Origin: Patescibacteria group bacterium
GTDB lineage: Bacteria; Patescibacteriota; Patescibacteriia; 2-12-FULL-60-25
NCBI GenBank assembly: GCA_049295615.1
Contig: JBAQQZ010000070.1
Location: 11,265 to 75,264, forward strand
Direction: 5' to 3'
Length of the DNA: 64,000 nucleotides
In this document: positions 1-64,000 of the stretch, piece after piece
Position numbering within the stretch: position 1 is the stretch's first letter
Layout of the letters: the number at the start of each line of letters is the position of its first letter
Made by a program: the position numbers and the translations under genes
Notes under the pieces: model-generated
Told to the model about the DNA's origin: nothing
The model's input: only the letters and a program-made list of their open reading frames with translations
Database searches by the model: none

Positions 1-28
1 GTATACCCCATCCTGACGTTGCGTCGGC

Positions 29-61
29 AAATCAAAAACTCCCGTTTGGGAGTTTTTGATT
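29..61 (-). terminator. Intrinsic-terminator-like hairpin just downstream of tRNA-fMet (A-tract / GC stem / T-tract, usable on both strands)
   Basis: aaaaactccc-gttt-gggagttttt palindrome at 34-57 flanked by A/T runs. Confidence 0.55.
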
Positions 62-137
62 TGGTTGCGGGAGCCGGACTCGAACCGGCGACCTCCAGGT
101 TATGGGCCTGGCGAGCTGCCAACTGCTCTATCCCGCG
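62..137 (-). tRNA. Initiator tRNA-fMet (anticodon CAT)
   Basis: 76 nt. Reverse complement reads CGCGGGATAGAGCAGTTGGCAGCTCGCCAGGCCCATAACCTGGAGGTCGCCGGTTCGAGTCCGGCTCCCGCAACCA. C1xA72 mismatch and near-identity of the acceptor and T arm to E. coli tRNA-fMet. CCA encoded. Confidence 0.9.
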
Positions 138-214
138 TTGGGATTGTTATCGAGGGACGAGTTGCTCCGCCGCGGCGGACTCTATCCCGCGTTAATTTGT
201 ATGCTGAATATAGC

Positions 215-1378
215 TTAGACTGGAACTTGCGTCAAGGCATGGAACACCGTCTCTGCTGCGCGTTCCCAGCTCAAGCCTTGGCTGCGCGATTTCCCGGATT
301 CGGCGATTCCCTTACGCGAGGCGTCGTCATTCATGAGTTCGACAAGTGCGTTGGTCCATGCCTTGATGTTGTCCGGCGCGAGCGTCGGGATGCTTGGGCC
401 GACGACTTCGGGCAAGGCGCCGGCGTTGGATGCGAGGACAGCGCTCGCGGCTTGCATGCCCTCGAGTGCGACTAACCCAAAACCTTCGTAGAGCGAGGGG
501 ACGGCAACCAGGTCGGCAGCAAGGAGCAAGTCGCGGCGGTCATCGTCGTTTGGCGCTTCGATGCGATGGAGACGTGACCCGCCTTCGGGGCCGTAGACTT
601 TTGCGACATCAAACGCATGCATGATGGGCGCAAGTTTCCAGCCGTCACGACCGGCGATCACGAGGTCGGTCGGGCGCATGAATTGGCCGCGCGCTTTTGA
701 CCAGGCTTCGATCAGGAACGGGATGTTCTTACGCGGCTCGAGCGTGCCCATGCATAAGATGAAACGGTTGGTGACGCCGCGTTCCGCCAGCCGGCGTTTG
801 GAGCGCTGTTTGGCGTCGGTGAGTGACTCGCCTTGCAACGAACCGAGTACGCCATCGCCGCCTTCAAATGTGACGTCGATCTTCGACGCGGCGATACCGA
901 AGTGCTCGACAAGGTCGCGCTTGGTCGCGTCGGACACTGCCAAGATGCGTGGCGCTTTCTTCACGCCACGGCGGAACAATGTCGTCGTGATACGCCGGCG
1001 CAGCAATGATTCACTGAACCATTCTGGATGGTCGAAGATCGTGATGTCGTGGACCCACGGGATCGCCGGGATCGCCAGTCCGGGCGGGATCGCACCGGAT
1101 GGGACGAACAGCACATCACACGGGCCGATTGCCAGTGCGCGGCGCAACGCTGCGCCGCCAGCATTCTGCAGCCGTACGATGCGCGTCTGTGCCGTCTTTT
1201 CGCGCAGCAAGCGCTCTTCGGCTTTTGGCGACGCGCCGCGAGGCAAGAACAACACCCACGACACGTCCGTGCCACCATGCATGATGAGCTTGTTGGCGAG
1301 CGACCGCGAGGCATGCGCAACACCGGCTCCCGGCGAACCGTCGGACGGGAGACAACGGAGGTCGATGCCGATGGTCAT
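215..1378 (-). CDS. Glycosyltransferase family 1 (GT4-type)
   Basis: C-terminal EX7E-type signature (VPSLYEGFGLVALEGMQAASAVLAS). Start moved to MTIGIDLRCLP, 1 nt after the stop of the upstream gene. Confidence 0.8.
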   Translation of the reverse strand: MTIGIDLRCLPSDGSPGAGVAHASRSLANKLIMHGGTDVSWVLFLPRGASPKAEERLLREKTAQTRIVRLQNAGGAALRRALAIGPCDVLFVPSGAIPPGLAIPAIPWVHDITIFDHPEWFSESLLRRRITTTLFRRGVKKAPRILAVSDATKRDLVEHFGIAASKIDVTFEGGDGVLGSLQGESLTDAKQRSKRRLAERGVTNRFILCMGTLEPRKNIPFLIEAWSKARGQFMRPTDLVIAGRDGWKLAPIMHAFDVAKVYGPEGGSRLHRIEAPNDDDRRDLLLAADLVAVPSLYEGFGLVALEGMQAASAVLASNAGALPEVVGPSIPTLAPDNIKAWTNALVELMNDDASRKGIAESGKSRSQGLSWERAAETVFHALTQVPV

Positions 1379-1379
1379 G

Positions 1380-2288
1380 TTATTTCCAGCTATACGTATC
1401 AAACGCCCAGGTCGTGAGCGCTTTGACATCTTGGTAGCGTGAAAAATGGTTGTCGCTGCCGAGCTCGACCGCGACGATCTCATGGCCTTGCGCGTCGCTT
1501 GTGATCTGCGCCATGCAGTAGCCCGCTTCTGGCAACGACCCTGTTTTTGCGGCAACAATCTTATAAGGAGGTTTATTCAGGTACGTCGGCAACAGCAAGT
1601 TGGTCGAGTCAATCTTGTAATCATGGCTGGGCGTTAAGCCATGGACGATGACTTCCGGAAGTTTGGCGATGGCACGGATTTCCGGATAGCTCGTGGCGAT
1701 CGAGAGCATAGCCGCGACGTCGGCGGCGTCTGCCTTGTTGTCCGGGTTGAGGCCGGTCGGTTCAAAAAACTCCGGGCTCGACAGGCCGAGGTCATGCGCC
1801 TTCTGGTTCATAAGTGCCACGAACTGCGGCGTGCCGACAGAGGTACGCGCAATGGCCGCTGCCGCGGCATTAACCGAACCGACAAGCATCGCCCGCAAGA
1901 CGTCTTCTTGCGTCAGCGTTTGGCCAGACGGGATGACGACAGCTTCTTCATTATCTTGGTCCGCATCCGTGAACACGATTTTCTTGGTGAGGTCGGGATG
2001 CATGTCGAGGAATACCATGGCCGTCATGAGCTTGGTGAGGCTCGCGATTGGCATGACGTCGTGCGCGTTCTTGGCGAACAGCACGCTCCCGCTGCCGACA
2101 TCCGCGACAAACGCCGAAGGGCTGGAGGTTTTCACGCCAAGGCTGTTCGGTTTGATTTTGATGGGCGGAGCGGGTCTCGCGGCAACGACAGCCACAGACG
2201 ATGTGCTGACGGCCAAGATCACATTTTGGTCTGGCTGTGGGCCACGGATGGCGAGCGCCGCGATGGCGCCAAAGAGCGTACCGATCAT
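1380..2288 (-). CDS. D-alanyl-D-alanine carboxypeptidase (peptidase S11, low-MW PBP), N-terminal membrane anchor
   Basis: SxxK (ASLTKLMT), SxN (GSVNAAA) and KTG (AKTGSL) motifs in the correct order. Confidence 0.85.
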   Translation of the reverse strand: MIGTLFGAIAALAIRGPQPDQNVILAVSTSSVAVVAARPAPPIKIKPNSLGVKTSSPSAFVADVGSGSVLFAKNAHDVMPIASLTKLMTAMVFLDMHPDLTKKIVFTDADQDNEEAVVIPSGQTLTQEDVLRAMLVGSVNAAAAAIARTSVGTPQFVALMNQKAHDLGLSSPEFFEPTGLNPDNKADAADVAAMLSIATSYPEIRAIAKLPEVIVHGLTPSHDYKIDSTNLLLPTYLNKPPYKIVAAKTGSLPEAGYCMAQITSDAQGHEIVAVELGSDNHFSRYQDVKALTTWAFDTYSWK

Positions 2289-2872
2289 ACGAGAGGTTGG
2301 ACTGTTGGTGATTCAGGCGCAGCGTCGGTCGATGCGGTTTCGAGGCCTTTCAGGACATCCGAAATTGCTGCGTTGCCTCGCAGAACTGCATAGTCGGGCA
2401 ACGCTTCGACACCCGCGACACCCAGGTGGTTCATAAAATCAAACGTGACGGAATATACGGGCTGGCCAAGGCGCGTGTCCTCTTTTTCTTCGATCAAGCC
2501 GCGCAACAACAAGTTACGCAAGATGAGCGACGACTGCACGCCGCGGATCTGTTCGAGTTCCGGCCGCGTCATCGGACCGCAATAGGCGATGACCGTCAAC
2601 GCTTCGAGTGACGGCCGTGTCAGCTCCCCTGTCGCTTCCATGGTGACGACGCGCGCCACGGCATCCGCGGCTTCAGGACGGGTGACAAGCTCATACGATG
2701 AGCCGTTCTGTTGGAGCATCACGCCGCTCCCCGCATCCAGCCGCACGCGAAGTTCGCCCAACGCCGTCTCGACGACGTAGGGTTTTTCACCTGTAGCGTC
2801 GCATAGTTGCTTGACGCTCATCGGCTTGGCAGCCGCGAACAGGATGGCTTCGAGGAGTTGGTCGGTTGTCAT
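2285..2872 (-). CDS. scpB: Segregation and condensation protein B
   Basis: LEAILFAAAKPMSVKQL... winged-helix ScpB pattern. 4-nt overlaps with both neighbours, directly downstream of scpA. Confidence 0.85.
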   Translation of the reverse strand: MTTDQLLEAILFAAAKPMSVKQLCDATGEKPYVVETALGELRVRLDAGSGVMLQQNGSSYELVTRPEAADAVARVVTMEATGELTRPSLEALTVIAYCGPMTRPELEQIRGVQSSLILRNLLLRGLIEEKEDTRLGQPVYSVTFDFMNHLGVAGVEALPDYAVLRGNAAISDVLKGLETASTDAAPESPTVQPLV

Positions 2873-3612
2873 ACGAATGAATGCGCCAGCGGGTCTTGCG
2901 CCGAGGCATCTGGATGGGCTTCAATGGAAATGTCTTCAAACATCTCACCTTGGGTCACACGCACGAACCGTTGCTTGACGAGTTCGAGCAGCGCCAAGAA
3001 ACTCACGACGACTTCGGGCTTCGATGCCTTGGCGCCGACGAACTCGTGGAACGTCATCTGCGCATGCTCGCGGATGCGCTTCAGCAAGCTGCCGATCTTC
3101 TCTTGGATATTGATGACGCGCTCGACCGCGGCCTCCGGCAACTTCCGCAACGGCTCGAGGCGCGAGATGACGCGTCGCATCAGTTCTGCGAGGCTGTCTG
3201 CCGTGACGCTGCTCGGCGGCGTAAATTTGGGTTCACGTTGCTTCATGGCGCGACGTTCGCGCGGGAACGAACGCAGACCGGACTTCCACATCTCGTCGAT
3301 CTCTTTCGACGCTTGGACGAACATCCGATAGCGGCGCAATTGCGTTTCGAGGTCCGGGCCTTCCTCCAGCTCTTGGTCGATAAGCGACGGCAAGAGCAGC
3401 TTGGACTTCATGTAAATCAGCTTCGCCGCAACAACGAGGAAGTCCGCCATTTCTTCGAGCGGGATGGTTTTTGCCTCTTCGACGTAGCGTACGAACTGGT
3501 CCGCAACGGCAGCCAACGACACGGTTGAGATGTTGAGCTCTTGGGACTCGACCAACTGCAAAAGGAGGTCTAATGGCCCCTCAAAGCGCTCTATCCGAAA
3601 CGTCACCGGCAC
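2869..3612 (-). CDS. scpA: Segregation and condensation protein A (kleisin)
   Basis: N-terminal FEGPLDLLLQLVESQELNISTVSLAAVADQF, typical of ScpA. Confidence 0.85.
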   Translation of the reverse strand: MPVTFRIERFEGPLDLLLQLVESQELNISTVSLAAVADQFVRYVEEAKTIPLEEMADFLVVAAKLIYMKSKLLLPSLIDQELEEGPDLETQLRRYRMFVQASKEIDEMWKSGLRSFPRERRAMKQREPKFTPPSSVTADSLAELMRRVISRLEPLRKLPEAAVERVINIQEKIGSLLKRIREHAQMTFHEFVGAKASKPEVVVSFLALLELVKQRFVRVTQGEMFEDISIEAHPDASAQDPLAHSFV

Positions 3613-3626
3613 ACGGAAAGTATACC

Positions 3627-5018
3627 TTAACCTTTCTTGATCTGGATATGGGCCTCGTTGAGGCGCTTTTGCTCGATCTCCGACGGTGCGCCCATGAGCG
3701 GGTCGCGGGCGTCACCGGTCTTGGGGAATGGGATGACTTCCCGGATGTTGGGCTCATTGGCCAGGATCATGGCGATGCGGTCGAGGCCGGAAGCAATGCC
3801 ACCATGCGGCGGCGCGCCGTATTCGAAAGCCTCAAGCATGTGGCCAAAGCGCGCCTGGATCGTCTCTGCATCCAGCCCGAGGAGTTGGAAGACCTTGTTC
3901 TGGAGTTCGCGCGTGTGGATGCGGATCGACCCGCCAAAAATTTCGTAGCCGTTCAGCACGAGGTCATACGCATTCGCCCGCGCTTTGAGCGGCTCTGAAT
4001 CCAACAGCCCGACGTCTTCGATCTTCGGCGAGGTGAACGGATGGTGCACGGCCTGCACGCCGCCTTCGTCGTCCGTTTCGAACATCGGGAAGTCGACGAC
4101 CCACACGAACGCGAGCTCGTTCGGATCATTCTTGTCTTTGCGCAAGTCGGGCTTGTCGCTGCCGTATTGGTTCATCGAGTCGAGGTAGCTGATGCGCGGG
4201 AACGGCGTTTCGCCGATGCGCTTTTCCGGCGCGACGACCTTCACCATCTCACGCATCATGCCTTCGACGAGCGCCATCACGTCCTCTTGCCCGACGAACG
4301 ACAGCTCCATGTCGAGCTGGGTGAATTCCGGCTGGCGGTCGCCGCGTTGGTCCTCGTCGCGGAAGCAGCGCGCGATCTGGAAATATTTTTCGATCCCGCC
4401 GACCATCAGGAGCTGCTTGAACTGCTGGGGCGATTGCGGAAGGACGTAAAACTCACCCTCATGCAAACGCGAGGGCACGAGGTATTCACGCGAACCTTCG
4501 GGCGTACCTTTGGTGAGGCACGGCGTCTCGACTTCCAAAAATCCTTTGTCGTGGAGGTAGGAACGGAAAAATGTGATCAGCCGGTCGCGCAATTCCAAAT
4601 TCTTCAACATGCGCGACGAACGCAAATCAAGGTAGCGATATTTCAACCTCAACTCTTCGTTGATCCCGGATGTGTCCTCTAATTCAAACGGCGGCGTCTT
4701 CGAGGCATTCAACAGCGTGATCTCTTTGGCGAGCAATTCGACTTCCCCGGTTTCGAGGTTCGGATTCACCTGCTTCGCACCGCGTTTTTGGACGATGCCG
4801 CGGATCGCCAGGCAATATTCGGGCCGGATATCAGACAGCAAGGCGTTTGACGCCTCATCAAGCTCAGATGGGACAAGCACGACTTGGAGCAAGCCCGAGC
4901 GGTCGCGCATGTCGAGGAAAGCGATCTTCCCCATGTCGCGGCGGGTATTGACCCAGCCTGAAATCAAGGCTTCTTGGCCGACTTGGCCGACGGTTTCGCG
5001 GTTCTGGATGCGTGGCAT
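3627..5018 (-). CDS. aspS: Aspartyl-tRNA synthetase, bacterial-type core lacking the GAD insertion domain
   Basis: Motif 2 region LPQSPQQFKQLLMVGGIEKYFQIARCFRDEDQRGDRQPEFTQLDMELSF. YGSDKPDLRKDKNDPNELAFVWVVDFPMFE joins directly to HHPFTSPK. Only 463 aa. Confidence 0.88.
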   Translation of the reverse strand: MPRIQNRETVGQVGQEALISGWVNTRRDMGKIAFLDMRDRSGLLQVVLVPSELDEASNALLSDIRPEYCLAIRGIVQKRGAKQVNPNLETGEVELLAKEITLLNASKTPPFELEDTSGINEELRLKYRYLDLRSSRMLKNLELRDRLITFFRSYLHDKGFLEVETPCLTKGTPEGSREYLVPSRLHEGEFYVLPQSPQQFKQLLMVGGIEKYFQIARCFRDEDQRGDRQPEFTQLDMELSFVGQEDVMALVEGMMREMVKVVAPEKRIGETPFPRISYLDSMNQYGSDKPDLRKDKNDPNELAFVWVVDFPMFETDDEGGVQAVHHPFTSPKIEDVGLLDSEPLKARANAYDLVLNGYEIFGGSIRIHTRELQNKVFQLLGLDAETIQARFGHMLEAFEYGAPPHGGIASGLDRIAMILANEPNIREVIPFPKTGDARDPLMGAPSEIEQKRLNEAHIQIKKG

Positions 5019-5042
5019 AGATGCCGCAGCACTGTAACCCGT

Positions 5043-5771
5043 TTATTCGACGGTGCCAACCTTGACCGCCACCGACGACTCGTCCCCGTTCTTGGCCGTG
5101 ACCGTGACCTGGAGAGAGGCGGAAAAGTTGTCCGGCATGATGAATGTGGCGCTGTAGTTGCCTCCGGGGCTTTGTTGGAATGCGGTGAGGCCGGCGTCTG
5201 CAGTTTTGGTGCCTGGCAAGTTTTCTAATTTGGCGGTGGCGGAATCAGCGTTCGTGGCTTGGACAGTAACAGTCACTTTTGTCCCAGGTTTGGCACGATA
5301 CCAGCCTGCGAGCGGCTGCGTGCCTCCGAGCTCAAGTGACAGGATGTGCGGCGAATCATCGGCGATCGTGGCGCACGAACCCGCGCTGGAAGCGAGGCCT
5401 TTGCAAAACAATCCTGGCGAACACGTCGTACCAGACGTACAGGCGTCGCCAGGCTGGCCGGTAAATTCGACAGTCCCTGTTGCGGAACCGCGGCTGCAGA
5501 CGCCCATGCTGTCAGGCATCGAAGGGTCGTTTGAACAGCTCAGGCCGGGGCGACAGGGCAAATGCTGCGAGCCGCCACAATGGCTGCCCAGCTCGCCCAG
5601 CGGCTCATCATAGATCGAGGGCTGCGCGGGCTGTTGCGGCGCATTCGGCGTCGTACGCAAATGGACAAGCACGAAGAACCCAAGATAGGTGGCTAAGCCC
5701 AAGAAGAGGACTAAGCCGACGAGGCCGATGATCGCAAAGGCTTTCAAATCGCGCGCGTTGTCACGAGGCAT
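5043..5771 (-). CDS. Hypothetical membrane-anchored extracytoplasmic protein with two Cys-rich repeats and a beta-rich C-domain
   Basis: One N-terminal TM helix. Repeats CGGSQHLPCRPGLSCS...GVC and GDACTSGTTCSPGLFCK...GSC. Confidence 0.55.
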   Translation of the reverse strand: MPRDNARDLKAFAIIGLVGLVLFLGLATYLGFFVLVHLRTTPNAPQQPAQPSIYDEPLGELGSHCGGSQHLPCRPGLSCSNDPSMPDSMGVCSRGSATGTVEFTGQPGDACTSGTTCSPGLFCKGLASSAGSCATIADDSPHILSLELGGTQPLAGWYRAKPGTKVTVTVQATNADSATAKLENLPGTKTADAGLTAFQQSPGGNYSATFIMPDNFSASLQVTVTAKNGDESSVAVKVGTVE

Positions 5772-5813
5772 ATCTCACGGGAGTGTACGGCGTCTTCAAC
5801 GAAGCGTCGAGGG

Positions 5814-6863
5814 TCATGGCAAGAAAAATGCGCTGACCTGGCCCTCGGGGACAGAGCCAAGCGTTTTTGAGGTTTGGGCCGTCGGATTGAACACGGCGAT
5901 AGTATAATCAGTACGCATCAAGAGCGTTCCGTCTGGCAAGAAAAACAACGGCCTCGATGTCCCAAGCGAGATGCGCACGGCACCCGTGCTCGATTCCAGC
6001 AACGATGACTTCCCGTCATCGGTCGTCACGGCGAACGCACCGTTCGGGCCAGGGACGACGGTCAAGTAGACATGCGTTTCATCCCGCGTCATGAGCGTAT
6101 CCGTGCCGTCCGCCGCGATGCGATGGAGTTCGGACGGGCCTTGGGGCTCGCTCTCGATCCCCTGGCCCATGACGGCTGTCCCGTACCAGATCGAACCGCC
6201 GCGCGCATCGTCCCACACCATCGAGCTGGGCAATGGCGCGAGCGGCGTGACGTCACCAGCGATGCTCACGGCGTAGGCTTCGGACGTGCTTGTTGCGACG
6301 GCGGAAACCGCAAGCGTCCGGCTGTCCAACCACCCGAGGAAGGAGACATCCTGCAACGCCTGTCCGCCCGCATTCCGCAGGACCACCGTTTGCGGGCTGC
6401 CACCGACGGGCGAGATGTCGAGCACGGTCGCGCCATCACTCTTGACGTCATCCATCGCGGCAGTCGTTTTCCCATCAGGTGACGGGATGGCGGACGATGA
6501 CGAAGCGGACGGAAGATGGAAATACGCTTTCGCGCCGTTTGCCACATTTGCGCCTTCGACGGGCAACGCTTCTCCTGCAAAACGCGCGGTAAACTGGTCT
6601 TCCGTGACGCGCTCGGTCGTCGCATCCAAACGCATCAAGGTGACGGCACTATCGTTGACCAGCACGACCGTGCCAGAGGCATAGGGTCCTGCTGTTTGGG
6701 TCGAGACAGTGGACGTCCCAGGATTGGACGTTGAGGGCGGGGTCGTCGCCTTATTGAACTCGGACGAGAACGCGACCACGGCCACTACGCCCACAACGAC
6801 CAAGATGGTCGCAAAGATGGCGACGCCTTTGTTAGGTTGTCGGGATGAGCGGGTTCGAGGCAT
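5814..6863 (-). CDS. Hypothetical membrane-anchored protein (beta-propeller-like composition)
   Basis: ORF with N-terminal TM (VAIFATILVVVGVVAVVAF). ATG start chosen at MPRTRSS. Confidence 0.5.
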   Translation of the reverse strand: MPRTRSSRQPNKGVAIFATILVVVGVVAVVAFSSEFNKATTPPSTSNPGTSTVSTQTAGPYASGTVVLVNDSAVTLMRLDATTERVTEDQFTARFAGEALPVEGANVANGAKAYFHLPSASSSSAIPSPDGKTTAAMDDVKSDGATVLDISPVGGSPQTVVLRNAGGQALQDVSFLGWLDSRTLAVSAVATSTSEAYAVSIAGDVTPLAPLPSSMVWDDARGGSIWYGTAVMGQGIESEPQGPSELHRIAADGTDTLMTRDETHVYLTVVPGPNGAFAVTTDDGKSSLLESSTGAVRISLGTSRPLFFLPDGTLLMRTDYTIAVFNPTAQTSKTLGSVPEGQVSAFFLP

Positions 6864-6910
6864 GGAGAGAGGATAGCAAAGATGCACTTCCCCGACAGCA
6901 TGGGTGCGCG

Positions 6911-8203
6911 TTACGGCTCCAAACGGTTCAAAAGCCGAGGAAACGGGATGGTTTCGCGGACGTGATGGAGGCCGCAGATCCAGGCGACAAGACGCTCAAG
7001 CCCGAACCCAAACCCAGAATGCGGCACGGAGCCATATTGGCGCAAATCGAGGTACCACTTGAACGCGGCTTCGGGCAACTGGTGTTCTTTGATGCGCTCG
7101 AGGAGCGTGGCGTAATCATCTTCACGCTGCGAACCGCCGCTAATCTCACCGTACCCTTCAGGCGCAAGCAGGTCCGAATTCAAGACGCGGGTCGGGTCAG
7201 ACGGATCGCGCTTCATGTAGAACGCCTTCACGGCCGTGGGATATTTCTCGACGAAAATCGGCTTGTCATAGAGGTTCGTGAGCGTCGTTTCATCGTCCGC
7301 GCCCAAGTCATCCATCTCACCGATGTTGCTTCCCAGCTCTTTGAGCTTCGCGATCGCTTCGGCGTGCGTGATGCGGTAGAACGGTGCTTTCACGTTTTTC
7401 AGCGGTTCAACGTTGCGTTCGAGGATCTTCAATTCTTGCTCGCAGTTTTCCAGCACGCGCTGCACGATGAACGAGACAAGTTGCTCTTGGATTTCCATGT
7501 TCCCTTGATGTTCGACGAACGCGGCTTCGGCATCCATCATCCAGAATTCGATGAGGTGGCGGCGCGTCTTCGACTTCTCCGCACGGAAGACAGGACCAAA
7601 ATCAAAACAGCGGCCGACGGACGAGATTGCGGCTTCGAGATAGAGTTGGCCGGATTGCGTGAGGTAGGCTTTGCGGTCTTCAAAATAATCGACTTCGAAC
7701 AGTTCGGTCGTCCCTTCACAGGCATTGGGCGTGAAGATCGGCGAGTCGATCTTGATGTAGTCATGTTCACGCATCCAATCATATGTCGCCAGGATGATCT
7801 GGTTGCGCACGCGTTGGATCGCCCATTGCGACGGTGCACGCAGCCACAGGTGGCGGTTGTCGAGCAAAAAATCGGGCCCATGTTCCTTTTTGCCGATGGG
7901 ATATTCCGGCGCGAGCTGGATGATCTTGACGGACGTCGCCTGCAACTCGAACACGCCTTCTTGCTTGGGATGCTTGGACACGGTGCCCGTGACTTCGACA
8001 GATGACTCGATCGTCGCCGCTGTCGCTGCGGCCCAAGACGGTTCGTCCACGTTTTGTTTGGCGATGACGGCTTGGGTGAATCCCGACCCGTCACGGATTT
8101 GGAGGAACGCGATACTGCCCGATGACCGGACGTTATACGCCCAGCCTTTGACGGTGACCGTCGCGCCGACGTGGTCGCGGAACTTCGAAATCAGGGTATC
8201 CAT
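6911..8203 (-). CDS. asnS: Asparaginyl-tRNA synthetase
   Basis: FRAEKSKTRRHLIEFWMMDAEAAF and C-terminal GGSQRE...YGSVPHSGFGFGLERLVAWICGLHHVRETIPFPR match AsnRS signatures. Confidence 0.85.
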   Translation of the reverse strand: MDTLISKFRDHVGATVTVKGWAYNVRSSGSIAFLQIRDGSGFTQAVIAKQNVDEPSWAAATAATIESSVEVTGTVSKHPKQEGVFELQATSVKIIQLAPEYPIGKKEHGPDFLLDNRHLWLRAPSQWAIQRVRNQIILATYDWMREHDYIKIDSPIFTPNACEGTTELFEVDYFEDRKAYLTQSGQLYLEAAISSVGRCFDFGPVFRAEKSKTRRHLIEFWMMDAEAAFVEHQGNMEIQEQLVSFIVQRVLENCEQELKILERNVEPLKNVKAPFYRITHAEAIAKLKELGSNIGEMDDLGADDETTLTNLYDKPIFVEKYPTAVKAFYMKRDPSDPTRVLNSDLLAPEGYGEISGGSQREDDYATLLERIKEHQLPEAAFKWYLDLRQYGSVPHSGFGFGLERLVAWICGLHHVRETIPFPRLLNRLEP

Positions 8204-8284
8204 AGGAGAACCTATCTTACGGAAACAGCGCTATTTTGACAATAAAAGAGCCCGCCTCGACTGGTGTCGAGACGGGCAGACAGG

Positions 8285-9265
8285 CTAACGGTTGGAACGG
8301 CGCCGCGGCAGGCGGTCAAACCAGCTCCAGAGCTCGCGCTCGGAAGGGATGATGTCGCGGATGATCACCGAACGCCGCGCATACTCATCCACCACGAAGA
8401 AGAACGGCTTGCCATTTACCAGTACTTCACGCACATCGGTGCGCGGCATGCCGCGCAAGCGACAGGCGACCTGCTCCTCGTCACGGATCGAACGGGCATC
8501 ACGGAGCGTCTCCCACGCCCATTGGATGAGCAAGCCGAGCACGCGGTTCGACTCAGACCGGAGCAGTTGCTGGGTGACCGGTTCGCGATCCCGCAACGCC
8601 GCATTCACGCAGGCGCGGAGCTGTTCGACCAGGTGCAGGCGCAGCGCCTCACGGCCCTTGGTACGGCTCGATTGCTGGACCGACAGGGCCAAGCACATGA
8701 CACGTTCGCATTCGCGCACGTGTGGCGCGCGGAACTTCTCGATCGCCCGGTTGGCGGTTTCGAGGTACACCGTATCGTCTACGGGAAGTGGAATCTCGGC
8801 CTCGACCTTCCGCGCGACAGGAGCCGTCGGGTTCGGCTTGGGACGCTTCGCCTCATGATGGGCCGAACGCATGACCGGACGCCGTGCAGCCGCAGCCTGG
8901 GTCGCCTTGGTGATGACCCGCAATGCTCCCTTGCGGAACGCCTTTGCCGCCTTGTCCACTTGCGCAGGCGTAACGGCCTGCGCGGCAGGGATCGGCGGTG
9001 AGTGGGGCCTCTGGCGTTCCTCATGGAATGCGTCTTCCGTCCACATGAACGGAGGTTCGGCTACCGGCGCGACCGCGATCGATGCCGGCGGAACGGGAGG
9101 GACAACAGCCTCGATTTCTGACGGGGGCGGCGGACGACGGAACGGCAGCACGACTCCCATCTTCGGATAACGCCTCGGAACAGTACGAAAATCGACCTTG
9201 GGCCCGGGATGCCGGTCCAAACGGAGCGCGACAGCAGAAGGACGGTGCATGACCACCTCTGGCAA
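8285..9265 (-). CDS. Hypothetical protein, Pro-rich N-terminus and Arg-rich helical C-domain
   Basis: 326-aa ORF followed by a hairpin plus T-run at ~8245-8284 (minus). No motif recognised. Confidence 0.45.
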   Translation of the reverse strand: MPEVVMHRPSAVALRLDRHPGPKVDFRTVPRRYPKMGVVLPFRRPPPPSEIEAVVPPVPPASIAVAPVAEPPFMWTEDAFHEERQRPHSPPIPAAQAVTPAQVDKAAKAFRKGALRVITKATQAAAARRPVMRSAHHEAKRPKPNPTAPVARKVEAEIPLPVDDTVYLETANRAIEKFRAPHVRECERVMCLALSVQQSSRTKGREALRLHLVEQLRACVNAALRDREPVTQQLLRSESNRVLGLLIQWAWETLRDARSIRDEEQVACRLRGMPRTDVREVLVNGKPFFFVVDEYARRSVIIRDIIPSERELWSWFDRLPRRRSNR

Positions 9266-9339
9266 AACCCCACACGTCAGAAGGACGTATGGAGCGGGTT
9301 AAAGGAACACTGCCACTATCCAGCCTTTTAGGGCTTCTG

Positions 9340-10032
9340 TCAAAACGTCCGCGCCAAGAGCGCCTGGACCGTCAACGGGCCATGCGGTGCACGGATCAGT
9401 GGCGTTTCTTCCAATGCGGCTTCCACAAAGCCTGATGCCGCGGCGAGGACATCGGTCGTCGCCGTGACGCGCAGCACGTCGGCCAACGGCGAACGGCGCA
9501 TGAACGAGACAAGCGCGAGCGACGGGACGGAGGATGTCCCCTCGGCCGGACGTTCGATGGGCGGCGCAAACCCGAGCACGTCGAGCAAACGCAACGTGGC
9601 TGCGGACAAGAGCAACCGCGCACGTTGCGCCGACGGTTCTTCCGGCGTTGTCGCCATGACCGTGATCAACTCTTGCAACGTATAAAAAATCCGTTCATCA
9701 GCGATGCCGGGACGCAAGAGCGCGACGACGAGCCCCGTGAACGCGCCGCAGACGGCGAAAAACGCAAGGCGGTTTTGCTGCATGACATCAAACGGGAAAC
9801 GTGAACCAGCCGCGACCGCAAGCTTATCGAACGCTGCGCCTTTAGCGATCATCACCTGCGCTTCCATGAACGGTTCGAGGTGCCCGGCCTGCTTTGACGC
9901 CGGCAACGACGAGCCACGCGCAACACCAACCAACAACCCATGCTCACGGCCGTACAGCGTGTAACGCCGGTCGTGTTCGCGGTAGGGTTCTTTTTTCAGG
10001 ACAATGACCGTGTCACGGAGGTAGGGCATCAC
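9340..10032 (-). CDS. recO: DNA repair protein RecO
   Basis: N-terminal OB-fold pattern VIVLKKEPYREHDRRYTLYGREHGLLVGVARGS. 4-nt overlap with ruvX. Confidence 0.75.
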   Translation of the reverse strand: MMPYLRDTVIVLKKEPYREHDRRYTLYGREHGLLVGVARGSSLPASKQAGHLEPFMEAQVMIAKGAAFDKLAVAAGSRFPFDVMQQNRLAFFAVCGAFTGLVVALLRPGIADERIFYTLQELITVMATTPEEPSAQRARLLLSAATLRLLDVLGFAPPIERPAEGTSSVPSLALVSFMRRSPLADVLRVTATTDVLAAASGFVEAALEETPLIRAPHGPLTVQALLARTF

Positions 10033-10424
10033 TGCTTATCTAACCACGTCTGCAAAATGTTGGAAGCCGCTAAATCGTCGCGTTTTTCCCTCTCCCCCAT
10101 TTCGGCCGCTTGGCGTGCCGCCATCTTGGACGATAACGTTTCGTCTTGTTCGTGCACCGGGACGCCTAGGCCTTCGATCCCGGCGATAAACTTCCGCACT
10201 TCCCGGACTTGCTCGTTTTCATGTGACGAATCACGCAACGGCCGCGGGATGCCAACGATGATCGTTTCGACCAAGTCACGCACGACGATTTCATGGATCT
10301 TTGCGATCAGCGCTAACGCGCCCTCATTAGTCAACGTTCCCCAGGGATTGGCAATTTTTGATTCGGTATCACCAAGCGCGATGCCCACACGTTTTGCCCC
10401 ATAGTCGATGCCAAGGACACGCAT
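10029..10424 (-). CDS. ruvX: Putative pre-16S rRNA nuclease / Holliday junction resolvase-like YqgF
   Basis: MRVLGIDYGAKRVGIALGD... RNase H-fold YqgF signature. Confidence 0.85.
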   Translation of the reverse strand: MRVLGIDYGAKRVGIALGDTESKIANPWGTLTNEGALALIAKIHEIVVRDLVETIIVGIPRPLRDSSHENEQVREVRKFIAGIEGLGVPVHEQDETLSSKMAARQAAEMGEREKRDDLAASNILQTWLDKQ

Positions 10425-10425
10425 A

Positions 10426-11205
10426 TTAGCGGTCCGGCCACGGCGTCAACAGTTCATACCCCTCATCGGTGACTGCGATGGTGACTTCAAAATGCGCGGC
10501 CAGCGAATGGTCCCGCGTCGCAATCGTCCAACCGTCGTCCTTCATGACGACGCGCCAATCGCCGAGCGTGACCATCGGTTCGATGGCGAGCACCATTCCG
10601 GTTTCGAGCCGTACTTTTGGTGCACGTGGGTCGCGGAAGTTCGGGACTTGCGGTTCTTCATGCACGGCGTGCCCGACGCCATGGCCAACAAGATCTTTCA
10701 CGATGCCGTATTTTTTTGGTTTGAGGTAATCTTCAACAGCTGCGCCGATGTCAGAAATCCACGCACCGGCTTTGACCGCGCTGATGCCGCGGACGAGGGA
10801 TTCGCGGGTGTCTTCGACCAGCTCGCGTGTCTTGTTCGGCACGTCACCGACAATGACGGTCGTTGCCATGTCGGTCGCGAGCTTCTTGTACCAACAGCCG
10901 ATGTCGAGTCCGACGATGTCGCCGTCGCTAACCGTGCGCGGCGGGATGGCCAACCCGTGGACGACTTCGTCGTTGATCGAGATGCAAAGTGTCGACGGGA
11001 ACGGCGGGTCATTGGCAGAAATGCGGTAGCCCAAGAATGACGGCACGCCGCCAGCGTCTTCGATGACTTTACGTGCGATGGCATCGATATCCGCTGTCGA
11101 GGCTCCAGCGACGCAGGCGGCCGCAGATGCACGCAGTGCGCGCGACAAAATCTCTCCGCCTTCGCGCAGGTCCTTGATCTCTTGTGGCGTCTTCTTCAGC
11201 GACAT
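10426..11205 (-). CDS. map: Methionine aminopeptidase type I
   Basis: Pita-bread metal ligand context (DIVGLDIG, VGHGVGHAVHEEP, LAIEPM, AHFEVT). Confidence 0.9.
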   Translation of the reverse strand: MSLKKTPQEIKDLREGGEILSRALRASAAACVAGASTADIDAIARKVIEDAGGVPSFLGYRISANDPPFPSTLCISINDEVVHGLAIPPRTVSDGDIVGLDIGCWYKKLATDMATTVIVGDVPNKTRELVEDTRESLVRGISAVKAGAWISDIGAAVEDYLKPKKYGIVKDLVGHGVGHAVHEEPQVPNFRDPRAPKVRLETGMVLAIEPMVTLGDWRVVMKDDGWTIATRDHSLAAHFEVTIAVTDEGYELLTPWPDR

Positions 11206-11216
11206 ATTGATACAGC

Positions 11217-11873
11217 CTAGCTGGTAAATCCTAATTTGGCCATCTTCTTGATGAGGTCGTCAAACACATATGGGATGGGCTGTTCACCGTTCACCGTGAG
11301 CACGGCACCGTGTTGGCGATAGTAGGTCACGAGTGGCTCGGTCATGAAATGAAACGTCGCGAGGCGCTTGCGGATGGCTTCCTCGGTGTCATCAGCGCGG
11401 GCTTCGAGCTTGCCGCCGCACACGCTGCAAATGCCCGGTTTGGCCGGCGGCACGTCACGCAGATGGAAGGTCGTCTTACAACGGACGCACTGCCTTCGGC
11501 CGAGCAAGCGGCGGACCGCTTCGGCATCGGCGATCTTGAGGTAGATCGCCAGGTTGATTTTCAGTACGCGGTCGAGCTGGATGGCTTGCTCGACGTTGCG
11601 CGGGTAGCCGTCGAGGATGAAACCGCGCGACAAGTCCAGCTTCTTCATGCGCTGGGTGAGCACGGCATTCACGACTTCATCCGGCGCCAACAAACCGCTG
11701 TCAACATAGCTTTGGAGGATCGCGCCGAGTGGTGTTTTTTCGCGGATCTCGTCGCGAAGCAAATCTCCTGCGCCGATCAGCGGGATGTCAAAACGTTCGG
11801 CAAGCAGTTGGCCTTGCGTCCCCTTTCCGCAACCTTGTGGGCCGAATAAAACGGCGTGGATGTGTTTCTTCAT
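11217..11873 (-). CDS. adk: Adenylate kinase with Zn-binding lid
   Basis: P-loop GPQGCGKGTQ. Lid CVRCKTTFH...CSVCGGKL. Confidence 0.92.
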   Translation of the reverse strand: MKKHIHAVLFGPQGCGKGTQGQLLAERFDIPLIGAGDLLRDEIREKTPLGAILQSYVDSGLLAPDEVVNAVLTQRMKKLDLSRGFILDGYPRNVEQAIQLDRVLKINLAIYLKIADAEAVRRLLGRRQCVRCKTTFHLRDVPPAKPGICSVCGGKLEARADDTEEAIRKRLATFHFMTEPLVTYYRQHGAVLTVNGEQPIPYVFDDLIKKMAKLGFTS

Positions 11874-12697
11874 ATGCGGGCCAAAAACCGGAGCACGACA
11901 AACGGCAACGCGGCTCCCAACGCAAGCACAGGCAAGATCGCGCGAGGATGCGTCATCTCGCCACGTGCGAGGATGATGGCGGCGGCCAGGATACCCGCGA
12001 GGACGATGAGCGCTTGCGTCGTCCCTGCAAACGCCGCGCGTGCCACGAGTGCCAGCGGCAAGATGAGGTCACCGCCGCCCAAAAGTGCCGAATGGCGCTT
12101 CATCGCGTCGTCGACCGATACCAGCAGGTCGCGCCAACGGTCCGCAATGACGACGCCCGGCACGATCCCCTGCTTCATGAGTTGCGTTGCCAGCGCCTCG
12201 ATCGCGCCGCCGGGTGGCCCATAAAGCATGTCATACACGACAAACAACACAAGCCCGATGAGCAAGAATTCCGGCGAGAGCCACCCGGCAAAATCAATCG
12301 CCACGCCGGCCGCGCCGAGGAGATAAAATGCGTTGTGGAGGAACACGTTACGCAACAAAAAATGCGCGAGCGTCAGGACCGCGGCGATGAGGAGCGCCCA
12401 GCCCAAGGGCAACACCAACAAAAAAAGATACCAGACGCCGAGGAACAAGGTGATCGTCAACAGGACTTCCCAAAAAAACCGTGATGAGATGCGCCGTACG
12501 ATTGACACCACGGTCCCGACCAAGAGCAAAAGCAGGAAGGCGTATTGCCACGTAGTGACCTCTGTAAAGCCTAACCGTGGCGCAAACTGCATCCGCCAAA
12601 CCACGAAGGTCACGATGAGACCACCCAGCAGAAACAGCAATACGAACATTGCGCGCATAGCGCGTTCGCTCGGTTGCGGACGGGTTTGCTCGGACAT
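11870..12697 (-). CDS. Polytopic membrane protein resembling presenilin/signal-peptide-peptidase (GxGD intramembrane aspartyl protease)
   Basis: VVYDMLYG (YD) ... LLGGGDLILPLALV (GxGD) ... ILPVLALG (PAL-like) across about 8 TM helices. ATGA overlap with adk. Confidence 0.5.
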   Translation of the reverse strand: MSEQTRPQPSERAMRAMFVLLFLLGGLIVTFVVWRMQFAPRLGFTEVTTWQYAFLLLLLVGTVVSIVRRISSRFFWEVLLTITLFLGVWYLFLLVLPLGWALLIAAVLTLAHFLLRNVFLHNAFYLLGAAGVAIDFAGWLSPEFLLIGLVLFVVYDMLYGPPGGAIEALATQLMKQGIVPGVVIADRWRDLLVSVDDAMKRHSALLGGGDLILPLALVARAAFAGTTQALIVLAGILAAAIILARGEMTHPRAILPVLALGAALPFVVLRFLARI

Positions 12698-12709
12698 GGT
12701 CAGACGCTT

Positions 12710-12946
12710 TTACCACGCGTGGCCAGGAAAAAACACGTTCTCCAATTCGTGGCGTTGGTTGTCGGTCAAACTCCCGAGGCCTTGCATCGACTGCAGCCCC
12801 CGACGAAACGATTCTGGATACCAATCCCCCGCATCGCTCAAATGGATGATGAGATCGGCGACCGAGCTACGCGTGCTCTCGGACAAGGAGGACATGCCGA
12901 ACAGCTTAGAACGGACTTGGTCGTGGGTGAGGTTGATGTTGGCCAT
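12710..12946 (-). CDS. Hypothetical small protein (78 aa) between secY and the GxGD membrane protein
   Basis: ORF in operon orientation. No motif recognised. Confidence 0.4.
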   Translation of the reverse strand: MANINLTHDQVRSKLFGMSSLSESTRSSVADLIIHLSDAGDWYPESFRRGLQSMQGLGSLTDNQRHELENVFFPGHAW

Positions 12947-13011
12947 ATGGGCACAGGATAGCTGGAGTTGGCTGAAACGAAAACATCGCCCGCAGGCGAT
13001 GTTTTGTCTTG

Positions 13012-14289
13012 CTAGTACGCGTCGTACTCACGCATGGTGAGCTGTGACTCGACTTGTTTGACGGCTTCGATGATGACCGACACGACGATCAGGAGCGAGG
13101 TGCCGCCGATGGCGAGCGTCTTGGAGCCACCGACGCCTTGGATCGCCAGCGGCAAGACGGCAATCGTCGCCAAGAACAGCGCACCGATCAGGTTGAGGCG
13201 GTTGACGATCGATTGGAGGTAGTCCGCCGTGGGCTTGCCGGGACGGATGCCGGGGATGAAACCACCCTGCTTCTGCAAGTTTTCGGCGACTTGTTCGGGG
13301 TGGAACACGACCGTGGCGTAGAAGAACGTGAAGATCACGACGAGCAGGAAGTACACCACGCCGTAGACCGTCTGGTTCTGCACGATGTTCACGATCCAGG
13401 TCGCAGCGGCCGCGACCCACGCGGTCTTGGCATTGATGAAGAACTGCGCGACGACGGTCGGGAAGAGCAAGATGGAAATGGCGAAGATGATCGGGATGAC
13501 GCCTGCCATGTTGACGCGCAACGGCAAGCTCGTCATGACGCCGCCGGTCGCGGTGCCTTGGCCGCGCACTTGGCGCGCATATTGCACGGGGATGTTGCGC
13601 TGGCCTTCGGTGATGAACACGACGCCGACGATGGTGATGACGGCGACGACCGCGTAGGCGGCGTAGGTCAGGAACTGGCTCGAATCGTAGGTCGCGAGCA
13701 ATTGCCCGACGGAACCTGGCAAGCTCGCCAAGATGCCGGCCATGATGATGAGCGACACGCCATTGCCGACTTTCTTTTCGGAGATCAACTCACCGACCCA
13801 CATCAGGAACACCGTGCCGGCCGTGACCGTACAGATGAGCGTGATCAGGTGCAGGATGTCGGTCTGGGTGAGGATCGGGAATTGGGACTGCTTGAGCAAC
13901 TGGATCAAGCCGAACGATTGGATGATGGCGAGCGGCACGGTCAGCAAGCGCGTCCATTGGTTGATGCGTTGCTGCCCTTGCTCGCCTTCCTTTTGGATTT
14001 CCTCAAGCCGCGGGACGATCATCGTCAGCAGCTGCAAGATGATCGAAGCCGTGATGTACGGCGCGACGCCGAGTGCGACAACGGCGAAGTTCTTGATCGT
14101 GCCGCCGGAAAACAGGTTCAACAAGCCGAGGACTTGGTTGGCCGCGAAGTACCGTTGCAGCTGGACGAGGTCGATGCCCGGCAGTGGGATGTGTGCGCAA
14201 AACCGGAACAGCACCATCATGGCAAAGACGAAGAGCAGCCCGTTACGGACTTCCTTCACGCGCCAGATGGCTTGGAGTTTTTCCCACAT
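13012..14289 (-). CDS. secY: Preprotein translocase subunit SecY
   Basis: 10-TM SecY sequence (LNLFSGGTIKNFAVVALGVAPYITASIILQLL...) following rplO. Confidence 0.95.
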   Translation of the reverse strand: MWEKLQAIWRVKEVRNGLLFVFAMMVLFRFCAHIPLPGIDLVQLQRYFAANQVLGLLNLFSGGTIKNFAVVALGVAPYITASIILQLLTMIVPRLEEIQKEGEQGQQRINQWTRLLTVPLAIIQSFGLIQLLKQSQFPILTQTDILHLITLICTVTAGTVFLMWVGELISEKKVGNGVSLIIMAGILASLPGSVGQLLATYDSSQFLTYAAYAVVAVITIVGVVFITEGQRNIPVQYARQVRGQGTATGGVMTSLPLRVNMAGVIPIIFAISILLFPTVVAQFFINAKTAWVAAAATWIVNIVQNQTVYGVVYFLLVVIFTFFYATVVFHPEQVAENLQKQGGFIPGIRPGKPTADYLQSIVNRLNLIGALFLATIAVLPLAIQGVGGSKTLAIGGTSLLIVVSVIIEAVKQVESQLTMREYDAY

Positions 14290-14295
14290 AGGATT

Positions 14296-14793
14296 TTAGC
14301 GGGACGCTTTTTTGGAGGTTTTGGATGATGGGGCTTTTTCGTTCTTGTCTTTGACCATGGTAAACGACCCGCCAGCTTTTTCGACAGCCGCCTTGGCTGG
14401 CGCGCTGGCAAGCACATTGACGAAGGTGAGTGCTTTGGTGGCGTTTGTGCCGACGACTTTGGCGAGCAAGGACGACTTCGTCATCAGGCCTTTGGCCTTG
14501 AGCGCACGCACATCGATCTTCTCGTTGGCGGCAAAAGCGGCTTCGACGCGTTCAATAGGCAGCGTCACGGGCTTGGTGTACCGGCTCTGGAAACCGCGCA
14601 ACTTGGGGAACGACAACAGCATCTGCTTCAAGCCCTTGAGCTTGAGACGGTTGCGGCCGCCCGAACGGGCGCGTTGGCCTTTGGTGCCTTTGCCGGCCGT
14701 CGTGCCGCGGCCCGAAGCATTCCCGCGGCCGATGCGGAACGACTTGCTGCGTGCGCCTTTGGCCGGCGCGAGCGTGGAAATTGAGAGTGTCAT
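14296..14793 (-). CDS. rplO: 50S ribosomal protein L15
   Basis: GRGNASGRGTTAGKGTKGQRARSG motif. Operon position. Confidence 0.93.
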   Translation of the reverse strand: MTLSISTLAPAKGARSKSFRIGRGNASGRGTTAGKGTKGQRARSGGRNRLKLKGLKQMLLSFPKLRGFQSRYTKPVTLPIERVEAAFAANEKIDVRALKAKGLMTKSSLLAKVVGTNATKALTFVNVLASAPAKAAVEKAGGSFTMVKDKNEKAPSSKTSKKASR

Positions 14794-14797
14794 ACGT

Positions 14798-15502
14798 TTA
14801 GGAAGCGGCTTCCGTGCCAGGCTTGGTTGCGAGCTTCAGCTTCTTGAGCGCCATCATAGCGCATTTCACGTTGTTGATCTTGTTGGCAGAACCGAGGATC
14901 TTGGACACGACGTTTGGCACGCCAGCCAACTCGAGCACGATGCGCACGGCACCGCCGGCTTTCACTCCCGTGCCTTTCGGGGCTGGTTTGAGCAGGACTT
15001 GTGCGGCCGCGTACTTTGCCATGACCGGATGCGGGATGGTGTCATACACCAACGGGACGGTGATGAGCGACTTGCGTGCTTTGGCCGTGGCCTTGGCGGT
15101 TGCCGCAGCGACGTCGACGCCTTTGGCGAGGCCAAAGCCGACGCGGCCCTTGCGGTTGCCGATGACGGTCAACACGCGGAAGCGCATGCGCTTGCCGCCC
15201 TTGGTCACGCGCGTCACGCGCGCGACTTCGATGTTCTTTTCTTCGTAATCGGATTCGACCTGCTGGTCGCCATCACGGCGCGGGCCACCGGGGCGGCCGC
15301 CACGGCCACCTGGACCACCACGTCCGCGTCCGCCAGGACCACCCGGACCACGCGAGAACCCAAAGCGTCCGCCACGGGCGTTCTGCGGGCCGTTGCCTTT
15401 GGCTGCTGCAGTCGGAGCCCCGGTGGCCACCGGGGCTTCTGGGGCGGGAGCCGGAGCCGAGCTGGGCTCGACCGGGGCTGTTGGTTTGATGTCGTCAGTC
15501 AT
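14798..15502 (-). CDS. rpsE: 30S ribosomal protein S5 with ~75-aa Gly/Arg/Pro-rich N-terminal extension
   Basis: VARVTRVTKGGKRMRFRVLTVIGNRKGRVGFGLAK core. Only 4 nt separate it from rplO, so there is no L30 gene. Confidence 0.93.
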   Translation of the reverse strand: MTDDIKPTAPVEPSSAPAPAPEAPVATGAPTAAAKGNGPQNARGGRFGFSRGPGGPGGRGRGGPGGRGGRPGGPRRDGDQQVESDYEEKNIEVARVTRVTKGGKRMRFRVLTVIGNRKGRVGFGLAKGVDVAAATAKATAKARKSLITVPLVYDTIPHPVMAKYAAAQVLLKPAPKGTGVKAGGAVRIVLELAGVPNVVSKILGSANKINNVKCAMMALKKLKLATKPGTEAAS

Positions 15503-15513
15503 AATAGGAAAAT

Positions 15514-15867
15514 TTAAAACGTCAGGCCGCCGGCACGGGCGCCGTCTGCCAGCGCCTTTACGCGTCCGTGGTATTTCTTATCGCGGCGGTCAAACACGAC
15601 GCTCAAGACCTTCTTGGCCATGGCGCGTTCAGCCAAAATCTTGCCGACTTCGGTGGCGATTTCGGCTTTCTTGAGGCCTTTGGCTTTCACGTCCGCATCA
15701 GAAGCGGCCGCCAATGTCTTGCCCACGCTGTCGTCGATGACTTGGGCGTAGATGTGCGCCAACGTGCGGCGCACGGTCAGGCGCGGCCGTTCGGCGGTGC
15801 CGGTGACCTTGGCGCGGACGCGCGCGATGCGGCGCCCCTTGCTCTCGGTTTTGGATGCTCGTTTCAT
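15514..15867 (-). CDS. rplR: 50S ribosomal protein L18
   Basis: [20 protein letters not shown]...[22 protein letters not shown]. Confidence 0.93.
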
Positions 15868-15871
15868 ATGG

Positions 15872-16426
15872 TTAGGCGGACTTGGCAGCGGCCTTCCCGG
15901 CCTTGCGCTTGATGGTTTCAGTCGTGTACTTGATGCCCTTGCCCTTGTACGGTTCCGGCTTGCGGATGCGGCGGATCTGCGCCGTGGTCTCGCCGACGAG
16001 GTGCTTGTCGATGCCGATGATCGTCACGATCTGCTTGTCGACTTTGGCCTCGATCCCTTTCGGGAGCTGGAAGACGACCGGATGCGAGAACCCGACTTCG
16101 ATGTTGAGCTTGTCTGCTCCGGCAGCGGCGACCTTGAAGCCGACGCCCACGAATTCGAGCTGCTTCTCAAACGGCTTCTGCACGCCTTCGACGGCGTTCG
16201 AGATCAGCTGGCGCATGAGCCCCCAGAGCGCGCGCTGGCTCTTGTCGGTTTCGTCCTTGACCGCGACGTCGAGAGCCTTGGGGTCGGCAGACTGAGAGAC
16301 GGAGACCGAAGGATGCAGCTGGATGGCCAGCGTGCCCTTGGGTCCTTTGACGCTCACTTCCGACTCGCTGATGGTGGCATCAACGCCTGGCGGGAGGAGG
16401 ATGGGTTTCTTTCCGATGCGTGACAT
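15872..16426 (-). CDS. rplF: 50S ribosomal protein L6
   Basis: [15 protein letters not shown]... [10 protein letters not shown]. Confidence 0.93.
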
Positions 16427-16427
16427 A

Positions 16428-16820
16428 TTAGTAGACTTCGCAAATGATCTCGCCGCCGAGCTTGCGCTTGCGGGCTTCTTTGTTGGTCATGACGCCGGCC
16501 GAGGTCGAGACAATGGCGATGCCGATGTCGGACAACACGCGCGGCAATTCACCGGCGCCGCGGTACACGCGCAGGCCAGGCTTCGAGATGCGCTTGATGG
16601 CGCGGATCATCGGCTCTTTGCCGTTGTACTTCAAGGCGACGGTGAGCGTCTTCTTGCTGCCTTCGGCGCTCTCGGCAACGGCGCCGACGAAGCCTTCGCG
16701 CTGCAGGATCTTGGCGATCATGAGCTTCATGCGTGAGGACGGCAACGCGACCGTCTCAAGGCGGGCGTCGTAGGCGTTGCGGATGCGGGTCAGGAAATCG
16801 CTGATGGGGTCGGTATGCAT
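16428..16820 (-). CDS. rpsH: 30S ribosomal protein S8
   Basis: DPISDFLTRIRNA...GGEIICEVY. Confidence 0.93.
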   Translation of the reverse strand: MHTDPISDFLTRIRNAYDARLETVALPSSRMKLMIAKILQREGFVGAVAESAEGSKKTLTVALKYNGKEPMIRAIKRISKPGLRVYRGAGELPRVLSDIGIAIVSTSAGVMTNKEARKRKLGGEIICEVY

Positions 16821-16827
16821 AACATTT

Positions 16828-17013
16828 TTACCAGCTAGACTTGGTCACGCCCGGGAGTTCGCCGCGGCTGGCGAGCTCACGGAAACAGATGCGGCAGATG
16901 CCGAAGTCCCGGATGAAGCCATGGCGACGGCCACAGCGCCAGCACCGGCGGATGGTGCGGGTCGAGAACTTGGGTTTGCGGTTCGCTTTCGCGACTTGTG
17001 ATTTGGTTGCCAT
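16828..17013 (-). CDS. rpsZ: 30S ribosomal protein S14, zinc-ribbon (type Z) form
   Basis: 61 aa. [23 protein letters not shown]. Confidence 0.92.
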
Positions 17014-17016
17014 AGT

Positions 17017-17553
17017 CTAGTTATTGAAGGGAAAGCCCAGAGCCTTGAGGAGCGCCGTGCCGTTCTTGCGGGTCTTGGCGGTCGTCGTGACCGTGACTTG
17101 GAGCCCGTGCACGCGCTCGACTTCGTCGGGACGGATCTCGGGGAAGGCCAGGAATTCGCGGAAGCCGATCGAGATGTTGCCGGTGGCGTCGACGTGCGCG
17201 GCCGAGATGCCGCGGAAGTCGCGCACGCGCGGGAACGTCACGTTGAGGAACTTGTCGAGGAAGTGCCACATGCGGGCGCCACGCAAGGTGACACGCATGC
17301 CGACGGCCATCCCCTCGCGGATCTTGAAGTTGGAAATGGACTTCTTGGCCTTGGTCTTGACCGGCTTCTGGCCCGTGATGCGGGTCAGAGTGCTTTCGGC
17401 GATCTCGATGAACTTGGGGTCCTTGAGCCCGTGCGACAAGCCGACCGACAGCGTGACAGACACGACTTTCGGCACGGCGTTGGGGTTCGTAATGCCGAGC
17501 TCCGTCTGGAGCTTGGGCAGGACTTCGGTGGTGTAGCGTTCTTTGAGCGTCAT
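17017..17553 (-). CDS. rplE: 50S ribosomal protein L5
   Basis: Sequence and operon position (KSISNFKIREGMAVGMRVTLRG). Confidence 0.93.
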   Translation of the reverse strand: MTLKERYTTEVLPKLQTELGITNPNAVPKVVSVTLSVGLSHGLKDPKFIEIAESTLTRITGQKPVKTKAKKSISNFKIREGMAVGMRVTLRGARMWHFLDKFLNVTFPRVRDFRGISAAHVDATGNISIGFREFLAFPEIRPDEVERVHGLQVTVTTTAKTRKNGTALLKALGFPFNN

Positions 17554-17559
17554 ATGCGT

Positions 17560-17829
17560 TTAGGCCTTGGGCTTTTTGGAATGGCGCACCGGCTTGTTGT
17601 CGGAACCCATCGGCTGGACGTTCGAGATGTGGATGGGCATGAAGAATTCGACAACTTGGCCCTTTTGGCCTTCACTCTGCGTCTTCAAGTGGCGCTTGGA
17701 GGCGTTGACGCCCTCGACCACGACACGTTGGAGACGGGGAAACACCTGCAAGACCTTGCCGGTTTTCCCTTTGTCTTTGCCGACCAGGACTTTGACCTGG
17801 TCGCCTGATTTGATGAGGAGTTTTTGCAT
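17560..17829 (-). CDS. rplX: 50S ribosomal protein L24
   Basis: MQKLLIKSGDQVKVLVGKDKGKTGKV KOW motif. Start trimmed to the ATG 4 nt after the rplN stop. Confidence 0.9.
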   Translation of the reverse strand: MQKLLIKSGDQVKVLVGKDKGKTGKVLQVFPRLQRVVVEGVNASKRHLKTQSEGQKGQVVEFFMPIHISNVQPMGSDNKPVRHSKKPKA

Positions 17830-17833
17830 AGGC

Positions 17834-18205
17834 TTAGACGACTTCCGGGGCCAGGGACAAAATCTTGGAGAAACCCTTGGCGCGCAATTCGCGGGCCACC
17901 GGGCCAAAGATGCGCGTGCCCTTGGGTTCCTTGTTCTTCTTGTCGACGATCACGGCGGCGTTGTCGTCAAACCGGATGTACGTGCCATCAGCGCGGCGCG
18001 TTTCCTTGTGGACGCGGACGAGCACGGCATGCACGACGTCGGATTTCTTGACGGCGCCGCGTGGGTCGGCGCTCTTCACGACACAGGTGACGATGTCCCC
18101 CAAACCGGCCGCGTGCTTTTGGTAACCGCCGAGCACGCGGATACACTGGAGCAATTTAGCCCCAGAGTTGTCGGCGACGGCGAGCATTGTGCGATGTTGG
18201 ACCAT
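17834..18205 (-). CDS. rplN: 50S ribosomal protein L14
   Basis: [17 protein letters not shown]... Confidence 0.95.
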
Positions 18206-18215
18206 AGCGTTTTGG

Positions 18216-18479
18216 TTAGGCGGCTTTCACCGTGCGCACGAAACGCCAGCGCTTTTCTTTAGACAGCGGGCGCGTCTCTTCGACCTCAACCAAGTCACCG
18301 ACGTGGGCAGCGCCCTTCTCATCGTGGACCTTGAGTTTGGTCGACACCGTGAAGTACTTTCCGTACTTCTCGTGGGCGACGCGGCGGTCGATGCGGATCA
18401 CGACCGTCTTGGCCATCTTCGTAGAAACGACGATGCCCTCGAGGTGGCGGCGCATGGTGGTGGATTCAGGGGTGGTCAT
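18216..18479 (-). CDS. rpsQ: 30S ribosomal protein S17
   Basis: [30 protein letters not shown]. Confidence 0.92.
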
Positions 18480-18670
18480 ACGGTTGGGGTGGTTTGGCGG
18501 AGGATCGTCAGGACGCGGGCGAGGTCGCGCTTCAAGTCGCGCAAGTCGCGGACTTTCTTGGACTGGTGCATGGCGACGGCAAACTCGGCGTCATGGAGCT
18601 TTGCGCGGAGCTCTTGCTCGAGGCGTTCGAGCTCTTGGGGGGTGCGCTGGCGGAGGTCAGTGAGTTCCAT
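18476..18670 (-). CDS. rpmC: 50S ribosomal protein L29
   Basis: MELTDLRQRTPQELERLEQELR... Start trimmed. 4-nt overlap with rpsQ. Confidence 0.88.
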   Translation of the reverse strand: MELTDLRQRTPQELERLEQELRAKLHDAEFAVAMHQSKKVRDLRDLKRDLARVLTILRQTTPTV

Positions 18671-18671
18671 A

Positions 18672-19085
18672 TCAGTTTTTGGTGATGTACCGGACCGTGC
18701 ACGGCAGCTTATACCCGGCGAGCACCAAGGCTTCCTTGGCCTGGTCGGGCGCGATGCCATCCATCTCAAACATCATGGTTCCGATCTTGACCGGCACGAC
18801 GTAGTGGTCGACGGCACCCTTGCCGGAACCCATCGGCACTTCATTGCCTTTCTTGGTGATCGGCTTGTCCGGGAAGATGCGGATCCAGATCTTGCCGCCG
18901 CGCTTGGTGTAGCGCGTCAGCACGCGGCGCACGGCTTCGATCTGCTGGGAGCTGATCCAGGCCGGCGACGTGGCCTTGAGGCCGTACGAACCGAAGGCCA
19001 ACTCGATCTTGTCGGTCGCCTTGCGGATGTTGCGCGCGCGGCCCTTGTGCCACTTGCGGTGTTTGACTTTCTTGGGGATCAACAT
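18672..19085 (-). CDS. rplP: 50S ribosomal protein L16
   Basis: [16 protein letters not shown]... Confidence 0.95.
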
Positions 19086-19094
19086 ACGCAGGGG

Positions 19095-19898
19095 TTAGGC
19101 GGCCGGGGCCGAGGTTACGGACGGCGCAGGAGCGTCTTGGCGCGGGGCGCGGTAGTCCGGGCGTGGGCCACGGAAACCACCGGGACGTGAACCGCCGCGG
19201 TCATCACGGCGCGTGTCGCGCGACGGGGTGGTCGGCTTGTATTGCGCAAGCTTGTCTTGTTCAAACACGTCACCGCGGTAGATCCAGACTTTCACGCCGA
19301 TGGCGCCGGCCATGGTGTGGGCCGTGTCGACGCCGTAGTCGATGTCGGCACGCAAGTTGGTGAGCGGGATCTTGCCCCACGCGAGCTTTTCGCGGCGCGC
19401 GATTTCGGCGCCGTTCAAGCGGCCGGAGACGGCGATCTTCACGCCGAGCGCGCCGGCTTTCTTGACGCGTTCGATGGCCATCTTGAGCACGCGGCGGAAT
19501 GGCATGCGGCGCTCAAGCTCTTGCACGACCTGTTGCGCCACGAGCACGGACTCGAGCGAGGCCTTGGAGATTTCCGTGACGTTGAGCTGGAATTGGAGCT
19601 TCTTGCCCGGGAAAAACTTTTTCAAAAATTTCTTCTTCAGGTCTTCGATGCCGGCGCCGGAGCGGCCGATCACGAGGCCGGGCTTGGCGGTGGCGATCGA
19701 GATGGTGAGCGAACCGCGTGAGCGTTCGATCGACACCTGGCTGACCGACGCTTCCTTGAGCTCTTTCATGAAGAACTCGCGGACCTGGATGTCCTGCTTG
19801 AACTGTGCACGGTAGGTGTCTTCGCGCGCAAACCAGCGCGACGGCCAGGTGGTGGTCGTGCCGAGGCGGAAGAGTTTTGGATTGACTTTGTGGCCCAT
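19095..19898 (-). CDS. rpsC: 30S ribosomal protein S3 with Arg/Gly/Pro-rich C-terminal tail
   Basis: MGHKVNPKLFRLG... KH domain. Start trimmed to the ATG after rplV. Confidence 0.93.
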   Translation of the reverse strand: MGHKVNPKLFRLGTTTTWPSRWFAREDTYRAQFKQDIQVREFFMKELKEASVSQVSIERSRGSLTISIATAKPGLVIGRSGAGIEDLKKKFLKKFFPGKKLQFQLNVTEISKASLESVLVAQQVVQELERRMPFRRVLKMAIERVKKAGALGVKIAVSGRLNGAEIARREKLAWGKIPLTNLRADIDYGVDTAHTMAGAIGVKVWIYRGDVFEQDKLAQYKPTTPSRDTRRDDRGGSRPGGFRGPRPDYRAPRQDAPAPSVTSAPAA

Positions 19899-19908
19899 AG
19901 GATTCGTG

Positions 19909-20367
19909 TTAGTTCGCGGCGGGCGCGGTTTCGGCCTTCGGGGCCTTTGGCGCTTTCGCTTTTTTGGTTGCAGGTTTGCCCGCGATCTTGGCTTTGACGG
20001 CTTCACGCTTCAAGGCGCGCTTCGACAACGGCTTCGGTTCGTCCGACAGCACGATGTTGATGTGCGTGCTGCGCTTGCGGATCGGCGCGCCACGGCCCAT
20101 GGCACGGGCACGGAAACGCTTGAGCGTGACGCCCGCGTCTGCCGTGATCGCCTTGACGTAGAGCTTCGAGCGGTCGAGCTTGAAGTTGTGCTCGGCGTTG
20201 GCGATGGCGGATTGCAGGAGCTTCAAGACCGGGCGCGAGGCGTCCTTCTTGATGAACTGCAAACGCAGTTCGGCTTGGTCAACCGGAAGGTCACGGATCG
20301 CGTCGACCACGAGCCGGACTTTGCGGGGCGCCATGCGGAGATGGCGGAGGGATGCTTTGACGTCCAT
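19909..20367 (-). CDS. rplV: 50S ribosomal protein L22 with Lys/Ala-rich C-terminal tail
   Basis: LRMAPRKVRLVVDAIRD... core. Confidence 0.92.
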   Translation of the reverse strand: MDVKASLRHLRMAPRKVRLVVDAIRDLPVDQAELRLQFIKKDASRPVLKLLQSAIANAEHNFKLDRSKLYVKAITADAGVTLKRFRARAMGRGAPIRKRSTHINIVLSDEPKPLSKRALKREAVKAKIAGKPATKKAKAPKAPKAETAPAAN

Positions 20368-20370
20368 ATA

Positions 20371-20715
20371 TTATTTCTTTTTGGGAGCCGGTTTGGCGGC
20401 CGGTGCGGCGGCTGCAGCTGCGACCGGGGCGCCTTCCGCGCCTTCAATCGACTTCTGCATCTTTCCACCATGGCGCACGAACTTGCGCGTCGGCGAGAAT
20501 TCACCGAGCTTGTGGCCGACCATGTTTTCGACGACCACGACGTTCAAGTGAAGCTTGCCGTTATGTACGCCAAACGTCATGCCAACCATGGCAGGCGTAA
20601 TGACGGAAGCACGCGACCAGGTTTTGATCGGGGTCTTGTCGCCGGGCTTTTGCTTGGCAACTTTCTCCAACAGCTTGGCGTCGGTAAATGGTCCTTTTTT
20701 GAGGCTTCGTGACAT
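20371..20715 (-). CDS. rpsS: 30S ribosomal protein S19 with Ala-rich C-terminal tail
   Basis: [12 protein letters not shown]...[13 protein letters not shown]. Confidence 0.93.
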
Positions 20716-20720
20716 ATGGA

Positions 20721-21560
20721 TCAGCTCTTTTTAGAACGGCGGCGGGAAAGAATCATGGCGTCGGACGGCAGGTGCTTCTTGCGGGTCTTCACCCCGAGCG
20801 CATGCTTGCCCCACTTGGTCTTCGGATACTTCATACCGATTGGGTGCTTGCCTTCACCACCGCCGTGCGGGTGGTCAACCGGGTTCATGACCTTGCCACG
20901 CACCGTCGGCTTGATGCCGCGATGGCGCATGCGGCCGGCCTTGCCCCAGCGGACCAGGTGGTAGTCGGGGTTCGAGACCGAACCGATGGTGGCCATGCAC
21001 AGCTTATTGACGTTACGCGTTTCACCGGACGGGAACTTGAGGGTCGCGACATCGCCTTCGATGGCCATGATCTGGATGACGGTTCCTGCTCCGCGGCCGA
21101 TCTGGCCGCCTTTGCCGGGTGCGAGCTCCACGTTGTGGACCATGACGCCGACTGGGATCTTTTCGAGCGGCAAGCGGTTGCCCGGCTTGATGTCGGCACC
21201 AGTCTTGGATGAGACGATGATCTCCCCCACCTTCACGTGGTCCGGTGCGATCATGTAGCGCTTTTCGCCATCCTTGTAGACGAGGAGCGAGATGCGCGCG
21301 CCGCGGTTGGGGTCGTATTCAATAGAATCGACTTTGGCCGGGATGTCATATTTGTCGCGCTTGAAGTCGATGACGCGCACGTACTGTTTGGCGCCGCCGC
21401 CCTTGTGGCGGACCGTGAGCTTCCCGTTGGTGCGACCGGCGAATTCCTTGCGGATCTTGATCAATGACTTTTCCGGCTCATCGCGCGTGATGTCAGAAAA
21501 ATCCTGCACGGAGGAGAGCCGGCGGCCTTTGGTGACGGGGCGGTAGTTCTTGATTGGCAT
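20721..21560 (-). CDS. rplB: 50S ribosomal protein L2
   Basis: [14 protein letters not shown]...[12 protein letters not shown]. Confidence 0.95.
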
Positions 21561-21564
21561 AAAT

Positions 21565-21993
21565 TTAGACGCCTTCGTAGACATCAATCTTCTGGCCGGC
21601 CTTGAGGGTCACGAGAGCTTTCTTCCAGTTATTGCGGGCGCCAGCCGTGCGGCCACGGCGGACGATCTTGCCGATGCCGCGGACCGTGCGGACGTTCGTC
21701 ACGTTGACCTTGAAGAACGCTTCGATGGCTTTCTTGATCTCGATCTTGTTGGACTTCACCGGGACATTGAAGACGTACACGCCCTTGTGCGCGAGGATCG
21801 CGGCCTTCTCGCTCACGCGGGGCGAGAGGAGCGTGCCGGCGAACTTGGCGGCCTTGGCATCCGACGAGACGACCTTCACTTCGGACGAGGTTTCGTCCGT
21901 CGTCTTCTTGGTTTTGGCGGGCGCCTTTTTCTTGGGTTCCTCGGCAGGAGCCTTGGCGTCGGCGTCTTTTTTGGTGCGCTTGAAGAGTGCCAT
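21565..21993 (-). CDS. rplW: 50S ribosomal protein L23 with Lys/Ala-rich N-terminal extension
   Basis: C-terminal L23 core ([29 protein letters not shown]). ATG at 21991-21993, right after the rplD stop. Confidence 0.88.
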
Positions 21994-21994
21994 A

Positions 21995-22627
21995 TTATGC
22001 GTTGCGATACAGCGTTTCAAACGCCGGGACCGTGTCCTTCCAGAAGACAAGCGTCTGGTAGTTCAACACGTCTTCGATATTCAGCGAGTTGACGGTGACG
22101 AGTTTCACGTTTTGCAAGTTGCGGACCATGCGGAGCAACGACGGGTCCGACTTCGGGATGACGACCAGCGCCTTGCGCGTCACGGGAAGCGTCTGGAAGA
22201 GCTTGGCGGCGTGCTTGGTCTTGGTCGCGGCCGGGGCAAACGCCTCGAGCACGAACATCTTTTCGGTGGCCACCTTGTCGGACAGCGCCATAAAGAGGGC
22301 CTTCTGGCGAGCTTTGCGGTTCACCTTGACCGAATAGTTGCGTTCGGCGCGCGGGCCGAAGGTAATACCACCACCCACCCATTGCGGCGAGCGGATCGAA
22401 CCTTGGCGGGCGCGGCCCGTCCCCTTTTGCTTCCACGGCTTCTTGCCGCCACCGCGGACTTCGCCTTTGGTTTTCGTATTTGAAATGGAGCGGCGAGCGT
22501 TCGCTTGCTGCGCGACGAGGACTTCGTGCACGAGGCCCGGGTTGGCTTTGACGCCAAAATGCTTCTCGTTCAATTCGAGCGAGCCGGTGACTTTGCCTTC
22601 TTGGTTGTAGACGTTGACGTTAGGCAT
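21995..22627 (-). CDS. rplD: 50S ribosomal protein L4
   Basis: KPWKQKGTGRARQGSIRSPQWVGGG. Confidence 0.95.
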   Translation of the reverse strand: MPNVNVYNQEGKVTGSLELNEKHFGVKANPGLVHEVLVAQQANARRSISNTKTKGEVRGGGKKPWKQKGTGRARQGSIRSPQWVGGGITFGPRAERNYSVKVNRKARQKALFMALSDKVATEKMFVLEAFAPAATKTKHAAKLFQTLPVTRKALVVIPKSDPSLLRMVRNLQNVKLVTVNSLNIEDVLNYQTLVFWKDTVPAFETLYRNA

Positions 22628-22632
22628 AGCGG

Positions 22633-23235
22633 TTAGACGCTGCGGATCTCGATGATCGAGTTGCGGGCGCCGGGGACGGCACCTTTCAAGGCGATCACGC
22701 CGTTATCGCGCAGTTCGACGACCTCCAAATTCTTGACAGTCACGCTCTCATCTCCCATGCGGCCCGGCATGCGGCGGCCTTTCATGACGTGTTGCACGCC
22801 ACCGGCGCCGATCGAACCCGGCATGCGCAGCTGGTCCTTGTGGCCGTGCGAAGCGGGATGGCCGCGGAACCCATGGCGCTTGACGACGCCTTGGAACCCT
22901 TTGCCTTTGGACACGCCGCTCACGTCAACCGTATCACCGGCCGTGAACGTCGCAGCTTCGATGGTGTCGCCGCGCTTGAACGAGGCAACGTCGTCCACGC
23001 GGAATTCGCGCAGCACGGTCAGCTTGGGGAGGTCTTTCAAATGCCCTTCTTTGGGACGCGACATTTTTCGCGCCGGAAGGAACCCGACTTGGACCGCGAC
23101 GTAGCCGTCAGAGTCCTTGTCTTTGACTTGCGTGACGACACAGGGGCCCGCTTGCACAAGCGTAACCGGAACCACCGTCCCATCGGGGCGGAAGACCTGT
23201 GACATCTCGAGTTTTTTCGCGAGGATGAATTTCAT
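22633..23235 (-). CDS. rplC: 50S ribosomal protein L3
   Basis: MKFILAKKLEMSQVF...GKGFQGVVKRHGF. The longer ORF extension into the spacer was rejected. Confidence 0.93.
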   Translation of the reverse strand: MKFILAKKLEMSQVFRPDGTVVPVTLVQAGPCVVTQVKDKDSDGYVAVQVGFLPARKMSRPKEGHLKDLPKLTVLREFRVDDVASFKRGDTIEAATFTAGDTVDVSGVSKGKGFQGVVKRHGFRGHPASHGHKDQLRMPGSIGAGGVQHVMKGRRMPGRMGDESVTVKNLEVVELRDNGVIALKGAVPGARNSIIEIRSV

Positions 23236-23593
23236 AACTCGATATGAATGAGAGCTGACCTCGGACGATTGGTCCACCGGGGCGGACATCGCCGTCTTCC
23301 CAATTAGGCGGGAAGCAAAAAGCCAGAAGCCTGGTTGCGTCCTTGAAGACACGAACAAGCTTCTGGCCTCTCTGCGAACACGAAAGGCTTTCTGATTTGG
23401 GGAAACCGGACGGTGGCCGTGCACTGCAGGGAGGTTATGCCAGTCTCACTTCGCGGTGAGGTTTATCCCGACGCTGCGTCGGGAAAGCAACTTACTCCTT
23501 GGGACGAACCCGTTCGGGTGCGGAGCAGCTCATGCGCTCTGCCGTTCTTCCGACACTTCGGAGGGACGACGGAGCGCACAAGGCGCTCGGGAA
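23236..23593 (-). promoter_or_regulatory. Unclassified structured spacer (candidate leader/attenuator or ncRNA) between rpsJ and rplC
   Basis: 358 nt with no credible ORF in an operon whose other junctions are 0-12 nt. Several GC hairpins, including a 9-bp stem (23322-23330/23359-23367) followed on the minus strand by TTTTT. Confidence 0.4.
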
Positions 23594-23941
23594 CTACATT
23601 TTGATTTCGACGTCCACGCCGGCCGGGAGGTTCAACGAAGTCAGGGCTTCGATGGTCTTGGCGTTCGGGTCCATGATGTCGACGATGCGCTTATGGATGC
23701 GCATCTCGAACTGTTCACGGGCGTTCTTGTGGACGAAGGTGGAACGGTTGACCGTCCACTTCTTCTTTTCGGTTGGCAACGGGACAGGACCGACCACGCG
23801 CGCACCCGTGCGTTCCGCCGTATCGATGATCGTGCGGGTCGACTGGTCGATGATCTTGTGGTCAAAGGCGCGGATCTTGATGCGGATGCGGGACGTGGTG
23901 TCCTTGGCAGCCGCAGCCTTCTTGGTCGTGGTGTCGGTCAT
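23594..23941 (-). CDS. rpsJ: 30S ribosomal protein S10 (short Lys/Ala/Thr N-terminal extension)
   Basis: [43 protein letters not shown] stop. Confidence 0.95.
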
Positions 23942-23971
23942 GGTCGTGTCCTGTCCGTAATGTGCCAGTTA

Positions 23972-25162
<1,191 letters not shown>

Positions 25163-25232
25163 AACGATGGTCGTGACTAGGTGTCGTCCTCGTGGGACGA
25201 AATCCTAAGGAATAAGTAATTTGAGTAGCAGC

Positions 25233-25261
25233 AATATAACAGGTGTCTTGAAACCTTGCAA
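25233..25261 (-). promoter_or_regulatory. Sigma70-like promoter upstream of tuf
   Basis: Minus strand TTGCAA-17 nt-TATATT, about 70 nt upstream of the tuf ATG. Confidence 0.45.
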
Positions 25262-25269
25262 GAGCTAAC

Positions 25270-25626
25270 CTAGCCTCCCGCTTCGTCATCGACCGGTTCG
25301 AGGTAAAAGCGTTCTTCCACTGTAATTCCGGGGGTTTCTGAACCTTCGACTCCCTGCGCGACCAAATCCGAGGCCACTTCGTCCATCCGGGCTTCAACGA
25401 TGTCCATCGCCTGCGCGGCCAAAATCTCCTCTACGCGAAGCTCTTCTTTCGACTTTTTGGGCGACTTAGAAGACGCTTTCGGCGGCTGGCCGACCATCCC
25501 CTCCCCAGCCAACGCCTCAAACTGTTCAAGCGGCAAAACAACGAGCGGCTCACGGCCGGCCGGGTCAGTAATGATGACAGGCACGCCAAGTTTGCGTGCG
25601 GATTCAAAAATGCGCTGGAGTGACAT
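25270..25626 (-). CDS. Hypothetical protein. The N-terminus resembles Phd/YefM antitoxin fold and the C-terminus is acidic
   Basis: KLGVPVIITDPAGREPLVVLPLEQFEAL resembles the Phd/YefM N-terminal pattern. No adjacent toxin gene seen. Confidence 0.4.
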   Translation of the reverse strand: MSLQRIFESARKLGVPVIITDPAGREPLVVLPLEQFEALAGEGMVGQPPKASSKSPKKSKEELRVEEILAAQAMDIVEARMDEVASDLVAQGVEGSETPGITVEERFYLEPVDDEAGG

Positions 25627-25728
25627 AGTTTTCCTTATCTAACAGGATGGGAGACGCCGAGGCAAGGGATCGACATATTCGTTGACATTCGCGCAAAAAA
25701 TTGCTTTCCTGCTTGCAGGAGGTGTCCC

Positions 25729-26118
25729 TTGAACGACATTTATACCATCAACGGCCACCGGATGCTCCTCATCCTGCGGTTCGTCGAGAAGTACGTCACG
25801 AGGCCCATGCTCGTTCGCCTTGGCGTCGTGCCCGAGCTGCCCAACATTATGCATCCATTCGGGGTCACCGCCTGGCTCGGCCAGATGGCAATCCGGGCGC
25901 CGCAACGCAAGACGCTCGAACAGATGCCTGCCGGAAAGCGGCACGACGCGCACTTCAACATCGAGATCGCGGCCGACGAAATCGTCGCGGCAACCAGCGG
26001 CCCGGAAGTCTGGGGTGGCTTGTCGGACGACGATAAGGACCAGCTCTCCGAGCTGCTCGTCCGCTTCATGCAACTCGTCGCGGGCGGCGAAATCCCCGAA
26101 CACGACCTCACGCGCTGA
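25729..26118 (+). CDS. Hypothetical protein (129 aa, TTG start)
   Basis: AGGAGG SD 6 nt upstream of TTG. Own terminator at 26141-26174. The antisense ORF 25639..26103 was rejected. Confidence 0.5.
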   Translation: MNDIYTINGHRMLLILRFVEKYVTRPMLVRLGVVPELPNIMHPFGVTAWLGQMAIRAPQRKTLEQMPAGKRHDAHFNIEIAADEIVAATSGPEVWGGLSDDDKDQLSELLVRFMQLVAGGEIPEHDLTR

Positions 26119-26140
26119 ACCACATGAGGCGCCACTCGCT

Positions 26141-26174
26141 CGACCCCGGTCATCACGATCGGGGTCGATTTTTT
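26141..26174 (+). terminator. Intrinsic terminator (copy 1 of a repeated hairpin)
   Basis: cgaccccg-gtcatcacgat-cggggtcg followed by attttttt. Confidence 0.7.
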
Positions 26175-26244
26175 ATACGTGACTGATTGACATCGAACGA
26201 ATTCCATGGCTTCATGCGGACGCATCCAACCAAGGAGGAAAGAG

Positions 26245-26868
26245 ATGGACCTTTTCACTGGCGCGTACGGCATCGTCGCGCTGCCGGACAGCATCACCGA
26301 ACGGAAGGTCAGGGACTTGGGGCGGCGGCCAATCGGCACCTCGCCTGATCCCCAGATCAAGAACAACGAGATCACGCGCCACGCCGAATTCTCGACGACG
26401 ACCGCGCACATCACGCTCTACCACGGCAAGCTCCGCGAGATCCCTCGCACGGAAGTTGAGATGATCCTGCGCACGCTGAAGCCGCTGTGCGGCAGCCCGA
26501 TCCTGTTCGACAAGATCGCGGTCTACGGCGGCAAGTTTTTGTTCCTCGATGTCGAGGTGACGCCGGAACTCCGGCTGGCGCATTTGGCCGCGCTCCACCT
26601 CGCGCACTCGCTTGACCGGAGCTCGGCGGCCAAAGCGACGGAAGAAGGCCTCAAGATGAGCGACGACGAACGCGCGAGCCTCGAGCGCTTCGGCCAACCG
26701 CTCACCTACGCGCTCGCGCGGCCGCACTTCACGCTGGCCTACAACAGCGGCGGATTCCCCAACTACCGTACACTCGGCCCGTTCGACGGCACGGGCCGGA
26801 TCGATCGCTTCGCCTTCGCGGAGATCGGCGAGTACGGCTCGGTGAAGAACATCATCCTCGAAGTCTAG
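26245..26868 (+). CDS. 2H phosphoesterase superfamily protein (LigT / cyclic phosphodiesterase-like)
   Basis: Two H-x-T-x motifs (AHITLYHG and PHFTLAYN) about 110 aa apart. AAGGAGG SD upstream of the ATG at 26245. Confidence 0.6.
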   Translation: MDLFTGAYGIVALPDSITERKVRDLGRRPIGTSPDPQIKNNEITRHAEFSTTTAHITLYHGKLREIPRTEVEMILRTLKPLCGSPILFDKIAVYGGKFLFLDVEVTPELRLAHLAALHLAHSLDRSSAAKATEEGLKMSDDERASLERFGQPLTYALARPHFTLAYNSGGFPNYRTLGPFDGTGRIDRFAFAEIGEYGSVKNIILEV

Positions 26869-26892
26869 CTGGAAACGGCGACACAACTCTTC

Positions 26893-26925
26893 GGCCCCGG
26901 TCAATACGATCGGGGTCGTTTTTCT
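26893..26925 (+). terminator. Intrinsic terminator (copy 2 of the repeated hairpin)
   Basis: ggccccg-gtcaatacgat-cggggtc followed by gtttttctt. Confidence 0.65.
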
Positions 26926-26928
26926 TAA

Positions 26929-27342
26929 ATGGAGTACAATACAAAAATACATATGCCGCTCACATCCTTTCTCGCCCAGCTCATCGGCTTGCTCTTGCTT
27001 GCAAGCGGAGCGTTCATGCTTTTCCAAAGTAAGGTTTTCATCAAAATCCTCAATGACATGACGGAAAACCGCACGACGTTGTTCATGGTCGGCGTCGCCG
27101 TGTTCATGGGCGGCGCTTCGATCGTGCTCACGCACAACGTCTGGAATGCCGGTCTCCTCCCTCTTGTCGTTACGCTCATGGGTTGGATCTGGGTCCTGCA
27201 CGGCCTCGCGTGCATCTTCGCCCCGAACCACGGCATCACGCGCCTGTTCCGGGCCTTCAACGTAGAAAAATATTGCTGGGCGTACGGGATTCTCTACTTC
27301 GCTATCGGGGCATGTCTGACGTACGCCGGATTCATGCGCTGA
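26929..27342 (+). CDS. Hypothetical 4-TM membrane protein
   Basis: 137-aa hydrophobic ORF. Start uncertain (ATG at 26929 or 26953). Confidence 0.5.
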   Translation: MEYNTKIHMPLTSFLAQLIGLLLLASGAFMLFQSKVFIKILNDMTENRTTLFMVGVAVFMGGASIVLTHNVWNAGLLPLVVTLMGWIWVLHGLACIFAPNHGITRLFRAFNVEKYCWAYGILYFAIGACLTYAGFMR

Positions 27343-27402
27343 TGGAATCAATTTGAAACAAAAATCCCGCCGCCTCGCCGGACGCAACTGAAAACTCGAA
27401 AT

Positions 27403-28251
27403 CTACTCTCCCCGTTCACGGTCGATCAACTGTTGCCTCAGGTCCATCAGTTCTTCGAGCTTATCGTCGATCCGTTCGAGGTCTTTCTTGATCGAGGTTT
27501 TGTCGCGGGTGTTCGCCTGAAGCTCCTGCTTGTTCGCGACATACATCGAAAGCGCGCGATCCAGGGCGTTGCGTACGAGGCGGACATTTATCTTCTTCGC
27601 CTTTAACGCCTCGTGCACACTGGCAAGCTCCTCGTCAGCGTCTTCTTCCCGTTCCGCTTGCCACCCTGCATCTTCCCCTTCCGCAAAACGCAAACGCTCT
27701 TCAGCCTCTTGGATTTTCTTATCCAACTCCGCTGTTTTCTTCCGTGTCACCGCGTTCAGTTGAGGACCGCCGCGATATCCCTTTTGCGCGGCCTGCGAAT
27801 GGATCGCTTGCTTGGCTTGATGAAGTGTGTCGATGATCGACTGGTACTCCAGCTGTGTCGGAGGATCTGAACGGCGGCTCAACATCTCGTCGCCATAGGC
27901 TTCTAAAATACCTGCATCATCTGGCTCTTCTTTTGCGAGGGTGCCGTACGCTTCACGCGCCAAATTGACGAATCCATTCTCCGACATCTCTTTCGCCGAC
28001 TCAAGCCTTGTCGCTGAATGCACGGGCGATTTTCTAAATGCCATGAGCAGGATCGTGCCCAGCATTTCCTTTTGAGAAAAAATATCATTGACCGTCGCGT
28101 CCTTTACGATCTGGAGCAGCTCTTCCGGCGATTCAGCAGCACGCGCCATCGCCAACAACTCCTCTCGACGATTCTTCGGCTTTTCCCGTTTCTGATCCTT
28201 CTTTTCCGCGAACGGGTTCGACGGCTTTTTCGGCACCTGCTCCATGCTCAT
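27403..28251 (-). CDS. Hypothetical Lys/Glu-rich coiled-coil protein
   Basis: 282-aa ORF with normal composition, unlike its antisense frames. No motif recognised. Confidence 0.5.
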   Translation of the reverse strand: MSMEQVPKKPSNPFAEKKDQKREKPKNRREELLAMARAAESPEELLQIVKDATVNDIFSQKEMLGTILLMAFRKSPVHSATRLESAKEMSENGFVNLAREAYGTLAKEEPDDAGILEAYGDEMLSRRSDPPTQLEYQSIIDTLHQAKQAIHSQAAQKGYRGGPQLNAVTRKKTAELDKKIQEAEERLRFAEGEDAGWQAEREEDADEELASVHEALKAKKINVRLVRNALDRALSMYVANKQELQANTRDKTSIKKDLERIDDKLEELMDLRQQLIDRERGE

Positions 28252-28320
28252 AGTTTTTGAAGGATACGCTCACGCCCGGCAAAACAAAAGCCGCCCAAGA
28301 TGCAGGCGGCTTTGATGAGA

Positions 28321-28779
28321 TCACTCCGGCAAGAGCGGCTTGAGCTGCGCGACCAACATGTCGACGAGCGCGCGGTCGACGCGGATGCGTGACCATTGCG
28401 GCAGGTCGCCAGGCGTTTCGTCGGTCCACGGCTGGTTCCCGAAGATGCGCATCTCCCCCTTCTTGTAGCGCGGGATACCATGGAGGTGCAGCAGCGGGAG
28501 CTGGTTTCCCAACTGGAAATAGTTGAAGTGGTCGGCGCGGAACAGGTCGTGCCGGCGCAACGCGCACTCGATGTCTTCCATGACGCCGGGCAAAGAAAGC
28601 ATCTCACCCTCGTTCGTCTGCGACTGGAGCCGCACGCCTTCGCGGCGGCAAAAGATGATGTAACTCCCCAGAGTATGCTAGTTCCACGAGATTTCGAGGC
28701 ACCAATGCGGGTACACCTTGAGCACCGCGCCTTCGTACTTCTTTTCAGGATCCCAATGGCGAATGAGCGGATCGGACAT
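28321..28779 (-). pseudogene. HIT (histidine triad) family hydrolase gene interrupted by a single in-frame TAG at 28678-28680
   Basis: ATG at 28777-28779 with GGAGG 8 nt upstream. Reads MSDPLIRHWDPEKKYEGAVLKVYPHWCLEISWN-TAG-HTLGSYIIFCRREGV...LPLLHLHGIPRYKKGE (HxHxH triad), all in one frame. Confidence 0.65.
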
Positions 28780-28829
28780 GAATGGACCTCCGTGGGAGGG
28801 AGGTAACAGGAAAATATCAAAATGAGCAA

Positions 28830-29654
28830 GAAAGCACGCCTCCTGGAGTGATTAGGCCCCGGTACCGTACAAAAGCTTCTTTGAAGAAGAACAAAAAAAC
28901 GTATTTTGACGCAAATAAACCGAGGATCTAGATATTACTTTTTCCTTTGTTACAGACGGAACAAAGCGTTTGCAGATTCTCTAAAATTGTTTCACCGCCC
29001 CTCGACCATGGCTTGATGTGATCTACCTCAAGAGTCCTATTACCAATTTCTTTTGCCGGTGACCATCCGCAATGCTGACATGTGTACCTATCCCTCTGGA
29101 GCACAATATGACGAAGTCTCAGGTTGATATCGCGTCGAGTTTTATGACCCGAATTTCCTCCACTTCTATTCGTAGCTGGGATTATCGCTATACTCTCTCC
29201 CTCCTCTGCCCAATTGGCAAAAAGCTTAAGAGCATTGTTATATGTGCCAAATCTTTTTTTGTATGTGCCAGAATGAAATTGAGAAAAATGAGCATCCAAA
29301 TCACCCTGACTTGGCTGTCTCCCAAGAAGGTCCCAAACTTGGGACAAATTACTAAATAAATCTTCCTCGCCAATCGTATTATTGCCTCTTTTAACTATAC
29401 TCATTCCAGCTTTATGCAATGCTTCGTTCCAACTGCCGAACCTCCTTTTATAAACCCCTCTTTTAAAATTGCCGTTCTGTTCGTACTCATCCATCGTCAG
29501 CGATTTCTTATTTAATTTCTTGCCAACGGATATCAAGTCCTCCAGAAGTTCATCTTCTGGAATACCCGCGTTTCGTCTTAATTTTATTGTGTATTCCATG
29601 TTGCGATCACTTTTCTCAAGACTAACATAACAATATAACCCTGCGAAAGAGCCT
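28830..29654 (-). mobile_element. AT-rich cassette carrying a free-standing HNH homing-type endonuclease
   Basis: Visible drop in GC relative to both flanks. Lies between the fusA terminator and the HIT gene. No repeats or integrase seen. Confidence 0.35.
28928..29599 (-). CDS. HNH endonuclease with two N-terminal homing-endonuclease-associated repeats
   Basis: C-terminal CQHCGWSP...LEVDHIKPWSRGGETILENLQTLCSVCNKGK. Tandem repeats (YEQNGNFKRGVYKRRFGSWNEALHKAG / FHSGTYKKRFGTYNNALKLF). Confidence 0.8.
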   Translation of the reverse strand: MEYTIKLRRNAGIPEDELLEDLISVGKKLNKKSLTMDEYEQNGNFKRGVYKRRFGSWNEALHKAGMSIVKRGNNTIGEEDLFSNLSQVWDLLGRQPSQGDLDAHFSQFHSGTYKKRFGTYNNALKLFANWAEEGESIAIIPATNRSGGNSGHKTRRDINLRLRHIVLQRDRYTCQHCGWSPAKEIGNRTLEVDHIKPWSRGGETILENLQTLCSVCNKGKSNI

Positions 29655-29686
29655 CAAATCAAAAGCGAGCCTCGCGGCTCGCTTTC
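29655..29686 (-). terminator. Intrinsic terminator downstream of fusA
   Basis: Minus strand GCGAGCC-gcga-GGCTCGC followed by TTTTGATTTG. Confidence 0.65.
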
Positions 29687-29692
29687 TGATTC

Positions 29693-31774
29693 TTATTTCT
29701 TCGCCCGTCCTTCGACAATCGCCGCCTGGATGTTCTGCGGGGTCTCGGCGTAGTGGTCGAATTCCATCGAGTAGGAGGCGCGGCCTTGGGTCATGGAACG
29801 GAGCGACGTCGAGTAGCCGAACATTTCGGCGAGCGGGACGAAGGCGTTGATGACCTTGGCGCCGGAGCGGTCGGTCATCTCATTGACCTGGCCGCGCTTG
29901 GAGTTCAAGTCACCGATGACGTCACCCATGTAGAGTTCCGGGGTGACGACTTCCACCTTCATGATCGGCTCGAGGATCGCGATGCCGCCCTTAGCACAGG
30001 CGTCCTTGAAGGCCATCGAGGCAGCGACTTTAAACGCGGCTTCGGACGAGTCGACGTCGTGGTACGAACCATCGAACACCGTGGCTTGGATGTCGACCAC
30101 CGGGTAGCCGGCGATCACACCACGCGTCATGGCTTCTTGGATGCCTTTGTTGATCGGCTGGATGTACTCGCGCGGGATCACGCCACCCTTCACGTCGTCG
30201 ACGAACTCGTAACCTTTGCCGCGTTCCATCGGCGCCAGCTTGATGACGCAGTGCCCGTATTGGCCACGGCCACCGGATTGGCGGATGAACTTGCCTTCGC
30301 CTTCGGCTTCTTTCTTGAGCGATTCTTTGTAGGAGACTTGCGGCTTGCCGACGTTGGCTTCGACTTTGAATTCGCGCTTCATGCGGTCGACGATGATCTC
30401 GAGGTGGAGTTCGCCCATGCCCGCGATGAGCGTCTGGAGCGTCTCTTCGTCGGTGCGCACGCGGAACGACGGGTCTTCTTCGGCGAGCTTCTGGAGCGCG
30501 ACGCCCATCTTTTCCTGGTCTGCCTTGGTCTTCGGCTCGATGGCGATTTCGATGACCGGTTCCGGGATCGAGATCGATTCCAGTACGATCGGGTGGTTCT
30601 CGTCGCAAATCGTGTGGCCGGTGAACGTGCTCTTCAAACCCACGGCCGCGGCGATTTCGCCGGCGTACACGTGGTCCACGTCTTCGCGGTTGTTGGAGTG
30701 CATGCGCACAATGCGCCCGATGCGTTCGCGTTCGCCGTTGGTGCTGTTCAAGACGTAGGAGCCCGCGGCCAAGTTGCCGGAGTACACGCGGAAGAACACG
30801 AGCTTGCCGACGAACGGGTCGGACATGACCTTGAAGGCCAGCGCGGCAAACGGCGCGTCGTCGTCCGGTTTGCAGTCGATCATCTTTTCCTCGTCATCCA
30901 CGGCGTGGCCTTGCATCGGCGGGATGTCGAGCGGCGACGGCAGGTAATACGTGACGGCGTCGAGCAAAAATTGCACGCCCTTGTTCTTGAGCGCCGAGCC
31001 GCACAAAATCGGGAACATGTCTTGCGCGATGACGGCCTTGCGGAGCGCCGCGCGGATTTCTTCGACAGACAATTCCTCGCCCGCGAGGTGCTTGTTCATG
31101 AAAGCCTCGTCGGTTTCGGACAACGCATCGAGCAGGTTGGCGCGCGCGGCTTTGGCGGCGTCGAGCATCTCGGCCGGCACGTCGACTTCTTCGATGTCCT
31201 GGCCCATCTCGTCACGGTACATTTCCGCTTTCATGGTGATCAGGTCGATGATCCCGATGAACTTGTCTTCGGCGCCGATCGGCAATTGGATCGGGTAGGC
31301 GCGCTTGGTCAAACGGTCGTGGATCGAGGCGACGTCCTTCACGAAATCCGCGCCCATGCGGTCGAGCTTGTTCACAAAACAGATACGCGGCACGTGGTAC
31401 TTATCCGCCTGGCGCCACACGGTTTCGGATTGCGATTCCACACCAGCCACGCCGTCGAACACCGTGACGGCGCCGTCGAGAACGCGCAACGAACGCTGCA
31501 CTTCAATCGTGAAGTCGATGTGTCCCGGGGTGTCGATCAAGTTGAGGCGATGGCCTTTCCAAAAACAGGTCGTGGCGGCCGCCGTGATGGTGATGCCGCG
31601 CTCGCGCTCCTGTTCCATCCAGTCCATGGTGGCTTCACCTTCGTGTACTTCACCGATCTTGTGCTTGCGGCCGGTGTAAAACAACACGCGCTCGGAGACG
31701 GTGGTCTTTCCGGCGTCGATGTGGGCAATGATCCCGAAGTTGCGGGTATCTTTGAGAGAGTATTCGCGGGGCAT
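29693..31774 (-). CDS. fusA: Elongation factor G
   Basis: [21 protein letters not shown] motifs. ATG at MPREYSL preferred over the upstream TTG. Confidence 0.96.
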
Positions 31775-31779
31775 AGTGG

Positions 31780-32499
31780 TTATTGAGTCCAATGGCTTGA
31801 TTTCAGAGTAAGTTTTTTCGTCGTCTTGATTGCACCGAGAGTATTCGGATCGATTTCGTCGAGTTGCAGCGTGTCCGCATATGTTCCTTTTCCAGTGTCA
31901 CGAGAGGCGAGGCCATTGACGAGACCGTCCGATTGGAGCTGAAGGTCAATGATCTGTCCGTAGCCGTTCTTCCCTGGGATGCCGACAGGATCAGAGAATT
32001 CTATAAAGCTCCCTTCGTTATTGAGACCATCAGCATCATAGGCCTCTGCATATTCGCCAATAATATTCGGCTGGCCATTCTGCTTCTTATCGAGCCAAGG
32101 AATTGTGCTCGTCGCGGGGTTATACATCGCGAAAAAAAGCTGGGGTCCCGACAGTTCGTTACACGCGACAGAGAAGCGCCATCCTTCGTCCAGCTTCTTC
32201 TGAATCGCGTCATTGAAGTCGGCCGCAAATTTCACACCGGCTTGCTGTGAGAAATAGGTGTACACCTGGCTTCCCTGCCACTGTGACAAGGCCGCCATAT
32301 CGATATGGGAACTGTTCGTCAGGCAAGAGCGAATAGGCAAAACCTGTGGCGTGGACGTTGCGCTCGTGTCGCTCGAGGCAATTGCTTGAGATTGGCTAAC
32401 ATCTTGCGACAGGTTCCCCGAACATCCCGCACCCATCAAAACCAAAAGCCCGGCCGCGACGACCAAGGCTCGGACTGACGCGCGCGGGCCATCGTCCAT
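31780..32499 (-). CDS. Hypothetical lipoprotein inserted between rpsG and fusA
   Basis: Signal peptide plus lipobox ([12 protein letters not shown]). Stop lies 5 nt before the fusA ATG. GC visibly lower than the flanks. Confidence 0.55.
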
Positions 32500-32504
32500 A
32501 CGCG

Positions 32505-32972
<468 letters not shown>

Positions 32973-32974
32973 AA

Positions 32975-33400
32975 TTATTTCTTCTCTTTCGGTTTCTTAT
33001 TGCCGTAAATTGAGCGGGAGCGGCGGCGGTTCGAGACACCCTGCGTGTCGTACACGCCGCGCACGATGTGGTAGCGCACACCCGGAAGATCTTTCACACG
33101 GCCACCGCGGATCAACACGATCGAGTGCTCCTGCAAGTTGTGGCCTTCGCCCGGGATGTAGGCAGAGACTTCCATGCCGTTTGAGAGACGGACACGCGCA
33201 ATCTTCCGAAGAGCCGAGTTCGGCTTCTTGGGGGTCATGGTCGTGACCTTGGTGCACACGCCACGCATGAAAGAGGCGCCGCCACTCAAAGTGGTGCGCT
33301 TGCGGTGGAGCGAGTCGAAGCGCGATTGGAGCGCTGGGCTCTTGGACTTGGCCTTGTTGGCGTGGCGTCCTTGCTTGATGAGCTGGTTGATCGTAGGCAT
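32975..33400 (-). CDS. rpsL: 30S ribosomal protein S12
   Basis: [12 protein letters not shown]...[10 protein letters not shown]. Start trimmed. Confidence 0.95.
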
Positions 33401-33461
33401 GCGATTTGTGGCCGAAATATAACAGCGAACGTGCCGAACCGTCAAGAGGCAGTGGGTTTAT

Positions 33462-34112
33462 TCAAATTGAGCAGACAAGTGGCACAATATGCCCGAAAAC
33501 TGCGGTCGCGCCGGCAAAGAGACCGGCAAACAGCCCAATACCCAAAATCGCGTCAATTAAGATCAAGCCAAAGAGGACAAGCTGTCCTTTGGTTTCGATG
33601 AACTGCCGAAATCCCGCATATTGTGGACCATCCAACACAGCCAGCAGGGCTTTTGACCCATCCAGCGGCGGCAATGGAATGAGGTTAAACACCATGAGCG
33701 CGAGGTTCAGCTCGGTCATGATCGAGAGGAAAATGATGAGCAAATTATCGCAGCCAAACTTGGGGGCAAGCAAAAACGCCAGAATTCCCGTGACCAACGC
33801 CATGAACAAGTTACTGATCGGGCCGGCTGCCGCCACGACAGTTGGTCCCCATTTGGGCCATTTGAGGTTGTAGGGGTTGTACGGCACCGGCTTCCCCCAC
33901 CCAAATCCGATCAAGAAGACAGCTAACAGGCCGATCGGGTCGATGTGGGCGACTGGATTCAAAGTCAACCGGCCCATGCGTTTGGCCGTGTTATCCCCTA
34001 ACCAGGTGGCGACCAGGGCATGCGAAAACTCGTGGAATGACAGCGCAATCAAGAAGGCCGCAGCCCAGGCGAAAAACAAGATCGGTTGTTGGAACAAGAG
34101 GGAAAGCAACAT
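33462..34112 (-). CDS. Site-2 protease family (peptidase M50) membrane metalloprotease
   Basis: HEFSHALVA (HExxH) and NLIPLPPLDGSK (LDG) motifs in TM segments. Confidence 0.8.
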   Translation of the reverse strand: MLLSLLFQQPILFFAWAAAFLIALSFHEFSHALVATWLGDNTAKRMGRLTLNPVAHIDPIGLLAVFLIGFGWGKPVPYNPYNLKWPKWGPTVVAAAGPISNLFMALVTGILAFLLAPKFGCDNLLIIFLSIMTELNLALMVFNLIPLPPLDGSKALLAVLDGPQYAGFRQFIETKGQLVLFGLILIDAILGIGLFAGLFAGATAVFGHIVPLVCSI

Positions 34113-34187
34113 AGTGGGCGTTAGCCGTGGTCAGGGCTTGCCAAGAATAGCGCATAAGGCTATGATTCGGCCAACTTCAACCGACCT

Positions 34188-34442
34188 ATGTCCCGCATCG
34201 ACCAATTGACTGGCAAGAGTGCCAACTTCGGCAACTCCCGCAGCCACTCCAACATCGCGACCAAGCATCGCCAAAACGTGAACCTCCAAAGCGTTCGCAT
34301 CGGCGGCGTGAAAGTTCGCGTGTCTGCACGCACGCTGAAGACGCTCAAAAAGATGGCCAAGACCATGAGCGGTGAACTCCCGACGCTCAAGCAGAAACGC
34401 GCTGCCCGCCGCATCGAACGCGCCAAAGCCGCAACCAAATAA
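34188..34442 (+). CDS. rpmB: 50S ribosomal protein L28 (C-terminal basic extension)
   Basis: [34 protein letters not shown]. Confidence 0.9.
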
Positions 34443-34584
34443 CAATCCAAATCAGACGAACAGAACCGTCCCCATTTCCGGGACGGTTTTGGTTTAGGTA
34501 TACTCCTTGACAGGAGACGTTTTTTCTGTCAGGTTGGACTGGTCCTTCACACCCCTCAAGATCCACGCAAGTCAGGAGGAAACA

Positions 34585-35037
34585 ATGCGGGCATTCAGGT
34601 TCCTGGATTCGATCACTTCACTGTGGAGCAGGCCCCCGGACATGGCGACCACGCCGGCGGCAGACGCATGCGCACCCGAAGACGAGATCGTCGGCACGTG
34701 CACCGACTGCAAGCTGCCGGTCACGGCGTATGACAACGCGCAGGACGGCGAACACATCTTCTGCATCCGTTGCCGCCGCAAGAGCTTCAACCAGGGCATC
34801 ACCCAGGCCAAGAGCCTGGAAGCCTTCAACCAGCTCCTCAAGCCCTTCGTCCTCGCCTATGGCAAGGAGATCATCCCGTCGCTTAGGACGCTGACGGCGG
34901 TCACGCTCGACCTCCCTGCAGCCCGCGCCTACCTCAACGCGCTCGAGGCCAAGCTTCGGCAAACGCCGCGCCTCAACCTCCGCTTGCGCCACGACGCGCT
35001 GACCGCCCTCCAACACGCCCGCAACCTGCTCGCGTGA
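34585..35037 (+). CDS. Hypothetical protein with CxxC...CxxC zinc-ribbon-like motif
   Basis: AGGAGG SD 7 nt upstream of the ATG at 34585. CTDCKLPV...CIRCRRK. Confidence 0.5.
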   Translation: MRAFRFLDSITSLWSRPPDMATTPAADACAPEDEIVGTCTDCKLPVTAYDNAQDGEHIFCIRCRRKSFNQGITQAKSLEAFNQLLKPFVLAYGKEIIPSLRTLTAVTLDLPAARAYLNALEAKLRQTPRLNLRLRHDALTALQHARNLLA

Positions 35038-35066
35038 CGCGACACCTCCGTGGATCAAATACAAAA

Positions 35067-35105
35067 CGCCCCGCCGGGATACACCTGGACGGGGCGCTTT
35101 TTTAT
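35067..35105. terminator. Bidirectional intrinsic terminator between convergent genes
   Basis: cgccccg...cggggcg hairpin flanked by an A-run and a T-run. Confidence 0.65.
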
Positions 35106-35112
35106 TTCAATT

Positions 35113-36108
35113 TTACGCGGCCTCGTGGAAATCCATGCCCGACATCTTCTGCAAGAACTCGACTTCGCGCGTCTTGGCTTCGAGCGCCGCGTTGAGTTCC
35201 TCGAGTTCGTTCGTCAGGTAATGGAGCTGGTCCGCATAGCCCTTGTCGCGCTTTTCGGCATGCGTCTGTTCTTCAAACTGCTTTGCCTGGCGCAAGTACT
35301 CATCACGCAAGTTGGCTTTTTCTATGTCCAACTCAAAGATGTTGGGGTAGTTGACGGGCTGCTCGAGTTTCTTGGCAGTCGCCAATGCGGCGTTCTTTTT
35401 GAATTCGCCGGTCGAAGCCGTGCCCTTCAAATGCATCATCACGACTTTCAGTTGCCCAGAAAGCTGGCTCCACTTTTTGCGCAACTCACGCAATTCCTCT
35501 TCCTTGTCTTCAGCCTTCGGCTCGGGTTCGTTGTTCGCTTCAACAAGTTCTTCGGATTGCGTATCGAAGTACGGGTTATTGACGAGGTTCTCGCTGCCTT
35601 CGATGCGAGCTTCAATGGCTTCGTCAGAAATCGTGGCCTCGTAGACTTCCTTGCTCAATTGGTCCACGCGTTTGTGTTCCATGTTGATCAAGGCCAGCTT
35701 CTCCGCAAAAATCTGCGCGACTTTTGACTTGGGCAAGCCGCTCGCAAGCATCTCATCACGTTCACCGACGAGATCATCAAATCCATTGCTAAGCTCTTCC
35801 AGCTTCGCGCTGATGTAATGGCTCGCTTCGTTCAGCGTGATGAACTGCTCATCGGGCTTGAACGGGAGGATACGGCCAGGCAAACGCTCTTTCTTGTTTG
35901 GAGTTTTTACGTTGAACTCTGGGCCGCCTAAACCCATGCTCTTCTCGAGGTCTTTGACGGTTTTCCCGCCCTTGGACTCTTTCTTCTTTGAACCGCCACC
36001 AAGGCCCAACTGTTGCTCGGCCATCTTTCCAGGCATGCCAACGCGACCAGTCGGACGCTTAGGAGGCAGATCTTGCTTTGGCATGGATTCGCTGCGGAAT
36101 CGGCGCAT
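35113..36108 (-). CDS. Hypothetical Glu/Lys-rich coiled-coil protein
   Basis: 331-aa ORF. Start uncertain (ATG at 36108 or 36084). Confidence 0.5.
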   Translation of the reverse strand: MRRFRSESMPKQDLPPKRPTGRVGMPGKMAEQQLGLGGGSKKKESKGGKTVKDLEKSMGLGGPEFNVKTPNKKERLPGRILPFKPDEQFITLNEASHYISAKLEELSNGFDDLVGERDEMLASGLPKSKVAQIFAEKLALINMEHKRVDQLSKEVYEATISDEAIEARIEGSENLVNNPYFDTQSEELVEANNEPEPKAEDKEEELRELRKKWSQLSGQLKVVMMHLKGTASTGEFKKNAALATAKKLEQPVNYPNIFELDIEKANLRDEYLRQAKQFEEQTHAEKRDKGYADQLHYLTNELEELNAALEAKTREVEFLQKMSGMDFHEAA

Positions 36109-36179
36109 AGGTTTGCGGAAAAAGAGATTTAACTGTGGTTAGGATAGCACAAAAATCGCGTTTTGTCAATCTACTTTTC

Positions 36180-36959
36180 TTAACCGTAGGGACGTTCTTT
36201 GGTCTTTTTGATGATCTTAATTGCTTCTTCGACAGAGTCGACAAGTTGGATGATGGCGACTTCTTCTTTTTCGATGTAGCGGTGTTCGCGTGAGACCGTC
36301 GCATTGACCCAATCGAGGAACGGCTGCCAAAAGGCTTTGCCAAACAGGATGATGGGGACATTGCTCGGGATCTTGCCCGTCTGCACGAGGGTCACCATCT
36401 CGCTCATCTCATCGAGCGTGCCGAAGCCGCCGGGAAAAAACACGTAGGCTTGTGACGCAGCGGACAGCATGACTTTGCGTGTGAAAAAATAGTGGAAGCC
36501 CATGCCGTGCTTGACCCATTTGTTGGTGCGCTGCTCGATCGGCAACTGGATGTTCAACCCGACAGAATCACCGCCGCCTTCAAAAGCGCCGCGGTTGCCG
36601 GCTTCCATGATGCCAGGGCCCCCGCCCGTGACGACCGTGTGCCCCATTTTTGCGAGACGGTCACCGAGTTCACGCGCCGCTTTGTAATACGGGTCGTTCG
36701 GCATGGCGCGCGCGCTGCCGAAGATCGAGACTTCGCCTTTCAATTTCGCCAGAAACTCATACCCTTCAATGAACTCCGCCATGATGCGGAAGACGCGCCA
36801 TTGCGGGCTTTCGGTAAACGCGGGTTCTTCGGTGATTGGGAGGCAGACGTTGCCGGGGGCGCACAGCCAATTCACGAGTCGTTTGGAGCCGGCCTCAGAG
36901 GTTTCTGTCGTCGTTTTCTTGCGGAGCTTCAGGGATTTGGAAGAAGATTTTTTCGGCAT
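36180..36959 (-). CDS. LOG family (TIGR00730) nucleotide 5'-monophosphate nucleosidase-like protein
   Basis: TGGGPGIMEAGNRGA and PGGFGTLDE motifs. Confidence 0.8.
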   Translation of the reverse strand: MPKKSSSKSLKLRKKTTTETSEAGSKRLVNWLCAPGNVCLPITEEPAFTESPQWRVFRIMAEFIEGYEFLAKLKGEVSIFGSARAMPNDPYYKAARELGDRLAKMGHTVVTGGGPGIMEAGNRGAFEGGGDSVGLNIQLPIEQRTNKWVKHGMGFHYFFTRKVMLSAASQAYVFFPGGFGTLDEMSEMVTLVQTGKIPSNVPIILFGKAFWQPFLDWVNATVSREHRYIEKEEVAIIQLVDSVEEAIKIIKKTKERPYG

Positions 36960-36986
36960 ACGAGCGATAGCGTAGCACACGCGCCC

Positions 36987-37505
36987 CTACCGAACCTCTT
37001 CGAGAAGATGCGGGTCACGCATGGCTTGCTCGACGGAATGCAAAAACTCCTCCAGCTTGTGGCGCTGCCAGCATGGGCCGAGCGCAACACGGTCCGGCTT
37101 TGCGCCATGGCGCCGGAATTCGAGAGACTCAATCCCCTTGTCGAGGTTAAAGCCTTGGTAAACGAGCAACATCGCATCGAGCTCGGCCAATGGGATGTGG
37201 CGCTTGCGCGAGAATGCGGCCGTGAACTCGACGGCGTGGTCAACCAGGCGCAAGCGCTCGGTGATGCTGTCAAAAAAATACAGCCACGCGAGGAACGCCA
37301 AGGCAAACATGATGTCGCGCTGGAGCGCCGTGACGGTCATGACTTGCGACGCGCCAAACGCCGCGACCGTGATCACGCAACACAACGCAAATACGATCAC
37401 ACCGCCGAGCGTCAACAGTTCGGCGCGTGCTTCACGCAGGCAGACGGTTTCCGTCTCTTCGCGTTTTGCACGGCGTGGCGCATATGCACCCATGGTTTCA
37501 GGCAT
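36987..37505 (-). CDS. Hypothetical 2-TM membrane protein
   Basis: Start trimmed to the ATG at 37503-37505 because 37529-37562 holds the hup terminator hairpin. Confidence 0.45.
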   Translation of the reverse strand: MPETMGAYAPRRAKREETETVCLREARAELLTLGGVIVFALCCVITVAAFGASQVMTVTALQRDIMFALAFLAWLYFFDSITERLRLVDHAVEFTAAFSRKRHIPLAELDAMLLVYQGFNLDKGIESLEFRRHGAKPDRVALGPCWQRHKLEEFLHSVEQAMRDPHLLEEVR

Positions 37506-37528
37506 AGAAAGATGGTATCGGACAACGC

Positions 37529-37562
37529 CAAAAAAAAGTAGGGGCACGACATGTCGTGCCCC
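37529..37562 (-). terminator. Intrinsic terminator downstream of hup
   Basis: ggggcacgac-atg-tcgtgcccc perfect hairpin followed on the minus strand by a T8 run. Confidence 0.7.
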
Positions 37563-37585
37563 TACCGATCAAACCGAACTGACAA

Positions 37586-37867
37586 TTACAGGACGGCGTC
37601 CTTGGCGGCCTTGGCCACGCGGAATTTCACGACCGTCTTGGCCGGGATCTTGATCTCGGCGCCCGTTGCCGGGTTGCGGCCCATGCGCTCCTTGCGGTGC
37701 ACCTTCACGAGCTTGCCGATGCCAGGGATCGTGAATTCACCGGCGGACTTCACCGTTTTGAGGGCCATGTCGGTCATGGCTTCCAGCATCATTTCGACAT
37801 CTTTTTTGGTGTGGCCCGTCTTCTCGGCCAGTTCACGCATGAGTTGTGCTTTCGTCATTTTGCCCAT
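37586..37867 (-). CDS. hup: DNA-binding protein HU
   Basis: MTKAQLMRELAEKTGHTKKDVEMML...GRNPATGAEIKIPA. Confidence 0.92.
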   Translation of the reverse strand: MGKMTKAQLMRELAEKTGHTKKDVEMMLEAMTDMALKTVKSAGEFTIPGIGKLVKVHRKERMGRNPATGAEIKIPAKTVVKFRVAKAAKDAVL

Positions 37868-38002
37868 AGGGATAATGAAAAGATGAATAATGTACCCACA
37901 GGGTACGCTGCTTCGGCGCAACCGACAAGCGGAATCCCTAGAAAAAGCAAGGGTTCTGTCAAGGATACGAAACAGCGGCGCCTCAAGGGAGACGCCGCAG
38001 TA

Positions 38003-38581
38003 CTAGGGTGAGGCCGGGGCACGACGGACAAATAACCGCCGAACATGGCCAAAAAGTGAGAGTCCCGCGATCAAGATCGCAAGGCAAAGGACGAACGGAG
38101 AGAGGCGGACAAACCAGGACACATGGACCAAGATGCAGCCCAGGCCGATGGCTTGCGTCCACGTCTTGGCGGAACCCCACGCGCTCGCAGCCGTCTCGAT
38201 CTTCCGCAACATTTGGATCGGGCGGATGAGGGTCAGGAGGACCTCGCCAATGACAATCGCCCAGGCGATCCGTGAGTCAACGCGGTCCCAACACGCGAAG
38301 CACAACGTGCCGAGGGTAAAGATCTTGTCCGAGATCGGGTCGAAGATCTTGCCGAAGGTGCTGACGAGGCCACGCTTGCGCGCCAGCCAGCCGTCGAGAA
38401 TGTCGAACACGGATGAGACAACGAGTGCGGTGAAGCTCACCGGCGGCAGGTCTTTCCAAATGATGACCGGAATCACGAGCAGTGCCCGCAACACCGTAAA
38501 CACATTGGGATGGATCCATGCCGGAATGAGCCACAGGACCGCAGCCTCGAAACCGTTCTTGGCTCGTTGAAAGTGCGTCAT
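38003..38581 (-). CDS. CDP-alcohol phosphatidyltransferase (PgsA-like)
   Basis: DILDGWLARKRGLVSTFGKIFDPISDK = D-x2-DG-x2-AR-x8-G-x3-D-x3-D. Confidence 0.85.
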   Translation of the reverse strand: MTHFQRAKNGFEAAVLWLIPAWIHPNVFTVLRALLVIPVIIWKDLPPVSFTALVVSSVFDILDGWLARKRGLVSTFGKIFDPISDKIFTLGTLCFACWDRVDSRIAWAIVIGEVLLTLIRPIQMLRKIETAASAWGSAKTWTQAIGLGCILVHVSWFVRLSPFVLCLAILIAGLSLFGHVRRLFVRRAPASP

Positions 38582-38697
38582 GGCCGATACTCCTTTCGTG
38601 CCGGTCGACCACCGCGATGAAAGCACGGTTTCAGTGGATGGACAAGCCTTGATTTACCCGACAGAACAAGCTACGATCGGGCGACAACAATAAACAT

Positions 38698-38773
38698 CGG
38701 GCTATGGCGAAGTTGGTATCGCGCTTGCATGGGGTGCAAGAGGCCCTGGGTTCGAGTCCCAGTAGCCCGACCA
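38698..38773 (+). tRNA. tRNA-Pro (anticodon GGG)
   Basis: CGGGCTA acceptor, anticodon loop ATGGGGT, TTCGAGT T-loop, CCA encoded. 76 nt. Confidence 0.9.
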
Positions 38774-38810
38774 AACAAAAAGATCCGCGGATGCGGGTCT
38801 TTTTGTTTAT
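38774..38810 (+). terminator. Intrinsic terminator after tRNA-Pro(GGG)
   Basis: aaacaaaaa-gatccgc-ggat-gcgggtc-tttttgttt. Confidence 0.65.
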
Positions 38811-39280
38811 CTCCCAAAAATTTCTTTCAAGCTCATCCGCACGTCCGCAAACGTCGGAAGTTCAAACGTTTCTTCATACGTAAACCAACCGATGTCATGC
38901 GACTCATTCGAGTCATGCACGACATCGGCTTGTGGCACTTCGACGAGGTACACATGGTCGATATGAAAATGTTCCGGCTCGTCTCCAGATGTTTGGATAT
39001 GTTCTTCTAACAGGTAGGCTGGCATCGGCAAGAAAAGCGCGTGGTCGCCTGAATCTTGCGGCGCGGACAAATACGACGAGACATCAATCCCCGCTTCTTC
39101 GTTGACTTCGCGGATAGCGGCTTGGTACGGGTTCTCGCCGAACTCGACATGGCCGCCGGGCGGCAGCCATTTATCAAAACGCCTGTGGTGCACGAGCAGT
39201 GCGCGACGCGGTTCGTTGCTCGACATCACATACACCGTGGCGGTCAAATGTTTTTCTCCGGGTTGTGGAACTTGCCTCAT
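38807..39280 (-). CDS. NUDIX hydrolase
   Basis: Nudix box GGHVEFGENPYQAAIREVNEEAGI. Start trimmed to MRQVPQ. Confidence 0.85.
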   Translation of the reverse strand: MRQVPQPGEKHLTATVYVMSSNEPRRALLVHHRRFDKWLPPGGHVEFGENPYQAAIREVNEEAGIDVSSYLSAPQDSGDHALFLPMPAYLLEEHIQTSGDEPEHFHIDHVYLVEVPQADVVHDSNESHDIGWFTYEETFELPTFADVRMSLKEIFGR

Positions 39281-39414
39281 AAAAAAATAAATAAGAGCCT
39301 CTGCAAAAGCAAAGCCTCTCCTAACTGCGAGTCCGACGAGCAAGCGCAGCACGCGACCGGAGCGTAGATCCCTCTGAGGGATCGCAGCGCAGAGTCGCAA
39401 GTGCGAGCATCTGA

Positions 39415-39611
39415 GGGGGCCGGGGAGATTTTCGGTTCCGCTCGATAGGTGAGCACATCGTCAGAGGACGCAGAAACGACAGACTGATCCATCGCGGTGC
39501 CGTCCTAAGAGTGAACGCTGCAGGTCTGTCATCGCTCCGCCACGGCGGATACCGGAATCATGGACCTAAGAACTCGATTTAGCCCGAAATCTCGCACCGA
39601 CCATGGCCCCC
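39415..39611. ncRNA. Unclassified structured element (candidate ncRNA) closed by a long terminal helix. Strand undetermined
   Basis: GGGGGCC (39415-21) pairs with GGCCCCC (39605-11). GAGATTTTCGG (39425-35) pairs with CCGAAATCTC (39584-93). Internal hairpins AGGACG/CGTCCT and TCCGCC/GGCGGA. No credible ORF. Confidence 0.3.
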
Positions 39612-39650
39612 AGACACCTAAACAATGTCCCCGCTGGCAGGCGGCGTCAA

Positions 39651-39688
39651 GATAGAAAAAGCCCGCCTCGATACACGTCAAGGCGGGC
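39651..39688 (-). terminator. Intrinsic terminator downstream of the RSH-like gene
   Basis: Minus strand GCCCGCC-ttgacgtgtatcga-GGCGGGC followed by TTTTTCTATC. Confidence 0.7.
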
Positions 39689-39691
39689 AGG

Positions 39692-40945
39692 TCACGACCA
39701 GATGCGGGCCAATTGGAGGCGATGCAGCTGTTCGCGAAGTTCGGCGTCATCCCAATCAAGGTAGAACGGCGCCGGGAAGAGTTTGGGAAAGAGCTTGGTG
39801 CAGTTGGTGTCGAGCTTGTAGAGCGCGTGGTTCTCACGGCCACGCGAGCAGCGCTCGTTGATCCAGTCGGGTGCCAGCATGAACTGGAGCTCGAAGAACC
39901 GGCCGAACAACGAGACGTTGTATTTCCAGGCACGGAACTCGCTGGCCGAGCTGGTGTTGGCCGAATCGAGCACGCCCGCGTGCGAGATGTTGGACGCTTC
40001 GCCGAACACCGTGCCCGGCACGCACACGAGTTTCCTCCGCATGAGGTCGACGCCATCGAGCAAGTCTTGCTCGCAAAAGAACACGAACTTCGCGCCGAGC
40101 AAGTCGGTCAGCGAGCGCGTGTCGCGCTGGTTCTTGCGCAGCAGCTTGAGTGGCGCATCGGCTTTGACGCGCATCTCATAGTAGACCGGGATGTGGCCAC
40201 GCGCGACGCGGAAAAAACGGACGTCGGGATAGAGGACGAGCCGCTCTTCAGTCGAATGGCCATCCGGCACGTTTTCGTTCCGCGAGACGTCATGGCTCTT
40301 TACGCGGAACAGGTCCTCGGGGTTGAGCTCGGCCACGATGCGGAAACTGTCGCTCTTACCGGGCACGAAGAAATGGCGTTTCAACTCATGGTCGAATTCC
40401 GCCATGTCACGGTCGAGGTCATCCGGCGCGTCGCCGTGCAAGCGCATTTCAAAGTAGAGCTGCGCCAGCGTCAGCTGCCGCCGAGCCTCAAAACGCGTGC
40501 GGCGCGACAAGATGTCCGCGCCCGGCATGCAGCACAGCCGCAAGAGCTCGAATGGGTCCTGCTCGCTCTCGACGTCGGACGTCATGAGGAGGCGCAAGCG
40601 GTGCGGTTCCGTGAAGCACTCTTGGATAGTGCGCCGGATGCAGGCATGCGCATCTTTGACCGACGCCGCGAACCACGCGCAATGCGTTTCGTACTCCGCA
40701 GGATCGAGACGGTACGTCTTGCGGTAGAACTCGTAGACGGCCCGCCAACTCGCCGCACTCTCGTGCGCAGCGAACGATTCTGCGGGGCCGTCCCAACCGC
40801 GCCACGCCGCGTTTCGCGCAACCGCGATCGCCTTGAGGAATACCTGGAACCGGACGCGTTCGCCGTGCGTGATCGAATGCGTGTCGTCCGGTTCGGGCAG
40901 CAGGTTGGGATAATGCTGGTAGAAATCTTCGCGTTCAGGAGTCAT
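39692..40945 (-). CDS. Protein with C-terminal RelA/SpoT-type (RSH) nucleotidyltransferase domain and an unrecognised ~250-aa N-terminal domain
   Basis: In order: RVKADAPLKLLRK, DLLGAKFVF, EFRAWKYNV, FELQFML, ENHALYK. The ATG overlaps the stop of the upstream small ORF (ATGA). Confidence 0.6.
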   Translation of the reverse strand: MTPEREDFYQHYPNLLPEPDDTHSITHGERVRFQVFLKAIAVARNAAWRGWDGPAESFAAHESAASWRAVYEFYRKTYRLDPAEYETHCAWFAASVKDAHACIRRTIQECFTEPHRLRLLMTSDVESEQDPFELLRLCCMPGADILSRRTRFEARRQLTLAQLYFEMRLHGDAPDDLDRDMAEFDHELKRHFFVPGKSDSFRIVAELNPEDLFRVKSHDVSRNENVPDGHSTEERLVLYPDVRFFRVARGHIPVYYEMRVKADAPLKLLRKNQRDTRSLTDLLGAKFVFFCEQDLLDGVDLMRRKLVCVPGTVFGEASNISHAGVLDSANTSSASEFRAWKYNVSLFGRFFELQFMLAPDWINERCSRGRENHALYKLDTNCTKLFPKLFPAPFYLDWDDAELREQLHRLQLARIWS

Positions 40946-41139
40946 CCGCCTCCCCCACCCGGCTCGCACTTCTCGAGGTCGAGCACGCTGTCGCGCAACT
41001 GGCTGCAGAACACGCAGTCCTTGCGCGGGATGCCGTGTTCGCACTGCGCATCCATTGGACTAACCCGCAGCGACGGGATTTCGGGGCTCGTCGGGCGGTC
41101 GCCATCCATCTCATTCTCATTCGAATTGTCTTCTGCCAT
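40942..41139 (-). CDS. Small acidic Cys-containing protein (65 aa), translationally coupled to the RSH-like gene
   Basis: AAGGAG SD 6 nt upstream of the ATG. CEHGIPRKDCVFC...C pattern. Poly-Gly tail codons contain GGAGG for the next gene. Confidence 0.5.
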   Translation of the reverse strand: MAEDNSNENEMDGDRPTSPEIPSLRVSPMDAQCEHGIPRKDCVFCSQLRDSVLDLEKCEPGGGGG

Positions 41140-41231
41140 GTCCAACTCCTTGTGTAAAAGGGCGGACTGCCACCTTAAGAACAAAACACCGCGCTGGTCA
41201 AGCCCGGTGCTTTCTCCTGATTGTTGAAATT

Positions 41232-41819
41232 TTAGGCTTGGAACCGCTTCTCGTCGTACTGGATCGGGTCAAGGGCGGCGTTCACTTTTTGGATTTCGTT
41301 GGCTGCGAACCAGATCGGCATCTCGTTCTTGGCTTCGTCGACCGTACCCGAGGCGTGGATCAGGTTGCGCAACGGGCGGCTTTGCGCGTTTGAGAGCGCA
41401 TAGGTGTCGAGCGAGAAATCACCGCGGATGGTGCCGGGCGCGGATGACGCAGGTTCCGTCGCGCCGACGATCTTGCGTGTGAGTGATACGGATTGTTCGC
41501 CCTCGAGGATCAGCGCAACGACGGGGGCAGAAACCAGGAACTCGACCAAGCCGTTTTTGATGGACGTCCCATAGGCCACGTGGTCAGGATAGGGGAACGG
41601 CTGGTTGTTGGCTTCGTACTTGGCTTTGGCCTTGTCGTAGACGGCTTTCATCCATTCTTCGGTCAACGCATAGTGGCGGTCCGCCTGGTCGCGTGTGGGC
41701 AAGACCATCTTGAGGGCCACGATCTTGAGGCCGACGCGCTCCAATCGGGCGAGGATTTCACCGATCAAGCTGCGCTGGACGCCGTCCGGTTTCACCAATA
41801 CGAGGGTTTGTTCAGTCAT
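41232..41819 (-). CDS. ndk: Nucleoside diphosphate kinase (long form with ~45-aa insertion)
   Basis: LVLVKPDGVQRSLIGEILARLERVGLKIVALKM ... NLIHASG (active-site His). Confidence 0.85.
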   Translation of the reverse strand: MTEQTLVLVKPDGVQRSLIGEILARLERVGLKIVALKMVLPTRDQADRHYALTEEWMKAVYDKAKAKYEANNQPFPYPDHVAYGTSIKNGLVEFLVSAPVVALILEGEQSVSLTRKIVGATEPASSAPGTIRGDFSLDTYALSNAQSRPLRNLIHASGTVDEAKNEMPIWFAANEIQKVNAALDPIQYDEKRFQA

Positions 41820-41946
41820 AGGCGTTTTTGTTGGCAGGAGCGTACCAGATGGCCGATCCGAAAGCAATGGTTTGCCCTCTTGTCAAATCATCCTATTTTT
41901 GCTATCCTTTCGTTATAAATCTTGAGAACTCCACAGAACCTCCGCT

Positions 41947-42219
41947 ATGGGTCTTCCTGGACACCGCCGAACAAGCTCCGATAAACGCCGCCGCGCCTCG
42001 CATTTTGCGTTGGAAAAGCAGATGATCGTGAAGGATAAGAAGACGGGCGTGCCGCACCTCCCCCACCGGATTGCGCCTGGTGCCACCGAATACAACGGCC
42101 ACACGATCCACATCAAGGGACAAAAGCGCAAGCTCGAGAAACTCCTCAAGAAGTCCTCCCCAGCTAAAAAAGAGAAGGCCAAAGCCACACACGACGACCA
42201 CGACGGACACCAACACTAA
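41947..42219 (+). CDS. Hypothetical small basic protein upstream of nusB
   Basis: 90-aa Lys/His-rich ORF co-oriented with nusB, 27-nt gap. Competing antisense ORFs exist. Confidence 0.35.
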   Translation: MGLPGHRRTSSDKRRRASHFALEKQMIVKDKKTGVPHLPHRIAPGATEYNGHTIHIKGQKRKLEKLLKKSSPAKKEKAKATHDDHDGHQH

Positions 42220-42246
42220 TCCCGTTCGTTCTTTCCGCCCTTTCGT

Positions 42247-42771
42247 ATGTCAAACCGACATCTTGCCCGCGCTATCGCGTTACAATCCCTCTATGAGTGG
42301 GATTTTCATGGGTTTAAGCCAGACGTGAACCAACTCATCGAGCGCAACCTCGAAGAGTTCGCGCCACAACTGGACGAAAAGGACTTCGCCAAGAAGCTGA
42401 TCAAAGGGATCGCTGAAACCCAAGAAGACCTCGACGCGACCATCTCGCGTTTTGCGCCTGATTGGCCGCTTGCCAAGATCACGGTCGTTGACCGCAATGT
42501 GCTGCGTATCGGCACATACGAGTTGAAGTACGACCCGGAAATCCCATCCAAAGTCGCGATTAACGAAGCGATTGAGTTGGCGAAGACGTTTGGCGGCGAA
42601 TCGTCAGGCAAGTTCGTGAACGGGGTTTTGGGCGCCGTGTACCGCAACCAAGTCGCCGAAGGCATCGAAAAAGAAGCGGACAAGCCCAAAGAGAAAGACA
42701 AAGAAAAGGAAAAGAAAGACGCCGAAAAGACTAAATCACCCGAAACGGCTTCAACGAAGGGAACGGAATAA
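42247..42771 (+). CDS. nusB: Transcription antitermination factor NusB (Lys/Glu-rich C-terminal tail)
   Basis: [17 protein letters not shown]...[13 protein letters not shown]...INEAIELAK. Confidence 0.85.
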
Positions 42772-42807
42772 TCCGTTTGCTCCGCTGGCGTCGTTCATAT
42801 AACCATT

Positions 42808-43533
42808 ATGGACGTACATCCCCTCAAAGATTTGACCGAGCTCGAAGAACGGCTTGGCTACAAGTTTAAAGATCGCGCCCTCATTTTGCAGGCGCTGACG
42901 CACCGCTCGTACCTCAACGAGCACGCGGATTTCCCATACACACATAACGAGCGCATGGAGTTTCTGGGCGACGCGGTGCTCGAATTGATCGTGACCGAAC
43001 ACTTGTTCAAGAACTTCGCGAACCCTGAGGGCGAACTCACTAACTGGCGCGCAGCGCTCGTGAATGCGAAGACCTTGGCCGGCATCGCCAACCAGTTGCG
43101 TTTCGAGGAATTCCTGCTGCTCTCCAAGGGCGAGGCGCGCGACGCCAATTCCAAGGCGCGCATGTACATCTTGGCGAACGCCATCGAAGCCATCATCGGC
43201 GCGATCTACATGGACGGCGGCATCCCGGCGGCCGAAAAATTCATCCACTCATTCATCCTGAACCACTTGCCGTTCATCCTGAAGAACGAACTCTACGTCG
43301 ATCCCAAGAGCAAGTTCCAAGAGACGGCGCAGGAATTGCTCGGCGTCACGCCAAACTACCGCGTACTCGAAGAAAAAGGCCCGGACCACAACAAAGAATT
43401 CACGGTCGGCGTGTTCCTCGAAAAGGAACTCGTCGCAGTTGGGCGAGGCACGTCAAAGCAAGAAGCACAGGTCGCCGCCGCACAAGCCGGGTTGGATGCG
43501 AAAGGGTGGAGCCTGTCGTCGGAAAAGAAATAA
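42808..43533 (+). CDS. rnc: Ribonuclease III
   Basis: NERMEFLGDAVLELIVTEHLF signature plus a C-terminal dsRBD. Confidence 0.92.
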   Translation: MDVHPLKDLTELEERLGYKFKDRALILQALTHRSYLNEHADFPYTHNERMEFLGDAVLELIVTEHLFKNFANPEGELTNWRAALVNAKTLAGIANQLRFEEFLLLSKGEARDANSKARMYILANAIEAIIGAIYMDGGIPAAEKFIHSFILNHLPFILKNELYVDPKSKFQETAQELLGVTPNYRVLEEKGPDHNKEFTVGVFLEKELVAVGRGTSKQEAQVAAAQAGLDAKGWSLSSEKK

Positions 43534-43535
43534 AT

Positions 43536-43612
43536 GCGCCCCTAGCTCAGTTGGATAGAGCGCGTGGCTTCGAACCACGAGGTCGGGGGTTCGATCCCCT
43601 CGGGGCGCACCA
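43536..43612 (+). tRNA. tRNA-Arg (anticodon TCG)
   Basis: GCGCCCC acceptor, anticodon loop CTTCGAA, CCA encoded. 77 nt. Starts 3 nt after the rnc stop. Confidence 0.9.
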
Positions 43613-43668
43613 TGAAAAAACATCCTTCACGGGATGTTTTTTTGTTATGGACATCTCATAAAAAACAA

Positions 43669-43776
43669 TGTCATCTCGACCATCGTGGAGAGATCTTCAA
43701 ATTGGCTGCGTACGTCACGCTTGGTGTATTCAAATGGAATATCTCTCCACTGCGCTCCGCTTCGGTCGAGATGACA
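43669..43776. repeat. 108-nt long imperfect hairpin (13-bp and 10-bp perfect arms)
   Basis: tgtcatctcgacc (43669-81) / ggtcgagatgaca (43764-76). gtggagagat (43685-94) / atctctccac (43741-50). T-run follows on the minus strand. Confidence 0.6.
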
Positions 43777-43780
43777 ATTT

Positions 43781-44077
43781 TTATTTAGTTCGGGAAAAAC
43801 TCTTGATGCAGTTTTCTTTCACTCCCATATGGGTGATCTTATCGCAAATCGACGGATCGTTGACCTGACGATACACGTCAGCCATGCATCCATCGTCGTT
43901 TCCAGCATCGAGCGATGTGCAAAGATTTGGATCTTTTGCTTTTTCCGCCGCTGCGACGACACACTGGTACTCGTCGGGGACATTACGACAGGCGCCGGGA
44001 AGCGTTGCGGGATGGGGTGCCAAGAATGCCAGGACCCCGACAAGTAACATGCCCACAATCCACAAGAGAGGGCTCAT
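43781..44077 (-). CDS. Small secreted/membrane-anchored Cys-rich protein
   Basis: N-terminal hydrophobic segment and 8 Cys. ATGA-type overlap with the upstream gene. Confidence 0.5.
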   Translation of the reverse strand: MSPLLWIVGMLLVGVLAFLAPHPATLPGACRNVPDEYQCVVAAAEKAKDPNLCTSLDAGNDDGCMADVYRQVNDPSICDKITHMGVKENCIKSFSRTK

Positions 44078-46014
44078 TGCGCCTTCACCACTCCCTTATT
44101 CTTCGCCCCCGGATCATTCTGCAAATTCGTCGTCAGTCCCGGCTTTGTGACGACGACCGGCTGGCCGATGTCAGCGTCCGTGGCTTGGAACTTGGTTTCG
44201 CCGAACAAGTCAGCGAATGCGCCGACGTCGTTTGATGAGGGCGTGAGTTGGACCGTGAAATCGGCGGTTGCTTGGTTTACGTCGGAGGGCAAGCGGTTAA
44301 GCGTCCAAGTGACGGTGCGCGACGGTTCGTCATAAGTAACGTTGCCGGCGGATGCATTTGACGTGCTCGGCCAAGTGACTTCTTGCGGCAAGACGGCGCT
44401 CACTTGGACGTCTTGGAGTTCGTGCAAATGTTTCGTGAGCGTCCACTGGATTTGGTAACTGGTGTTTTGTCCGACGACCGGTGGGAGCGGTCCGGATCCC
44501 AATTGCGTGCCGTCAGTCGCGAAGTAACGGGCGCTCGTCACGACGTCGGCATCCGTGCGGAAGGTGAAAGTAATGGGAGCGGTCTTGACGGTGCGGTTCA
44601 CGATGCTGTCGCCAACCGACTCGACCGTGGCCTGGACGACGGCTTGGAAAGCAACTGCCGTGCTCGAGGCGAACTGTGACGCAGGCACCGAAAAATCAAT
44701 CGAGCCATCAGTCTGTGGCGACAAGCGTTCGAGCACGCCAACAGCGTTTTTGTCCCATGACAACGTATTCCCGCTCTGCGTTCCGGACGCGACATCATCC
44801 AATTGTGACCAGTCGACCAAGACAGGCATCGCCGACGTCTTGCTCACCGTCGCTGGCACGGTAATCGGCGTGCCACTTGAAGTGATGGGCGTCAGTTGGA
44901 TCTGGATGGCGACATTCTTCAGGTCTTCAGACGCGGTGTTCTCATACCCGACGGTGAAGTGCAGCATGTCACCAAAGCCGATCGCGCGGTCAGTTGTCGA
45001 GCCGTTGGCGATCAGGTTGAGGGTCAAATCCCCTGCCAAGACGGTCATCGTGGCATCCGACGATTGCGCAGTTTGGAACGTGCCATCGTTCGTGAGATGC
45101 CCGGCATCTGCGTGCACCGCTTCAGCACCCGAGACGCCGGACGCGAAATCACCAGACACGGAAACGGTCGTCGAGGCACCAGCGGCCAAATCCCCGACTG
45201 GCAGCGTCGCAACTTGCCCATTGATCTGCGCCGTAGACGAAGAGTCGACCACAAACCCATCGGGCAACGTGAGATGCGCTTGCAACGCTTTCAATGCATC
45301 AGTCCCTTGGTTCTGCAAGTTGTAGCTGATCGTGATGTGGTCGCCGGAGAGCGAGGTTTGCGGCACCACGATCTGGCCGTTCAACACACTGTCGGCATAT
45401 TCGATACTACGCGTGGCAAGCGTCTCAAAGTCACTGTTGTAGGATGCCGGCCGATAGGTGCCGACGGCTTGGATGGCAGTTTGCGTCCCGAGCGCGCCCG
45501 TAAAAATCCCTTTGACGGTGATCGTGCCGCGGCCGCCGTATGGGACGGCGCCAAGCTGCCAGGTGTCCGCGTCGCCGTTTGGTGGCGGGTCGGCATTCGT
45601 GATCGTAAAATCTGACGGGAAACTGACGCGGACTTCGGCGTTGGCCAGAGGTTCGGCGGCCGTGTTCTGCCAGTTGATGAAGTAGGTGGTCTCTTGGCCG
45701 AGGGAAATCCGCTGTGGGCCATCGAGCGTAATCTGGAAGCCTTGGCCTTTGAAGCCGCGCAACGGGTTGAAAACGAGGAACCCAATCCACGCCGCGATCG
45801 TCAAGATGACGAGGAACGTCCCAGCGCCGATCAGTGCCCAGACCAAGCGCGAATTGCGGTAGCGCTTGAAGGTGGTGAGATCCGCGTCATCGCCATTGTC
45901 TCGACGGAAAATAGCGGTCAAGCCTTTTTCAATATCGCCTGACCGCGTCGTTGTCGGCGTCTTGCCGCCGACCGGATCAGTTGCCGGAGGCGTTTTGGGT
46001 TCCGATTTGGCCAT
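44074..46014 (-). CDS. Large membrane-anchored surface protein with repeated Ig-like (DUF11/CARDB-like) beta domains
   Basis: One TM helix (LVWALIGAGTFLVILTIAAWIGFLVF) followed by Thr/Ser/Gly/Val-rich repeats. ATG at 46012-46014 preferred over the GTG at 46050. Confidence 0.55.
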   Translation of the reverse strand: MAKSEPKTPPATDPVGGKTPTTTRSGDIEKGLTAIFRRDNGDDADLTTFKRYRNSRLVWALIGAGTFLVILTIAAWIGFLVFNPLRGFKGQGFQITLDGPQRISLGQETTYFINWQNTAAEPLANAEVRVSFPSDFTITNADPPPNGDADTWQLGAVPYGGRGTITVKGIFTGALGTQTAIQAVGTYRPASYNSDFETLATRSIEYADSVLNGQIVVPQTSLSGDHITISYNLQNQGTDALKALQAHLTLPDGFVVDSSSTAQINGQVATLPVGDLAAGASTTVSVSGDFASGVSGAEAVHADAGHLTNDGTFQTAQSSDATMTVLAGDLTLNLIANGSTTDRAIGFGDMLHFTVGYENTASEDLKNVAIQIQLTPITSSGTPITVPATVSKTSAMPVLVDWSQLDDVASGTQSGNTLSWDKNAVGVLERLSPQTDGSIDFSVPASQFASSTAVAFQAVVQATVESVGDSIVNRTVKTAPITFTFRTDADVVTSARYFATDGTQLGSGPLPPVVGQNTSYQIQWTLTKHLHELQDVQVSAVLPQEVTWPSTSNASAGNVTYDEPSRTVTWTLNRLPSDVNQATADFTVQLTPSSNDVGAFADLFGETKFQATDADIGQPVVVTKPGLTTNLQNDPGAKNKGVVKAQ

Positions 46015-48661
46015 TGGAAGTTGCAAAAAGTGCCGCGACGACTTGGTCACGGTCCCACGTACCAGCGTCGGTCAAAACGCCCGGCGTCGACGACGCCGCC
46101 TGGCTCCATGAGACGGCCCAGCTCGCCGGGTAGTTGATGGACGTTTGGTACGTGCGGTCGTCTTTGCCCGACTGGCTCGTGAGCAGGAGCGAGTAGGCGC
46201 CATGCGACATGTCGCTGGACGGTTCGCCTGGCGCAGCCTCGAGCTTGGCCAGCATGTCAGACGTCGTCATCGGCAAACGGTAGGTCAAGGTGATGGTTTG
46301 CGTTTGGCCCGGATCAAGTTGCATCCAACCGCCGAACACCGTCCGCGAACCTTCTTGGCTGACCGTGACGCCGCCGCCAAAATCCACATCCGTTGCCTCT
46401 ACGGCAGCGACGTCCGGATCTTGGGTTTCCGTCGTCGTATCAACCTTCTGGAAGAATGATTGGGCTGGCGTATTGAAACCGGTCGCCGACAACAACGTGC
46501 TTCCTTGCGGCACATACGTGCGCAAATACGAGACGTTGCGCACACCACTGAACTGCTGGCCTTTGATCCCATTATGCGTACGCGTCAACGTGACCGTGTC
46601 TTCAATCGACCCGTCATCGGCAATCGTGGCATTATGCGTCACTTGTTCGGCGATCGAGCCGTCGGTCTTCTGCCCGCCGATGTTGGCTTCGATGAGCGCC
46701 AACGCATCGCCGGACGTCTCTTTCATGCGGCCGTTCCAGCCATATTTTTCTGCCAAAGCTTCCTCGTCAGGATTCGTGAACGCGACTTGGATGTCTTTGG
46801 TCTGCAAACTGTCGCTCGTGAGTGCCAGGACCTTGAGCCAATCATCCTTGGTGAATGTCTTGGTGCGGTCCATGATCTTATTCATCAAATCGCCGACGAA
46901 CTTTTTTGGCGTGTTGGCTTTCTTGTCGTAATCAACCTCGACGGCTACTTGCGTCTCGGCCAGGAAGTTGGACGAGTTGATCGTCTTGCCGTAATCAGGC
47001 ATGTCGATCGGGCCCGTGATGTCGAGCAGCTTTTCGACATACGTTGCGTTGATCGCGATCACGCCGTCGACGCTTGATTGGCGCGAGGTGTCCCAAAACC
47101 ACCGGATCTTGGCGGCGCTCGTCGGAAAATCCGGTGACCAGTTGGCGTCCTGGAATTGCCACAAGGCGTTGACGAGCTGCAATGGTTGCGGCGGGATGAC
47201 GCGTGCCAGGAGCTGGCCTTGCAAGTCATATGTCCCGCCCGTCGGCACGTGCACGTCGGTGATGGCACCCTGGTCCATCGTGACTTCGGCCAGCGATCCC
47301 ATGAAGCCGCCTGTGGGCCGGAGTTCTGTTTGGTTTTGGAAAATGACGAGGTACTTGCGCAACGAGTCGCGCCCCACCATGCCGGACAAGGCGTCAGACA
47401 ACGTGGCAAATTCTTGCACGGCTTGGGTTGATTGGTTGAGCGTGCTGAAGAGGGCCGTGGCGTTGTCGCGTTGCGCTGCGGGGATGGTCGACGGGTCGAT
47501 GCTCGACGCGTCTTTTGACGCGTCAGACAGGAGTTGCAAGGCGCTCTTGGAATAATCACTTAAGACGTCCAAGCGCTCATCCAAGCGGCGGCCGGGGTCA
47601 TCAAAGACTTTATTAAAACCCAACGCGAGGAGGCGACCAGCTTCGCTCGCCTTGTCGCCGGCTTCGAGTAACGCGTTGGCACTGTGGTAGGTTTTTGGCA
47701 GCACGGACGCGACGGCGATCGCCAAGGCATTACTCTGCGTCAGTTCGGCATCTGCGGAACGGAATTGGGAGGAGGCTTGCTTCAAATCATCCGCAGACGA
47801 AGCGACAGAATCCGCATTGGCCGCCGCGAGCAACTCGTTAATGGCGGCTTCGCCATCCCCCGCGGCGACCGCTTTTTGCGCGGAAACTGAACGGTAGATC
47901 GCGACGGCCCCTGCTGGGACAGTCACGAGCAATGCCAGCGCGAGGAACCCGACCAAGGCGCGGGCAAAAGAGAATGTCGGCGCGCGTTCAGATTCTTCCA
48001 CCAGTTCTTCGACGTCGTCGACTGCTTTGCGTTCGGCCGTTTCGACGCGGATGAACAAGCGTCGGACAGAGTTGGCCGCATCGCCAAAGACCGAACGGAC
48101 GCGGTCAAAACGGCCGTAGACCCGCGTATACGCCTCATCAAACGAGGCGGAGGTGAACTGGTCGCGCGTCGTCCATGGGTCGTGCTCGGTCGTGAGGTCG
48201 GCGCTCACGCTGGCATAGGCGTTGACCGGCGACGCAGAGGCTTTCAAGCCTTCGCCCGGCGCATAGTTCGCCTTCAAATCCGGACGGTCACCGGACGCCG
48301 GACCGACGGGAGACAGCGGCACGTTGCGCAGCGACACCACATAGGGGCTGCGTTGGTGCGCGCCTTTTTTGATCGTGATCTTGGCGGAGTGCGAACCACC
48401 TTTGGCTTTGACGAGTTTTGTCAGCGCTGAGCGGTCGAGATCTTGGACTTCGTCCGTGACCGTCTCTTCCATCGTTGGCGCAGGCTTCTTGAACAACCGG
48501 CTGGACGATGTTGCCTTGCGCTTGCGGACGCCGCGTGGCGTGGCGATGGTCGCACCATCTTGTTCGACCACATGCGACAGTTGGTTTTCGAGTGCATCAG
48601 ACAACACCGATGATTTTTCGGCGTTGGCGTTTGGAGATGATTGTCGTTTTCGTCCTCCCAT
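45977..48661 (-). CDS. DUF4012 domain-containing large membrane-anchored protein
   Basis: YLVIFQNQTELRPTGGFMGSLAEV... matches my recollection of the DUF4012 core. N-terminal TM. Confidence 0.55.
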   Translation of the reverse strand: MGGRKRQSSPNANAEKSSVLSDALENQLSHVVEQDGATIATPRGVRKRKATSSSRLFKKPAPTMEETVTDEVQDLDRSALTKLVKAKGGSHSAKITIKKGAHQRSPYVVSLRNVPLSPVGPASGDRPDLKANYAPGEGLKASASPVNAYASVSADLTTEHDPWTTRDQFTSASFDEAYTRVYGRFDRVRSVFGDAANSVRRLFIRVETAERKAVDDVEELVEESERAPTFSFARALVGFLALALLVTVPAGAVAIYRSVSAQKAVAAGDGEAAINELLAAANADSVASSADDLKQASSQFRSADAELTQSNALAIAVASVLPKTYHSANALLEAGDKASEAGRLLALGFNKVFDDPGRRLDERLDVLSDYSKSALQLLSDASKDASSIDPSTIPAAQRDNATALFSTLNQSTQAVQEFATLSDALSGMVGRDSLRKYLVIFQNQTELRPTGGFMGSLAEVTMDQGAITDVHVPTGGTYDLQGQLLARVIPPQPLQLVNALWQFQDANWSPDFPTSAAKIRWFWDTSRQSSVDGVIAINATYVEKLLDITGPIDMPDYGKTINSSNFLAETQVAVEVDYDKKANTPKKFVGDLMNKIMDRTKTFTKDDWLKVLALTSDSLQTKDIQVAFTNPDEEALAEKYGWNGRMKETSGDALALIEANIGGQKTDGSIAEQVTHNATIADDGSIEDTVTLTRTHNGIKGQQFSGVRNVSYLRTYVPQGSTLLSATGFNTPAQSFFQKVDTTTETQDPDVAAVEATDVDFGGGVTVSQEGSRTVFGGWMQLDPGQTQTITLTYRLPMTTSDMLAKLEAAPGEPSSDMSHGAYSLLLTSQSGKDDRTYQTSINYPASWAVSWSQAASSTPGVLTDAGTWDRDQVVAALFATSNGQIGTQNASGN

Positions 48662-48670
48662 GAAAAACGG

Positions 48671-49771
48671 TCATCGGGTCTCGAGATAGGCTTGCAGCGT
48701 GCGTTCAGCCGTCCGTTTCCAATCGTGTTGCCGCGCGAGTTCCGGTGCTGCGTGAAGCCCTTTTTGATGGGCTTCGTCCCGACGTTCGAGAACCTGATGA
48801 ACCGCGCCAAGTATAGCATCCACATCGCCTCGCCGGAAGATGGTTGCAGCACTTTTCCCCAGGACTTCGACTGTAGCCGGCGCATCCGCCGCAATCACGG
48901 GACATCCGTGCGCGATTGCCTCAAGCGGCGGCAGCCCAAAACCCTCAAAATGCGAAGGAAAAATGAAGGCCGAAGCCGTGCGATACAACTTCACAAGCTC
49001 GTCGTCAGATACGCGACCGAGGAACGCAATGTTGGCGAGTGGTTCGTGCGTTGTCCGCTCTTTCAGCCGAGACATGAAGACATCCATCTCACCCGCGACC
49101 TTGAAACGCAGGGACGGGAAATCACGACTGATCTTTGGCCAAGCATCAAACACGTCAGCCAAGCCCTTATGCGGATAGGCAGAACCGACATATAGCAAAA
49201 AAGGTGGATCAGATGGATTCCATGATGCGACATCGAGCATCGGCATCCCCTCTCCCGTCACTACGAGCTTGCCTTTGGTCGCCGGATACAGCGTTTGGAC
49301 GTCTTGCTCCACGAAGTGCGTCGGCACAAGGATACGATTCGCGTGACGCAGCGCTTGGGACAAGACCACGCGATACCCGGCACGTTTTGCGAGACGTAAG
49401 AGCGGCCCGCGCGTCGAGATCTTCGCGCTCTCCGGTTCATGGCGCAGCAGCAGGTCGTGGATCGTGATGACGAGATTGTTGTGAACGCGCGTCGGCACGT
49501 TCCAATGCGGCACATGCACGACATCAGGCTTTGTCTTGGCAATGACCGACGTCATTTCCCGTTGCTCACGCAGGCCATACCACGGAATATCTGCGACGAC
49601 CGTCTCGACGGATGGATGGTCTGCAAACGGGTGGTTTGGTTGGCGGACGATCAAGACGTATTGGTTGCCTGGCGCGACTTCAAGCATGGCGCGGACAAGC
49701 TGCTCAACATACCGCCCGATCCCACGCGTGTTTTCAGGACCCATCATGCGGGCGTCGAGAGTGATGCGCAT
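48671..49771 (-). CDS. Glycosyltransferase family 1 (GT4-type)
   Basis: FIFPSHFEGFGLPPLEAIAHGCPVIAADAPATVEV. Start trimmed to MRITLDARMM because the ORF extension runs through a tRNA and its terminator. Confidence 0.8.
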   Translation of the reverse strand: MRITLDARMMGPENTRGIGRYVEQLVRAMLEVAPGNQYVLIVRQPNHPFADHPSVETVVADIPWYGLREQREMTSVIAKTKPDVVHVPHWNVPTRVHNNLVITIHDLLLRHEPESAKISTRGPLLRLAKRAGYRVVLSQALRHANRILVPTHFVEQDVQTLYPATKGKLVVTGEGMPMLDVASWNPSDPPFLLYVGSAYPHKGLADVFDAWPKISRDFPSLRFKVAGEMDVFMSRLKERTTHEPLANIAFLGRVSDDELVKLYRTASAFIFPSHFEGFGLPPLEAIAHGCPVIAADAPATVEVLGKSAATIFRRGDVDAILGAVHQVLERRDEAHQKGLHAAPELARQHDWKRTAERTLQAYLETR

Positions 49772-49851
49772 GCCAAAACAGTACGGGTCGCTGGCCTGAT
49801 TGGCAAGCAAATCTTGCAACAAAAAAACCGGCGATATGCCGGTTTTTCCAT

Positions 49852-49927
49852 TGGTCGGGCTGGTGAGACTCGAACTCACGACCCCCTGCTCCCAAAGCAG
49901 GTGCGCTACCAACTGCGCTACAGCCCG
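49852..49927 (-). tRNA. tRNA-Pro (anticodon TGG)
   Basis: Reverse complement CGGGCTGTAGCGCAGTTGGTAGCGCACCTGCTTTGGGAGCAGGGGGTCGTGAGTTCGAGTCTCACCAGCCCGACCA. Confidence 0.92.
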
Positions 49928-50035
49928 TTATTCGATCTGAAAAGTGTTGGCAGCATATGCTGAACCGTCGTGGTTGTCGAGAGGGACGGGATTGATCTCG
50001 ACCGCGTCTTCGGCTACGCTAAGGCCACAAATTTC

Positions 50036-50110
50036 GCGGGTATCGTATAGTGGCTATTATGCGACCCTTCCAAGGTTGAGAGGCGGGTTCGATTCCCGCT
50101 ACCCGCTCCA
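50036..50110 (+). tRNA. tRNA-Gly (anticodon TCC)
   Basis: GCGGGTATCGTATAGTGGCTATTATGCGACCCTTCCAAGGTTGAGAGGCGGGTTCGATTCCCGCTACCCGCTCCA. Very close to E. coli tRNA-Gly(UCC). Confidence 0.92.
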
Positions 50111-50153
50111 AACAAAAACCTCCCAATCGGGAGGTTTTTGTTATATCCAACTC

Positions 50154-50579
50154 TCATTGATGGTACATCCAATACCAGAACAACAAGCCGAACCCGATCA
50201 GCAGACAAACTTTGAGAAGCTTAAGCCATCCGCTCGTTGCTGGAACCTTATTATATTGGTCTTCGTCTTCTTTCCGCATGATGGTTTGTTGCCCCGTCCA
50301 AGACAGGCGGAGGATCCGTGTACCGTCACGTGCCGTGCTCACCGGGAACCAATGCGGCAGGCCGTCGACCCAGTTGATAAAGCTCGGGATGTAGGCCATC
50401 GCCAATAACGTCGACAGCATGAGGACGAGCGCAAAGGGATTGTCCGAATGTGCAAAATAAACCAGTACCGCGGCAAAGAACACGAAGAACCATCCATACC
50501 CAAAGAGCGCCGCGCGTTTGCCGATCGGCGTATAGATCACTTTGTCCCCTACTTCTCTGCGTGTGTAAAAAATTGCCAT
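50154..50579 (-). CDS. Hypothetical membrane protein
   Basis: Start trimmed to MAIFYTRREV, just after the stop of the upstream desaturase gene. 3-4 TM helices. Confidence 0.45.
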   Translation of the reverse strand: MAIFYTRREVGDKVIYTPIGKRAALFGYGWFFVFFAAVLVYFAHSDNPFALVLMLSTLLAMAYIPSFINWVDGLPHWFPVSTARDGTRILRLSWTGQQTIMRKEDEDQYNKVPATSGWLKLLKVCLLIGFGLLFWYWMYHQ

Positions 50580-50584
50580 ATGAC

Positions 50585-51289
50585 TCAAGCTTCCAGATTT
50601 TTCAAATCCTCCCTCCGCGGGACCGCCCGTGACGTTTTTGTGATGACCCATTCCAACCTCCGATAAAATCCAATCCGGTTAAACGCCTCGTTCAGCCAGC
50701 CATTCGTGATGTTGTAACTTTCCATGTGCGGGAAGGTGTGGTGGATGGCGTGGCCTTCACGCGTCAACACGAGACGTACGCGTTGCAGCGTACATGCGAT
50801 GAACGGTGGTTTCTCCATGTGTGCCCATTTGTGGATCTGGTTGGTGAACGAGACGGCGACTGACAGGCTCAAACAAAATGCGGCGACGCTGGCAGACGAT
50901 GACAAGAAGGCGGCAGGTGCCGCGACCACGAGCGACACCAAAAAATTATTGCCGTTGGTTTCCAAAAAATCGTGGCGCGTGATGGACGTTGGGTCGACAT
51001 GATGTTCACGGAACGGACGGATGAGCATCTTGCCGACGAACGGGACATCCTCGCTTCCCCACGTATCAGCTCCCCAATGGATCAACCCCGTGATCGCATC
51101 CGCGGTGAGCAAGCCTAAGGCAAAGCAGAACAACACGATCCACGCAGACGAATCATGATGCGTCACGAGCCGATACAACAAGATTAATTGGCACGCGACG
51201 GATACAACGATGGCAGTCGCTTCGATGACGGCAAAACGGCTCCGTGTACCGACGGAAAGCTGCGTGTGCTGGCGCGTCACCTCTTCCAT
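50585..51289 (-). CDS. Membrane lipid desaturase of the FAD4 / CarF / TMEM189 (PEDS1) family
   Basis: His clusters LIHWGADTWG, FREHHVDP, IHKWAH, GHAIHHTFPH in TM context. Confidence 0.6.
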   Translation of the reverse strand: MEEVTRQHTQLSVGTRSRFAVIEATAIVVSVACQLILLYRLVTHHDSSAWIVLFCFALGLLTADAITGLIHWGADTWGSEDVPFVGKMLIRPFREHHVDPTSITRHDFLETNGNNFLVSLVVAAPAAFLSSSASVAAFCLSLSVAVSFTNQIHKWAHMEKPPFIACTLQRVRLVLTREGHAIHHTFPHMESYNITNGWLNEAFNRIGFYRRLEWVITKTSRAVPRREDLKNLEA

Positions 51290-51379
51290 ACGAGAGATAG
51301 TAAACCTTGAAACGGCAGGATCGTCTATCTTGCAAGACGACAGAACAAAAAAACGACGGCCAAAACCGTCGCTTCTTTG

Positions 51380-51454
51380 TGGTGCCGAGAGCCAGGATCG
51401 AACTGGCGACGCAAGGATTTTCAGTCCTTCGCTCTACCACTGAGCTACCTCGGC
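51380..51454 (-). tRNA. tRNA-Phe (anticodon GAA)
   Basis: Reverse complement GCCGAGGTAGCTCAGTGGTAGAGCGAAGGACTGAAAATCCTTGCGTCGCCAGTTCGATCCTGGCTCTCGGCACCA. Confidence 0.92.
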
Positions 51455-51509
51455 GAAAATTTGATGCTGCGAAGGGGTACCACTGCCTGCCCGGTACTTC
51501 ACCGGGGAG

Positions 51510-51998
51510 CTACCTCGGCGTGGTGGGGTCAACTTTTTTCTTGTTGAATGGCCAGTGGGACTGGCGTTCTTCCTCATTTCCCATGAGCCGCGCATCGAGC
51601 GGGCCGAAAATCGCGAGCAGGACGAGGACGATCAGCGTTGCCATAGCCGCGACTTCATAGAACCCGAAACCACACGCGATGCCAATCCCCGCGACAACCC
51701 ACATGGTCGCGGCGGTCGTCAACCCATGGACCGCACCAGAGGACTGGATGATGACGCCGGCACCCAAGAACCCAATGCCTTCAACGACGATCGATGCGAT
51801 ACGGTCTGCGGCTGCACCTTGCATCTGGGCTGCGATCAAGAAGCCGCACATCGTCACGACCGCCGCGCCTAAACCAATGAGCGCATTGGTGCGCACGCCG
51901 GCGGGCTTCTTGCGCACTTCACGCTCAATCCCGATCAGGCCCGTCAGGACCGTCGCGGTAATGAGGCGGATGGCGATTTCTTGGAAGGAAAGTCCCAT
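51510..51998 (-). CDS. MgtC/SapB family membrane protein
   Basis: GIEREVRKKPAGVRTNALIGLGAA signature. Confidence 0.8.
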   Translation of the reverse strand: MGLSFQEIAIRLITATVLTGLIGIEREVRKKPAGVRTNALIGLGAAVVTMCGFLIAAQMQGAAADRIASIVVEGIGFLGAGVIIQSSGAVHGLTTAATMWVVAGIGIACGFGFYEVAAMATLIVLVLLAIFGPLDARLMGNEEERQSHWPFNKKKVDPTTPR

Positions 51999-52229
51999 AG
52001 GAACGCCGAAATAATAGCCGGGAACCCCGAAAGGCGCAAGGTCTCAAAGCGTCTTGCCAAAACACCCATTCCCCTATACTCTGCTGGCACAATTCACCGA
52101 TTGTCCTGCGTTATCCCCGTCTGCCAGCAGGCAGACTTGCCAGCCCACGGCTGGCAAAGCGCAGGCGACGAACGGAGTGCAGGGAAGGCGCTGTCGCCTG
52201 ACCGGAACGCAGTTCGTGTCGCCGAGCAA

Positions 52230-52306
52230 GGGCGTGTAGCTCAGATGGTTAGAGCGTCACACTGATAATGTGAAGGTCCCTGGTTCGACTCCAGGCACGC
52301 CCACCA
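52230..52306 (+). tRNA. tRNA-Ile (anticodon GAT), stand-alone rather than in an rRNA spacer
   Basis: GGGCGTGTAGCTCAGATGGTTAGAGCGTCACACTGATAATGTGAAGGTCCCTGGTTCGACTCCAGGCACGCCCACCA. Confidence 0.92.
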
Positions 52307-52355
52307 AACAAAAAATCCCCATGCAGGGATTTTTTGTTTGGCCTGTCGATGCAAC

Positions 52356-52934
52356 CTAGTTGCCCGAATCCGTCGAAGACGGTGCGGACGATGACTGCGG
52401 TGTGTAGACGAGCACGATTGAGCTCCCGGCGTTATCGCCGCCAGAGCTGATCGTCAGGTCAAGCTTGGCATCCGCCTTTGAATAGGACCGGATCTCCATC
52501 CCGCTGATATTGGAACTCTCATCTTGTGACCAGCCGGATTTGAGCTGCGCGTCGTACCACGCGGCAACCTTGGCCACGTCGTCCGTTGTCTTGAGGGTCA
52601 GGGACGCGCTCATGTCGCCGGTCTTTTGCATCACGACGCCGTTTGCCGTCGCACCGGGATAGATCGGCGCATCCTTGGGGAAGTCACTCGGGATCGCGAC
52701 GTTGTCGCCAAAAGCCATCGTCCCCCCGGTCTTATTGTCGGTGAATGAGACGGAATTGCCGTTCTCGTTCAAGTTGACCTTGCCTCCGGTTGCCTGGCTC
52801 ACAATGCCTTGCGCCACGGACTGGCCAATCTTGTTTTCGACACTTTGCTGGACGGACGCGACCGGGTTACAACCGGCGCCGAGGAATGAGAGGGCGGCAA
52901 CTGATGCGACAATTGGGAACGCACGTTTGAGCAT
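52356..52934 (-). CDS. Hypothetical lipoprotein
   Basis: MLKRAFPIVASVAALSFLGAGCNP lipobox. Start trimmed. Confidence 0.55.
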   Translation of the reverse strand: MLKRAFPIVASVAALSFLGAGCNPVASVQQSVENKIGQSVAQGIVSQATGGKVNLNENGNSVSFTDNKTGGTMAFGDNVAIPSDFPKDAPIYPGATANGVVMQKTGDMSASLTLKTTDDVAKVAAWYDAQLKSGWSQDESSNISGMEIRSYSKADAKLDLTISSGGDNAGSSIVLVYTPQSSSAPSSTDSGN

Positions 52935-52941
52935 AAAAATG

Positions 52942-53667
52942 TTACGAGAATAATTCTTTACGGACCTTGGTTTTGACATCCACGCCTTTCGCTTCCAACA
53001 TCGCCTTGATCGTATCCATGAACTCGCGCGTGCCGCACATGGCGTACTCGGCATGTGCGAAGTCCATGATGTTTTTGGCGAGCATCGCCTCATTGAGGCG
53101 GCCGACCTCATCCTGCCAATCGGATGGGTGTGCGCCGGTCAGGGTGAACACGGCGCGGAACGACGGGTGCGCCGTTGCGAATTCACGGAACTCGGATTCG
53201 TAGGCGATCGCGTTGCGTTCGCGGTTGGTATAGAAGAGCGTGACGGGGCGGGGGTCGTGGGTCGCGATGATCTCACGCAACATGCTGCGCAGCGGCGCGA
53301 TGCCGATCCCGGCTGCGAATAGGATAAGCGGTTCCGTGCCAGGACGCAACGTAAACACGCCGTAGGGCCCTTGGAGCTTCACCGTCTCCCCGACCTTGAG
53401 TTGCGATGCTTTCTTCGTAAAATCGCCGTAGATCTTGATCGCAAGCTCGATCTTCCCATCAGCCTCGGACGGCGCATTCGCGATGGAAAACGCCGCCTTC
53501 CCCCATGGCGTCCCGTCTTCATTCAACAGATGCGTCATCACCCATTGGCCGGCTAAAAAATTGAAGAGCGGTTCGCCATCCGACGGGGCAAGCAACAGTG
53601 AAAAACAACCGTTACAGAGTGACGTGTTTGAAATGACCGTGAACGGGCGGTGGACTGGAAGCGGCAT
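52942..53667 (-). CDS. FAD/NAD(P)-binding oxidoreductase (ferredoxin-NADP reductase-like)
   Basis: FSIANAP..., GPYGVF, LFAAGIGIAPLRSML motifs. Confidence 0.7.
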   Translation of the reverse strand: MPLPVHRPFTVISNTSLCNGCFSLLLAPSDGEPLFNFLAGQWVMTHLLNEDGTPWGKAAFSIANAPSEADGKIELAIKIYGDFTKKASQLKVGETVKLQGPYGVFTLRPGTEPLILFAAGIGIAPLRSMLREIIATHDPRPVTLFYTNRERNAIAYESEFREFATAHPSFRAVFTLTGAHPSDWQDEVGRLNEAMLAKNIMDFAHAEYAMCGTREFMDTIKAMLEAKGVDVKTKVRKELFS

Positions 53668-53669
53668 GG

Positions 53670-53936
53670 TTACAAAATAATTTCGGTGCCGTCGTCTTCA
53701 AATAATTTGATCGCCAACGTGGGGCATGATCGCGCCGCTTCGATGATCATGTCGCGCACGTCCATTGAGTCCATGGCATTGGACGAGACGACGTCGTCTG
53801 CGGTGCCTTTTTCCGCACCTGGGGCTTCATTCAAAATATAGACCTTGCCCTCCTGGTTCAAGGCAAACGTCTTGGCCGCGATCGCGACGCACGAGGCGGC
53901 GCCAATGCAGGCGTCTTGGTCAACCACGATCTTCAT
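53670..53936 (-). CDS. Small ferredoxin (single-cluster type)
   Basis: KIVVDQDACIGAASCVAIA...ARSCPTLAI. 2 nt upstream of the reductase gene. Confidence 0.7.
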   Translation of the reverse strand: MKIVVDQDACIGAASCVAIAAKTFALNQEGKVYILNEAPGAEKGTADDVVSSNAMDSMDVRDMIIEAARSCPTLAIKLFEDDGTEIIL

Positions 53937-53984
53937 AGTGCCCGTAAGATAGCTTGGACAGGCAGCAGATGCAACCCACTGCCC

Positions 53985-54383
53985 TTAGGCGAAATAGGCC
54001 CGCAAGACGTCGTCTTTCCCGATCTGCGCGACGTTCTGCTTGTACTGCGCCCAAAATTGCGGATGGTGGATCATGCGCACCTGCCTAAACCAGCGCCGGA
54101 TGATGCGTGGCGGTGCCTGATGGTGCGCCAATTCGTGGCAGATGACGCGCAAAATCGCGTCGGTCTTGCGCGGTTTCATGGTGCGCGGCGTATAGAGGTC
54201 AACCGTAATGACCTTCGACCCGATCTTGGTGTAGCCAAGTGCCAGCGAGCGCAGCTTGCCGCGGCCACGGACGCGCCGACGGAGCGGACGGAGTGCGTAG
54301 CCGTCCATGCCCAAAACCGAACAGGTGCGGCGGAACAACTGTTCGACGTGCATCTCGTGTTGCGGGTCAACGATGTCAGCCAT
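53985..54383 (-). CDS. SprT-like / HExxH zinc metallopeptidase domain protein
   Basis: VICHELAHHQ motif. Only the C-terminal 132 codons of the 345-aa ORF look coding (ATG at MADIVDP). Confidence 0.4.
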   Translation of the reverse strand: MADIVDPQHEMHVEQLFRRTCSVLGMDGYALRPLRRRVRGRGKLRSLALGYTKIGSKVITVDLYTPRTMKPRKTDAILRVICHELAHHQAPPRIIRRWFRQVRMIHHPQFWAQYKQNVAQIGKDDVLRAYFA

Positions 54384-54433
54384 GGAACCACACGATACCA
54401 AAAACGCCCCAGTTTGTACCGAGGCGTTTTTGT

Positions 54434-54658
54434 TTAGATCTCCATGATCTTGGCTTTGGCGCCGATCTCGGCGCGCTTCTCGGGCGTTTGGAGTTCTTTG
54501 ACGTTCTGCCCGTGCATGCTGACGCCATGTTTGATCGTGGCGTCGACGGCTTCGTCGAGGTTGCGGCCCTTCATGATGGCGTTGCAGTCCAAGCCGAAGT
54601 CCCGACAGGCAATTACATACATCTTCTGTGGAGGCTTCATATGGAAGTATTGTGCCAA
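54434..54658 (-). CDS. DUF1059-like small protein
   Basis: YVIACRDFGLDCNAIMKG...IKHGVSMHG pattern. The real start may be the internal ATG at 54622. Confidence 0.5.
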   Translation of the reverse strand: MAQYFHMKPPQKMYVIACRDFGLDCNAIMKGRNLDEAVDATIKHGVSMHGQNVKELQTPEKRAEIGAKAKIMEI

Positions 54659-54720
54659 AATTAGGCAATTTTTGCAAGCACGGCTTCCGGATTGCGCCTT
54701 CTCGCGCTAGGCTGCTTCCC

Positions 54721-55350
54721 ATGCGCCTTTCCGTCGGCATTGATGAAGCGGGCCGTGGCTGTGTCATCGGCCCGATGGTGGTGGCTTGTGTCGCGGCGGA
54801 TGCGGCGGACCGGAAATGGTTTTGGGCGAACAATGTAAGAGACTCGAAAATCGTGCCGCCGGCACAGCGCGACATGCTGGCAAAAAAAATCATGGAACGG
54901 TGTTGGTTCCGTTTCACCGTCGTCAGCGCCCCGACGATCGATGCCGCCGTCCGCGACCGGTCACTGACGTTGAACGGACTGGAGCGCGACACGATGGCAG
55001 AGTTGTTGAAGGATTTCCGCAATGATCACGAAGACCGCGAAGCCCGAGCGCTCATCGATGCGCCCAGCATCAACGCGCAAGGATTCTTGGAGCAGCTCTA
55101 CGTTGCCAGCGGTTGGGATGACATGGCGACGCTCTATGCCAAACACGAAGCGGACCGCACGGACCGGACCGTGGCCGCCGCATCGATCATCGCAAAGTAC
55201 GAACGCGAGCGGCTAATCGCGAAACTCAGAAAAGACCTCGGCGTCGATTTTGGCTGCGGCTATTGCCATGACGAGAAGACAAAAGCGTATATGAAAACAG
55301 CGCCGAGGGGCGCTGTTCACGTGAGATGGAGTTGGAAGACGATGGCCTAG
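54721..55350 (+). CDS. rnhB: Ribonuclease HII
   Basis: MRLSVGIDEAGRGCVIGPMVVA...ADRTDRTVAAASIIAK. Confidence 0.88.
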   Translation: MRLSVGIDEAGRGCVIGPMVVACVAADAADRKWFWANNVRDSKIVPPAQRDMLAKKIMERCWFRFTVVSAPTIDAAVRDRSLTLNGLERDTMAELLKDFRNDHEDREARALIDAPSINAQGFLEQLYVASGWDDMATLYAKHEADRTDRTVAAASIIAKYERERLIAKLRKDLGVDFGCGYCHDEKTKAYMKTAPRGAVHVRWSWKTMA

Positions 55351-55751
55351 GCCCTCGTCTTGACCGCGGCGCGGCGCGGCGGCGGGATCGAGGCAGGCGG
55401 GACTGACGGAAGGTTCGGCAGGTGCGGGACACGCATGGAAACCGGCGGGGCGTCGCTCGTCGGACGCGGCGGGATCGAAAAGGTCGGGACCTGTTCGATG
55501 CGCTGGATCATGCCGGTCATCGTGAAGATGTCGATGCGATCGGTCGGGAACTTGAGGTACGTCCCGGTGGGAACGTGGCCGTCCACGTAGTCCTCCTCGA
55601 GGAGCTCGCACATCCTGTTGTCGACGGCGATGAACTTCTTCCCGCGGAAGGCGTGCTCTTTGATCTCGAGGCCGCTCAGGCCGAAGACCCTGGTGCAGTA
55701 GCCGTTGGCGATCGCGATGATCAGTTCCTGGGTGTGGTAATAAAAGTGCAT
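55347..55751 (-). CDS. Hypothetical protein with Pro-rich C-terminus
   Basis: GGAGGAGGAG SD upstream of the ATG (MHFYYHTQ). Promoter-like TTGCAA-17-TAGAAC upstream. Confidence 0.5.
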   Translation of the reverse strand: MHFYYHTQELIIAIANGYCTRVFGLSGLEIKEHAFRGKKFIAVDNRMCELLEEDYVDGHVPTGTYLKFPTDRIDIFTMTGMIQRIEQVPTFSIPPRPTSDAPPVSMRVPHLPNLPSVPPASIPPPRRAAVKTRA

Positions 55752-55804
55752 CGTCTCCTCCTCCGACGTTCTACAAGATTGGGGTTGGATTTGCAACACT
55801 CAGA

Positions 55805-56407
55805 CTACGGCCCCACCGTGACGGTGATCGTCTTGCCTTGTGCAACGAAACCCAGGAGCCGCGTGATCTCGTCCTTGGCGTTGTCGGATGCTTTCTGCAG
55901 CAAGTCCGGTTGGATGGCCGCCGCTTGCGCTTGTTTGGACAGTTCCGCCAGCGCTTCGTTGTAGCCATCATCGCTCTGCAAGATGCGTTTGAGGATGCCT
56001 TGGTCGTTCTGCACGTTCAGTGGGCCGACGAGGTCGGAGTTGAAGACCGTGGCCGGCGGAATGGTGATGGTGACGACATTGCCTTGGATCGAGATGTCAT
56101 CCGCCGTGAGTTTTGAGAGGTCGACGCCTTCGTTCACCTCCATCGCGCCGCGCGCGGTGATTTTTTGCCCGAAGAAAAAATCGCTGACCGCGCTGCCGGA
56201 AGTCTTGTCGATGGTGACCGGCTCGTCGAAGACATACGTTTCCGTCACGAGGAACCCGCGGTCCTTGAGCGCCGTCAGGATGACTTGCGCGCTGACTTGC
56301 GGGCCCGCAGCCGGCTTGGGATGGAAAAAGAACCATCCGGCATAGACGCCAACGCCGAAACTGACGGCGACGGCAGCAAGCATGGTGTAGATTTTCCAGG
56401 GTTTCAT
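55805..56407 (-). CDS. DUF4230-like membrane-anchored protein
   Basis: N-terminal TM and about 200 aa. Family assignment is from memory only. Confidence 0.4.
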   Translation of the reverse strand: MKPWKIYTMLAAVAVSFGVGVYAGWFFFHPKPAAGPQVSAQVILTALKDRGFLVTETYVFDEPVTIDKTSGSAVSDFFFGQKITARGAMEVNEGVDLSKLTADDISIQGNVVTITIPPATVFNSDLVGPLNVQNDQGILKRILQSDDGYNEALAELSKQAQAAAIQPDLLQKASDNAKDEITRLLGFVAQGKTITVTVGP

Positions 56408-56445
56408 ACGTTGCGACTATAGCACAACCCACTGACCGCACCGCA

Positions 56446-56490
56446 TTGACGAAATGGCGGAAATGCGGTACGCAGTCCGTATCCATTCTC
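56446..56490 (+). promoter_or_regulatory. Promoter/operator-like motif TTGACGAAATGGCGGAAATGC...CCATTCTC upstream of 56513..57484
   Basis: Shares a 20-nt block (18 of 20) and the CCATTCTC box with 59760-59789. Confidence 0.4.
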
Positions 56491-56512
56491 CAAAACACGA
56501 GGAGGTGAACGG

Positions 56513-57484
56513 ATGGATCACGTACTTTCCGAAGCAGCGACGAATATCATTTCGCCCGAGGCCGCCAAGGGGCTGCTGGGCGAGCTGATGGAAAAGGCGC
56601 TGACGACCATTTGCACGGCAGACGATTTCCTTGCCCACATCCCGCCGGCCAAGATCATGGCGGGACTCACGGACAAGCCCGAGTTGCGCAGCAACATCCT
56701 GCACACCTGCCTCAAGCTGCCCGAGACCACGGCGATCCTGATTTCGGCAGGCGCGGCGGCAGAGCTCCTGCAGGCCGCCCTGACGAGCAAGCAGACGGAA
56801 CCGGGCCAGGTCTGCCAATGCCTCCCGGCAGACATCCAAGTCGAATACTTGGAGTGGTCCGACCTGTGGGAATTGGTCATTGCCAAGGGCTGGTGGAACG
56901 CCAGCCCGACGTCCAAAGAAGGCCGTTCCGCCATTGAGTTCACGGCGCACGCCCTGCATGAGGCCGTGAACTTGAGCTGCTTGCCCTCTCACACCCTGCG
57001 GGACGGGATCGGGATCGAGCTGTTGTGCAGTTCGCTCGAGCGCACGCACCCGGAGCTCGTGAAGAAGGTCACGCGCGCGGCCCTCAAGGCTGGCGCGAGT
57101 GACACGCCGTTCACGGCCGAGGAGCTGTTCGACATCGTGAAGGCCAAGGACGTCGCCGAAAGCGTGCCGCTCGCGGACATCGTCGACGGCGTGCTGCGCC
57201 CGCTCGCCGACCGCTGCCGCTGGACGATGCCCGAAGACCGCGAAGAGCCGCCGACGCGCTTTGACCGTCCGCGGAGCTCTGCGCCCGCGGCAGACAAGCC
57301 GCCGTCCGAACCGCCCGGCCAGATCGTCGACGAAACGCCGGGCGTTCCTCCGCCGCCGTTGCCGCCGCGTCCCAGCCCGCCGCATATTGCGCGGACCATG
57401 CCGCCGCCGGCGCCGCCGTTCGAACACCACGAACCCCGCGACAGCTGGACGCCCGGCGGACCCACTGACAAGCCGCAAGGCTAA
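56513..57484 (+). CDS. Hypothetical protein with Pro-rich C-terminus
   Basis: GAGGAGG SD 7 nt upstream of the ATG. Balanced composition, unlike the Arg-rich antisense ORF. Confidence 0.5.
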   Translation: MDHVLSEAATNIISPEAAKGLLGELMEKALTTICTADDFLAHIPPAKIMAGLTDKPELRSNILHTCLKLPETTAILISAGAAAELLQAALTSKQTEPGQVCQCLPADIQVEYLEWSDLWELVIAKGWWNASPTSKEGRSAIEFTAHALHEAVNLSCLPSHTLRDGIGIELLCSSLERTHPELVKKVTRAALKAGASDTPFTAEELFDIVKAKDVAESVPLADIVDGVLRPLADRCRWTMPEDREEPPTRFDRPRSSAPAADKPPSEPPGQIVDETPGVPPPPLPPRPSPPHIARTMPPPAPPFEHHEPRDSWTPGGPTDKPQG

Positions 57485-57594
57485 CTCGCGCCGCACTGGC
57501 ACTCGCTCGCAGACCCATGCCCCTGGGTCTGCTTTCTTTTGTGAACTACACATGGTATCCAATTTCACGTACCGTACTTCCATTGAATTTCTAT

Positions 57595-57669
57595 AGGCCC
57601 GTAGCTCAGTGGTAGAGCGGTCGTCTTATACACGACTGGTCGCTGGTTCGATCCCAGCCGGGCCTACCA
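57595..57669 (+). tRNA. tRNA-Ile (anticodon TAT), ileX-like body
   Basis: AGGCCCGTAGCTCAGTGGTAGAGCGGTCGTCTTATACACGACTGGTCGCTGGTTCGATCCCAGCCGGGCCTACCA. Perfect 5-bp anticodon stem GTCGT/ACGAC, loop CTTATAC. Confidence 0.85.
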
Positions 57670-57714
57670 ACAAAAACCTTCCTGTCGGGAGGGTTTTTGT
57701 TTTATGATGGGAAA

Positions 57715-59106
57715 ATGACCCAACGCACCCTCCACATCGCCCTTGCCCTTTCAGTGTTTTCCTTAGCGCTCGGCTTCGCACCGGCTACGCACGCCGCGAC
57801 AGACGGCTCACTCATCAAAAGCAGCATGGACAGTTCCGTCTACTATGTCACAAGCGGAAAACGCTACGCCTTCCCAAACGAAAAAGTATTTTTCAGCTGG
57901 TACGCCGACTTTTCAGGCGTGGCGACCGTGAGCGGAGCCGAGCTCGCCTCGTATCCGCTCGCTGCAAACGTGACCTATCATCCAGGTTCGCGGCTCGTCA
58001 AAATCACAACTGACCCCAAAGTCTACGCGGTCTCGCAATATGGGACGTTGCGCTGGGTGACGACGGAACAAATTGCCGCCTCGCTCTACGGCAGCAGCTG
58101 GAATACGAAAGTCGATGACGTACCCGATGCGTTTTTCACGAACTACACCATCGGTGCGCCCATCGAAAATGCGTCGGACTATAACGTGAATGCCGAACTC
58201 GGCGTGACGACAATCGCGCAGGACCTCCAAGGCGTCACTACCCCTCCACCACCGCCATCGTCTTCATCAACAACGCCGACGATTTCCGATTGCCAAATTT
58301 TCCCGTCCGACAATCCTTGGAACCAAGACATCTCAAACCTGCCCGTCCGGTCGGATTCCGCGACGTTCATTTCTTCGATCGGGCTCACGGGACATTTGCA
58401 TCCTGACTTCGGTGAAGACCAAAGCTACGGCATCCCGTACAACGTCGTACCGGGGACGCAAGCCAAAGTCCCGATCACCTTTGATGCCTACGGCGATGAA
58501 AGCGACCCCGGCCCGTATCCGATCCCGGCTGACGCCAAGGTCGAAGCAGATGGCGATTCGCACGTCCTCGTCCTCGATTCCGGCGAATGCAAACTCTACG
58601 AGATGTATGATGCGCGCAAGAATACGAGCGACAACGGCTGGACGGCGGAAGCCGGTGCCATTTGGGATTTGAAATCGAACGCGTTGCGGCCCGTCGGTTG
58701 GACCTCGGTCGATGCTGCCGGCTTGCCGATCTTGCCGGGACTCGTGCGCGTGGACGAAGTCTTGTCTGGCCACGTTGACCACGCCATCCGCTTCACGGCG
58801 TCTAAGACGCAAAGCGCCTACATCTTGCCAGCAACGCACTTCGCCGGTTCGGATGATGCCTCACTCCCTCCGATGGGTTTGCGCGTGCGCCTCAAAGCCG
58901 ACTATGACATTTCAGGGCTGACCGGCCAAGCCAAAGTCATCGCCCAAGCCATGAAAACCTACGGCATGATCTTGGCGGATAATGGTTCCAACTGGTATTT
59001 CCAAGGCGCTACGGACCCGCGCTGGAATGATGACGAGCTGAACGAACTCAAGACGATCCCCGGCTCGGCGTTCGAAGCGGTGGACACGGGGCCGATCGTG
59101 AAATGA
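57715..59106 (+). CDS. Secreted protein: shared ~110-aa N-terminal module plus a conserved-looking C-terminal catalytic-like domain
   Basis: Signal peptide (LALSVFSLALGFAPATHA). N-module paralogous to 62412-62744. C-domain not recognised. Confidence 0.55.
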   Translation: MTQRTLHIALALSVFSLALGFAPATHAATDGSLIKSSMDSSVYYVTSGKRYAFPNEKVFFSWYADFSGVATVSGAELASYPLAANVTYHPGSRLVKITTDPKVYAVSQYGTLRWVTTEQIAASLYGSSWNTKVDDVPDAFFTNYTIGAPIENASDYNVNAELGVTTIAQDLQGVTTPPPPPSSSSTTPTISDCQIFPSDNPWNQDISNLPVRSDSATFISSIGLTGHLHPDFGEDQSYGIPYNVVPGTQAKVPITFDAYGDESDPGPYPIPADAKVEADGDSHVLVLDSGECKLYEMYDARKNTSDNGWTAEAGAIWDLKSNALRPVGWTSVDAAGLPILPGLVRVDEVLSGHVDHAIRFTASKTQSAYILPATHFAGSDDASLPPMGLRVRLKADYDISGLTGQAKVIAQAMKTYGMILADNGSNWYFQGATDPRWNDDELNELKTIPGSAFEAVDTGPIVK

Positions 59107-59153
59107 TGGCTTGATTTAGAATCCATCCCTTGCTACGTTGTAGCCTCACACCT

Positions 59154-59699
59154 ATGAAAGGCATCAACCTCTACCACGAGATCCCGGCCGGCGACGCCGA
59201 GGCGTTCCATGTCGTCGTGGACTTGCCCAAAGGCTCGTCCAACAAGTTTGAGTACGACGAGGAAGGCGGCTACTTCAAGCTCGACCGCGTCTTGCATTCG
59301 CAAATGTTCTACCCGTTCGACTACGGTTTCATCCCGCAGACGCATTCGGACGACGGAGATGCGATCGACGTCTGCTTGCTCGTGACCTACCCAACGTTCT
59401 CCGGTTGCGTGGTGAAAGCCCGGACAATCGGCATGATCAAGACGGCGGACGAAAAAGGCGGCGACAACAAGATCATTGCCGTGCCGGTCTCGAAGGTTGA
59501 CCCGCGTTTTGACGAGATCAAGACGATCGAGGATTTGCCGGCGCATTTCCGCGAAGAACTCCTGATCCATTTCAAGGAAATCAAAAAACTGGAAAAAGCG
59601 AAATACGACAAAGTGGTGATCAACGGCTTTGGGACGGTTGACGAGGCCAAGACTGAAATCGTGAGGGCGATGGACGCATACAAGGCAAAACACGCCTAA
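59154..59699 (+). CDS. ppa: Inorganic pyrophosphatase (family I)
   Basis: VVVDLPKGSSNKFEYDEEGG...YPFDYGFIPQTHSDDGDAIDV. Confidence 0.92.
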   Translation: MKGINLYHEIPAGDAEAFHVVVDLPKGSSNKFEYDEEGGYFKLDRVLHSQMFYPFDYGFIPQTHSDDGDAIDVCLLVTYPTFSGCVVKARTIGMIKTADEKGGDNKIIAVPVSKVDPRFDEIKTIEDLPAHFREELLIHFKEIKKLEKAKYDKVVINGFGTVDEAKTEIVRAMDAYKAKHA

Positions 59700-59759
59700 A
59701 AAAGAGTCGCCTGCTCCTGAAAATCCCGCCATGCGGGATTTTCTGTTCGGCGGCGAGAG

Positions 59760-59789
59760 TTGACAAGATGGCGGAAATGCCCCATTCTC
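59760..59789 (+). promoter_or_regulatory. Promoter-like TTGACA-17 nt-CATTCT whose spacer matches the one at 56446
   Basis: TTGACAAGATGGCGGAAATGCCCCATTCTC, about 30 nt upstream of the AAGGAGG SD of 59818..60336. Confidence 0.45.
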
Positions 59790-59817
59790 TTGGCGCACCT
59801 ACAAAAGGAGGTTCCTG

Positions 59818-60336
59818 ATGCAGCCTGAAGGATATGCCGACAAGCTGTCGCCCATCCACACTCAACGCTTCGACGTGTTTGACGCGACCGCACCGCTGTT
59901 CGTCGCGACCTTGCGCCCGTTGGCAAAAACGGCACCGACGCTCTTGGACGACCACCTGCTCACCGAACCGTTGTTCGCAACGCTCATGGTCAATCCAGGA
60001 GCATTCCGCACGATCCAGGCGGACGTGCCCAACCCGCGCACGATCAGTGACCGTGCGCTCCTGGAATGCATCCGGCTGACACACTGGTTCTGGAGCAAGC
60101 ATCCTGAACGGGCGATTTTCCTCGAACGGTACGACAAGGGCTACACGAAGAAGGCGCCAGAGCCGCTGTGGCCGATCATCGAGGACGCGCTGCGTTACCT
60201 CTATCCCACGCTGGGGCCGAAGATCCACTTGCCACGTGACCTGCATCGCGTCAAGGCACTCCGGAACAATGACGTCCGTGCCTACCTGGCGACGCTCGCC
60301 TGCCTCATCATCATCGCGACACGTCGCGCTGACTGA
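59818..60336 (+). CDS. Hypothetical protein
   Basis: AAGGAGG SD and ATG start. No motif recognised. Confidence 0.5.
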   Translation: MQPEGYADKLSPIHTQRFDVFDATAPLFVATLRPLAKTAPTLLDDHLLTEPLFATLMVNPGAFRTIQADVPNPRTISDRALLECIRLTHWFWSKHPERAIFLERYDKGYTKKAPEPLWPIIEDALRYLYPTLGPKIHLPRDLHRVKALRNNDVRAYLATLACLIIIATRRAD

Positions 60337-60383
60337 CCCGAACCCCGCCGGACTTCCGTGCGGGGTTCTGCATTTTTGCTATC

Positions 60384-61334
60384 ATGCCACATATGAAACA
60401 CACCTGGACCGTCCCTGAACTCCCCCTCCGCAAACGGCTGGATATTTTCTTGTCGGAGGAACTGCCGGACATGACGCGCAGCCACATCGCCAAACTCCTA
60501 AAGAAAGGCGCGGGCAAAGTGAACGGCAAGCCGGCCAGCGTGCATGAATTTTTGAAAGAAGGTGACAAGGTGGAGTTTAGCGACGTCGAAGCCAAAAAAG
60601 AGGAGCCTGCCGCCCGTAAGAAGCGGCAAGGCCACCTGCCGCCGCTCAAGATCATCGACGAGACGGATGACTGGATCGTGATCAACAAACCGAATGGTTT
60701 ACTCGTCCATCCCGACGCCAAAGAAGTGCAGGAAGTGACGCTCGTTGATGCACTGCTTGCGCATGACCCAAAGATCGTGAAGATCGGCGAAGACCCGTCG
60801 CGTCCTGGCATCATGCACCGCCTCGACAAGGAAGCGAGCGGTTTGATGGTGATCGCCAAGTCGCAAATGGCGTATGACGATTTAAAAAAACAATTCGCCG
60901 AGCACTCGGTCGAGAAACGCTACATCGCGCTTGTCTACGGCTCGGTCGCCGAAGAAGAAGGCGAGATCCGCTTCCGCATCGCGCACTCCAAGACCAAGCA
61001 ACGCATGGCCGCACGGCCGGAACACGAGGACACGGGGAAAGCGGCCTGGACACACTACAAAAAAATCAAACAGCTGAACCACGCCACATTACTTGAGCTC
61101 GACATTTTCTCCGGGCGCACACACCAGATCCGCGCGCACTTGCTCGCCTTTAGCCACCCAATCATCGGCGACCCGCTGTATTTCCGGAAGTCGGAAGACC
61201 GCAACATCAAGGCGCCGCGCCTGATGCTGCAATGCATCCACCTGTCGTTCAAGGACCCAAAGACGGGGACGCAAAAAAGCTACGACCTCCCACCAGAAAA
61301 AGAATTCGACGAACTCATGAAAAAAATCTCCTAA
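60384..61334 (+). CDS. rluD: Pseudouridine synthase, RluA/RluD family, with N-terminal S4 domain
   Basis: HRLDKEASGLMVIAKS catalytic Asp motif. GRTHQIRAH. Confidence 0.88.
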   Translation: MPHMKHTWTVPELPLRKRLDIFLSEELPDMTRSHIAKLLKKGAGKVNGKPASVHEFLKEGDKVEFSDVEAKKEEPAARKKRQGHLPPLKIIDETDDWIVINKPNGLLVHPDAKEVQEVTLVDALLAHDPKIVKIGEDPSRPGIMHRLDKEASGLMVIAKSQMAYDDLKKQFAEHSVEKRYIALVYGSVAEEEGEIRFRIAHSKTKQRMAARPEHEDTGKAAWTHYKKIKQLNHATLLELDIFSGRTHQIRAHLLAFSHPIIGDPLYFRKSEDRNIKAPRLMLQCIHLSFKDPKTGTQKSYDLPPEKEFDELMKKIS

Positions 61335-61347
61335 GAGAAAATTTTCT

Positions 61348-61908
61348 ATGATCATCTCGATTTCAGGCGTGCCTGGTTCCGGCAAGACGAGCGTCGGCAA
61401 GATCCTGGCACAAAAACTCGGCTACAACTTCTATTCTGTTGGTGGCTTGCGGGGCAAGATGGCGGAAGAGCGCGGCCTGTCGATTGATGAACTGAACACG
61501 CTCGGCGAGCAGGATGCCACGACCGATACGTCGGTCGACGACTACCAACGCGAGCTCGGCACAAAAGAAGACAACTTCGTGATCGAAGGCCGCCTCTCGT
61601 GGCACTTCATCCCCAACTCGTTCAAGATCTTTTTGGACTGCGACGCCAAAGAAGCCGCGCGCCGGATTTTTGAAGGGCAACGCGCATCGGCGGGCAAAGA
61701 ACGCGGCGACGAGCAGGTCTACGCAACTGTCGAAGAAGCCCAAAAAATCATCGAAGAACGCGTCGCCTCGGACGTGCGGAGATACAAAAAGTACTACCAA
61801 CTCGACTACCGTTCCCCCGAGCATTTTGACCTCGTCTTTGATACGACCCAGATGCAAGGCCCAGAAGAGACAGCGGACAAGCTTTTGGCCGCCCTGCCCA
61901 AACCTTGA
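61348..61908 (+). CDS. cmk: Cytidylate kinase, archaeal-type (short form)
   Basis: MIISISGVPGSGKTSVGKILAQKLGYNFYSVG P-loop and overall pattern. Confidence 0.7.
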   Translation: MIISISGVPGSGKTSVGKILAQKLGYNFYSVGGLRGKMAEERGLSIDELNTLGEQDATTDTSVDDYQRELGTKEDNFVIEGRLSWHFIPNSFKIFLDCDAKEAARRIFEGQRASAGKERGDEQVYATVEEAQKIIEERVASDVRRYKKYYQLDYRSPEHFDLVFDTTQMQGPEETADKLLAALPKP

Positions 61909-61950
61909 CGGATTCCTAGGAATCGACTATTCTTTCGCCACATCAAACGT

Positions 61951-62301
61951 ATGGCCGAAACCGCAAAATACCAGGCTCTTGAGCCCAAGGACGTCACGAG
62001 TGGCATGCAGATCCGCGTGCACCAGAAGATCAAGGAACTCTCCTCCAAAGGTGAGGAAAAAGAGCGTATCCAGGTGTACGAAGGCATGGTGCTGAACGTG
62101 CGCGGCGGTGGCGTCTCCCGCACCATGACGGTCCGCAAAATGTCGGACGGCATCGGCGTGGAGCGCATTTTCCCCATCAACTCCCCCATCATCGCCAAAC
62201 TCGAACTGGTCCGCCAGTTCAAGACCCGCCGCAAAGTCCTCTCCTACACACGCGACTTCAAGCGCCGCATGAAGGAAGTGAAAAAGGCGAAGACGGCGTA
62301 A
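61951..62301 (+). CDS. rplS: 50S ribosomal protein L19
   Basis: [41 protein letters not shown]. Confidence 0.93.
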
Positions 62302-62302
62302 G

Positions 62303-62332
62303 AAAAAAACGGGCCACGGCCCGTTTTTTTTT
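62303..62332. terminator. Bidirectional intrinsic terminator between rplS and the convergent secreted-protein gene
   Basis: aaaaaaacgggcc-acg-gcccgttttttttt. Confidence 0.7.
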
Positions 62333-63203
62333 ATTGCCCCAACCCCTTATCTGCATCAATCGTCCCATCCCCCGTCGTGATGACGTCGAGCGGCGCATCA
62401 AGCGAGCTCGCGATCGGGTTGCCAAACGTATAGTTCACGTAAAACGCCTCGCTGATGTCGTCGACTTTGGTGTTCCAGTCGTCGCCGAACAACCCCTTGG
62501 CGACATCCTCCGATTGCACCCAGCGCAGGACGCCGTGCTTGGTCGGCAAATAGGTCTTGGTGTCCGTTTGGAATTTCACGAGCTTTGACCCAGCTTTATA
62601 CGTGACGTTGCCCGCGATCGGGATCAAACCCATTTGGTCGATCGGGAGGACCTGTACCTTCGAAAAATCCGGATACCAGGTGTAATAGACTTTCTCATTA
62701 GGGAAGACATACCGGCGGCCGTCAGCGCCGTAATAATAGACGGCCGTATCGCTCAAGGTCGACGCGTCGTTATCGTCCGGGATCTTGATGAGGTCGCCGT
62801 CGTGCAAGGGAAAAGACAACCCGCCGGAATACGTGACCGTGACAGTGCGTTGCAAGGTGACGCCGTTGACCATCGCCGTGAAGGTCGCCGCGCCATCTTT
62901 CAACGAAAAAATCCGGAAGTAGGCGGCACCGAGGCTGTCCGTCGTGCCGCTCTCGACACGGATCTCGTCCTGCGACCCGCGCGAAGACGTCAGCGTAACC
63001 GTTTGGCCGGACATCTCCGCGAGGTTCGTGTCACGGACCGTCACCGTGATGCGCGCGTTGTCGATGCCATTCGCCGAAAGCGCCGTATTGTCGACCGACA
63101 TGCGAGAGTTGACTGGATCCACAGGAGCCGCCGTCGCCGCATGCGAAGCGAACGGCACGAGGGCGAAACTAGCGGCAGCGACCAAGGCAAAAAAGCGTTT
63201 CAT
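62331..63203 (-). CDS. Secreted protein: bacterial Ig-like (Big_1-like) domain plus the shared ~110-aa C-terminal module
   Basis: Signal peptide MKRFFALVAAASFALVPFASHA. ARITVTVRDTN...TVTLTSSRG Ig-like segment. Module paralogous to 57835-58164. Confidence 0.55.
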   Translation of the reverse strand: MKRFFALVAAASFALVPFASHAATAAPVDPVNSRMSVDNTALSANGIDNARITVTVRDTNLAEMSGQTVTLTSSRGSQDEIRVESGTTDSLGAAYFRIFSLKDGAATFTAMVNGVTLQRTVTVTYSGGLSFPLHDGDLIKIPDDNDASTLSDTAVYYYGADGRRYVFPNEKVYYTWYPDFSKVQVLPIDQMGLIPIAGNVTYKAGSKLVKFQTDTKTYLPTKHGVLRWVQSEDVAKGLFGDDWNTKVDDISEAFYVNYTFGNPIASSLDAPLDVITTGDGTIDADKGLGQ

Positions 63204-63251
63204 ATTGGCGTAGGATAACAAAAACCCTCCGGTTTGGGGAGGGCTTCTTTG

Positions 63252-64000
63252 TTACAGCATTGGCTTCAAATATTTTCCGGTGACCGAGGCTTTCGCCTTC
63301 ACGATTTCTTCTGGCGTCCCTTCGGCCACGATCTCGCCGCCATATAATCCACCTTCCGGACCCATATCGACGACGTAATCCGCGGACTTCACGATGTCGA
63401 GGTTGTGTTCGATCACGAGGACGGTGTTCCCCTTGTCGACGAGTGCTTGCAGCACGACGAGCAAACGCTTGATGTCGTCGAAGTGCAGGCCGGTCGTCGG
63501 TTCATCCAATATGTATAGCGTCTTGCCGGTCGCGCGGCGCGAGAGTTCGGTCGACAGTTTGACGCGTTGCGCTTCACCGCCGGAAAGTGTCGTCGCAGGT
63601 TGGCCGAGGCGGACATAGCCGAGGCCGACTTCGTGCAGCACCGACAACTTTTCGTAGATCAACGGCTGGTCGACGAAGAAGCGGCGCGCTTCTTCGACCG
63701 TCATGTCGAGGACGTCGGCGATGGTCTTGCCGCGCCAGTGGATTTCGAGCGCTTCGCGGTTATAGCGCTTGCCGCGGCACTCGGTGCATTCCACATACAC
63801 GTCGGGCAAGAATTGCATCTCGATCTGGATGTAGCCTTCGCCAGCACAGGCTTCGCAACGCCCGCCGCCTTTGACGTTGAACGAGAATTTTCCGGCATCA
63901 TAGCCGCGCATCTTGGCTTCCGGAATTTCGGTGAACAGGTCTCGGATGGCGGTGAACACGCCGGTATACGTGGCAGGATTCGAGCGCGGCGTGCGGCCGA
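63252..64000 (-). CDS. uvrA: Excinuclease ABC subunit A, C-terminal part (gene continues beyond the window edge)
   Basis: [65 protein letters not shown]. The frame stays open to position 64000. Confidence 0.93.

Follow-up and report, generated by a model that had tools for sequence, protein, structure and literature searches.

The 358-nt spacer between rpsJ and rplC in this Patescibacteria genome harbors a non-coding RNA that is conserved, occurs once per genome, is structured with covarying helices and ends in a covarying intrinsic terminator. Judging from sequence comparison, this RNA is most likely a real, strongly conserved and previously undescribed leader-attenuator, which belongs to the known class of ribosomal-protein leaders. 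The RNA is very probably an attenuator, whether regulated or simply leaky. A more specific description, to which a probability of about 0.6 can be assigned, is that the spacer represents a cis-acting leader that senses a ribosomal protein and controls the super-operon headed by rplC (S10, spc and further genes). We infer that the terminator is regulated and that its ligand is a ribosomal protein; the candidates for this protein have been inferred in the same way.

The spacer and its genomic surroundings

The window, i.e. the whole 64,000-nt stretch of DNA that was analyzed, is part of a 1.13-Mb Patescibacteria assembly, the nearest named relative of which, by S10, is a Candidatus Uhrbacteria MAG. 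The spacer (23236-23593) is read from the minus strand and is followed by the rplC ATG at 23235. The initial annotation described a gap of 358 nt between S10 and L3 amid tight junctions, and the gene coordinates agree with this description. The gap between tuf and rpsJ is 30 nt and that between rplC and rplD is 5 nt, and the minus-strand run of genes after rplC (rplD, rplW, rplB, rpsS ... rpsH, rplF, rplR, rpsE, rplO, secY) is tightly packed. The cluster behind the terminator spans about 14 kb and contains 20 or more ribosomal-protein genes. The coordinates of the genes and of the RNA elements are given in Table 1.

Table 1. Genes and RNA elements at the rpsJ-rplC junction, in the order of transcription (positions in the window)
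Feature	Position	Strand	Description	Basis
tuf	23972-25162	minus
rpsJ (S10)	23594-23941	minus	gene upstream of the RNA element	ORF list
Long irregular hairpin	23523-23588	minus	directly after the rpsJ stop; includes GAGCGC/GCGCTC (23588-23572)	centroid fold
Conserved core	23427-23501	minus		alignments A2 and A3; R1 matches
P1	23501-23495 / 23433-23427	minus	CAAGGAG/CUCCCUG, one A.C mismatch
Internal loop	23494-23489 / 23438-23434	minus	UAAGUU opposite AUAAC
P2	23488-23486 / 23441-23439	minus	GCU/GGC; opens into the three-way junction
Junction hairpin A	23484-23466	minus	TCCCGACG/CGTCGGGA; UCCCGACG-cag-CGUCGGGA
Junction hairpin B	23460-23445	minus	CUCAC-CGCGAA-GUGAG (DNA: CTCAC/GTGAG); loop GCGA 23454-23451, then A23450
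Hairpin P4	23388-23366	minus	GCCUUUC/GAGAGGC; loop UUCGC 23378-23374
Intrinsic terminator stem	23367-23359 / 23330-23322	minus	GCCAGAAGC/GCTTCTGGC; whole stem GGCCAGAAGC...GCUUCUGGCU (23367-23322), -27.7 kcal/mol
Terminator U-tract	23321-23317	minus	five T
Tail between terminator and rplC	23236-23316	minus	poorly conserved
Tail hairpin	23315-23296	minus	CUUCCC/GGGAAG
rplC (L3)	22633-23235	minus	leads the downstream ribosomal-protein cluster	ORF list
rpsH (S8)	16428-16820	minus	within the cluster behind the element

The spacer folds much better than expected for its composition: its minimum free energy is -155.4 kcal/mol compared to -121.1 +/- 6.3 kcal/mol for 100 dinucleotide shuffles, none of which is as good (z = -5.48). 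All hairpins listed in the initial annotation are present at the positions assigned to them, and what was not singled out there are the conserved internal loop WAAGNU/AWAAC (within 23501-23427) and the complementarity between two hairpin loops described below. A long-range pairing of CCGTCGTCCC (near 23560) with GGGAAGACGG (near 23300), proposed at the same time, is not conserved and could not be confirmed; the former segment is inside the local long hairpin 23588-23523 in the predicted fold and the region after the terminator is unconserved among the relatives.

The long hairpin that follows the rpsJ stop codon carries GAGCGC(U)C-type palindromes on both of its arms and is a variable accessory part of the structure. 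Similar long hairpins with GGAGCGCUCC are found in the relatives L002, L005 and L006; in other genera the long hairpin after rpsJ is a different one or is missing. Possibly, this hairpin is a 3' stabilizer or a processing site of the tuf-rpsJ mRNA. At the other end of the spacer, a GACCAAUC box (23274-23267) is located in the tail and recurs just upstream of rplC in many relatives.

The spacer does not code for a protein. The lengths of 129 related spacers are evenly distributed over the three modulo-3 classes, the conserved core contains stop codons in most frames, and the length of the open stretch in frame with rplC and upstream of it (GTG at 23424) ranges, among the relatives, between 1 and 88 codons. 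A hidden small protein is ruled out by these three observations. The statement that the spacer has no credible ORF is thus borne out, and a small conserved protein gene, the discovery of which had been named as evidence against a regulatory RNA, was looked for in the related spacers without success.

Conservation of the RNA in related genomes

Of 41 relatives searched with the S10 protein, 39 have an orthologue. In each of the first 30 relatives, which represent the family of the window genome and seven other families of its class, rpsJ and rplC are separated by a spacer of 150-590 nt. The spacers of the relatives share a block that consists of CCAAGGAG-(U/A)AAGUU, then either one hairpin or a two-hairpin junction, and then AUAACCUCCCUG. 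A covariance model (R1), built from the sequences of 24 relatives, matches exactly once per genome in 121 of the 127 genomes of the family, and in 103 of the 106 that are of high quality. When 401 genomes sampled from the class were searched, R1 matches were found only in the family of the window genome and in one other family.

The position of the RNA is fixed as well. Both flanking genes and the spacer, with a median length of 283 nt, were obtained for 129 of the 130 loci examined (92 loci fetched later and those available before). A search of 100 of them with R1 gave 99 matches. The single exception is a locus in which L3 was not found in the fetched piece. The match is located between rpsJ and rplC in all 128 loci for which both flanking genes were recovered. 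A comparison of this junction across related genomes had been suggested as a check, with an unconserved junk spacer devoid of covarying helices as the outcome that would speak against a regulatory element; the comparison reveals a conserved and covarying RNA that ends in a terminator. The genome contains no further exact copy of the motif, nor does its 23S rRNA, and a permissive scan of 23S rRNA for the two strands of the loop, flanked by complementary sequence, yielded scattered chance combinations only.

Across the phylum, the terminator is more widespread than the motif. In a sample of 90 genomes taken across the phylum, rpsJ and rplC are adjacent in 62, with a median spacer of 153 nt, and 40 of the spacers are at least 100 nt long. 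A hairpin followed by a U-run of at least 4, located 13-56 nt before rplC, is found in 30 of these 40 long spacers; the internal-loop motif occurs in two (0.1 expected). The rpsJ-rplC spacers of the non-CPR bacteria examined are mostly shorter than 100 nt. It seems that a terminator-bearing leader between rpsJ and rplC is common in Patescibacteria, and that the WAAGNU/AWAAC sensor is typical of the class to which the window genome belongs.

The core and its internal loop

The core has the shape of a helix, P1, separated by an asymmetric internal loop from a second helix, P2. In about 40% of the family members, the three-way junction above P2 is replaced by a plain hairpin. Hairpin A of the junction is variable in sequence and length, and its stem is kept with different sequences in the relatives. 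The GCGA in the loop of hairpin B does not vary, either in alignment A1 or among the 57 distinct two-hairpin members. The consensus of the internal loop is the invariant asymmetric WAAGNU/AWAAC, with A-A-G and A-A-C identical in 99 of 99 sequences.

The helices of the core are supported by covariation. In the alignment of the 99 matches, changes on both sides are observed in 8 of the 12 specified pairs of P1, the loop-closing pair and P2. The pairs of the core are formed in 90.6% of the cells, compared to 33-60% in slid controls and 84.6% after shuffling; none of the 500 shuffles, which ignore phylogeny, equals the observed values. In P1, GGAG/CUCC is exchanged for GAAG/CUUC in L163 and L027, an A-U pair in the lower part is replaced by U-A or G-C in L220 and L165, and several members have A-U, U-A or G-C in place of the A.C mismatch. 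The loop-closing U-A pair is changed to C-G in L224-228.

In other families, the same internal loop is combined with unrelated versions of P1 (UAAAG/CUUUA, AGAG/CUCU, CGAAG/CUUCG). The loop also occurs with swapped strands, for example as GGUAGG-UAAC-CCC...GGG-AAGUG-CCUACC in L049, L051, L055, L058 and L061, in which the hairpin loop closes the other helix. The sequence AAGGAG/CCUCC in P1 resembles a Shine-Dalgarno/anti-Shine-Dalgarno pair or the ribosome binding site of a small ORF, and this interpretation was rejected because P1 covaries away from it and no ORF is conserved. The versions of P1 found elsewhere in other lineages are GAAG/CUUC, AAAG/CUUU, AGAG/CUCU and GGUAGG/CCUACC, and since the loop is maintained with an unrelated P1 or with swapped strands, the likeness to a Shine-Dalgarno sequence is incidental. 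The K-turn, loop E/sarcin-ricin and UAA/GAN motifs were also considered, and the loop sequences do not fit the consensus of these motifs.

A loop that can be mounted either way round would be typical of a protein-binding site that has been taken over from an rRNA internal loop, and is much less expected of a small-molecule aptamer. This property bears on the proposal that the RNA is a riboswitch-like sensor, which would gate the operon in response to a signal other than a ribosomal protein, such as an alarmone, a metal ion or a lineage-specific factor. The architecture is aptamer-like in that a three-way junction with a long-range loop-loop contact precedes a terminator, and the spacer has no match in Rfam. 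The invariant part, however, is a small internal loop that tolerates both the loss of the junction (in the single-hairpin subtype) and the swapping of its strands, as is common for protein sites and uncommon for small-molecule aptamers. As the location in front of ribosomal-protein genes also fits autogenous control, a riboswitch-like sensor appears quite improbable.

The terminator and its possible coupling to the core

The intrinsic terminator that was noticed upstream of rplC in the window is conserved and covaries in the relatives. RNAalifold recovers it in a consensus of 33 relatives, where 15 of its 23 pairs show compensatory changes. A strong hairpin with a U-run of at least 4 is found in 96 of 129 spacers; the corresponding counts are 34 of 129 for shuffles and 28 of 129 for reverse complements. 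Looser criteria for the terminator also scored 83 of the 129 shuffles, and the results are therefore based on the criterion of a U-run of at least 4 and on the alignment. The terminator starts at a median distance of 55 nt after the core. In six relatives its stem ends 3-4 nt before the rplC ATG, and in some the U-tract touches the ATG.

Hairpin P4 is placed between the core and the terminator. A P4 stem of at least 5 bp around UCGC is present in 44 of 52 members, the mean length being 6.0 bp compared to 3.9 bp for shuffled arms, and the terminator stem begins within its 3' arm, the overlap being 2 nt in the window and 2-3 nt overall. The P4 loop UUCGC (WUCGC) is complementary to the loop GCGAA (GCGAW) of hairpin B at 23454-23450. 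The 4-bp center of this complementarity, GCGA/UCGC, is invariant across the 57 distinct two-hairpin members, and the flanking positions covary (A-U/U-A/C-G and C-G/G-C). Of the cells of the loop-loop pairing, 81.7% are paired, compared to 20-39% in slid controls and 75.8% after shuffling (0/500), which again ignores phylogeny. Only about 55% of the members have the flanking pairs, and the contact between hairpin B and P4 is for this reason graded no higher than probable. The single-hairpin subtype has no P4, and GGCGAU and AUCGCC form a local hairpin within its terminator.

A conserved antiterminator that would compete with the core of the terminator was not found among the relatives, P4 overlapping the terminator by 2-3 nt only. 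The window sequence allows CCUCCCUGC to pair with GCAGAGAGG (8 of 9 pairs), but this antiterminator is not kept in L004 or L007 and was rejected; the pairing is taken as a by-product of purine- and pyrimidine-rich arms.

The lack of a conserved antiterminator among the relatives is one of the arguments for a simpler device, in which a constitutive partial terminator, accompanied by stabilizing or processing structures, fixes the ratio of the highly expressed tuf-rpsJ mRNA to that of the downstream genes and nothing is sensed. EF-Tu is needed in excess over ribosomes, so that a step-down after tuf-rpsJ would be sensible. The long hairpin after rpsJ is RNase III-like, and terminator-like hairpins in 30 of the 40 long spacers of the phylum sample, with the motif in 2, point in the same direction. 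A fixed terminator, however, has no need for an invariant 11-nt internal loop that is kept in 121 of 127 genomes, and it leaves unexplained both the re-creation of this loop with swapped strands in other families and the complementarity of the P4 loop to that of hairpin B. Furthermore, if the step-down concerned EF-Tu, it should be placed between tuf and rpsJ and not after rpsJ. A fixed terminator is therefore considered unlikely, and a regulated attenuator is preferred.

Transcription of the genes behind the terminator

Promoter-like sites are not enriched upstream of the motif in the family of the window genome (14 of 123 leaders compared to 14 in shuffles). The scan of the window revealed no promoter-like site after the terminator, and the only one nearby precedes tuf. 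Where the terminator stem ends 3-4 nt before the rplC ATG, as in the six relatives mentioned above, there is no room for a promoter. As no promoter is enriched and the terminator of the six relatives abuts rplC, the essential genes behind it would have to be reached by polymerases that start at the tuf promoter and read through. The terminator is then an attenuator by necessity, regulated or not, because the genes behind it need read-through. In other lineages (L066, L028 and L106), a consensus promoter immediately follows the rpsJ stop codon, and the element there is a classical 5' leader.

Small RNAs derived from 3' untranslated regions are known in other bacteria, and the highly structured RNA between a stop codon and an intrinsic terminator might be an independent trans-acting small RNA of this kind, produced from the 3' UTR of tuf-rpsJ, with the read-through into rplC being incidental. 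The promoter data speak against such an origin. No promoter-like site is enriched upstream of the motif, none follows the terminator in the window, the essential genes of the six relatives need read-through, and the promoters at the start of the spacer in the three lineages make the element a 5' leader. Moreover, the core is unique in the genome, where no target-like complementarity to it is seen. A trans-acting small RNA is thus very improbable, and the alternative offered in the initial annotation, an unrelated ncRNA embedded in the operon, is less likely than a leader of the rplC cluster.

S10 is also the transcription factor NusE. The element directly follows the S10 gene and precedes the terminator and the cluster of about 14 kb, and a factor produced just upstream could gate the read-through. 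It is conceivable that the RNA is a site of processive antitermination, which recruits S10/NusE-NusB or another factor and allows the RNA polymerase to read through the terminator and the operon. The leaders, however, contain no boxA-like sequence, and share no words of 10 nt or longer with the regions upstream of 16S rRNA in five relatives, except for an unrelated 11-mer. This comparison gives no support to a boxA/Nus site. The conserved loop is also held within helices, unlike the single-stranded boxA. The chance that the leader is a Nus site is judged to be very small, and a protein-sensing attenuator remains the preferred description of the RNA.

Candidates for the protein that may be sensed

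Among the ribosomal proteins, the S8 site provides the best partial structural match to the internal loop, and L4 and L3 are candidates by position and by precedent. The features of the S8 site were judged against the list in PMC4176348. Of 98 distinct sequences, 97 have the G-C pair of the loop that is equivalent to G597-C643 (columns 14/166). The two 3'-strand positions beside this C are invariant A, which makes the position for the 641 triple available, and the adenine equivalent to A642 (column 165) is A in 99 of 99. As in the S8 site, the number of nucleotides in the leader loop is odd, and the strands that lead from the G-C pair to the upper helix have the lengths found there. The spacer of one CPR relative (L063) has AAGUC...GAUACU, in agreement with helix 21 of E. 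coli, the sequence of which was confirmed. The S8 gene itself lies in the controlled cluster.

Other features of the S8 site are absent from the leader. Neither the A595.(A596-U644) triple nor its isosteric equivalent G595.(C596-G644) is found: the adenines are present (columns 12 and 13) and have no 644 partner, since the last G of GGAG forms a pair with the nucleotide that follows the C643 equivalent, a register confirmed by the GAAG/CUUC swap. The place of the U598-A640 pair is mostly taken by U opposite U, and otherwise by C/U, G/A, A/A, C/A or U/G. The window assembly has no 16S rRNA; in its family relatives 16S helix 21 reads GUGCGUC...GAUACGGC, and in a sister family GGUAAGUC...GAUACUG. 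What the leader has in common with helix 21 of the relatives is the G-C pair and the A-A-C part, and not the 5' GC. The 16S site of the family is of the Thermus type, with G595.(C596-G644) (GCGUC...GAUACG), whereas the leader has AAG. Weighing the shared features against the absent A596-U644 partner, the U.U at 598-640 and the Thermus-type site in the family's own 16S rRNA, S8 is a possible ligand, although a doubtful one.

Weaker likenesses to 5S helix III and 23S H28 have also been observed. With a motif so small, likeness to several rRNA sites can arise by chance. The likenesses detected by eye to 23S H28, H101 and the H97-98 region and to 5S helix III were rejected as too weak and as unconserved in the own rRNA.

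Comparison with known leaders

The spacer appears to be absent from the databases and from the literature. At the gathering thresholds of Rfam 15 only tRNAs match in the window, and a search of 23150-23700 by E-value (E <= 10) gives only a chance match to a miRNA (E = 3.8). The ribosomal-protein leader models, a search with which had been recommended, thus contain no family that matches the spacer; the models of Rfam 15 presumably include the candidates of Eckert and Weinberg. No description of a Patescibacteria rpsJ-rplC leader was found in the literature.

Conditional terminators and mimicry of rRNA are common among ribosomal-protein leaders (PMC7247131). The S10 operon leader of E. coli and other gammaproteobacteria (the L4-interacting RNA; Lindahl and Zengel; PMC3616713), which is an L4-responsive attenuator, is, like the element described here, a structured RNA with a terminator in front of rplC-rplD-rplW-rplB. 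It uses its intrinsic terminator as the attenuator, and the element probably works in a similar way. In both RNAs, variable accessory hairpins precede the conserved functional ones. The E. coli leader, however, precedes rpsJ whereas the element follows it, which leaves S10 uncontrolled. The two RNAs have no detectable homology in sequence or structure, and homologues of the hairpins HD-HE are not present upstream of rpsJ, where the gap to tuf is only 30 nt. For the internal loop, the three-way junction and the loop-loop contact, the published description that was consulted gives no counterpart in the E. coli leader. The suggestion that an L4-type attenuator has moved to the S10/L3 junction can be retained as far as an attenuator-type regulatory RNA is concerned. 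Its L4 homology is not supported, as no Rfam family matches and nothing marks L4.

The S8 site of the E. coli spc operator and of 16S helix 21 (PMC4176348) resembles the element in being an asymmetric internal loop between two helices. The invariant G-C pair, the adenine at the position of A642, two invariant adenines of the 5' strand and the odd loop count are the likenesses, and the 3' strand is AUAAC, AAAAC or GAAAC in the element and GAUAC in E. coli rRNA. The element differs from the S8 site in that its W-A-A bulge lacks the partner of A596-U644 and in that a U.U mismatch mostly takes the place of the U598-A640 pair. Whereas the E. coli operator controls translation, at the start of rplE, the element would act through a terminator before rplC.

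The L4 leader candidate of Archaeoglobi (Eckert and Weinberg 2020, PMC7247131) is also positioned upstream of rplC-rplD-rplW-rplB and was also derived from comparative genomics. Its ligand was inferred from gene context alone, as is the case for the element. The archaeal candidate belongs to another domain of life and has a different structure, and the Rfam 15 search returned no match for the element.

A proposed model of the regulation

By combining these observations, it is possible to propose how the leader might work. Transcription would start at the tuf promoter and proceed through tuf and rpsJ into the leader. The nascent leader would then fold into the sensor domain, composed of P1, the invariant asymmetric internal loop and the three-way junction. 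In the subtype present in the window, the junction loop GCGAA would pair with the P4 loop UUCGC, and P4 would abut and slightly overlap the terminator. A ribosomal protein in surplus over rRNA would bind the internal loop and thus change the frequency with which the RNA polymerase stops at the terminator. The level of transcription in rplC and in the 20 or more genes that follow would depend on this frequency, and S10 would stay outside the control. If P4 is stabilized by the kissing contact, termination might become weaker, as the first two nucleotides of the terminator stem would be taken by the 3' arm of P4 (near the U-tract).

The most far-reaching version of this model is that, in this branch of the Patescibacteria, a single protein-sensing attenuator after rpsJ is the master feedback switch of a fused S10-spc-(alpha) cluster of more than 20 genes. 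It would take over from the L4, S8 and S4 circuits, which are separate in E. coli, and S10/NusE would remain outside. Its sensor would be a portable loop, possibly a mimic of the S8 site, that can be used in either orientation and, in the family of the window genome, is coupled to the terminator by kissing loops, through a hairpin that overlaps the terminator base. Taken as a whole, this version is speculative and rather improbable.

Implications for the candidate phyla radiation

Ribosomal-protein feedback leaders have been studied well in E. coli and Bacillus, and to our knowledge none has been described for the candidate phyla radiation, which accounts for a very large uncultivated share of bacterial diversity and has tiny genomes and unusual ribosomes. 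The device itself, an attenuator within a ribosomal-protein leader, is of an already known kind, and the surprise is moderate in this respect. The RNA can serve as an annotation marker, as it is present in a single copy per genome between rpsJ and rplC, and it is a candidate for a new Rfam family. If the proposed function is correct, the leader would contain a compact and strongly conserved module of RNA-protein recognition, which could be tested with recombinant proteins without culturing the organisms. Ribosome synthesis in these bacteria would then be coordinated by one switch, positioned ahead of a super-operon of more than 20 genes.

Sequences between rpsJ and the element

The rpsJ stop codon is adjoined by a long, near-perfect hairpin (see the table), both arms of which carry a palindrome-like GAGCGC(U)C. 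The same hairpin is also present in related genera (L002, L005 and L006), and other long hairpins, made of short direct repeats, follow rpsJ in further related genera, namely L008 (UAAAGUC units), L016 (GGGUUAGC units) and L027. The hairpin of the window may serve as an RNase III site or as a 3' stabiliser, or it may represent a small mobile hairpin element.

In other CPR lineages (L066, L028, L106 and L104/L073), near-consensus sigma-70-type promoters, for example TTGACA-17-TAGAAT, are located directly 3' of the rpsJ stop, sometimes preceded by a separate rpsJ terminator. In these lineages rplC is therefore the first gene of a separate transcription unit, which has a 5' leader.

The rplC start

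Further features of the rpsJ-rplC spacer
Feature	Window position	Strand	Location
Long near-perfect hairpin	23523-23588	minus	adjoins rpsJ stop codon
Open rplC frame upstream of the start	23236-23424	minus	
Conserved box GCGACCAAUCCGA (window version GGACCAAUCG)	23267-23274	minus	terminator-rplC interval

Relatives L011, L014, L017, L019-L021, L024, L043 and L057 also have the box GCGACCAAUCCGA in the interval from the terminator to rplC, and in many relatives it lies 2-5 nt upstream of the rplC ATG. No Shine-Dalgarno sequence is evident at the box before rplC; the box may be a translation-initiation signal or an additional binding site.

The rplC frame remains open for 63 codons upstream, as far as the GTG at 23424, so that gene callers could wrongly predict an L3 of 263 aa. 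This extension is not conserved, the number of open codons varying from 1 to 88 among the relatives, and the conserved N-terminus of L3, MKFILAKK, begins at 23235.

Ribosomal RNA genes

The 23S rRNA gene of the window's assembly (G000:C69:44508-48112, L032) spans 3605 nt whereas the model has 2925 positions, implying about 700 nt of insertions. Members of this phylum often have introns or expansion segments. A 16S rRNA gene was not found across the 78 contigs of the assembly (completeness rating 98%). In relatives (L230-L234 and L236) the family's 16S helix 21 reads GUGCGUC...GAUACGGC, an S8 site of the Thermus type, G595.(C596-G644), which differs from the E. coli-type A595.(A596-U644) site; helix 21 of a sister family (L235) is of the E. 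coli type.

The internal-loop module in another class

The rpsJ-rplC spacers of L267 and L269, which belong to another class of the phylum, contain UAUUU-AAGCC-CGUC...GGCG-GAAAC-AAAUA, with a C-G closing pair and GAAAC as the 3' strand. Judged by its sequence, this is the same internal-loop module as that of the window's element, occurring far outside the window's family.

Follow-up and report, generated by a model that had tools for sequence, protein, structure and literature searches.

A variable gene slot between fusA and tuf within the Candidatus Uhrbacteria str operon, a likely lineage-wide site of gene turnover

Hotspots of gene gain and loss flanked by core genes, or "flexible genomic islets", are known from comparative genomics of many bacterial species. 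The rpsL-rpsG-fusA-tuf string, on the other hand, is usually taken as invariant and often serves as a phylogenetic marker. Here, we analyzed a window of 64,000 nucleotides from a Patescibacteria group bacterium (GCA_049295615.1), in which the segment between fusA and tuf (25163–29692) holds seven ORFs on both strands, all of which could be located as the original prediction had listed them (Table 1). Like flexible genomic islets, the site is defined by the same conserved gene pair flanking very different accessory genes, includes many empty sites, carries no integrase or repeats, and would turn over through homologous recombination in its flanks. Unlike them, it lies inside a normally invariant gene string and belongs to an ultra-small genome of the Patescibacteria; the comparison made here spans genera rather than strains, and some of the cargo genes are old and shared. 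Taken together, this segment is likely to represent one local version of a gene-turnover slot that is present across the lineage in the Candidatus Uhrbacteria str operon, and its genes would form a mosaic of three different ages. Hotspots with core genes on either side are a known kind, and this one is newly described here for the lineage.

Table 1 Features of the fusA–tuf segment and its flanks, in window coordinates.
Feature	Position	Strand	Remarks
tuf (EF-Tu)	23972–25162	−	
tuf promoter (predicted)	25233–25261 (read 25261–25233)	−	TTGCAA-17-TGTTATATT (TATATT), with upstream TG
g1, downstream anchor	25270–25626	−	Phd/YefM-like N-domain, variable linker, C-terminal EERFYLEP motif
g2	25729–26118	+	129-aa all-helical protein, very rare family
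Twin terminator hairpin, copy 1	26140–26172	+	3′ of g2
g3, 2H phosphoesterase	26245–26868	+	between hairpin copies 1 and 2
Twin terminator hairpin, copy 2	26891–26923	+	3′ of the 2H gene
g4	26929–27342	+	137-aa protein, four transmembrane segments
g5	27403–28251	−	282-aa charged, coiled-coil-like ORFan
HIT-superfamily gene (probable)	28321–28779	−	interrupted by TAG at 28678–28680; terminator 28287–28313
HNH endonuclease gene	28928–29599	−	free-standing; two homing-endonuclease-associated repeats, HNH domain, two CxxC pairs
fusA terminator hairpin	29662–29685	−	then TTTTGATTT (minus strand)
fusA (EF-G), upstream anchor	29693–31792	−	true start probably the ATG at 31774

The boundaries of the slot were judged from ~50 related Candidatus Uhrbacteria/Patescibacteria genomes. 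DNA homology between the window and its relatives ends at the fusA stop codon (29690–29697) and is back again from ~25627–25675. The gene next to tuf, which had been described as a Phd/YefM-like orphan, is conserved: g1, tuf, and rpsJ are contiguous in all 45 loci fetched with g1, and the upstream neighbor of g1 in these loci is either fusA or variable cargo. Hence g1 is a conserved tuf neighbor and not cargo, and the variable slot is fusA|g1 rather than fusA|tuf. The first ~40 residues of g1 do resemble type II antitoxins, with matches to the N-domain profile (PF02604) in 13 of the 19 family members (best 1.1e-6). However, a type II antitoxin gene lies adjacent to, and is co-transcribed with, its toxin gene, whereas g1 has no adjacent toxin gene, keeps a fixed position before tuf, and carries a long acidic linker along with the conserved C-terminal motif, so that we rejected it as the antitoxin of a mobile pair. 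Both transcription signals originally proposed for the flanks, i.e., a terminator belonging to fusA and a near-consensus promoter belonging to tuf, were recovered, and the predicted positions of both are conserved in relatives. A hairpin immediately 3′ of the fusA stop is also seen in L037 and L084, and the pattern CTTGCR-N16-18-TGnTAnnnT was found 76–121 nt upstream of the tuf ATG in most of the ~50 genomes.

Between these anchors, content is highly variable. The fusA-to-g1 distance ranges from 15 bp, i.e., an empty site, to 7.6 kb among relatives, and in 40 relatives the fusA-to-tuf distance was between 139 bp and 8 kb. The site is empty in eight to nine genomes (L036, L038, L041, L052, L063, L064, L068, L069, and L070), at least nine changes between empty and occupied states are required on a fusA+tuf tree, and 95 of the 128 cargo ORFs are singletons. 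In L049, the sister genome of the window, the slot is reduced to 443 bp with only a 109-aa ORF. Cargo in relatives consists mainly of transporters and metabolic enzymes (ABC transporters, P-type ATPase, ADP-ribosylglycohydrolases, phosphatases, DHODH, nucleotidase, and the like), with just a single reverse transcriptase and a single candidate-family match among 87 ORFs. The same core flanks thus enclose differing content, empty sites included, as in a chromosomal gene-turnover hotspot. The original prediction of a hotspot for acquired cargo is borne out by this turnover, although its boundary lies at g1 rather than at tuf, and three of the genes in the window are old. The conservation of one gene set and order across the lineage, named beforehand as grounds for abandoning that prediction, was not found, given the empty sites and the predominance of singletons.

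These three genes encode the probable HIT protein, the 2H phosphoesterase, and g2, and they recur at the same slot in relatives. Orthologues of HIT are present in L035, L037, L039, and L084, following fusA on the same strand in L035, L037, and L084 as in the window; orthologues of 2H adjoin g1 in L035, L083, and L084, while in the window 2H and g1 are separated by g2; and homologues of g2 are present in L037, L042, and L084. Across these six relatives, strands relative to fusA and g1 are as in the window, but 2H and g2 do not follow one another in the same order, with identities to the window proteins of 48–57% for HIT, 51–57% for 2H, and 35–37% for g2. Since these genes occupy the same slot in other genera, they represent old cargo and not a recent acquisition. 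Their patchy distribution is compatible with old vertical inheritance followed by numerous losses, as well as with transfer from one lineage to another. All three have a GC3 of 0.82–0.88, compared to 0.82 for fusA and a genome median of 0.68. The near-identical terminator hairpins noticed originally also fall here: the two copies are 88% identical over 33 nt, where chance alone would give none in the window, and no further copy is present in the 1.13-Mb genome.

The assignment of g3 as a 2H phosphoesterase stands, based on its two HxT motifs (H55xT57 and H161xT163, invariant in 13 sequences) and on its predicted fold. The AF2 model (pLDDT 90) has plant CPDase 1jh6, YjcG, and LigT as top Foldseek matches, with AKAP18-CD also retrieved. 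The window protein itself falls under the Pfam threshold, and its homologues P0127 and P0128 carry PF13563/PF02834. Compared to E. coli LigT (5ldm), Arabidopsis CPDase (1jh6), and B. subtilis YjcG (2d4g), it has both motifs in common and is predicted to adopt the same fold (Foldseek probability 1.0, TM 0.5–0.6). It differs, however, in its low sequence identity (12–15%), a ~35-residue insert after the first strand, and the small size of its family (12 clusters). For g2, which had been taken for an orphan, 11 family representatives were found among 1.84 billion proteins; its AF2 model (pLDDT 89) had no fold match in PDB or viral folds.

The HIT gene, for its part, does not have an intact reading frame. 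The in-frame TAG reported originally lies at codon 34, where the window reads WN*HTLG and aligned relatives read WQQHTLG with a conserved Gln, and in this genome TAG serves as a normal stop codon, ending 314 long ORFs. The family profile of the gene matches the HIT protein 2oik at 1.1e-7, with a Pfam HIT score of 14.9 bits against a threshold of 21.5. Its subfamily has LLHLHGIP in place of the HIT motif (HxHxHxx), the first His being replaced by Leu throughout. A CAG-to-TAG nonsense change would mean that the gene is decaying; it is probably a young pseudogene, and its function has presumably been lost.

By contrast with these high-GC3 residents, the HNH gene, rightly described as AT-rich, has a GC content of 41% and a GC3 of 0.39 against the genome median, placing it in the lowest 0.5% of long ORFs. 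Membership in the class was judged by PF01844 and PF18780 scores above curated thresholds, catalytic His/Asn, and Zn-binding Cys pairs. The protein scores 102 bits for PF18780 (cut-off 26) and 55 bits for PF01844 (cut-off 21), with E values of 1.6e-29 for the two HNH_repeat domains and 7.5e-15 for HNH, and its sequence displays CQHC ... DH ... ENL ... CSVCN, including both the catalytic residues and the Cys pairs. The gene is present in a single copy. More than 400 homologues were identified (best identity 62%), solitary in varied contexts, including among housekeeping genes in other genomes, and DNA similarity to them is limited to the ORF. Since they adjoin many different genes, no preference for fusA is apparent. 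We conclude that this compositionally foreign gene is likely to be a recent and selfish arrival. Homing endonucleases are defined by function, cutting an allele without the gene, which is then copied into the break. The HNH gene may be capable of homing, as indirectly suggested by its foreign composition, its varied neighbors, and a solitary similarity no longer than the ORF. Like the free-standing homing endonuclease genes of phages (T4 seg/mob) and other PF18780 + PF01844 proteins, it forms a single ORF-sized unit, solitary and compositionally foreign, that is intergenic and lies beside a highly conserved gene, and it encodes an HNH motif with two CxxC pairs and two N-terminal homing-endonuclease-associated repeats. 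It differs from the phage genes in residing as a single copy in a cellular chromosome, and its cleavage activity is putative.

The remaining two genes, g4 and g5, are additions unseen at this slot in any relative. Only g5 itself was retrieved among 5.8 billion clusters, with no homologue in 400 genomes of the class, and its similarity to a TPR-like protein, which occupies this position in L037, is marginal (E 0.003). For g4, ~30 of 400 class genomes encode a ~130-aa protein with 23–32% identity, in unrelated places. The strong SD claimed for this gene could not be recognized convincingly.

How could such a slot arise within the str operon? In this lineage, the operon is already cut here by the terminator of fusA, the small conserved g1, and the conserved promoter of tuf, and because of this cut, genes added after the fusA terminator and before g1 would do little harm. 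Gene entry and exit would most likely proceed through recombination anchored in the conserved flanks, i.e., fusA on one side and g1-tuf on the other. Direct signs of such recombination were looked for and not found, as nucleotide identity in sliding windows across fusA and tuf revealed no breakpoint or nearest-neighbor switch near the slot. The old residents are HIT, placed after fusA on the same strand, and 2H with g2, on the opposite strand and pointing away from g1, all with native high GC3. The 4-TM protein and the coiled-coil ORFan would be local additions, and the HNH gene a recent arrival between the fusA terminator and HIT, the latter having since acquired its nonsense change. An integrative mobile element or genomic island was also considered and rejected; such elements are expected to encode an integrase or a transposase, to lie between direct repeats, and in many cases to target a tRNA. 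No recombinase domain was found among the Pfam matches, no repeat pair flanks the island or the HNH cassette, and no tRNA gene was seen when reading the segment by eye. Site-specific integration is therefore unlikely.

Among alternative explanations, an unlikely one is that the slot holds a variable nucleotide or RNA-end processing (healing) module, kept beside translation-factor genes for its function. Its 2H cyclic phosphodiesterase and HIT protein, joined in relatives by NUDIX, histidine phosphatase, and polynucleotide-kinase-like P-loop kinase, would then trim damaged RNA ends or degrade signaling nucleotides. As a point against the turnover reading, the recurrence of such enzymes could mean that slot content is non-random. 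The repeated placement of HIT after fusA and of 2H beside g1, pointing away from it, would fit this explanation, as would the NUDIX and His_Phos_1 genes of L035, the His_Phos_1 and AAA_33/Zeta_toxin-type kinase genes of L084, a GC3 of 2H, HIT, and g2 as high as in the adjoining translation genes, and the distant 2H homologues also found among RNase T, NUDIX, and HAD genes. However, the set is never complete and its order never the same, no ligase is included, HIT is broken in the window, and most genomes of the family, including nine with empty sites, have none of these genes at the slot; moreover, small hydrolases are common in every flexible gene pool. We consider it similarly doubtful that the slot as a whole would be, instead of a neutral site, a variable end-processing kit functionally tied to the translation-factor genes and g1, with g2 as a further member. 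If true, it could serve, for example, in healing cleaved tRNA or rRNA ends in ultra-small symbionts.

A defence or counter-defence island, which the segment had been said to resemble, is very unlikely. Under this scenario, HNH, 2H, HIT, and the antitoxin-like protein would act against phages or host immune signals. HNH domains are indeed common in defence systems, and some homologues of the HNH protein are found near R-M, GmrSD, or OLD-like genes. In addition, 2H enzymes include Acb1-type anti-CBASS proteins (the L035 orthologue has a faint Acb1 match, E 0.046), and the slot of one relative holds a reverse transcriptase with DRT-like matches. Yet calling a system in PADLOC requires at least one system-specific protein plus partner genes, and neither a system nor partner genes were detected. 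The HNH protein had only generic matches (REase, PtuB, ZorE), and the other seven proteins had none. Matches to PHROG were limited to HNH and a weak, sub-threshold membrane-protein match of g4 (E 0.0056), the best fold matches of 2H are the cellular CPDase and LigT, the supposed antitoxin is the toxin-less tuf neighbor, cargo in relatives is of mainly transport and metabolic types, and in other genomes the HNH gene stands alone amid housekeeping genes. Least probable of all is an assembly artefact, in which the HNH segment or whole mosaic would be a chimeric join and the TAG a sequencing error: the genome is in 78 contigs, composition jumps abruptly, and the TAG arises by a single-base difference, but both HNH junctions are intergenic with the fusA terminator and HIT SD intact, the HIT/2H/g2/g1 backbone recurs in independent assemblies, and slots are also occupied in single-contig genomes.

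With a gene-turnover slot as the preferred reading, rpsL-rpsG-fusA-tuf is not fixed in this lineage, as a whole Patescibacteria family splits the string at one precise point used for gene exchange. In uncultivated ultra-small bacteria, the slot offers a defined site, simple to locate, at which their flexible gene pool can be sampled and, once these become tractable, a natural permissive site for genetic work. For annotation, the Phd-like protein is best described as a conserved tuf neighbor rather than the antitoxin of a mobile pair, and HIT, 2H, and g2 as long-term residents rather than fresh imports. Finally, the genome of the window also carries a second insertion in this gene string, between rpsG and fusA.

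In the 1.13-Mb source genome of the window (78 contigs, 98% complete), the minus strand carries, in order, rpsL, rpsG, a 239-aa lipoprotein-like ORF, fusA, the segment under study, tuf, and rpsJ with the S10 operon. The seven ORFs originally predicted between fusA and tuf (g1–g7) were all found in place, and the fusA terminator, the tuf promoter and a near-identical hairpin pair were each confirmed in the sequence.

Coordinates of the fusA–tuf segment and its flanking features
Feature	Position	Strand	Remark
tuf	23972-25162	-	
tuf promoter	25261-25233	-	TTGCAA-17-TATATT, TG upstream
g1 (Phd/YefM-like)	25270-25626	-	
g2 (129 aa)	25729-26118	+	
Twin hairpin, copy after g2	26140-26172		33 nt
g3 (2H)	26245-26868	+	
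Twin hairpin, copy after g3	26891-26923		33 nt
g4 (4-TM)	26929-27342	+	
g5 (coiled-coil)	27403-28251	-	
g6 (HIT)	28321-28779	-	TAG at 28678-28680
g7 (HNH)	28928-29599	-	
fusA terminator hairpin	29662-29685		
fusA	29693-31792	-	
Lipoprotein-like ORF (239 aa)	31780-32499	-	signal peptide, lipobox LMGAGC, GC3 0.58

The whole interval had been proposed to be a hotspot for acquired cargo, with g1 as an antitoxin-like orphan within it. To delimit the variable region, we scanned one genome per species with an 8-sequence g1 alignment as profile, which yielded 45 loci; in every locus reaching far enough, g1 was followed by tuf and then rpsJ. In the fusA–tuf gaps of relatives, almost every family member had a g1 homologue immediately preceding tuf, and ORFs resembling g1 were also detected in further families of the class. 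Between the fusA stop and the start of g1 lay 15 bp to 7.6 kb, and between fusA and tuf 139 bp to 8 kb in 40 relatives. Since g1 is fixed before tuf–rpsJ while its distance to fusA varies, g1 is a conserved member of the operon region and not cargo, and the variable slot lies between fusA and g1. At the DNA level, relatives are homologous to the window up to 29690-29697, the fusA stop codon, and again from just upstream of g1 (25627-25675). Members of the g1 family combine a ~40-aa N-terminal domain, which does resemble Phd/YefM, with a linker that is acidic and variable, and with the motif EERFYLEP at the C terminus. However, a toxin partner was never present in the Uhrbacteria loci (the window and L034–L078, the fusA/tuf loci of related genomes), so that g1 lacks the feature that defines a toxin-antitoxin pair; it may represent an unrecognised translation-associated protein.

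Both sides of this slot carry transcriptional signals. A terminator hairpin immediately follows the fusA stop in the window and in two related loci (L037 and L084), and the tuf promoter (CTTGCR, 16-18 nt, TGnTAnnnT with an extended -10) is kept 76-121 nt before the ATG in most of ~50 genomes. A conserved promoter of its own suggests that, in the Uhrbacteria lineage, transcription of tuf and the S10 operon is probably separate from that of rpsL-rpsG-fusA. Together with the fusA terminator, this promoter leaves the operon transcriptionally cut on either side of the slot, which plausibly makes insertions harmless.

Occupancy of the slot turned over repeatedly among relatives. fusA and g1 were adjacent (15-233 bp apart) in nine non-redundant genomes, and 95 of the 128 slot ORFs (≥60 aa, non-redundant genomes) were singletons, unrelated to any ORF of another slot. 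A protein tree of fusA+tuf from 35 genomes required at least nine changes between empty and occupied states, and the sister genome of the window (L049, support 99) contained just one 109-aa ORF in 443 bp. Hence the predicted turnover hotspot is real, with its boundary moved to fusA–g1 and with content of mixed age instead of a single acquired set. Probably, the slot is a permissive site, insulated transcriptionally and set between two strongly conserved anchors, in which cargo would be gained and lost through homologous recombination in the flanks, a selfish HNH gene would be the most recent arrival, and the HIT gene would be decaying. The slot is similar to other turnover hotspots flanked by core genes, and is unusual in lying inside the str operon and in a patescibacterial genome; a full-text literature search found nothing on a fusA–tuf hotspot in Patescibacteria.

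The HNH gene, g7, encodes a pair of homing-endonuclease-associated repeats together with an HNH domain, all scoring well over the Pfam thresholds, and belongs to the PF18780+PF01844 HNH group. It is single-copy in the genome, and GC falls to 42-45% over the gene against ~60% on either side, with a GC3 of 0.39 (lowest 0.5% of long ORFs; genome median 0.68). More than 400 homologues (best 62% identity) were found across Parcubacteria, Kaiserbacteria, Deltaproteobacteria, Bacteroidota, and Woesearchaeota. DNA similarity to the closest of these ends at the ORF ends, with none in the flanks. All six homologue contexts inspected contained a solitary gene with different neighbours, i.e., gatCA / dnaG-rpoD, topA, a NUDIX gene, an MmeI-type R-M enzyme with a ParE pair, an AddA-like helicase, and a GmrSD-like protein. 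A partner gene was accordingly rejected, no neighbour being common to the six. Neither target-site duplications nor terminal repeats were detected around the HNH cassette or the whole island. On the contig of P0012 (JGI 3300056388), an HNH homologue at 55% identity immediately precedes a NUDIX gene and stands two genes ahead of a 2H gene of the 2'-5' RNA ligase type; this neighbourhood echoes the HNH, HIT, and 2H genes of the window, perhaps by coincidence.

The internal TAG predicted in the HIT gene, g6, is present: aligned with intact orthologues from three relatives, the window reads W-N-stop-H-T-L-G against W-Q-Q-H-T-L-G. A four-sequence g6 profile matches the HIT protein 2oik (1.1e-7), the Pfam HIT model scores under threshold, and leucine replaces the first histidine of the triad throughout the subfamily. 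Recoding of TAG was ruled out, as TAG terminates 314 long ORFs in the genome. Because TAG is thus an ordinary stop, the alignment identifies g6 as a putative HIT-superfamily pseudogene, barring an error at this base. An artefact restricted to the single TAG base or to the HNH join is a less probable reading.

HIT, 2H, and g2 also occupy this slot in other genera, where their strands relative to fusA and g1 match those in the window.

Slot content of related loci sharing HIT, 2H or g2 with the window
Locus	Arrangement
L037	in fusA direction: fusA, HIT, TPR-like protein; opposite strand g2 and small lipoprotein; g1, tuf
L035	in fusA direction: fusA, 444-aa coiled-coil protein, HIT; opposite strand NUDIX, histidine phosphatase, 2H; g1, tuf
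L084	fusA strand: fusA, 63-aa ORF, HIT, VanW; opposite strand AAA_33/Zeta-type kinase, histidine phosphatase, g2, 2H; then g1, tuf
L083	fusA; opposite strand SDR and 2H; g1
L039	HIT at slot
L042	g2 at slot

Identities between the window and these homologues were 48-57% for HIT, 51-57% for 2H, and 35-37% for g2, with g1 at 45-50% among the same genomes. The genomes sharing these genes are not the nearest to the window on the tree, and nearer ones do not carry them, a distribution that old presence with repeated loss and exchange between lineages fit equally well. Sliding-window identity along fusA and tuf revealed no breakpoint and no change of nearest neighbour; nucleotide identity along these two genes seems dominated by composition. 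At 0.82-0.88, the GC3 of HIT, g2, and 2H ranks among the highest 1-3% of the genome, consistent with a long stay at the locus. These accessory genes also match fusA (0.82) and rpsG in GC3.

The recurrence of 2H, HIT, NUDIX, histidine phosphatase, and P-loop kinase genes at the slot could alternatively reflect a variable RNA/nucleotide end-processing kit linked to translation genes; however, the set varies between genomes, is incomplete, and is lacking from most of the family, and we consider such a kit improbable. An assembly artefact affecting the backbone of the slot is likewise unlikely, as this backbone repeats in independent assemblies.

The predicted assignments of the remaining ORFs were evaluated by profile and structure searches. 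The g3 family comprises 12 clusters only, with both HxT motifs invariant. Searches of PDB sequences with 2H profiles returned nothing relevant (one spurious match at E 0.2 for a 4-sequence profile, none for a 13-sequence profile), so that g3 was placed by fold search alone: its AlphaFold model (pLDDT 90) best matched plant CPDase, YjcG, LigT, and AKAP18-CD. By motif and predicted fold, g3 is thus a 2H phosphoesterase. The g2 family includes 11 representatives among 1.84 billion proteins, and its all-helical model (pLDDT 89) had no match in the PDB or a viral structure library. The twin hairpins following g2 and 2H are 88% identical, and the pair has no further copy in the window or the rest of the genome; 2H thereby lies between direct repeats set 751 nt apart. 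In L084, 2H and g2 adjoin without a terminator between them, in the opposite order to the window. This bracketing and the swapped order suggest a local rearrangement. g4 is a four-helix membrane protein with homologues (23-32% identity) scattered at unrelated positions in ~30 of 400 class genomes. No g5 homologue was found in 5.8 billion clusters; g5 displayed only marginal similarity to the TPR-like protein in L037, at the matching relative position.

The defence or counter-defence flavour initially attributed to the segment is not supported, since PADLOC identified no system among eight window proteins and 87 cargo ORFs of relatives, its matches being generic ATPase/HNH, one reverse transcriptase, and one candidate-family match. 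Pfam domains among these 87 ORFs included ABC_tran, E1-E2 ATPase, DHO_dh, pyrimidine 5'-nucleotidase, Fpg, HAD, SDR, APH, VanW, M16 peptidase, NUDIX, His_Phos_1, and AAA_33, along with one reverse transcriptase and one PD-(D/E)XK nuclease. The commonest recurrent cargo, in six genomes (L004, L009, L053, L058, L060, and L061), is a ~600-aa ABC transporter that resembles an exporter of peptides or bacteriocins, and an ADP-ribosylglycohydrolase recurs in three. Slot content is therefore an ordinary flexible gene pool not enriched in defence, and the segment is a hotspot with a corrected boundary and mixed-age content, not a defence system. A phage origin was rejected, PHROGs matches being limited to HNH families and a single weak hit to a membrane protein. 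The segment contains no integrase, no transposase, and no pair of flanking repeats, and no tRNA gene was evident.

Some of the six ABC transporter genes are accompanied by a C39 peptidase; in L009, a C39-type peptidase-like ORF follows the transporter. In the single-contig Uhrbacteria genome OY970357.1 (L045 / L020), the fusA match is split between two frames by a one-base shift (residues 7-368 at 1277-2362; residues 369-595 at 2364-3044), which is more probably a homopolymer error of long reads than a true frameshift in an essential gene. Finally, the lipoprotein-like ORF occupies the rpsG-fusA junction of the window. In the loci covering that junction, rpsG and fusA are separated by 0-130 bp, and none of ~65 fetched loci contained a homologue of the ORF, which represents a further insertion in the str operon, private to the genome of the window.

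Follow-up and report, generated by a model that had tools for sequence, protein, structure and literature searches.

A highly divergent predicted RelA/SpoT-type pyrophosphokinase with a novel helical N-terminal domain, encoded beside ndk in Patescibacteria

Does a small acidic ORF that runs into the gene for a RelA/SpoT-like protein mark a toxin-antitoxin cassette, or does the larger gene encode an enzyme with another role? RSH enzymes are master regulators of bacterial stress physiology. The question is raised by a 64,000-nucleotide stretch of Patescibacteria DNA (here called the window), in which a first-pass annotation had noticed a 417-amino-acid (aa) protein with synthetase signatures and a 65-aa partner, and had proposed a toxSAS-like toxin-antitoxin or defence system.

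The 417-aa ORF lies at 39692..40945 on the minus strand, with its ATG at 40945..40943. A 4-nt ATGA overlap joins the end of the 65-aa ORF to this start. The start at ATG-40945 is favoured over a longer ORF from GTG-41044 because homologues share the ATG-40945 position (P0002 begins MTVDDDFLQHFPNV). The features of the locus, in the direction of transcription of the two ORFs, are as follows.

41232..41867, minus strand: ndk (nucleoside diphosphate kinase), 211 aa as listed; Pfam PF00334, E = 3e-39
41146..41151, minus strand: AAGGAG Shine-Dalgarno site, 6 nt 5' of the ATG of the 65-aa ORF; read from sequence
40942..41139, minus strand: small acidic 65-aa ORF, ATG at 41139, stop TGA at 40944..40942
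40949..40953, minus strand: GGAGG Shine-Dalgarno site within poly-Gly codons, 3 nt 5' of the ATG of the 417-aa ORF; read from sequence
40514..40945, minus strand: predicted all-helical N-terminal domain, about residues 1-144; AF2 models with pLDDT 88 and 86
39692..40513, minus strand: predicted RSH synthetase-type pyrophosphokinase domain, about residues 145-417 plus stop; profile, hhalign, Foldseek and conservation
39661..39688, minus strand: intrinsic-terminator-like hairpin, 11-pair stem (8 G-C), 6-nt loop, TTTTTCT tail
38807..39400, minus strand: Nudix hydrolase, 197 aa as listed; Pfam PF00293, E = 1.3e-16
38698..38773: tRNA-Pro(GGG)

The ORF positions, the overlap and both Shine-Dalgarno sites agreed with those annotated before, and the terminator, Nudix gene and tRNA-Pro described 3' of the 417-aa ORF were all present. 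The hairpin directly follows the stop codon of that ORF. The ndk gene is the upstream neighbour of the two ORFs on the same strand. L32, NusB and RNase III genes stand upstream in divergent orientation, and a CDP-alcohol phosphatidyltransferase, an HU and a LOG-family gene stand downstream. No signs of an integration site were seen at the tRNA-Pro near the RSH-like gene.

To place the 417-aa protein, we compared it and its family with sequence databases. The window protein alone had no match in Pfam (none at E <= 1), NCBIfam, PADLOC or PHROGs, and a profile of 29 family sequences matched none of the PDB sequences. The RSH homology can be seen at the profile level only. A profile of 150 family sequences matched B. 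subtilis Rel (E = 2.4e-7), M. tuberculosis Rel (1.7e-6) and RelA (3.6e-6) in the PDB, and its long Rel/RelA matches spanned E = 2.4e-7 to 2e-4. The SAS sequences in the PDB matched more weakly, with E about 0.03, and toxSAS proteins were absent among the PDB sequence matches. With hhalign, the family aligned to RelA/SpoT/Rel synthetase domains over 119 columns at 95.3% probability and E = 2.3e-8. The HMMER alignment extends further upstream, where the Rel linker segment 'RYLNPQQYYRIV' pairs with the family motif 'DPxxxxRV'. This upstream reach hints, on alignment evidence, that the family descends from a long-RSH-type synthetase.

The Pfam model PF04607, to which the first-pass annotation had pointed as a check, gave a divided answer. 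It matched 24/116 relatives below threshold (best 3.8e-5) and no other family recurred, but the window protein was not matched at E <= 1, and neither it nor any of the relatives that were scanned reached the gathering score of the model.

Fold comparison pointed in the same direction as the profiles. The AF2 model of the 417-aa protein had a pLDDT of 88 and a pTM of 0.86. In a Foldseek search of the PDB the best 30 rows were all RSH proteins (Rel, RelP, RelQ, SpoT, RelA and CapRel), with probabilities up to 1.0; their E-values were marginal, from 1.5e-3 to 0.5, and the target-normalised TM for SAS was 0.38-0.45. CapRel ranked 20th or lower among the PDB matches. Matches in BFVD included phage RelA/SpoT and Tas1 proteins. 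In the model, an extra beta-hairpin precedes the core sheet, and the protein stops about 40 residues past the HxxYK motif. The proposed structure prediction and fold comparison gave nothing but RSH proteins in those 30 rows. Together with the profile, hhalign and PF04607 results, this bears out the RelA/SpoT-type synthetase domain claimed for the C-terminal part as genuine and very divergent.

As the profile-profile alignment shows, R259-x-K261...K267 pairs with RPKHIYSIWRK, D281-L-L-G284 with D-V-R-A-V-R, E352-L-Q354 with vEiQIRT and H373-A-L-Y376-K377 with aaHwkYK. The donor-side and catalytic motifs RxKxxxSxxxK, DxxGxR, ExQxRT and HxxYK are thus present and in register by hhalign. The key residues of the domain are R259, K261, K267, D281, G284, P310-G311, N330, E352, Q354, H373, Y376 and K377. 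Four of the motifs read earlier from the single sequence aligned with the canonical ones; the fifth, EFRAWKYNV, is not the NGYxSxH site. That acceptor motif (the 'G-loop') corresponds to N330-T-S-S, which precedes EFRAWKYNV by a few residues.

Mean column identity among the 150 relatives is about 14%. Nevertheless, K261, D281 and E352 occur in 150/150 sequences and others in at least 90% (R259 137/150, K267 139/150, H373 138/150, Y376 146/150), and the motif matches are therefore not due to chance. G284 is kept in 105/150, Q354 in 111/150 and a K or R at position 377 in 130/150 sequences. The alignments show that the domain retains the whole catalytic apparatus (R259, K261, K267, D281, E352, Q354, H373, Y376 and K377). 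By homology, R259, K261 and K267 would contact the phosphates of ATP, and D281 and E352 would serve Mg2+ binding and catalysis. One may ask whether the protein is instead an inactive RSH-fold pseudoenzyme whose sole role would be that of a scaffold or of a regulator that binds nucleotides, as its extreme sequence divergence and the lack of a Pfam match for the window protein at E <= 1 might suggest. Catalytic Asp, Glu and Lys that stay invariant at such low identity argue for retained catalysis, and we regard the pseudoenzyme as most improbable.

The acceptor side looks different. The window protein has neither the conserved Tyr nor the His of NGYxSxH. In the window clade a Ser stands in place of the canonical guanine-stacking Tyr; among the 150 family sequences this site is occupied by H in 47, by F in 17 and by S and Y in 13 each. 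The His was unaligned in the hhalign comparison. Residues 315-337, which form the acceptor loop, are disordered in the AF2 model, with pLDDT < 50. Because the loop has diverged in these ways, the acceptor of the enzyme is uncertain. The protein could be a housekeeping RSH-fold pyrophosphokinase that uses not GDP/GTP but an adenine nucleotide, a nucleoside monophosphate (with a pGpp-like product) or an RNA/tRNA 3' end, with the N-terminal bundle recognising the substrate or a partner. Invariant donor-side and catalytic residues beside a missing acceptor Tyr and His in the window clade, a Tyr position that varies across the family, the poorly modelled loop, the novel N-terminal domain and the nucleotide-handling enzymes among the neighbours all fit this proposal. 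However, N330 is kept in 139/150 and S333 in 128/150 sequences, the Tyr position is still occupied by an aromatic residue or His in roughly half of the family, and no single acceptor is directly indicated. We consider a non-canonical acceptor of this kind unlikely.

The N-terminal domain resembled nothing in the searches. The best Foldseek PDB match of modelled residues 1-192 was a FAT-type helical bundle, with E = 0.56 and probability 0.15. The first ~100 residues are not kept in distant relatives, whose matches begin at about profile position 110. A degenerate HD domain was suspected here, since the best matches were Rel HD+SYN fragments and the size fits. No such pseudo-HD domain was detectable: Foldseek found no HD match in the PDB for the N-domain model (pLDDT 86), hhalign gave only 2% probability against the N-terminal halves of RelA/SpoT, and a conserved His-Asp motif is absent. 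Pfam gave no TGS or ACT match either. Both earlier statements on this part of the protein, that HD, TGS and ACT regions are absent and that the N-terminal domain is unrecognised, hold; the domain is novel by fold and by profile. On sequence and model evidence, the 417-aa ORF encodes an unclassified, highly divergent member of the RSH superfamily, in which a novel helical domain of ~140 aa precedes a pyrophosphokinase domain of ~270 aa.

We then compared the genomic neighbourhood of the gene among its relatives. Scans with a reduced alignment gave 8 genome and 5 metagenome loci; as these were so few, the context statistics rest on 16 distinct genomes. In 15/16 of them the gene immediately 5' of the RSH-like gene is an ndk orthologue. 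The distant relatives L018 and L019 have no adjoining ndk. All genome loci (8/8) came from Patescibacteria-type MAGs. Genomes of Uhrbacteria type carry the close relatives, and the distant ones extend as far as Roizmanbacteria, to which L018 was assigned by its neighbouring AspRS. Grouped at 50% identity, the family forms at least 359 clusters in metagenomes, and every sampled member appears to come from Patescibacteria. Nucleotide-handling enzymes, namely NDK, Nudix, CYTH, HIT and cytidylate kinase, are encoded nearby in various genomes. No canonical RelA/SpoT was found within the window or within any of the retrieved relative loci, a result that speaks for these stretches alone. The RSH-like gene is thus a lineage-specific chromosomal gene of Patescibacteria, fixed directly 3' of ndk in a housekeeping neighbourhood. 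This adjacency could be merely inherited gene order within one clade.

Identity between relatives ranged from 37 to 79% for the RSH-like protein and from 66 to 84% for NDK. The correlation of the two (Spearman -0.63) was dropped as support for vertical inheritance, the NDK range being too narrow to inform. Fast divergence is also a trait of conflict genes.

The proposed toxin-antitoxin or anti-phage module can be weighed against this distribution. In such a module the RSH-like protein would be a toxin that overproduces (pp)pApp/ppGpp or pyrophosphorylates tRNA-CCA ends, and the 65-aa protein its antitoxin; in genomes without the 65-aa ORF, the role of cis-antitoxin or sensor would fall to the fused N-terminal domain, in the manner of CapRel. 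Several observations agree with it: the small ORF is directly upstream, translationally coupled and, within a subclade, conserved at the protein level, the enzyme diverges fast relative to NDK, its acceptor loop is divergent, it carries an extra fused uncharacterised domain, and its structural matches include CapRel, phage RelA/SpoT and Tas1. However, the gene is fixed 3' of ndk among core genes, and this housekeeping position makes it unlike a mobile toxin-antitoxin or anti-phage cassette. The scan of viral contigs returned no relatives of the 417-aa protein, so that a phage or defence association was rejected, and PADLOC and PHROG matches were nil. Long Rel/RelA proteins, not toxSAS, are the best sequence matches, and CapRel stands low in the fold ranking. 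With the small ORF recognisable in a minority of the genomes only (see below), the toxSAS-like reading of the first-pass annotation found no support in the comparison, and we judge it unlikely.

The mini-protein carries the motif C-x-H-G-x5-C-x2-C. Its homologues, 93-106 aa as aligned, share the core PT-x-P...C-x-H-G...C-x-x-C, with the second Cys replaced by Tyr in L025. The copy in the window, the shortest of them, has no LLEHGGRYS tail. In L001/L011, L006, L016, L024/L026 and L025 a homologue immediately precedes the RSH-like gene; in L001 and L006 it adjoins or overlaps the start called for that gene. Contrary to what a toxSAS partner would lead one to expect, the ORF is recognisable in only 6/16 genomes (window, L001, L006, L016, L024/L026 and L025). 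None was recognisable in L002, L005, L007, L009, L010 or L020. L020, at 67% identity, is the closest relative with upstream sequence on its contig, and its gap from ndk to the gene is only 92 bp. Doubtful acidic ORFs occur in L008 and L017. The 16 genomes showed no further small neighbour that is conserved, and the 65-aa protein itself had no match in Pfam, NCBIfam, PADLOC or PHROG. The mini-protein appears to be a real, accessory and fast-evolving partner that is dispensable and translationally coupled to the enzyme. It would most likely act as a stoichiometric regulator of it.

The Nudix gene had been suggested as a linked alarmone or nucleotide degrader, and this suggestion gained some support. 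In three genomes (window, L007 and L023) a Nudix orthologue is the next gene after the RSH-like gene; those of L007 and L023 share 66-67% identity with the window Nudix. In the distant family member P0176 a C-terminal Nudix domain is fused to the RSH-like protein; in a BLASTP comparison with the window Nudix (E = 0.5) membership of the same subfamily was not detectable. All NCBIfam subfamily matches of the window Nudix were far below the cut-offs, and the terminator hairpin stands between the two genes. By analogy with known Nudix enzymes, the downstream protein would be the likeliest degrader of the enzyme's product in the window subclade.

Taken together, the best reading, to which we give a probability of about 60%, is that the 417-aa protein is an RSH pyrophosphokinase specific to this lineage and probably synthesises an alarmone, with the mini-protein as an optional partner and the Nudix protein as a possible product hydrolase. 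Judging from its motifs, the enzyme would move the beta,gamma-pyrophosphate of ATP to the 3'-OH of a purine nucleotide and so yield an alarmone that resembles (p)ppGpp or (pp)pApp. Its role would be endogenous signalling or a nucleotide-pool function and not that of a mobile toxin.

A broader proposal, less likely than not, can be put forward tentatively. The locus might belong to a cryptic alarmone system specific to Patescibacteria, with a synthetase invisible to every RSH HMM so far, a Nudix protein in place of the HD hydrolase and a link to NDK. The synthetase might be the sole alarmone synthetase in these reduced genomes or make a non-canonical 3'-pyrophosphorylated nucleotide, with the N-terminal bundle and the optional Cys/His mini-protein as sensory inputs.

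The RSH classification put forward by Atkinson in 2011 and Jimmy in 2020 was reportedly built on HMM searches, and the present family is missed entirely by the Pfam and NCBIfam models tested. Patescibacteria are a huge, almost uncultured radiation of ultra-small, host-dependent bacteria. We found no literature on alarmone signalling in this group. If active, the enzyme would give a handle on nutrient-state sensing in such bacteria. The protein also presents a natural case in which a synthetase core has had its acceptor loop re-modelled and has gained a new regulatory domain. One caution is that a stand-alone RSH protein with a small overlapping ORF is insufficient for a toxSAS call.

How does the protein compare with known systems? 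The toxSAS systems include FaRel, FaRel2, PhRel, PhRel2 and CapRel (Jimmy 2020, PMC7229694). Like them, the 417-aa protein has an RSH synthetase fold outside long RSH, a small overlapping neighbour gene (here in a subset of genomes only) and an extra fused domain, as in CapRel. In contrast to them, its partner gene is not conserved, its locus is fixed in the core genome, and the gene has no phage or plasmid association; its N-terminal domain has no relation to CapRel's pseudo-ZFD.

Among Nudix (p)ppGpp pyrophosphatases, Ndx8 of Thermus thermophilus degrades ppGpp, according to the statement in PMC3153485 that cites Ooga 2009. Here too a Nudix protein is genomically linked to a predicted alarmone-type synthetase. 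Compared with Ndx8, the window Nudix fits no specific Nudix subfamily, and its substrate role is a candidate one.

The long RSH proteins (Rel, RelA and SpoT; B. subtilis Rel 8acu/6yxa and S. equisimilis Rel 1vj7) gave the best profile and Foldseek matches, and all five synthetase motifs are in register with those of the 417-aa protein, the acceptor motif with only its N330 and S333 kept. Unlike them, it has no HD hydrolase domain and no TGS, helical, ZFD or ACT/RRM region, ending at residue 417, and it has lost the Tyr and His of the acceptor loop.

With SAS (RelQ, RelP and RelV) the protein shares the form of a stand-alone synthetase that lacks hydrolase and ribosome-binding domains, a fold match to RelP/RelQ (probability 0.93-0.98, target-normalised TM 0.38-0.45) and a chromosomal, apparently non-mobile gene. 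It differs from these single-domain proteins of ~200-250 aa in being about twice their size, with the novel ~140-aa helical N-terminal domain, in its restriction to Patescibacteria, in a sequence likeness to SAS below that to long RSH, and in escaping the Pfam/NCBIfam models. In function, the 417-aa protein may be like an SAS.

The two ORFs lie on the minus strand within 39692..41139, as placed in the first-pass annotation. Its account of their coupling also agrees with the sequence. The TGA of the small ORF (40944..40942) runs into the ATG of the 417-aa ORF (40945..40943), GGAGG lies within the small ORF's Gly codons 3 nt 5' of that ATG, and the RSH-like stop codon is followed by a strong hairpin with a T-run (39688..39661, 11 pairs). 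The mechanical ORF list gave a longer GTG start for the RSH-like gene at 41044; ATG 40945 is favoured because the homologues start at that position. A protein identical to the 417-aa product, P0001, comes from a Patescibacteria group bacterium MAG. The features are:

41139 (ATG) to 40944..40942 (TGA), minus strand: small ORF, 65 aa
6-nt spacing ahead of the small-ORF ATG, minus strand: AAGGAG, Shine-Dalgarno-type site
41232-41867, minus strand: NDK, the gene preceding the small ORF (PF00334, E = 3e-39)
Next gene downstream of the RSH-like gene, minus strand: Nudix hydrolase (PF00293, E = 1.3e-16)
38698..38773: tRNA-Pro(GGG)

Between ndk and the small ORF, the 92-nt gap contains a G+C-rich hairpin (41191-41210), which the scan listed for the plus strand only. 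In the sequence, a T-rich stretch comes after its minus-strand copy. The hairpin may shield the small-ORF/RSH-like pair to some extent from transcription coming from ndk. NDK proteins of the window's clade are long (193-226 aa vs 135 positions in the Pfam model) and matched the model in two stretches, which points to about 40 inserted residues or to extra sequence at the N terminus.

As a single sequence, the 417-aa protein had no match in Pfam, NCBIfam, PADLOC or PHROGs (E <= 1 or 0.1), and a 29-sequence profile had none among PDB sequences. Four independent lines (fold, sequence profile, profile-profile comparison and a weak Pfam signal) bear out the RSH synthetase domain read earlier and place it in the C-terminal ~270 residues. 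When the AF2 model (pLDDT 88, pTM 0.86) was compared with the PDB by Foldseek, the top 30 matches were RSH throughout (Rel, RelP, RelQ, SpoT, RelA, CapRel). Probabilities reached 1.0, but the E-values were marginal (1.5e-3 to 0.5), and the small synthetases gave a target-normalised TM of 0.38-0.45. In the viral structure library, the model matched phage 'RelA/SpoT' and Tas1 proteins. An exhaustive profile search returned 359 clusters of relatives. A family profile built from 150 of these matched B. subtilis Rel (E = 2.4e-7), M. tuberculosis Rel (1.7e-6) and RelA (3.6e-6) in the PDB, and RelP/RelQ at about 0.03. Local hhalign comparison of the family C-domain with RelA and SpoT of E. coli and Rel of B. 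subtilis gave 95.3% probability (E = 2.3e-8, 119 columns), with RxK...K, DxxG, the N of NGYxSxH, ExQ and HxxYK in register. Sub-threshold PF04607 matches occurred in 24 of 116 distant relatives (best 3.8e-5), among which no other Pfam family recurred.

Across the 150-sequence alignment, with a mean column identity of about 14%, K261, D281 and E352 never vary, and R259, K267, N330, H373 and Y376 are each conserved in at least 90% of sequences. Because of this strong constraint on catalytic residues, the 417-aa protein is very likely an active pyrophosphokinase; a pseudoenzyme is extremely improbable. In the acceptor motif, N330 and S333 are retained and the His is gone. At the stacking Tyr position the window's clade has Ser and the rest of the family H, F, Y or S. 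Loop 315-337 is the sole low-confidence part of the AF2 model. The acceptor side thus reads as less canonical than the donor/catalytic side. A housekeeping enzyme of the same class using a non-canonical acceptor, other than GDP or GTP, is a possible but unlikely alternative.

In the AF2 model, long helices make up the first ~144 residues. Because the best matches were Rel HD+SYN fragments and the size fits, a RelA-like degenerate HD domain was considered. Modelled on their own, residues 1-192 (pLDDT 86) had no HD match, their best PDB match being a FAT-type bundle at E = 0.56, and hhalign against the N-terminal halves of RelA/SpoT gave 2% probability. The candidate was rejected, and the N-terminal domain is therefore novel by fold and profile, as had been suspected. 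Its first ~100 residues are not conserved even in distant relatives. Besides the separate Cys mini-protein encoded upstream, some relatives carry N-terminal extensions with a C-x4-C-x-C motif (N-terminal ~50 residues of the homologues P0003 and P0010, and L001:5001-5150; e.g. RPGCKGRDCKCWKDE).

Among 16 distinct genomes with upstream sequence, 15 have ndk directly upstream on the same strand; as a rule, ndk is divergent to an L32-NusB-RNase III block. Several have HU and a LOG-family gene downstream, and the window has this whole arrangement. The one exception, P0016 (L002/L003), follows a trypsin-like protease gene and tRNA-Ile(TAT), not ndk. In two very distant relatives (L018, L019) the gene has different neighbours. 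Relatives appear to fall in Uhrbacteria or Patescibacteria; L018 is a Roizmanbacteria-type genome, judged by a flanking AspRS ~85% identical to Roizmanbacteria proteins. The viral-contig scan found no relatives on viral contigs. The context of the gene is housekeeping, not mobile.

Several other genes were seen in these neighbourhoods. In the window, two conserved-neighbourhood ORFs on the minus strand lack a Pfam match: 35113-36108 (331 aa, Lys/Glu-rich, low-complexity-looking) and 36987-37547 (186 aa, hydrophobic by eye, possibly membrane). Downstream in L002/L003 are an unassigned 174-aa gene, a pseudouridine synthase (PF00849), cytidylate kinase and ribosomal protein L19; L002 also has a HIT-family gene upstream. 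Two genomes carry CYTH (triphosphate tunnel metalloenzyme) and inositol-monophosphatase-family genes a few kb downstream:

L001:9452-10054 and 10568-11383
L006:6756-7376 and 7456-8367

By inspection of L001, L002 and L006, the CYTH, inositol-monophosphatase, HIT and cytidylate kinase genes form a recurring nucleotide or phosphate-handling neighbourhood. A tRNA-Ile with anticodon TAT occurs in the window (57595-57669, plus strand) and at L002:4687-4761. An isoleucine tRNA with a UAU anticodon is uncommon in bacteria, where AUA is normally read by a lysidine-modified CAU tRNA.

Small-ORF homologues (93-106 aa as aligned) lie directly upstream in L001/L011, L006, L016, L024/L026 and L025. They share the core PT-x-P...C-x-H-G-x(4-5)-C-x-x-C-x-LLEHGG(R/K)YS, with Tyr for the second Cys in L025; the window's ORF is shorter than all of these and retains neither end of the core. 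The small ORF is thus genuine within a subclade, and its C/H/C/C pattern may point to a small metal knuckle. Most homologues of the RSH-like gene do not keep the small ORF as a neighbour. No recognisable copy was found in L002, L005, L007, L009 and L010, nor in L020, which is the closest of the relatives whose contig includes the upstream region (67% identity; ndk-to-gene gap only 92 bp). Acidic upstream ORFs in L008 and L017 are of doubtful relatedness. With the majority of genomes lacking it, close relatives among them, the small protein is not an obligatory antitoxin and is better explained as an optional regulator. The original reading as a toxSAS-like toxin-antitoxin or defence module still draws some weight from the coupled small ORF, from fast divergence (37-79% identity vs 66-84% for NDK) and from the extra domain of the synthetase. 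Given ndk adjacency, no viral-contig relatives, and neither a conserved partner nor a mobile gene, that reading is not upheld and is quite doubtful.

We instead favour, at a probability of roughly 0.6, a lineage-specific RSH pyrophosphokinase with an endogenous function. It would make an alarmone-type nucleotide, the mini-protein would act as its optional regulator, and the Nudix enzyme is a candidate degrader of its product. The proposed Nudix partnership stands in part: orthologues (66-67% identity) are directly downstream in L007 and L023, but are missing in L020 and most other genomes, and a terminator separates the two genes in the window. The distant relative P0176 (L018:1843-4071, 742 aa) combines an RSH-like region, about 130 residues without a Pfam match and, at its C terminus, a Nudix domain (Pfam E = 2.6e-7), which is not detectably of one subfamily with the window's Nudix. 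Another long member, P0159 (728 aa), has additional unassigned regions. Nudix enzymes such as Thermus Ndx8 can degrade ppGpp, according to work cited in PMC3153485. The link is plausible but weak.

We found no published description of the family and, in the literature searched, no paper linking alarmones with Patescibacteria. The RSH censuses PMC3153485 and PMC7229694 are HMM-based, and a search of the latter turned up neither Patescibacteria nor candidate phyla. The family should interest RSH and CPR specialists. The 417-aa protein falls outside long RSH, classical SAS and toxSAS alike. It resembles SAS as a predicted stand-alone synthetase, but has an extra domain and is unrecognised by models. 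Its synthetase sequence is closer to long RSH than to SAS, but it has neither the HD domain nor the C-terminal regulatory region. Unlike toxSAS, its gene has no conserved partner and is not mobile. The protein probably represents a new, deeply divergent RSH subfamily with a new architecture.
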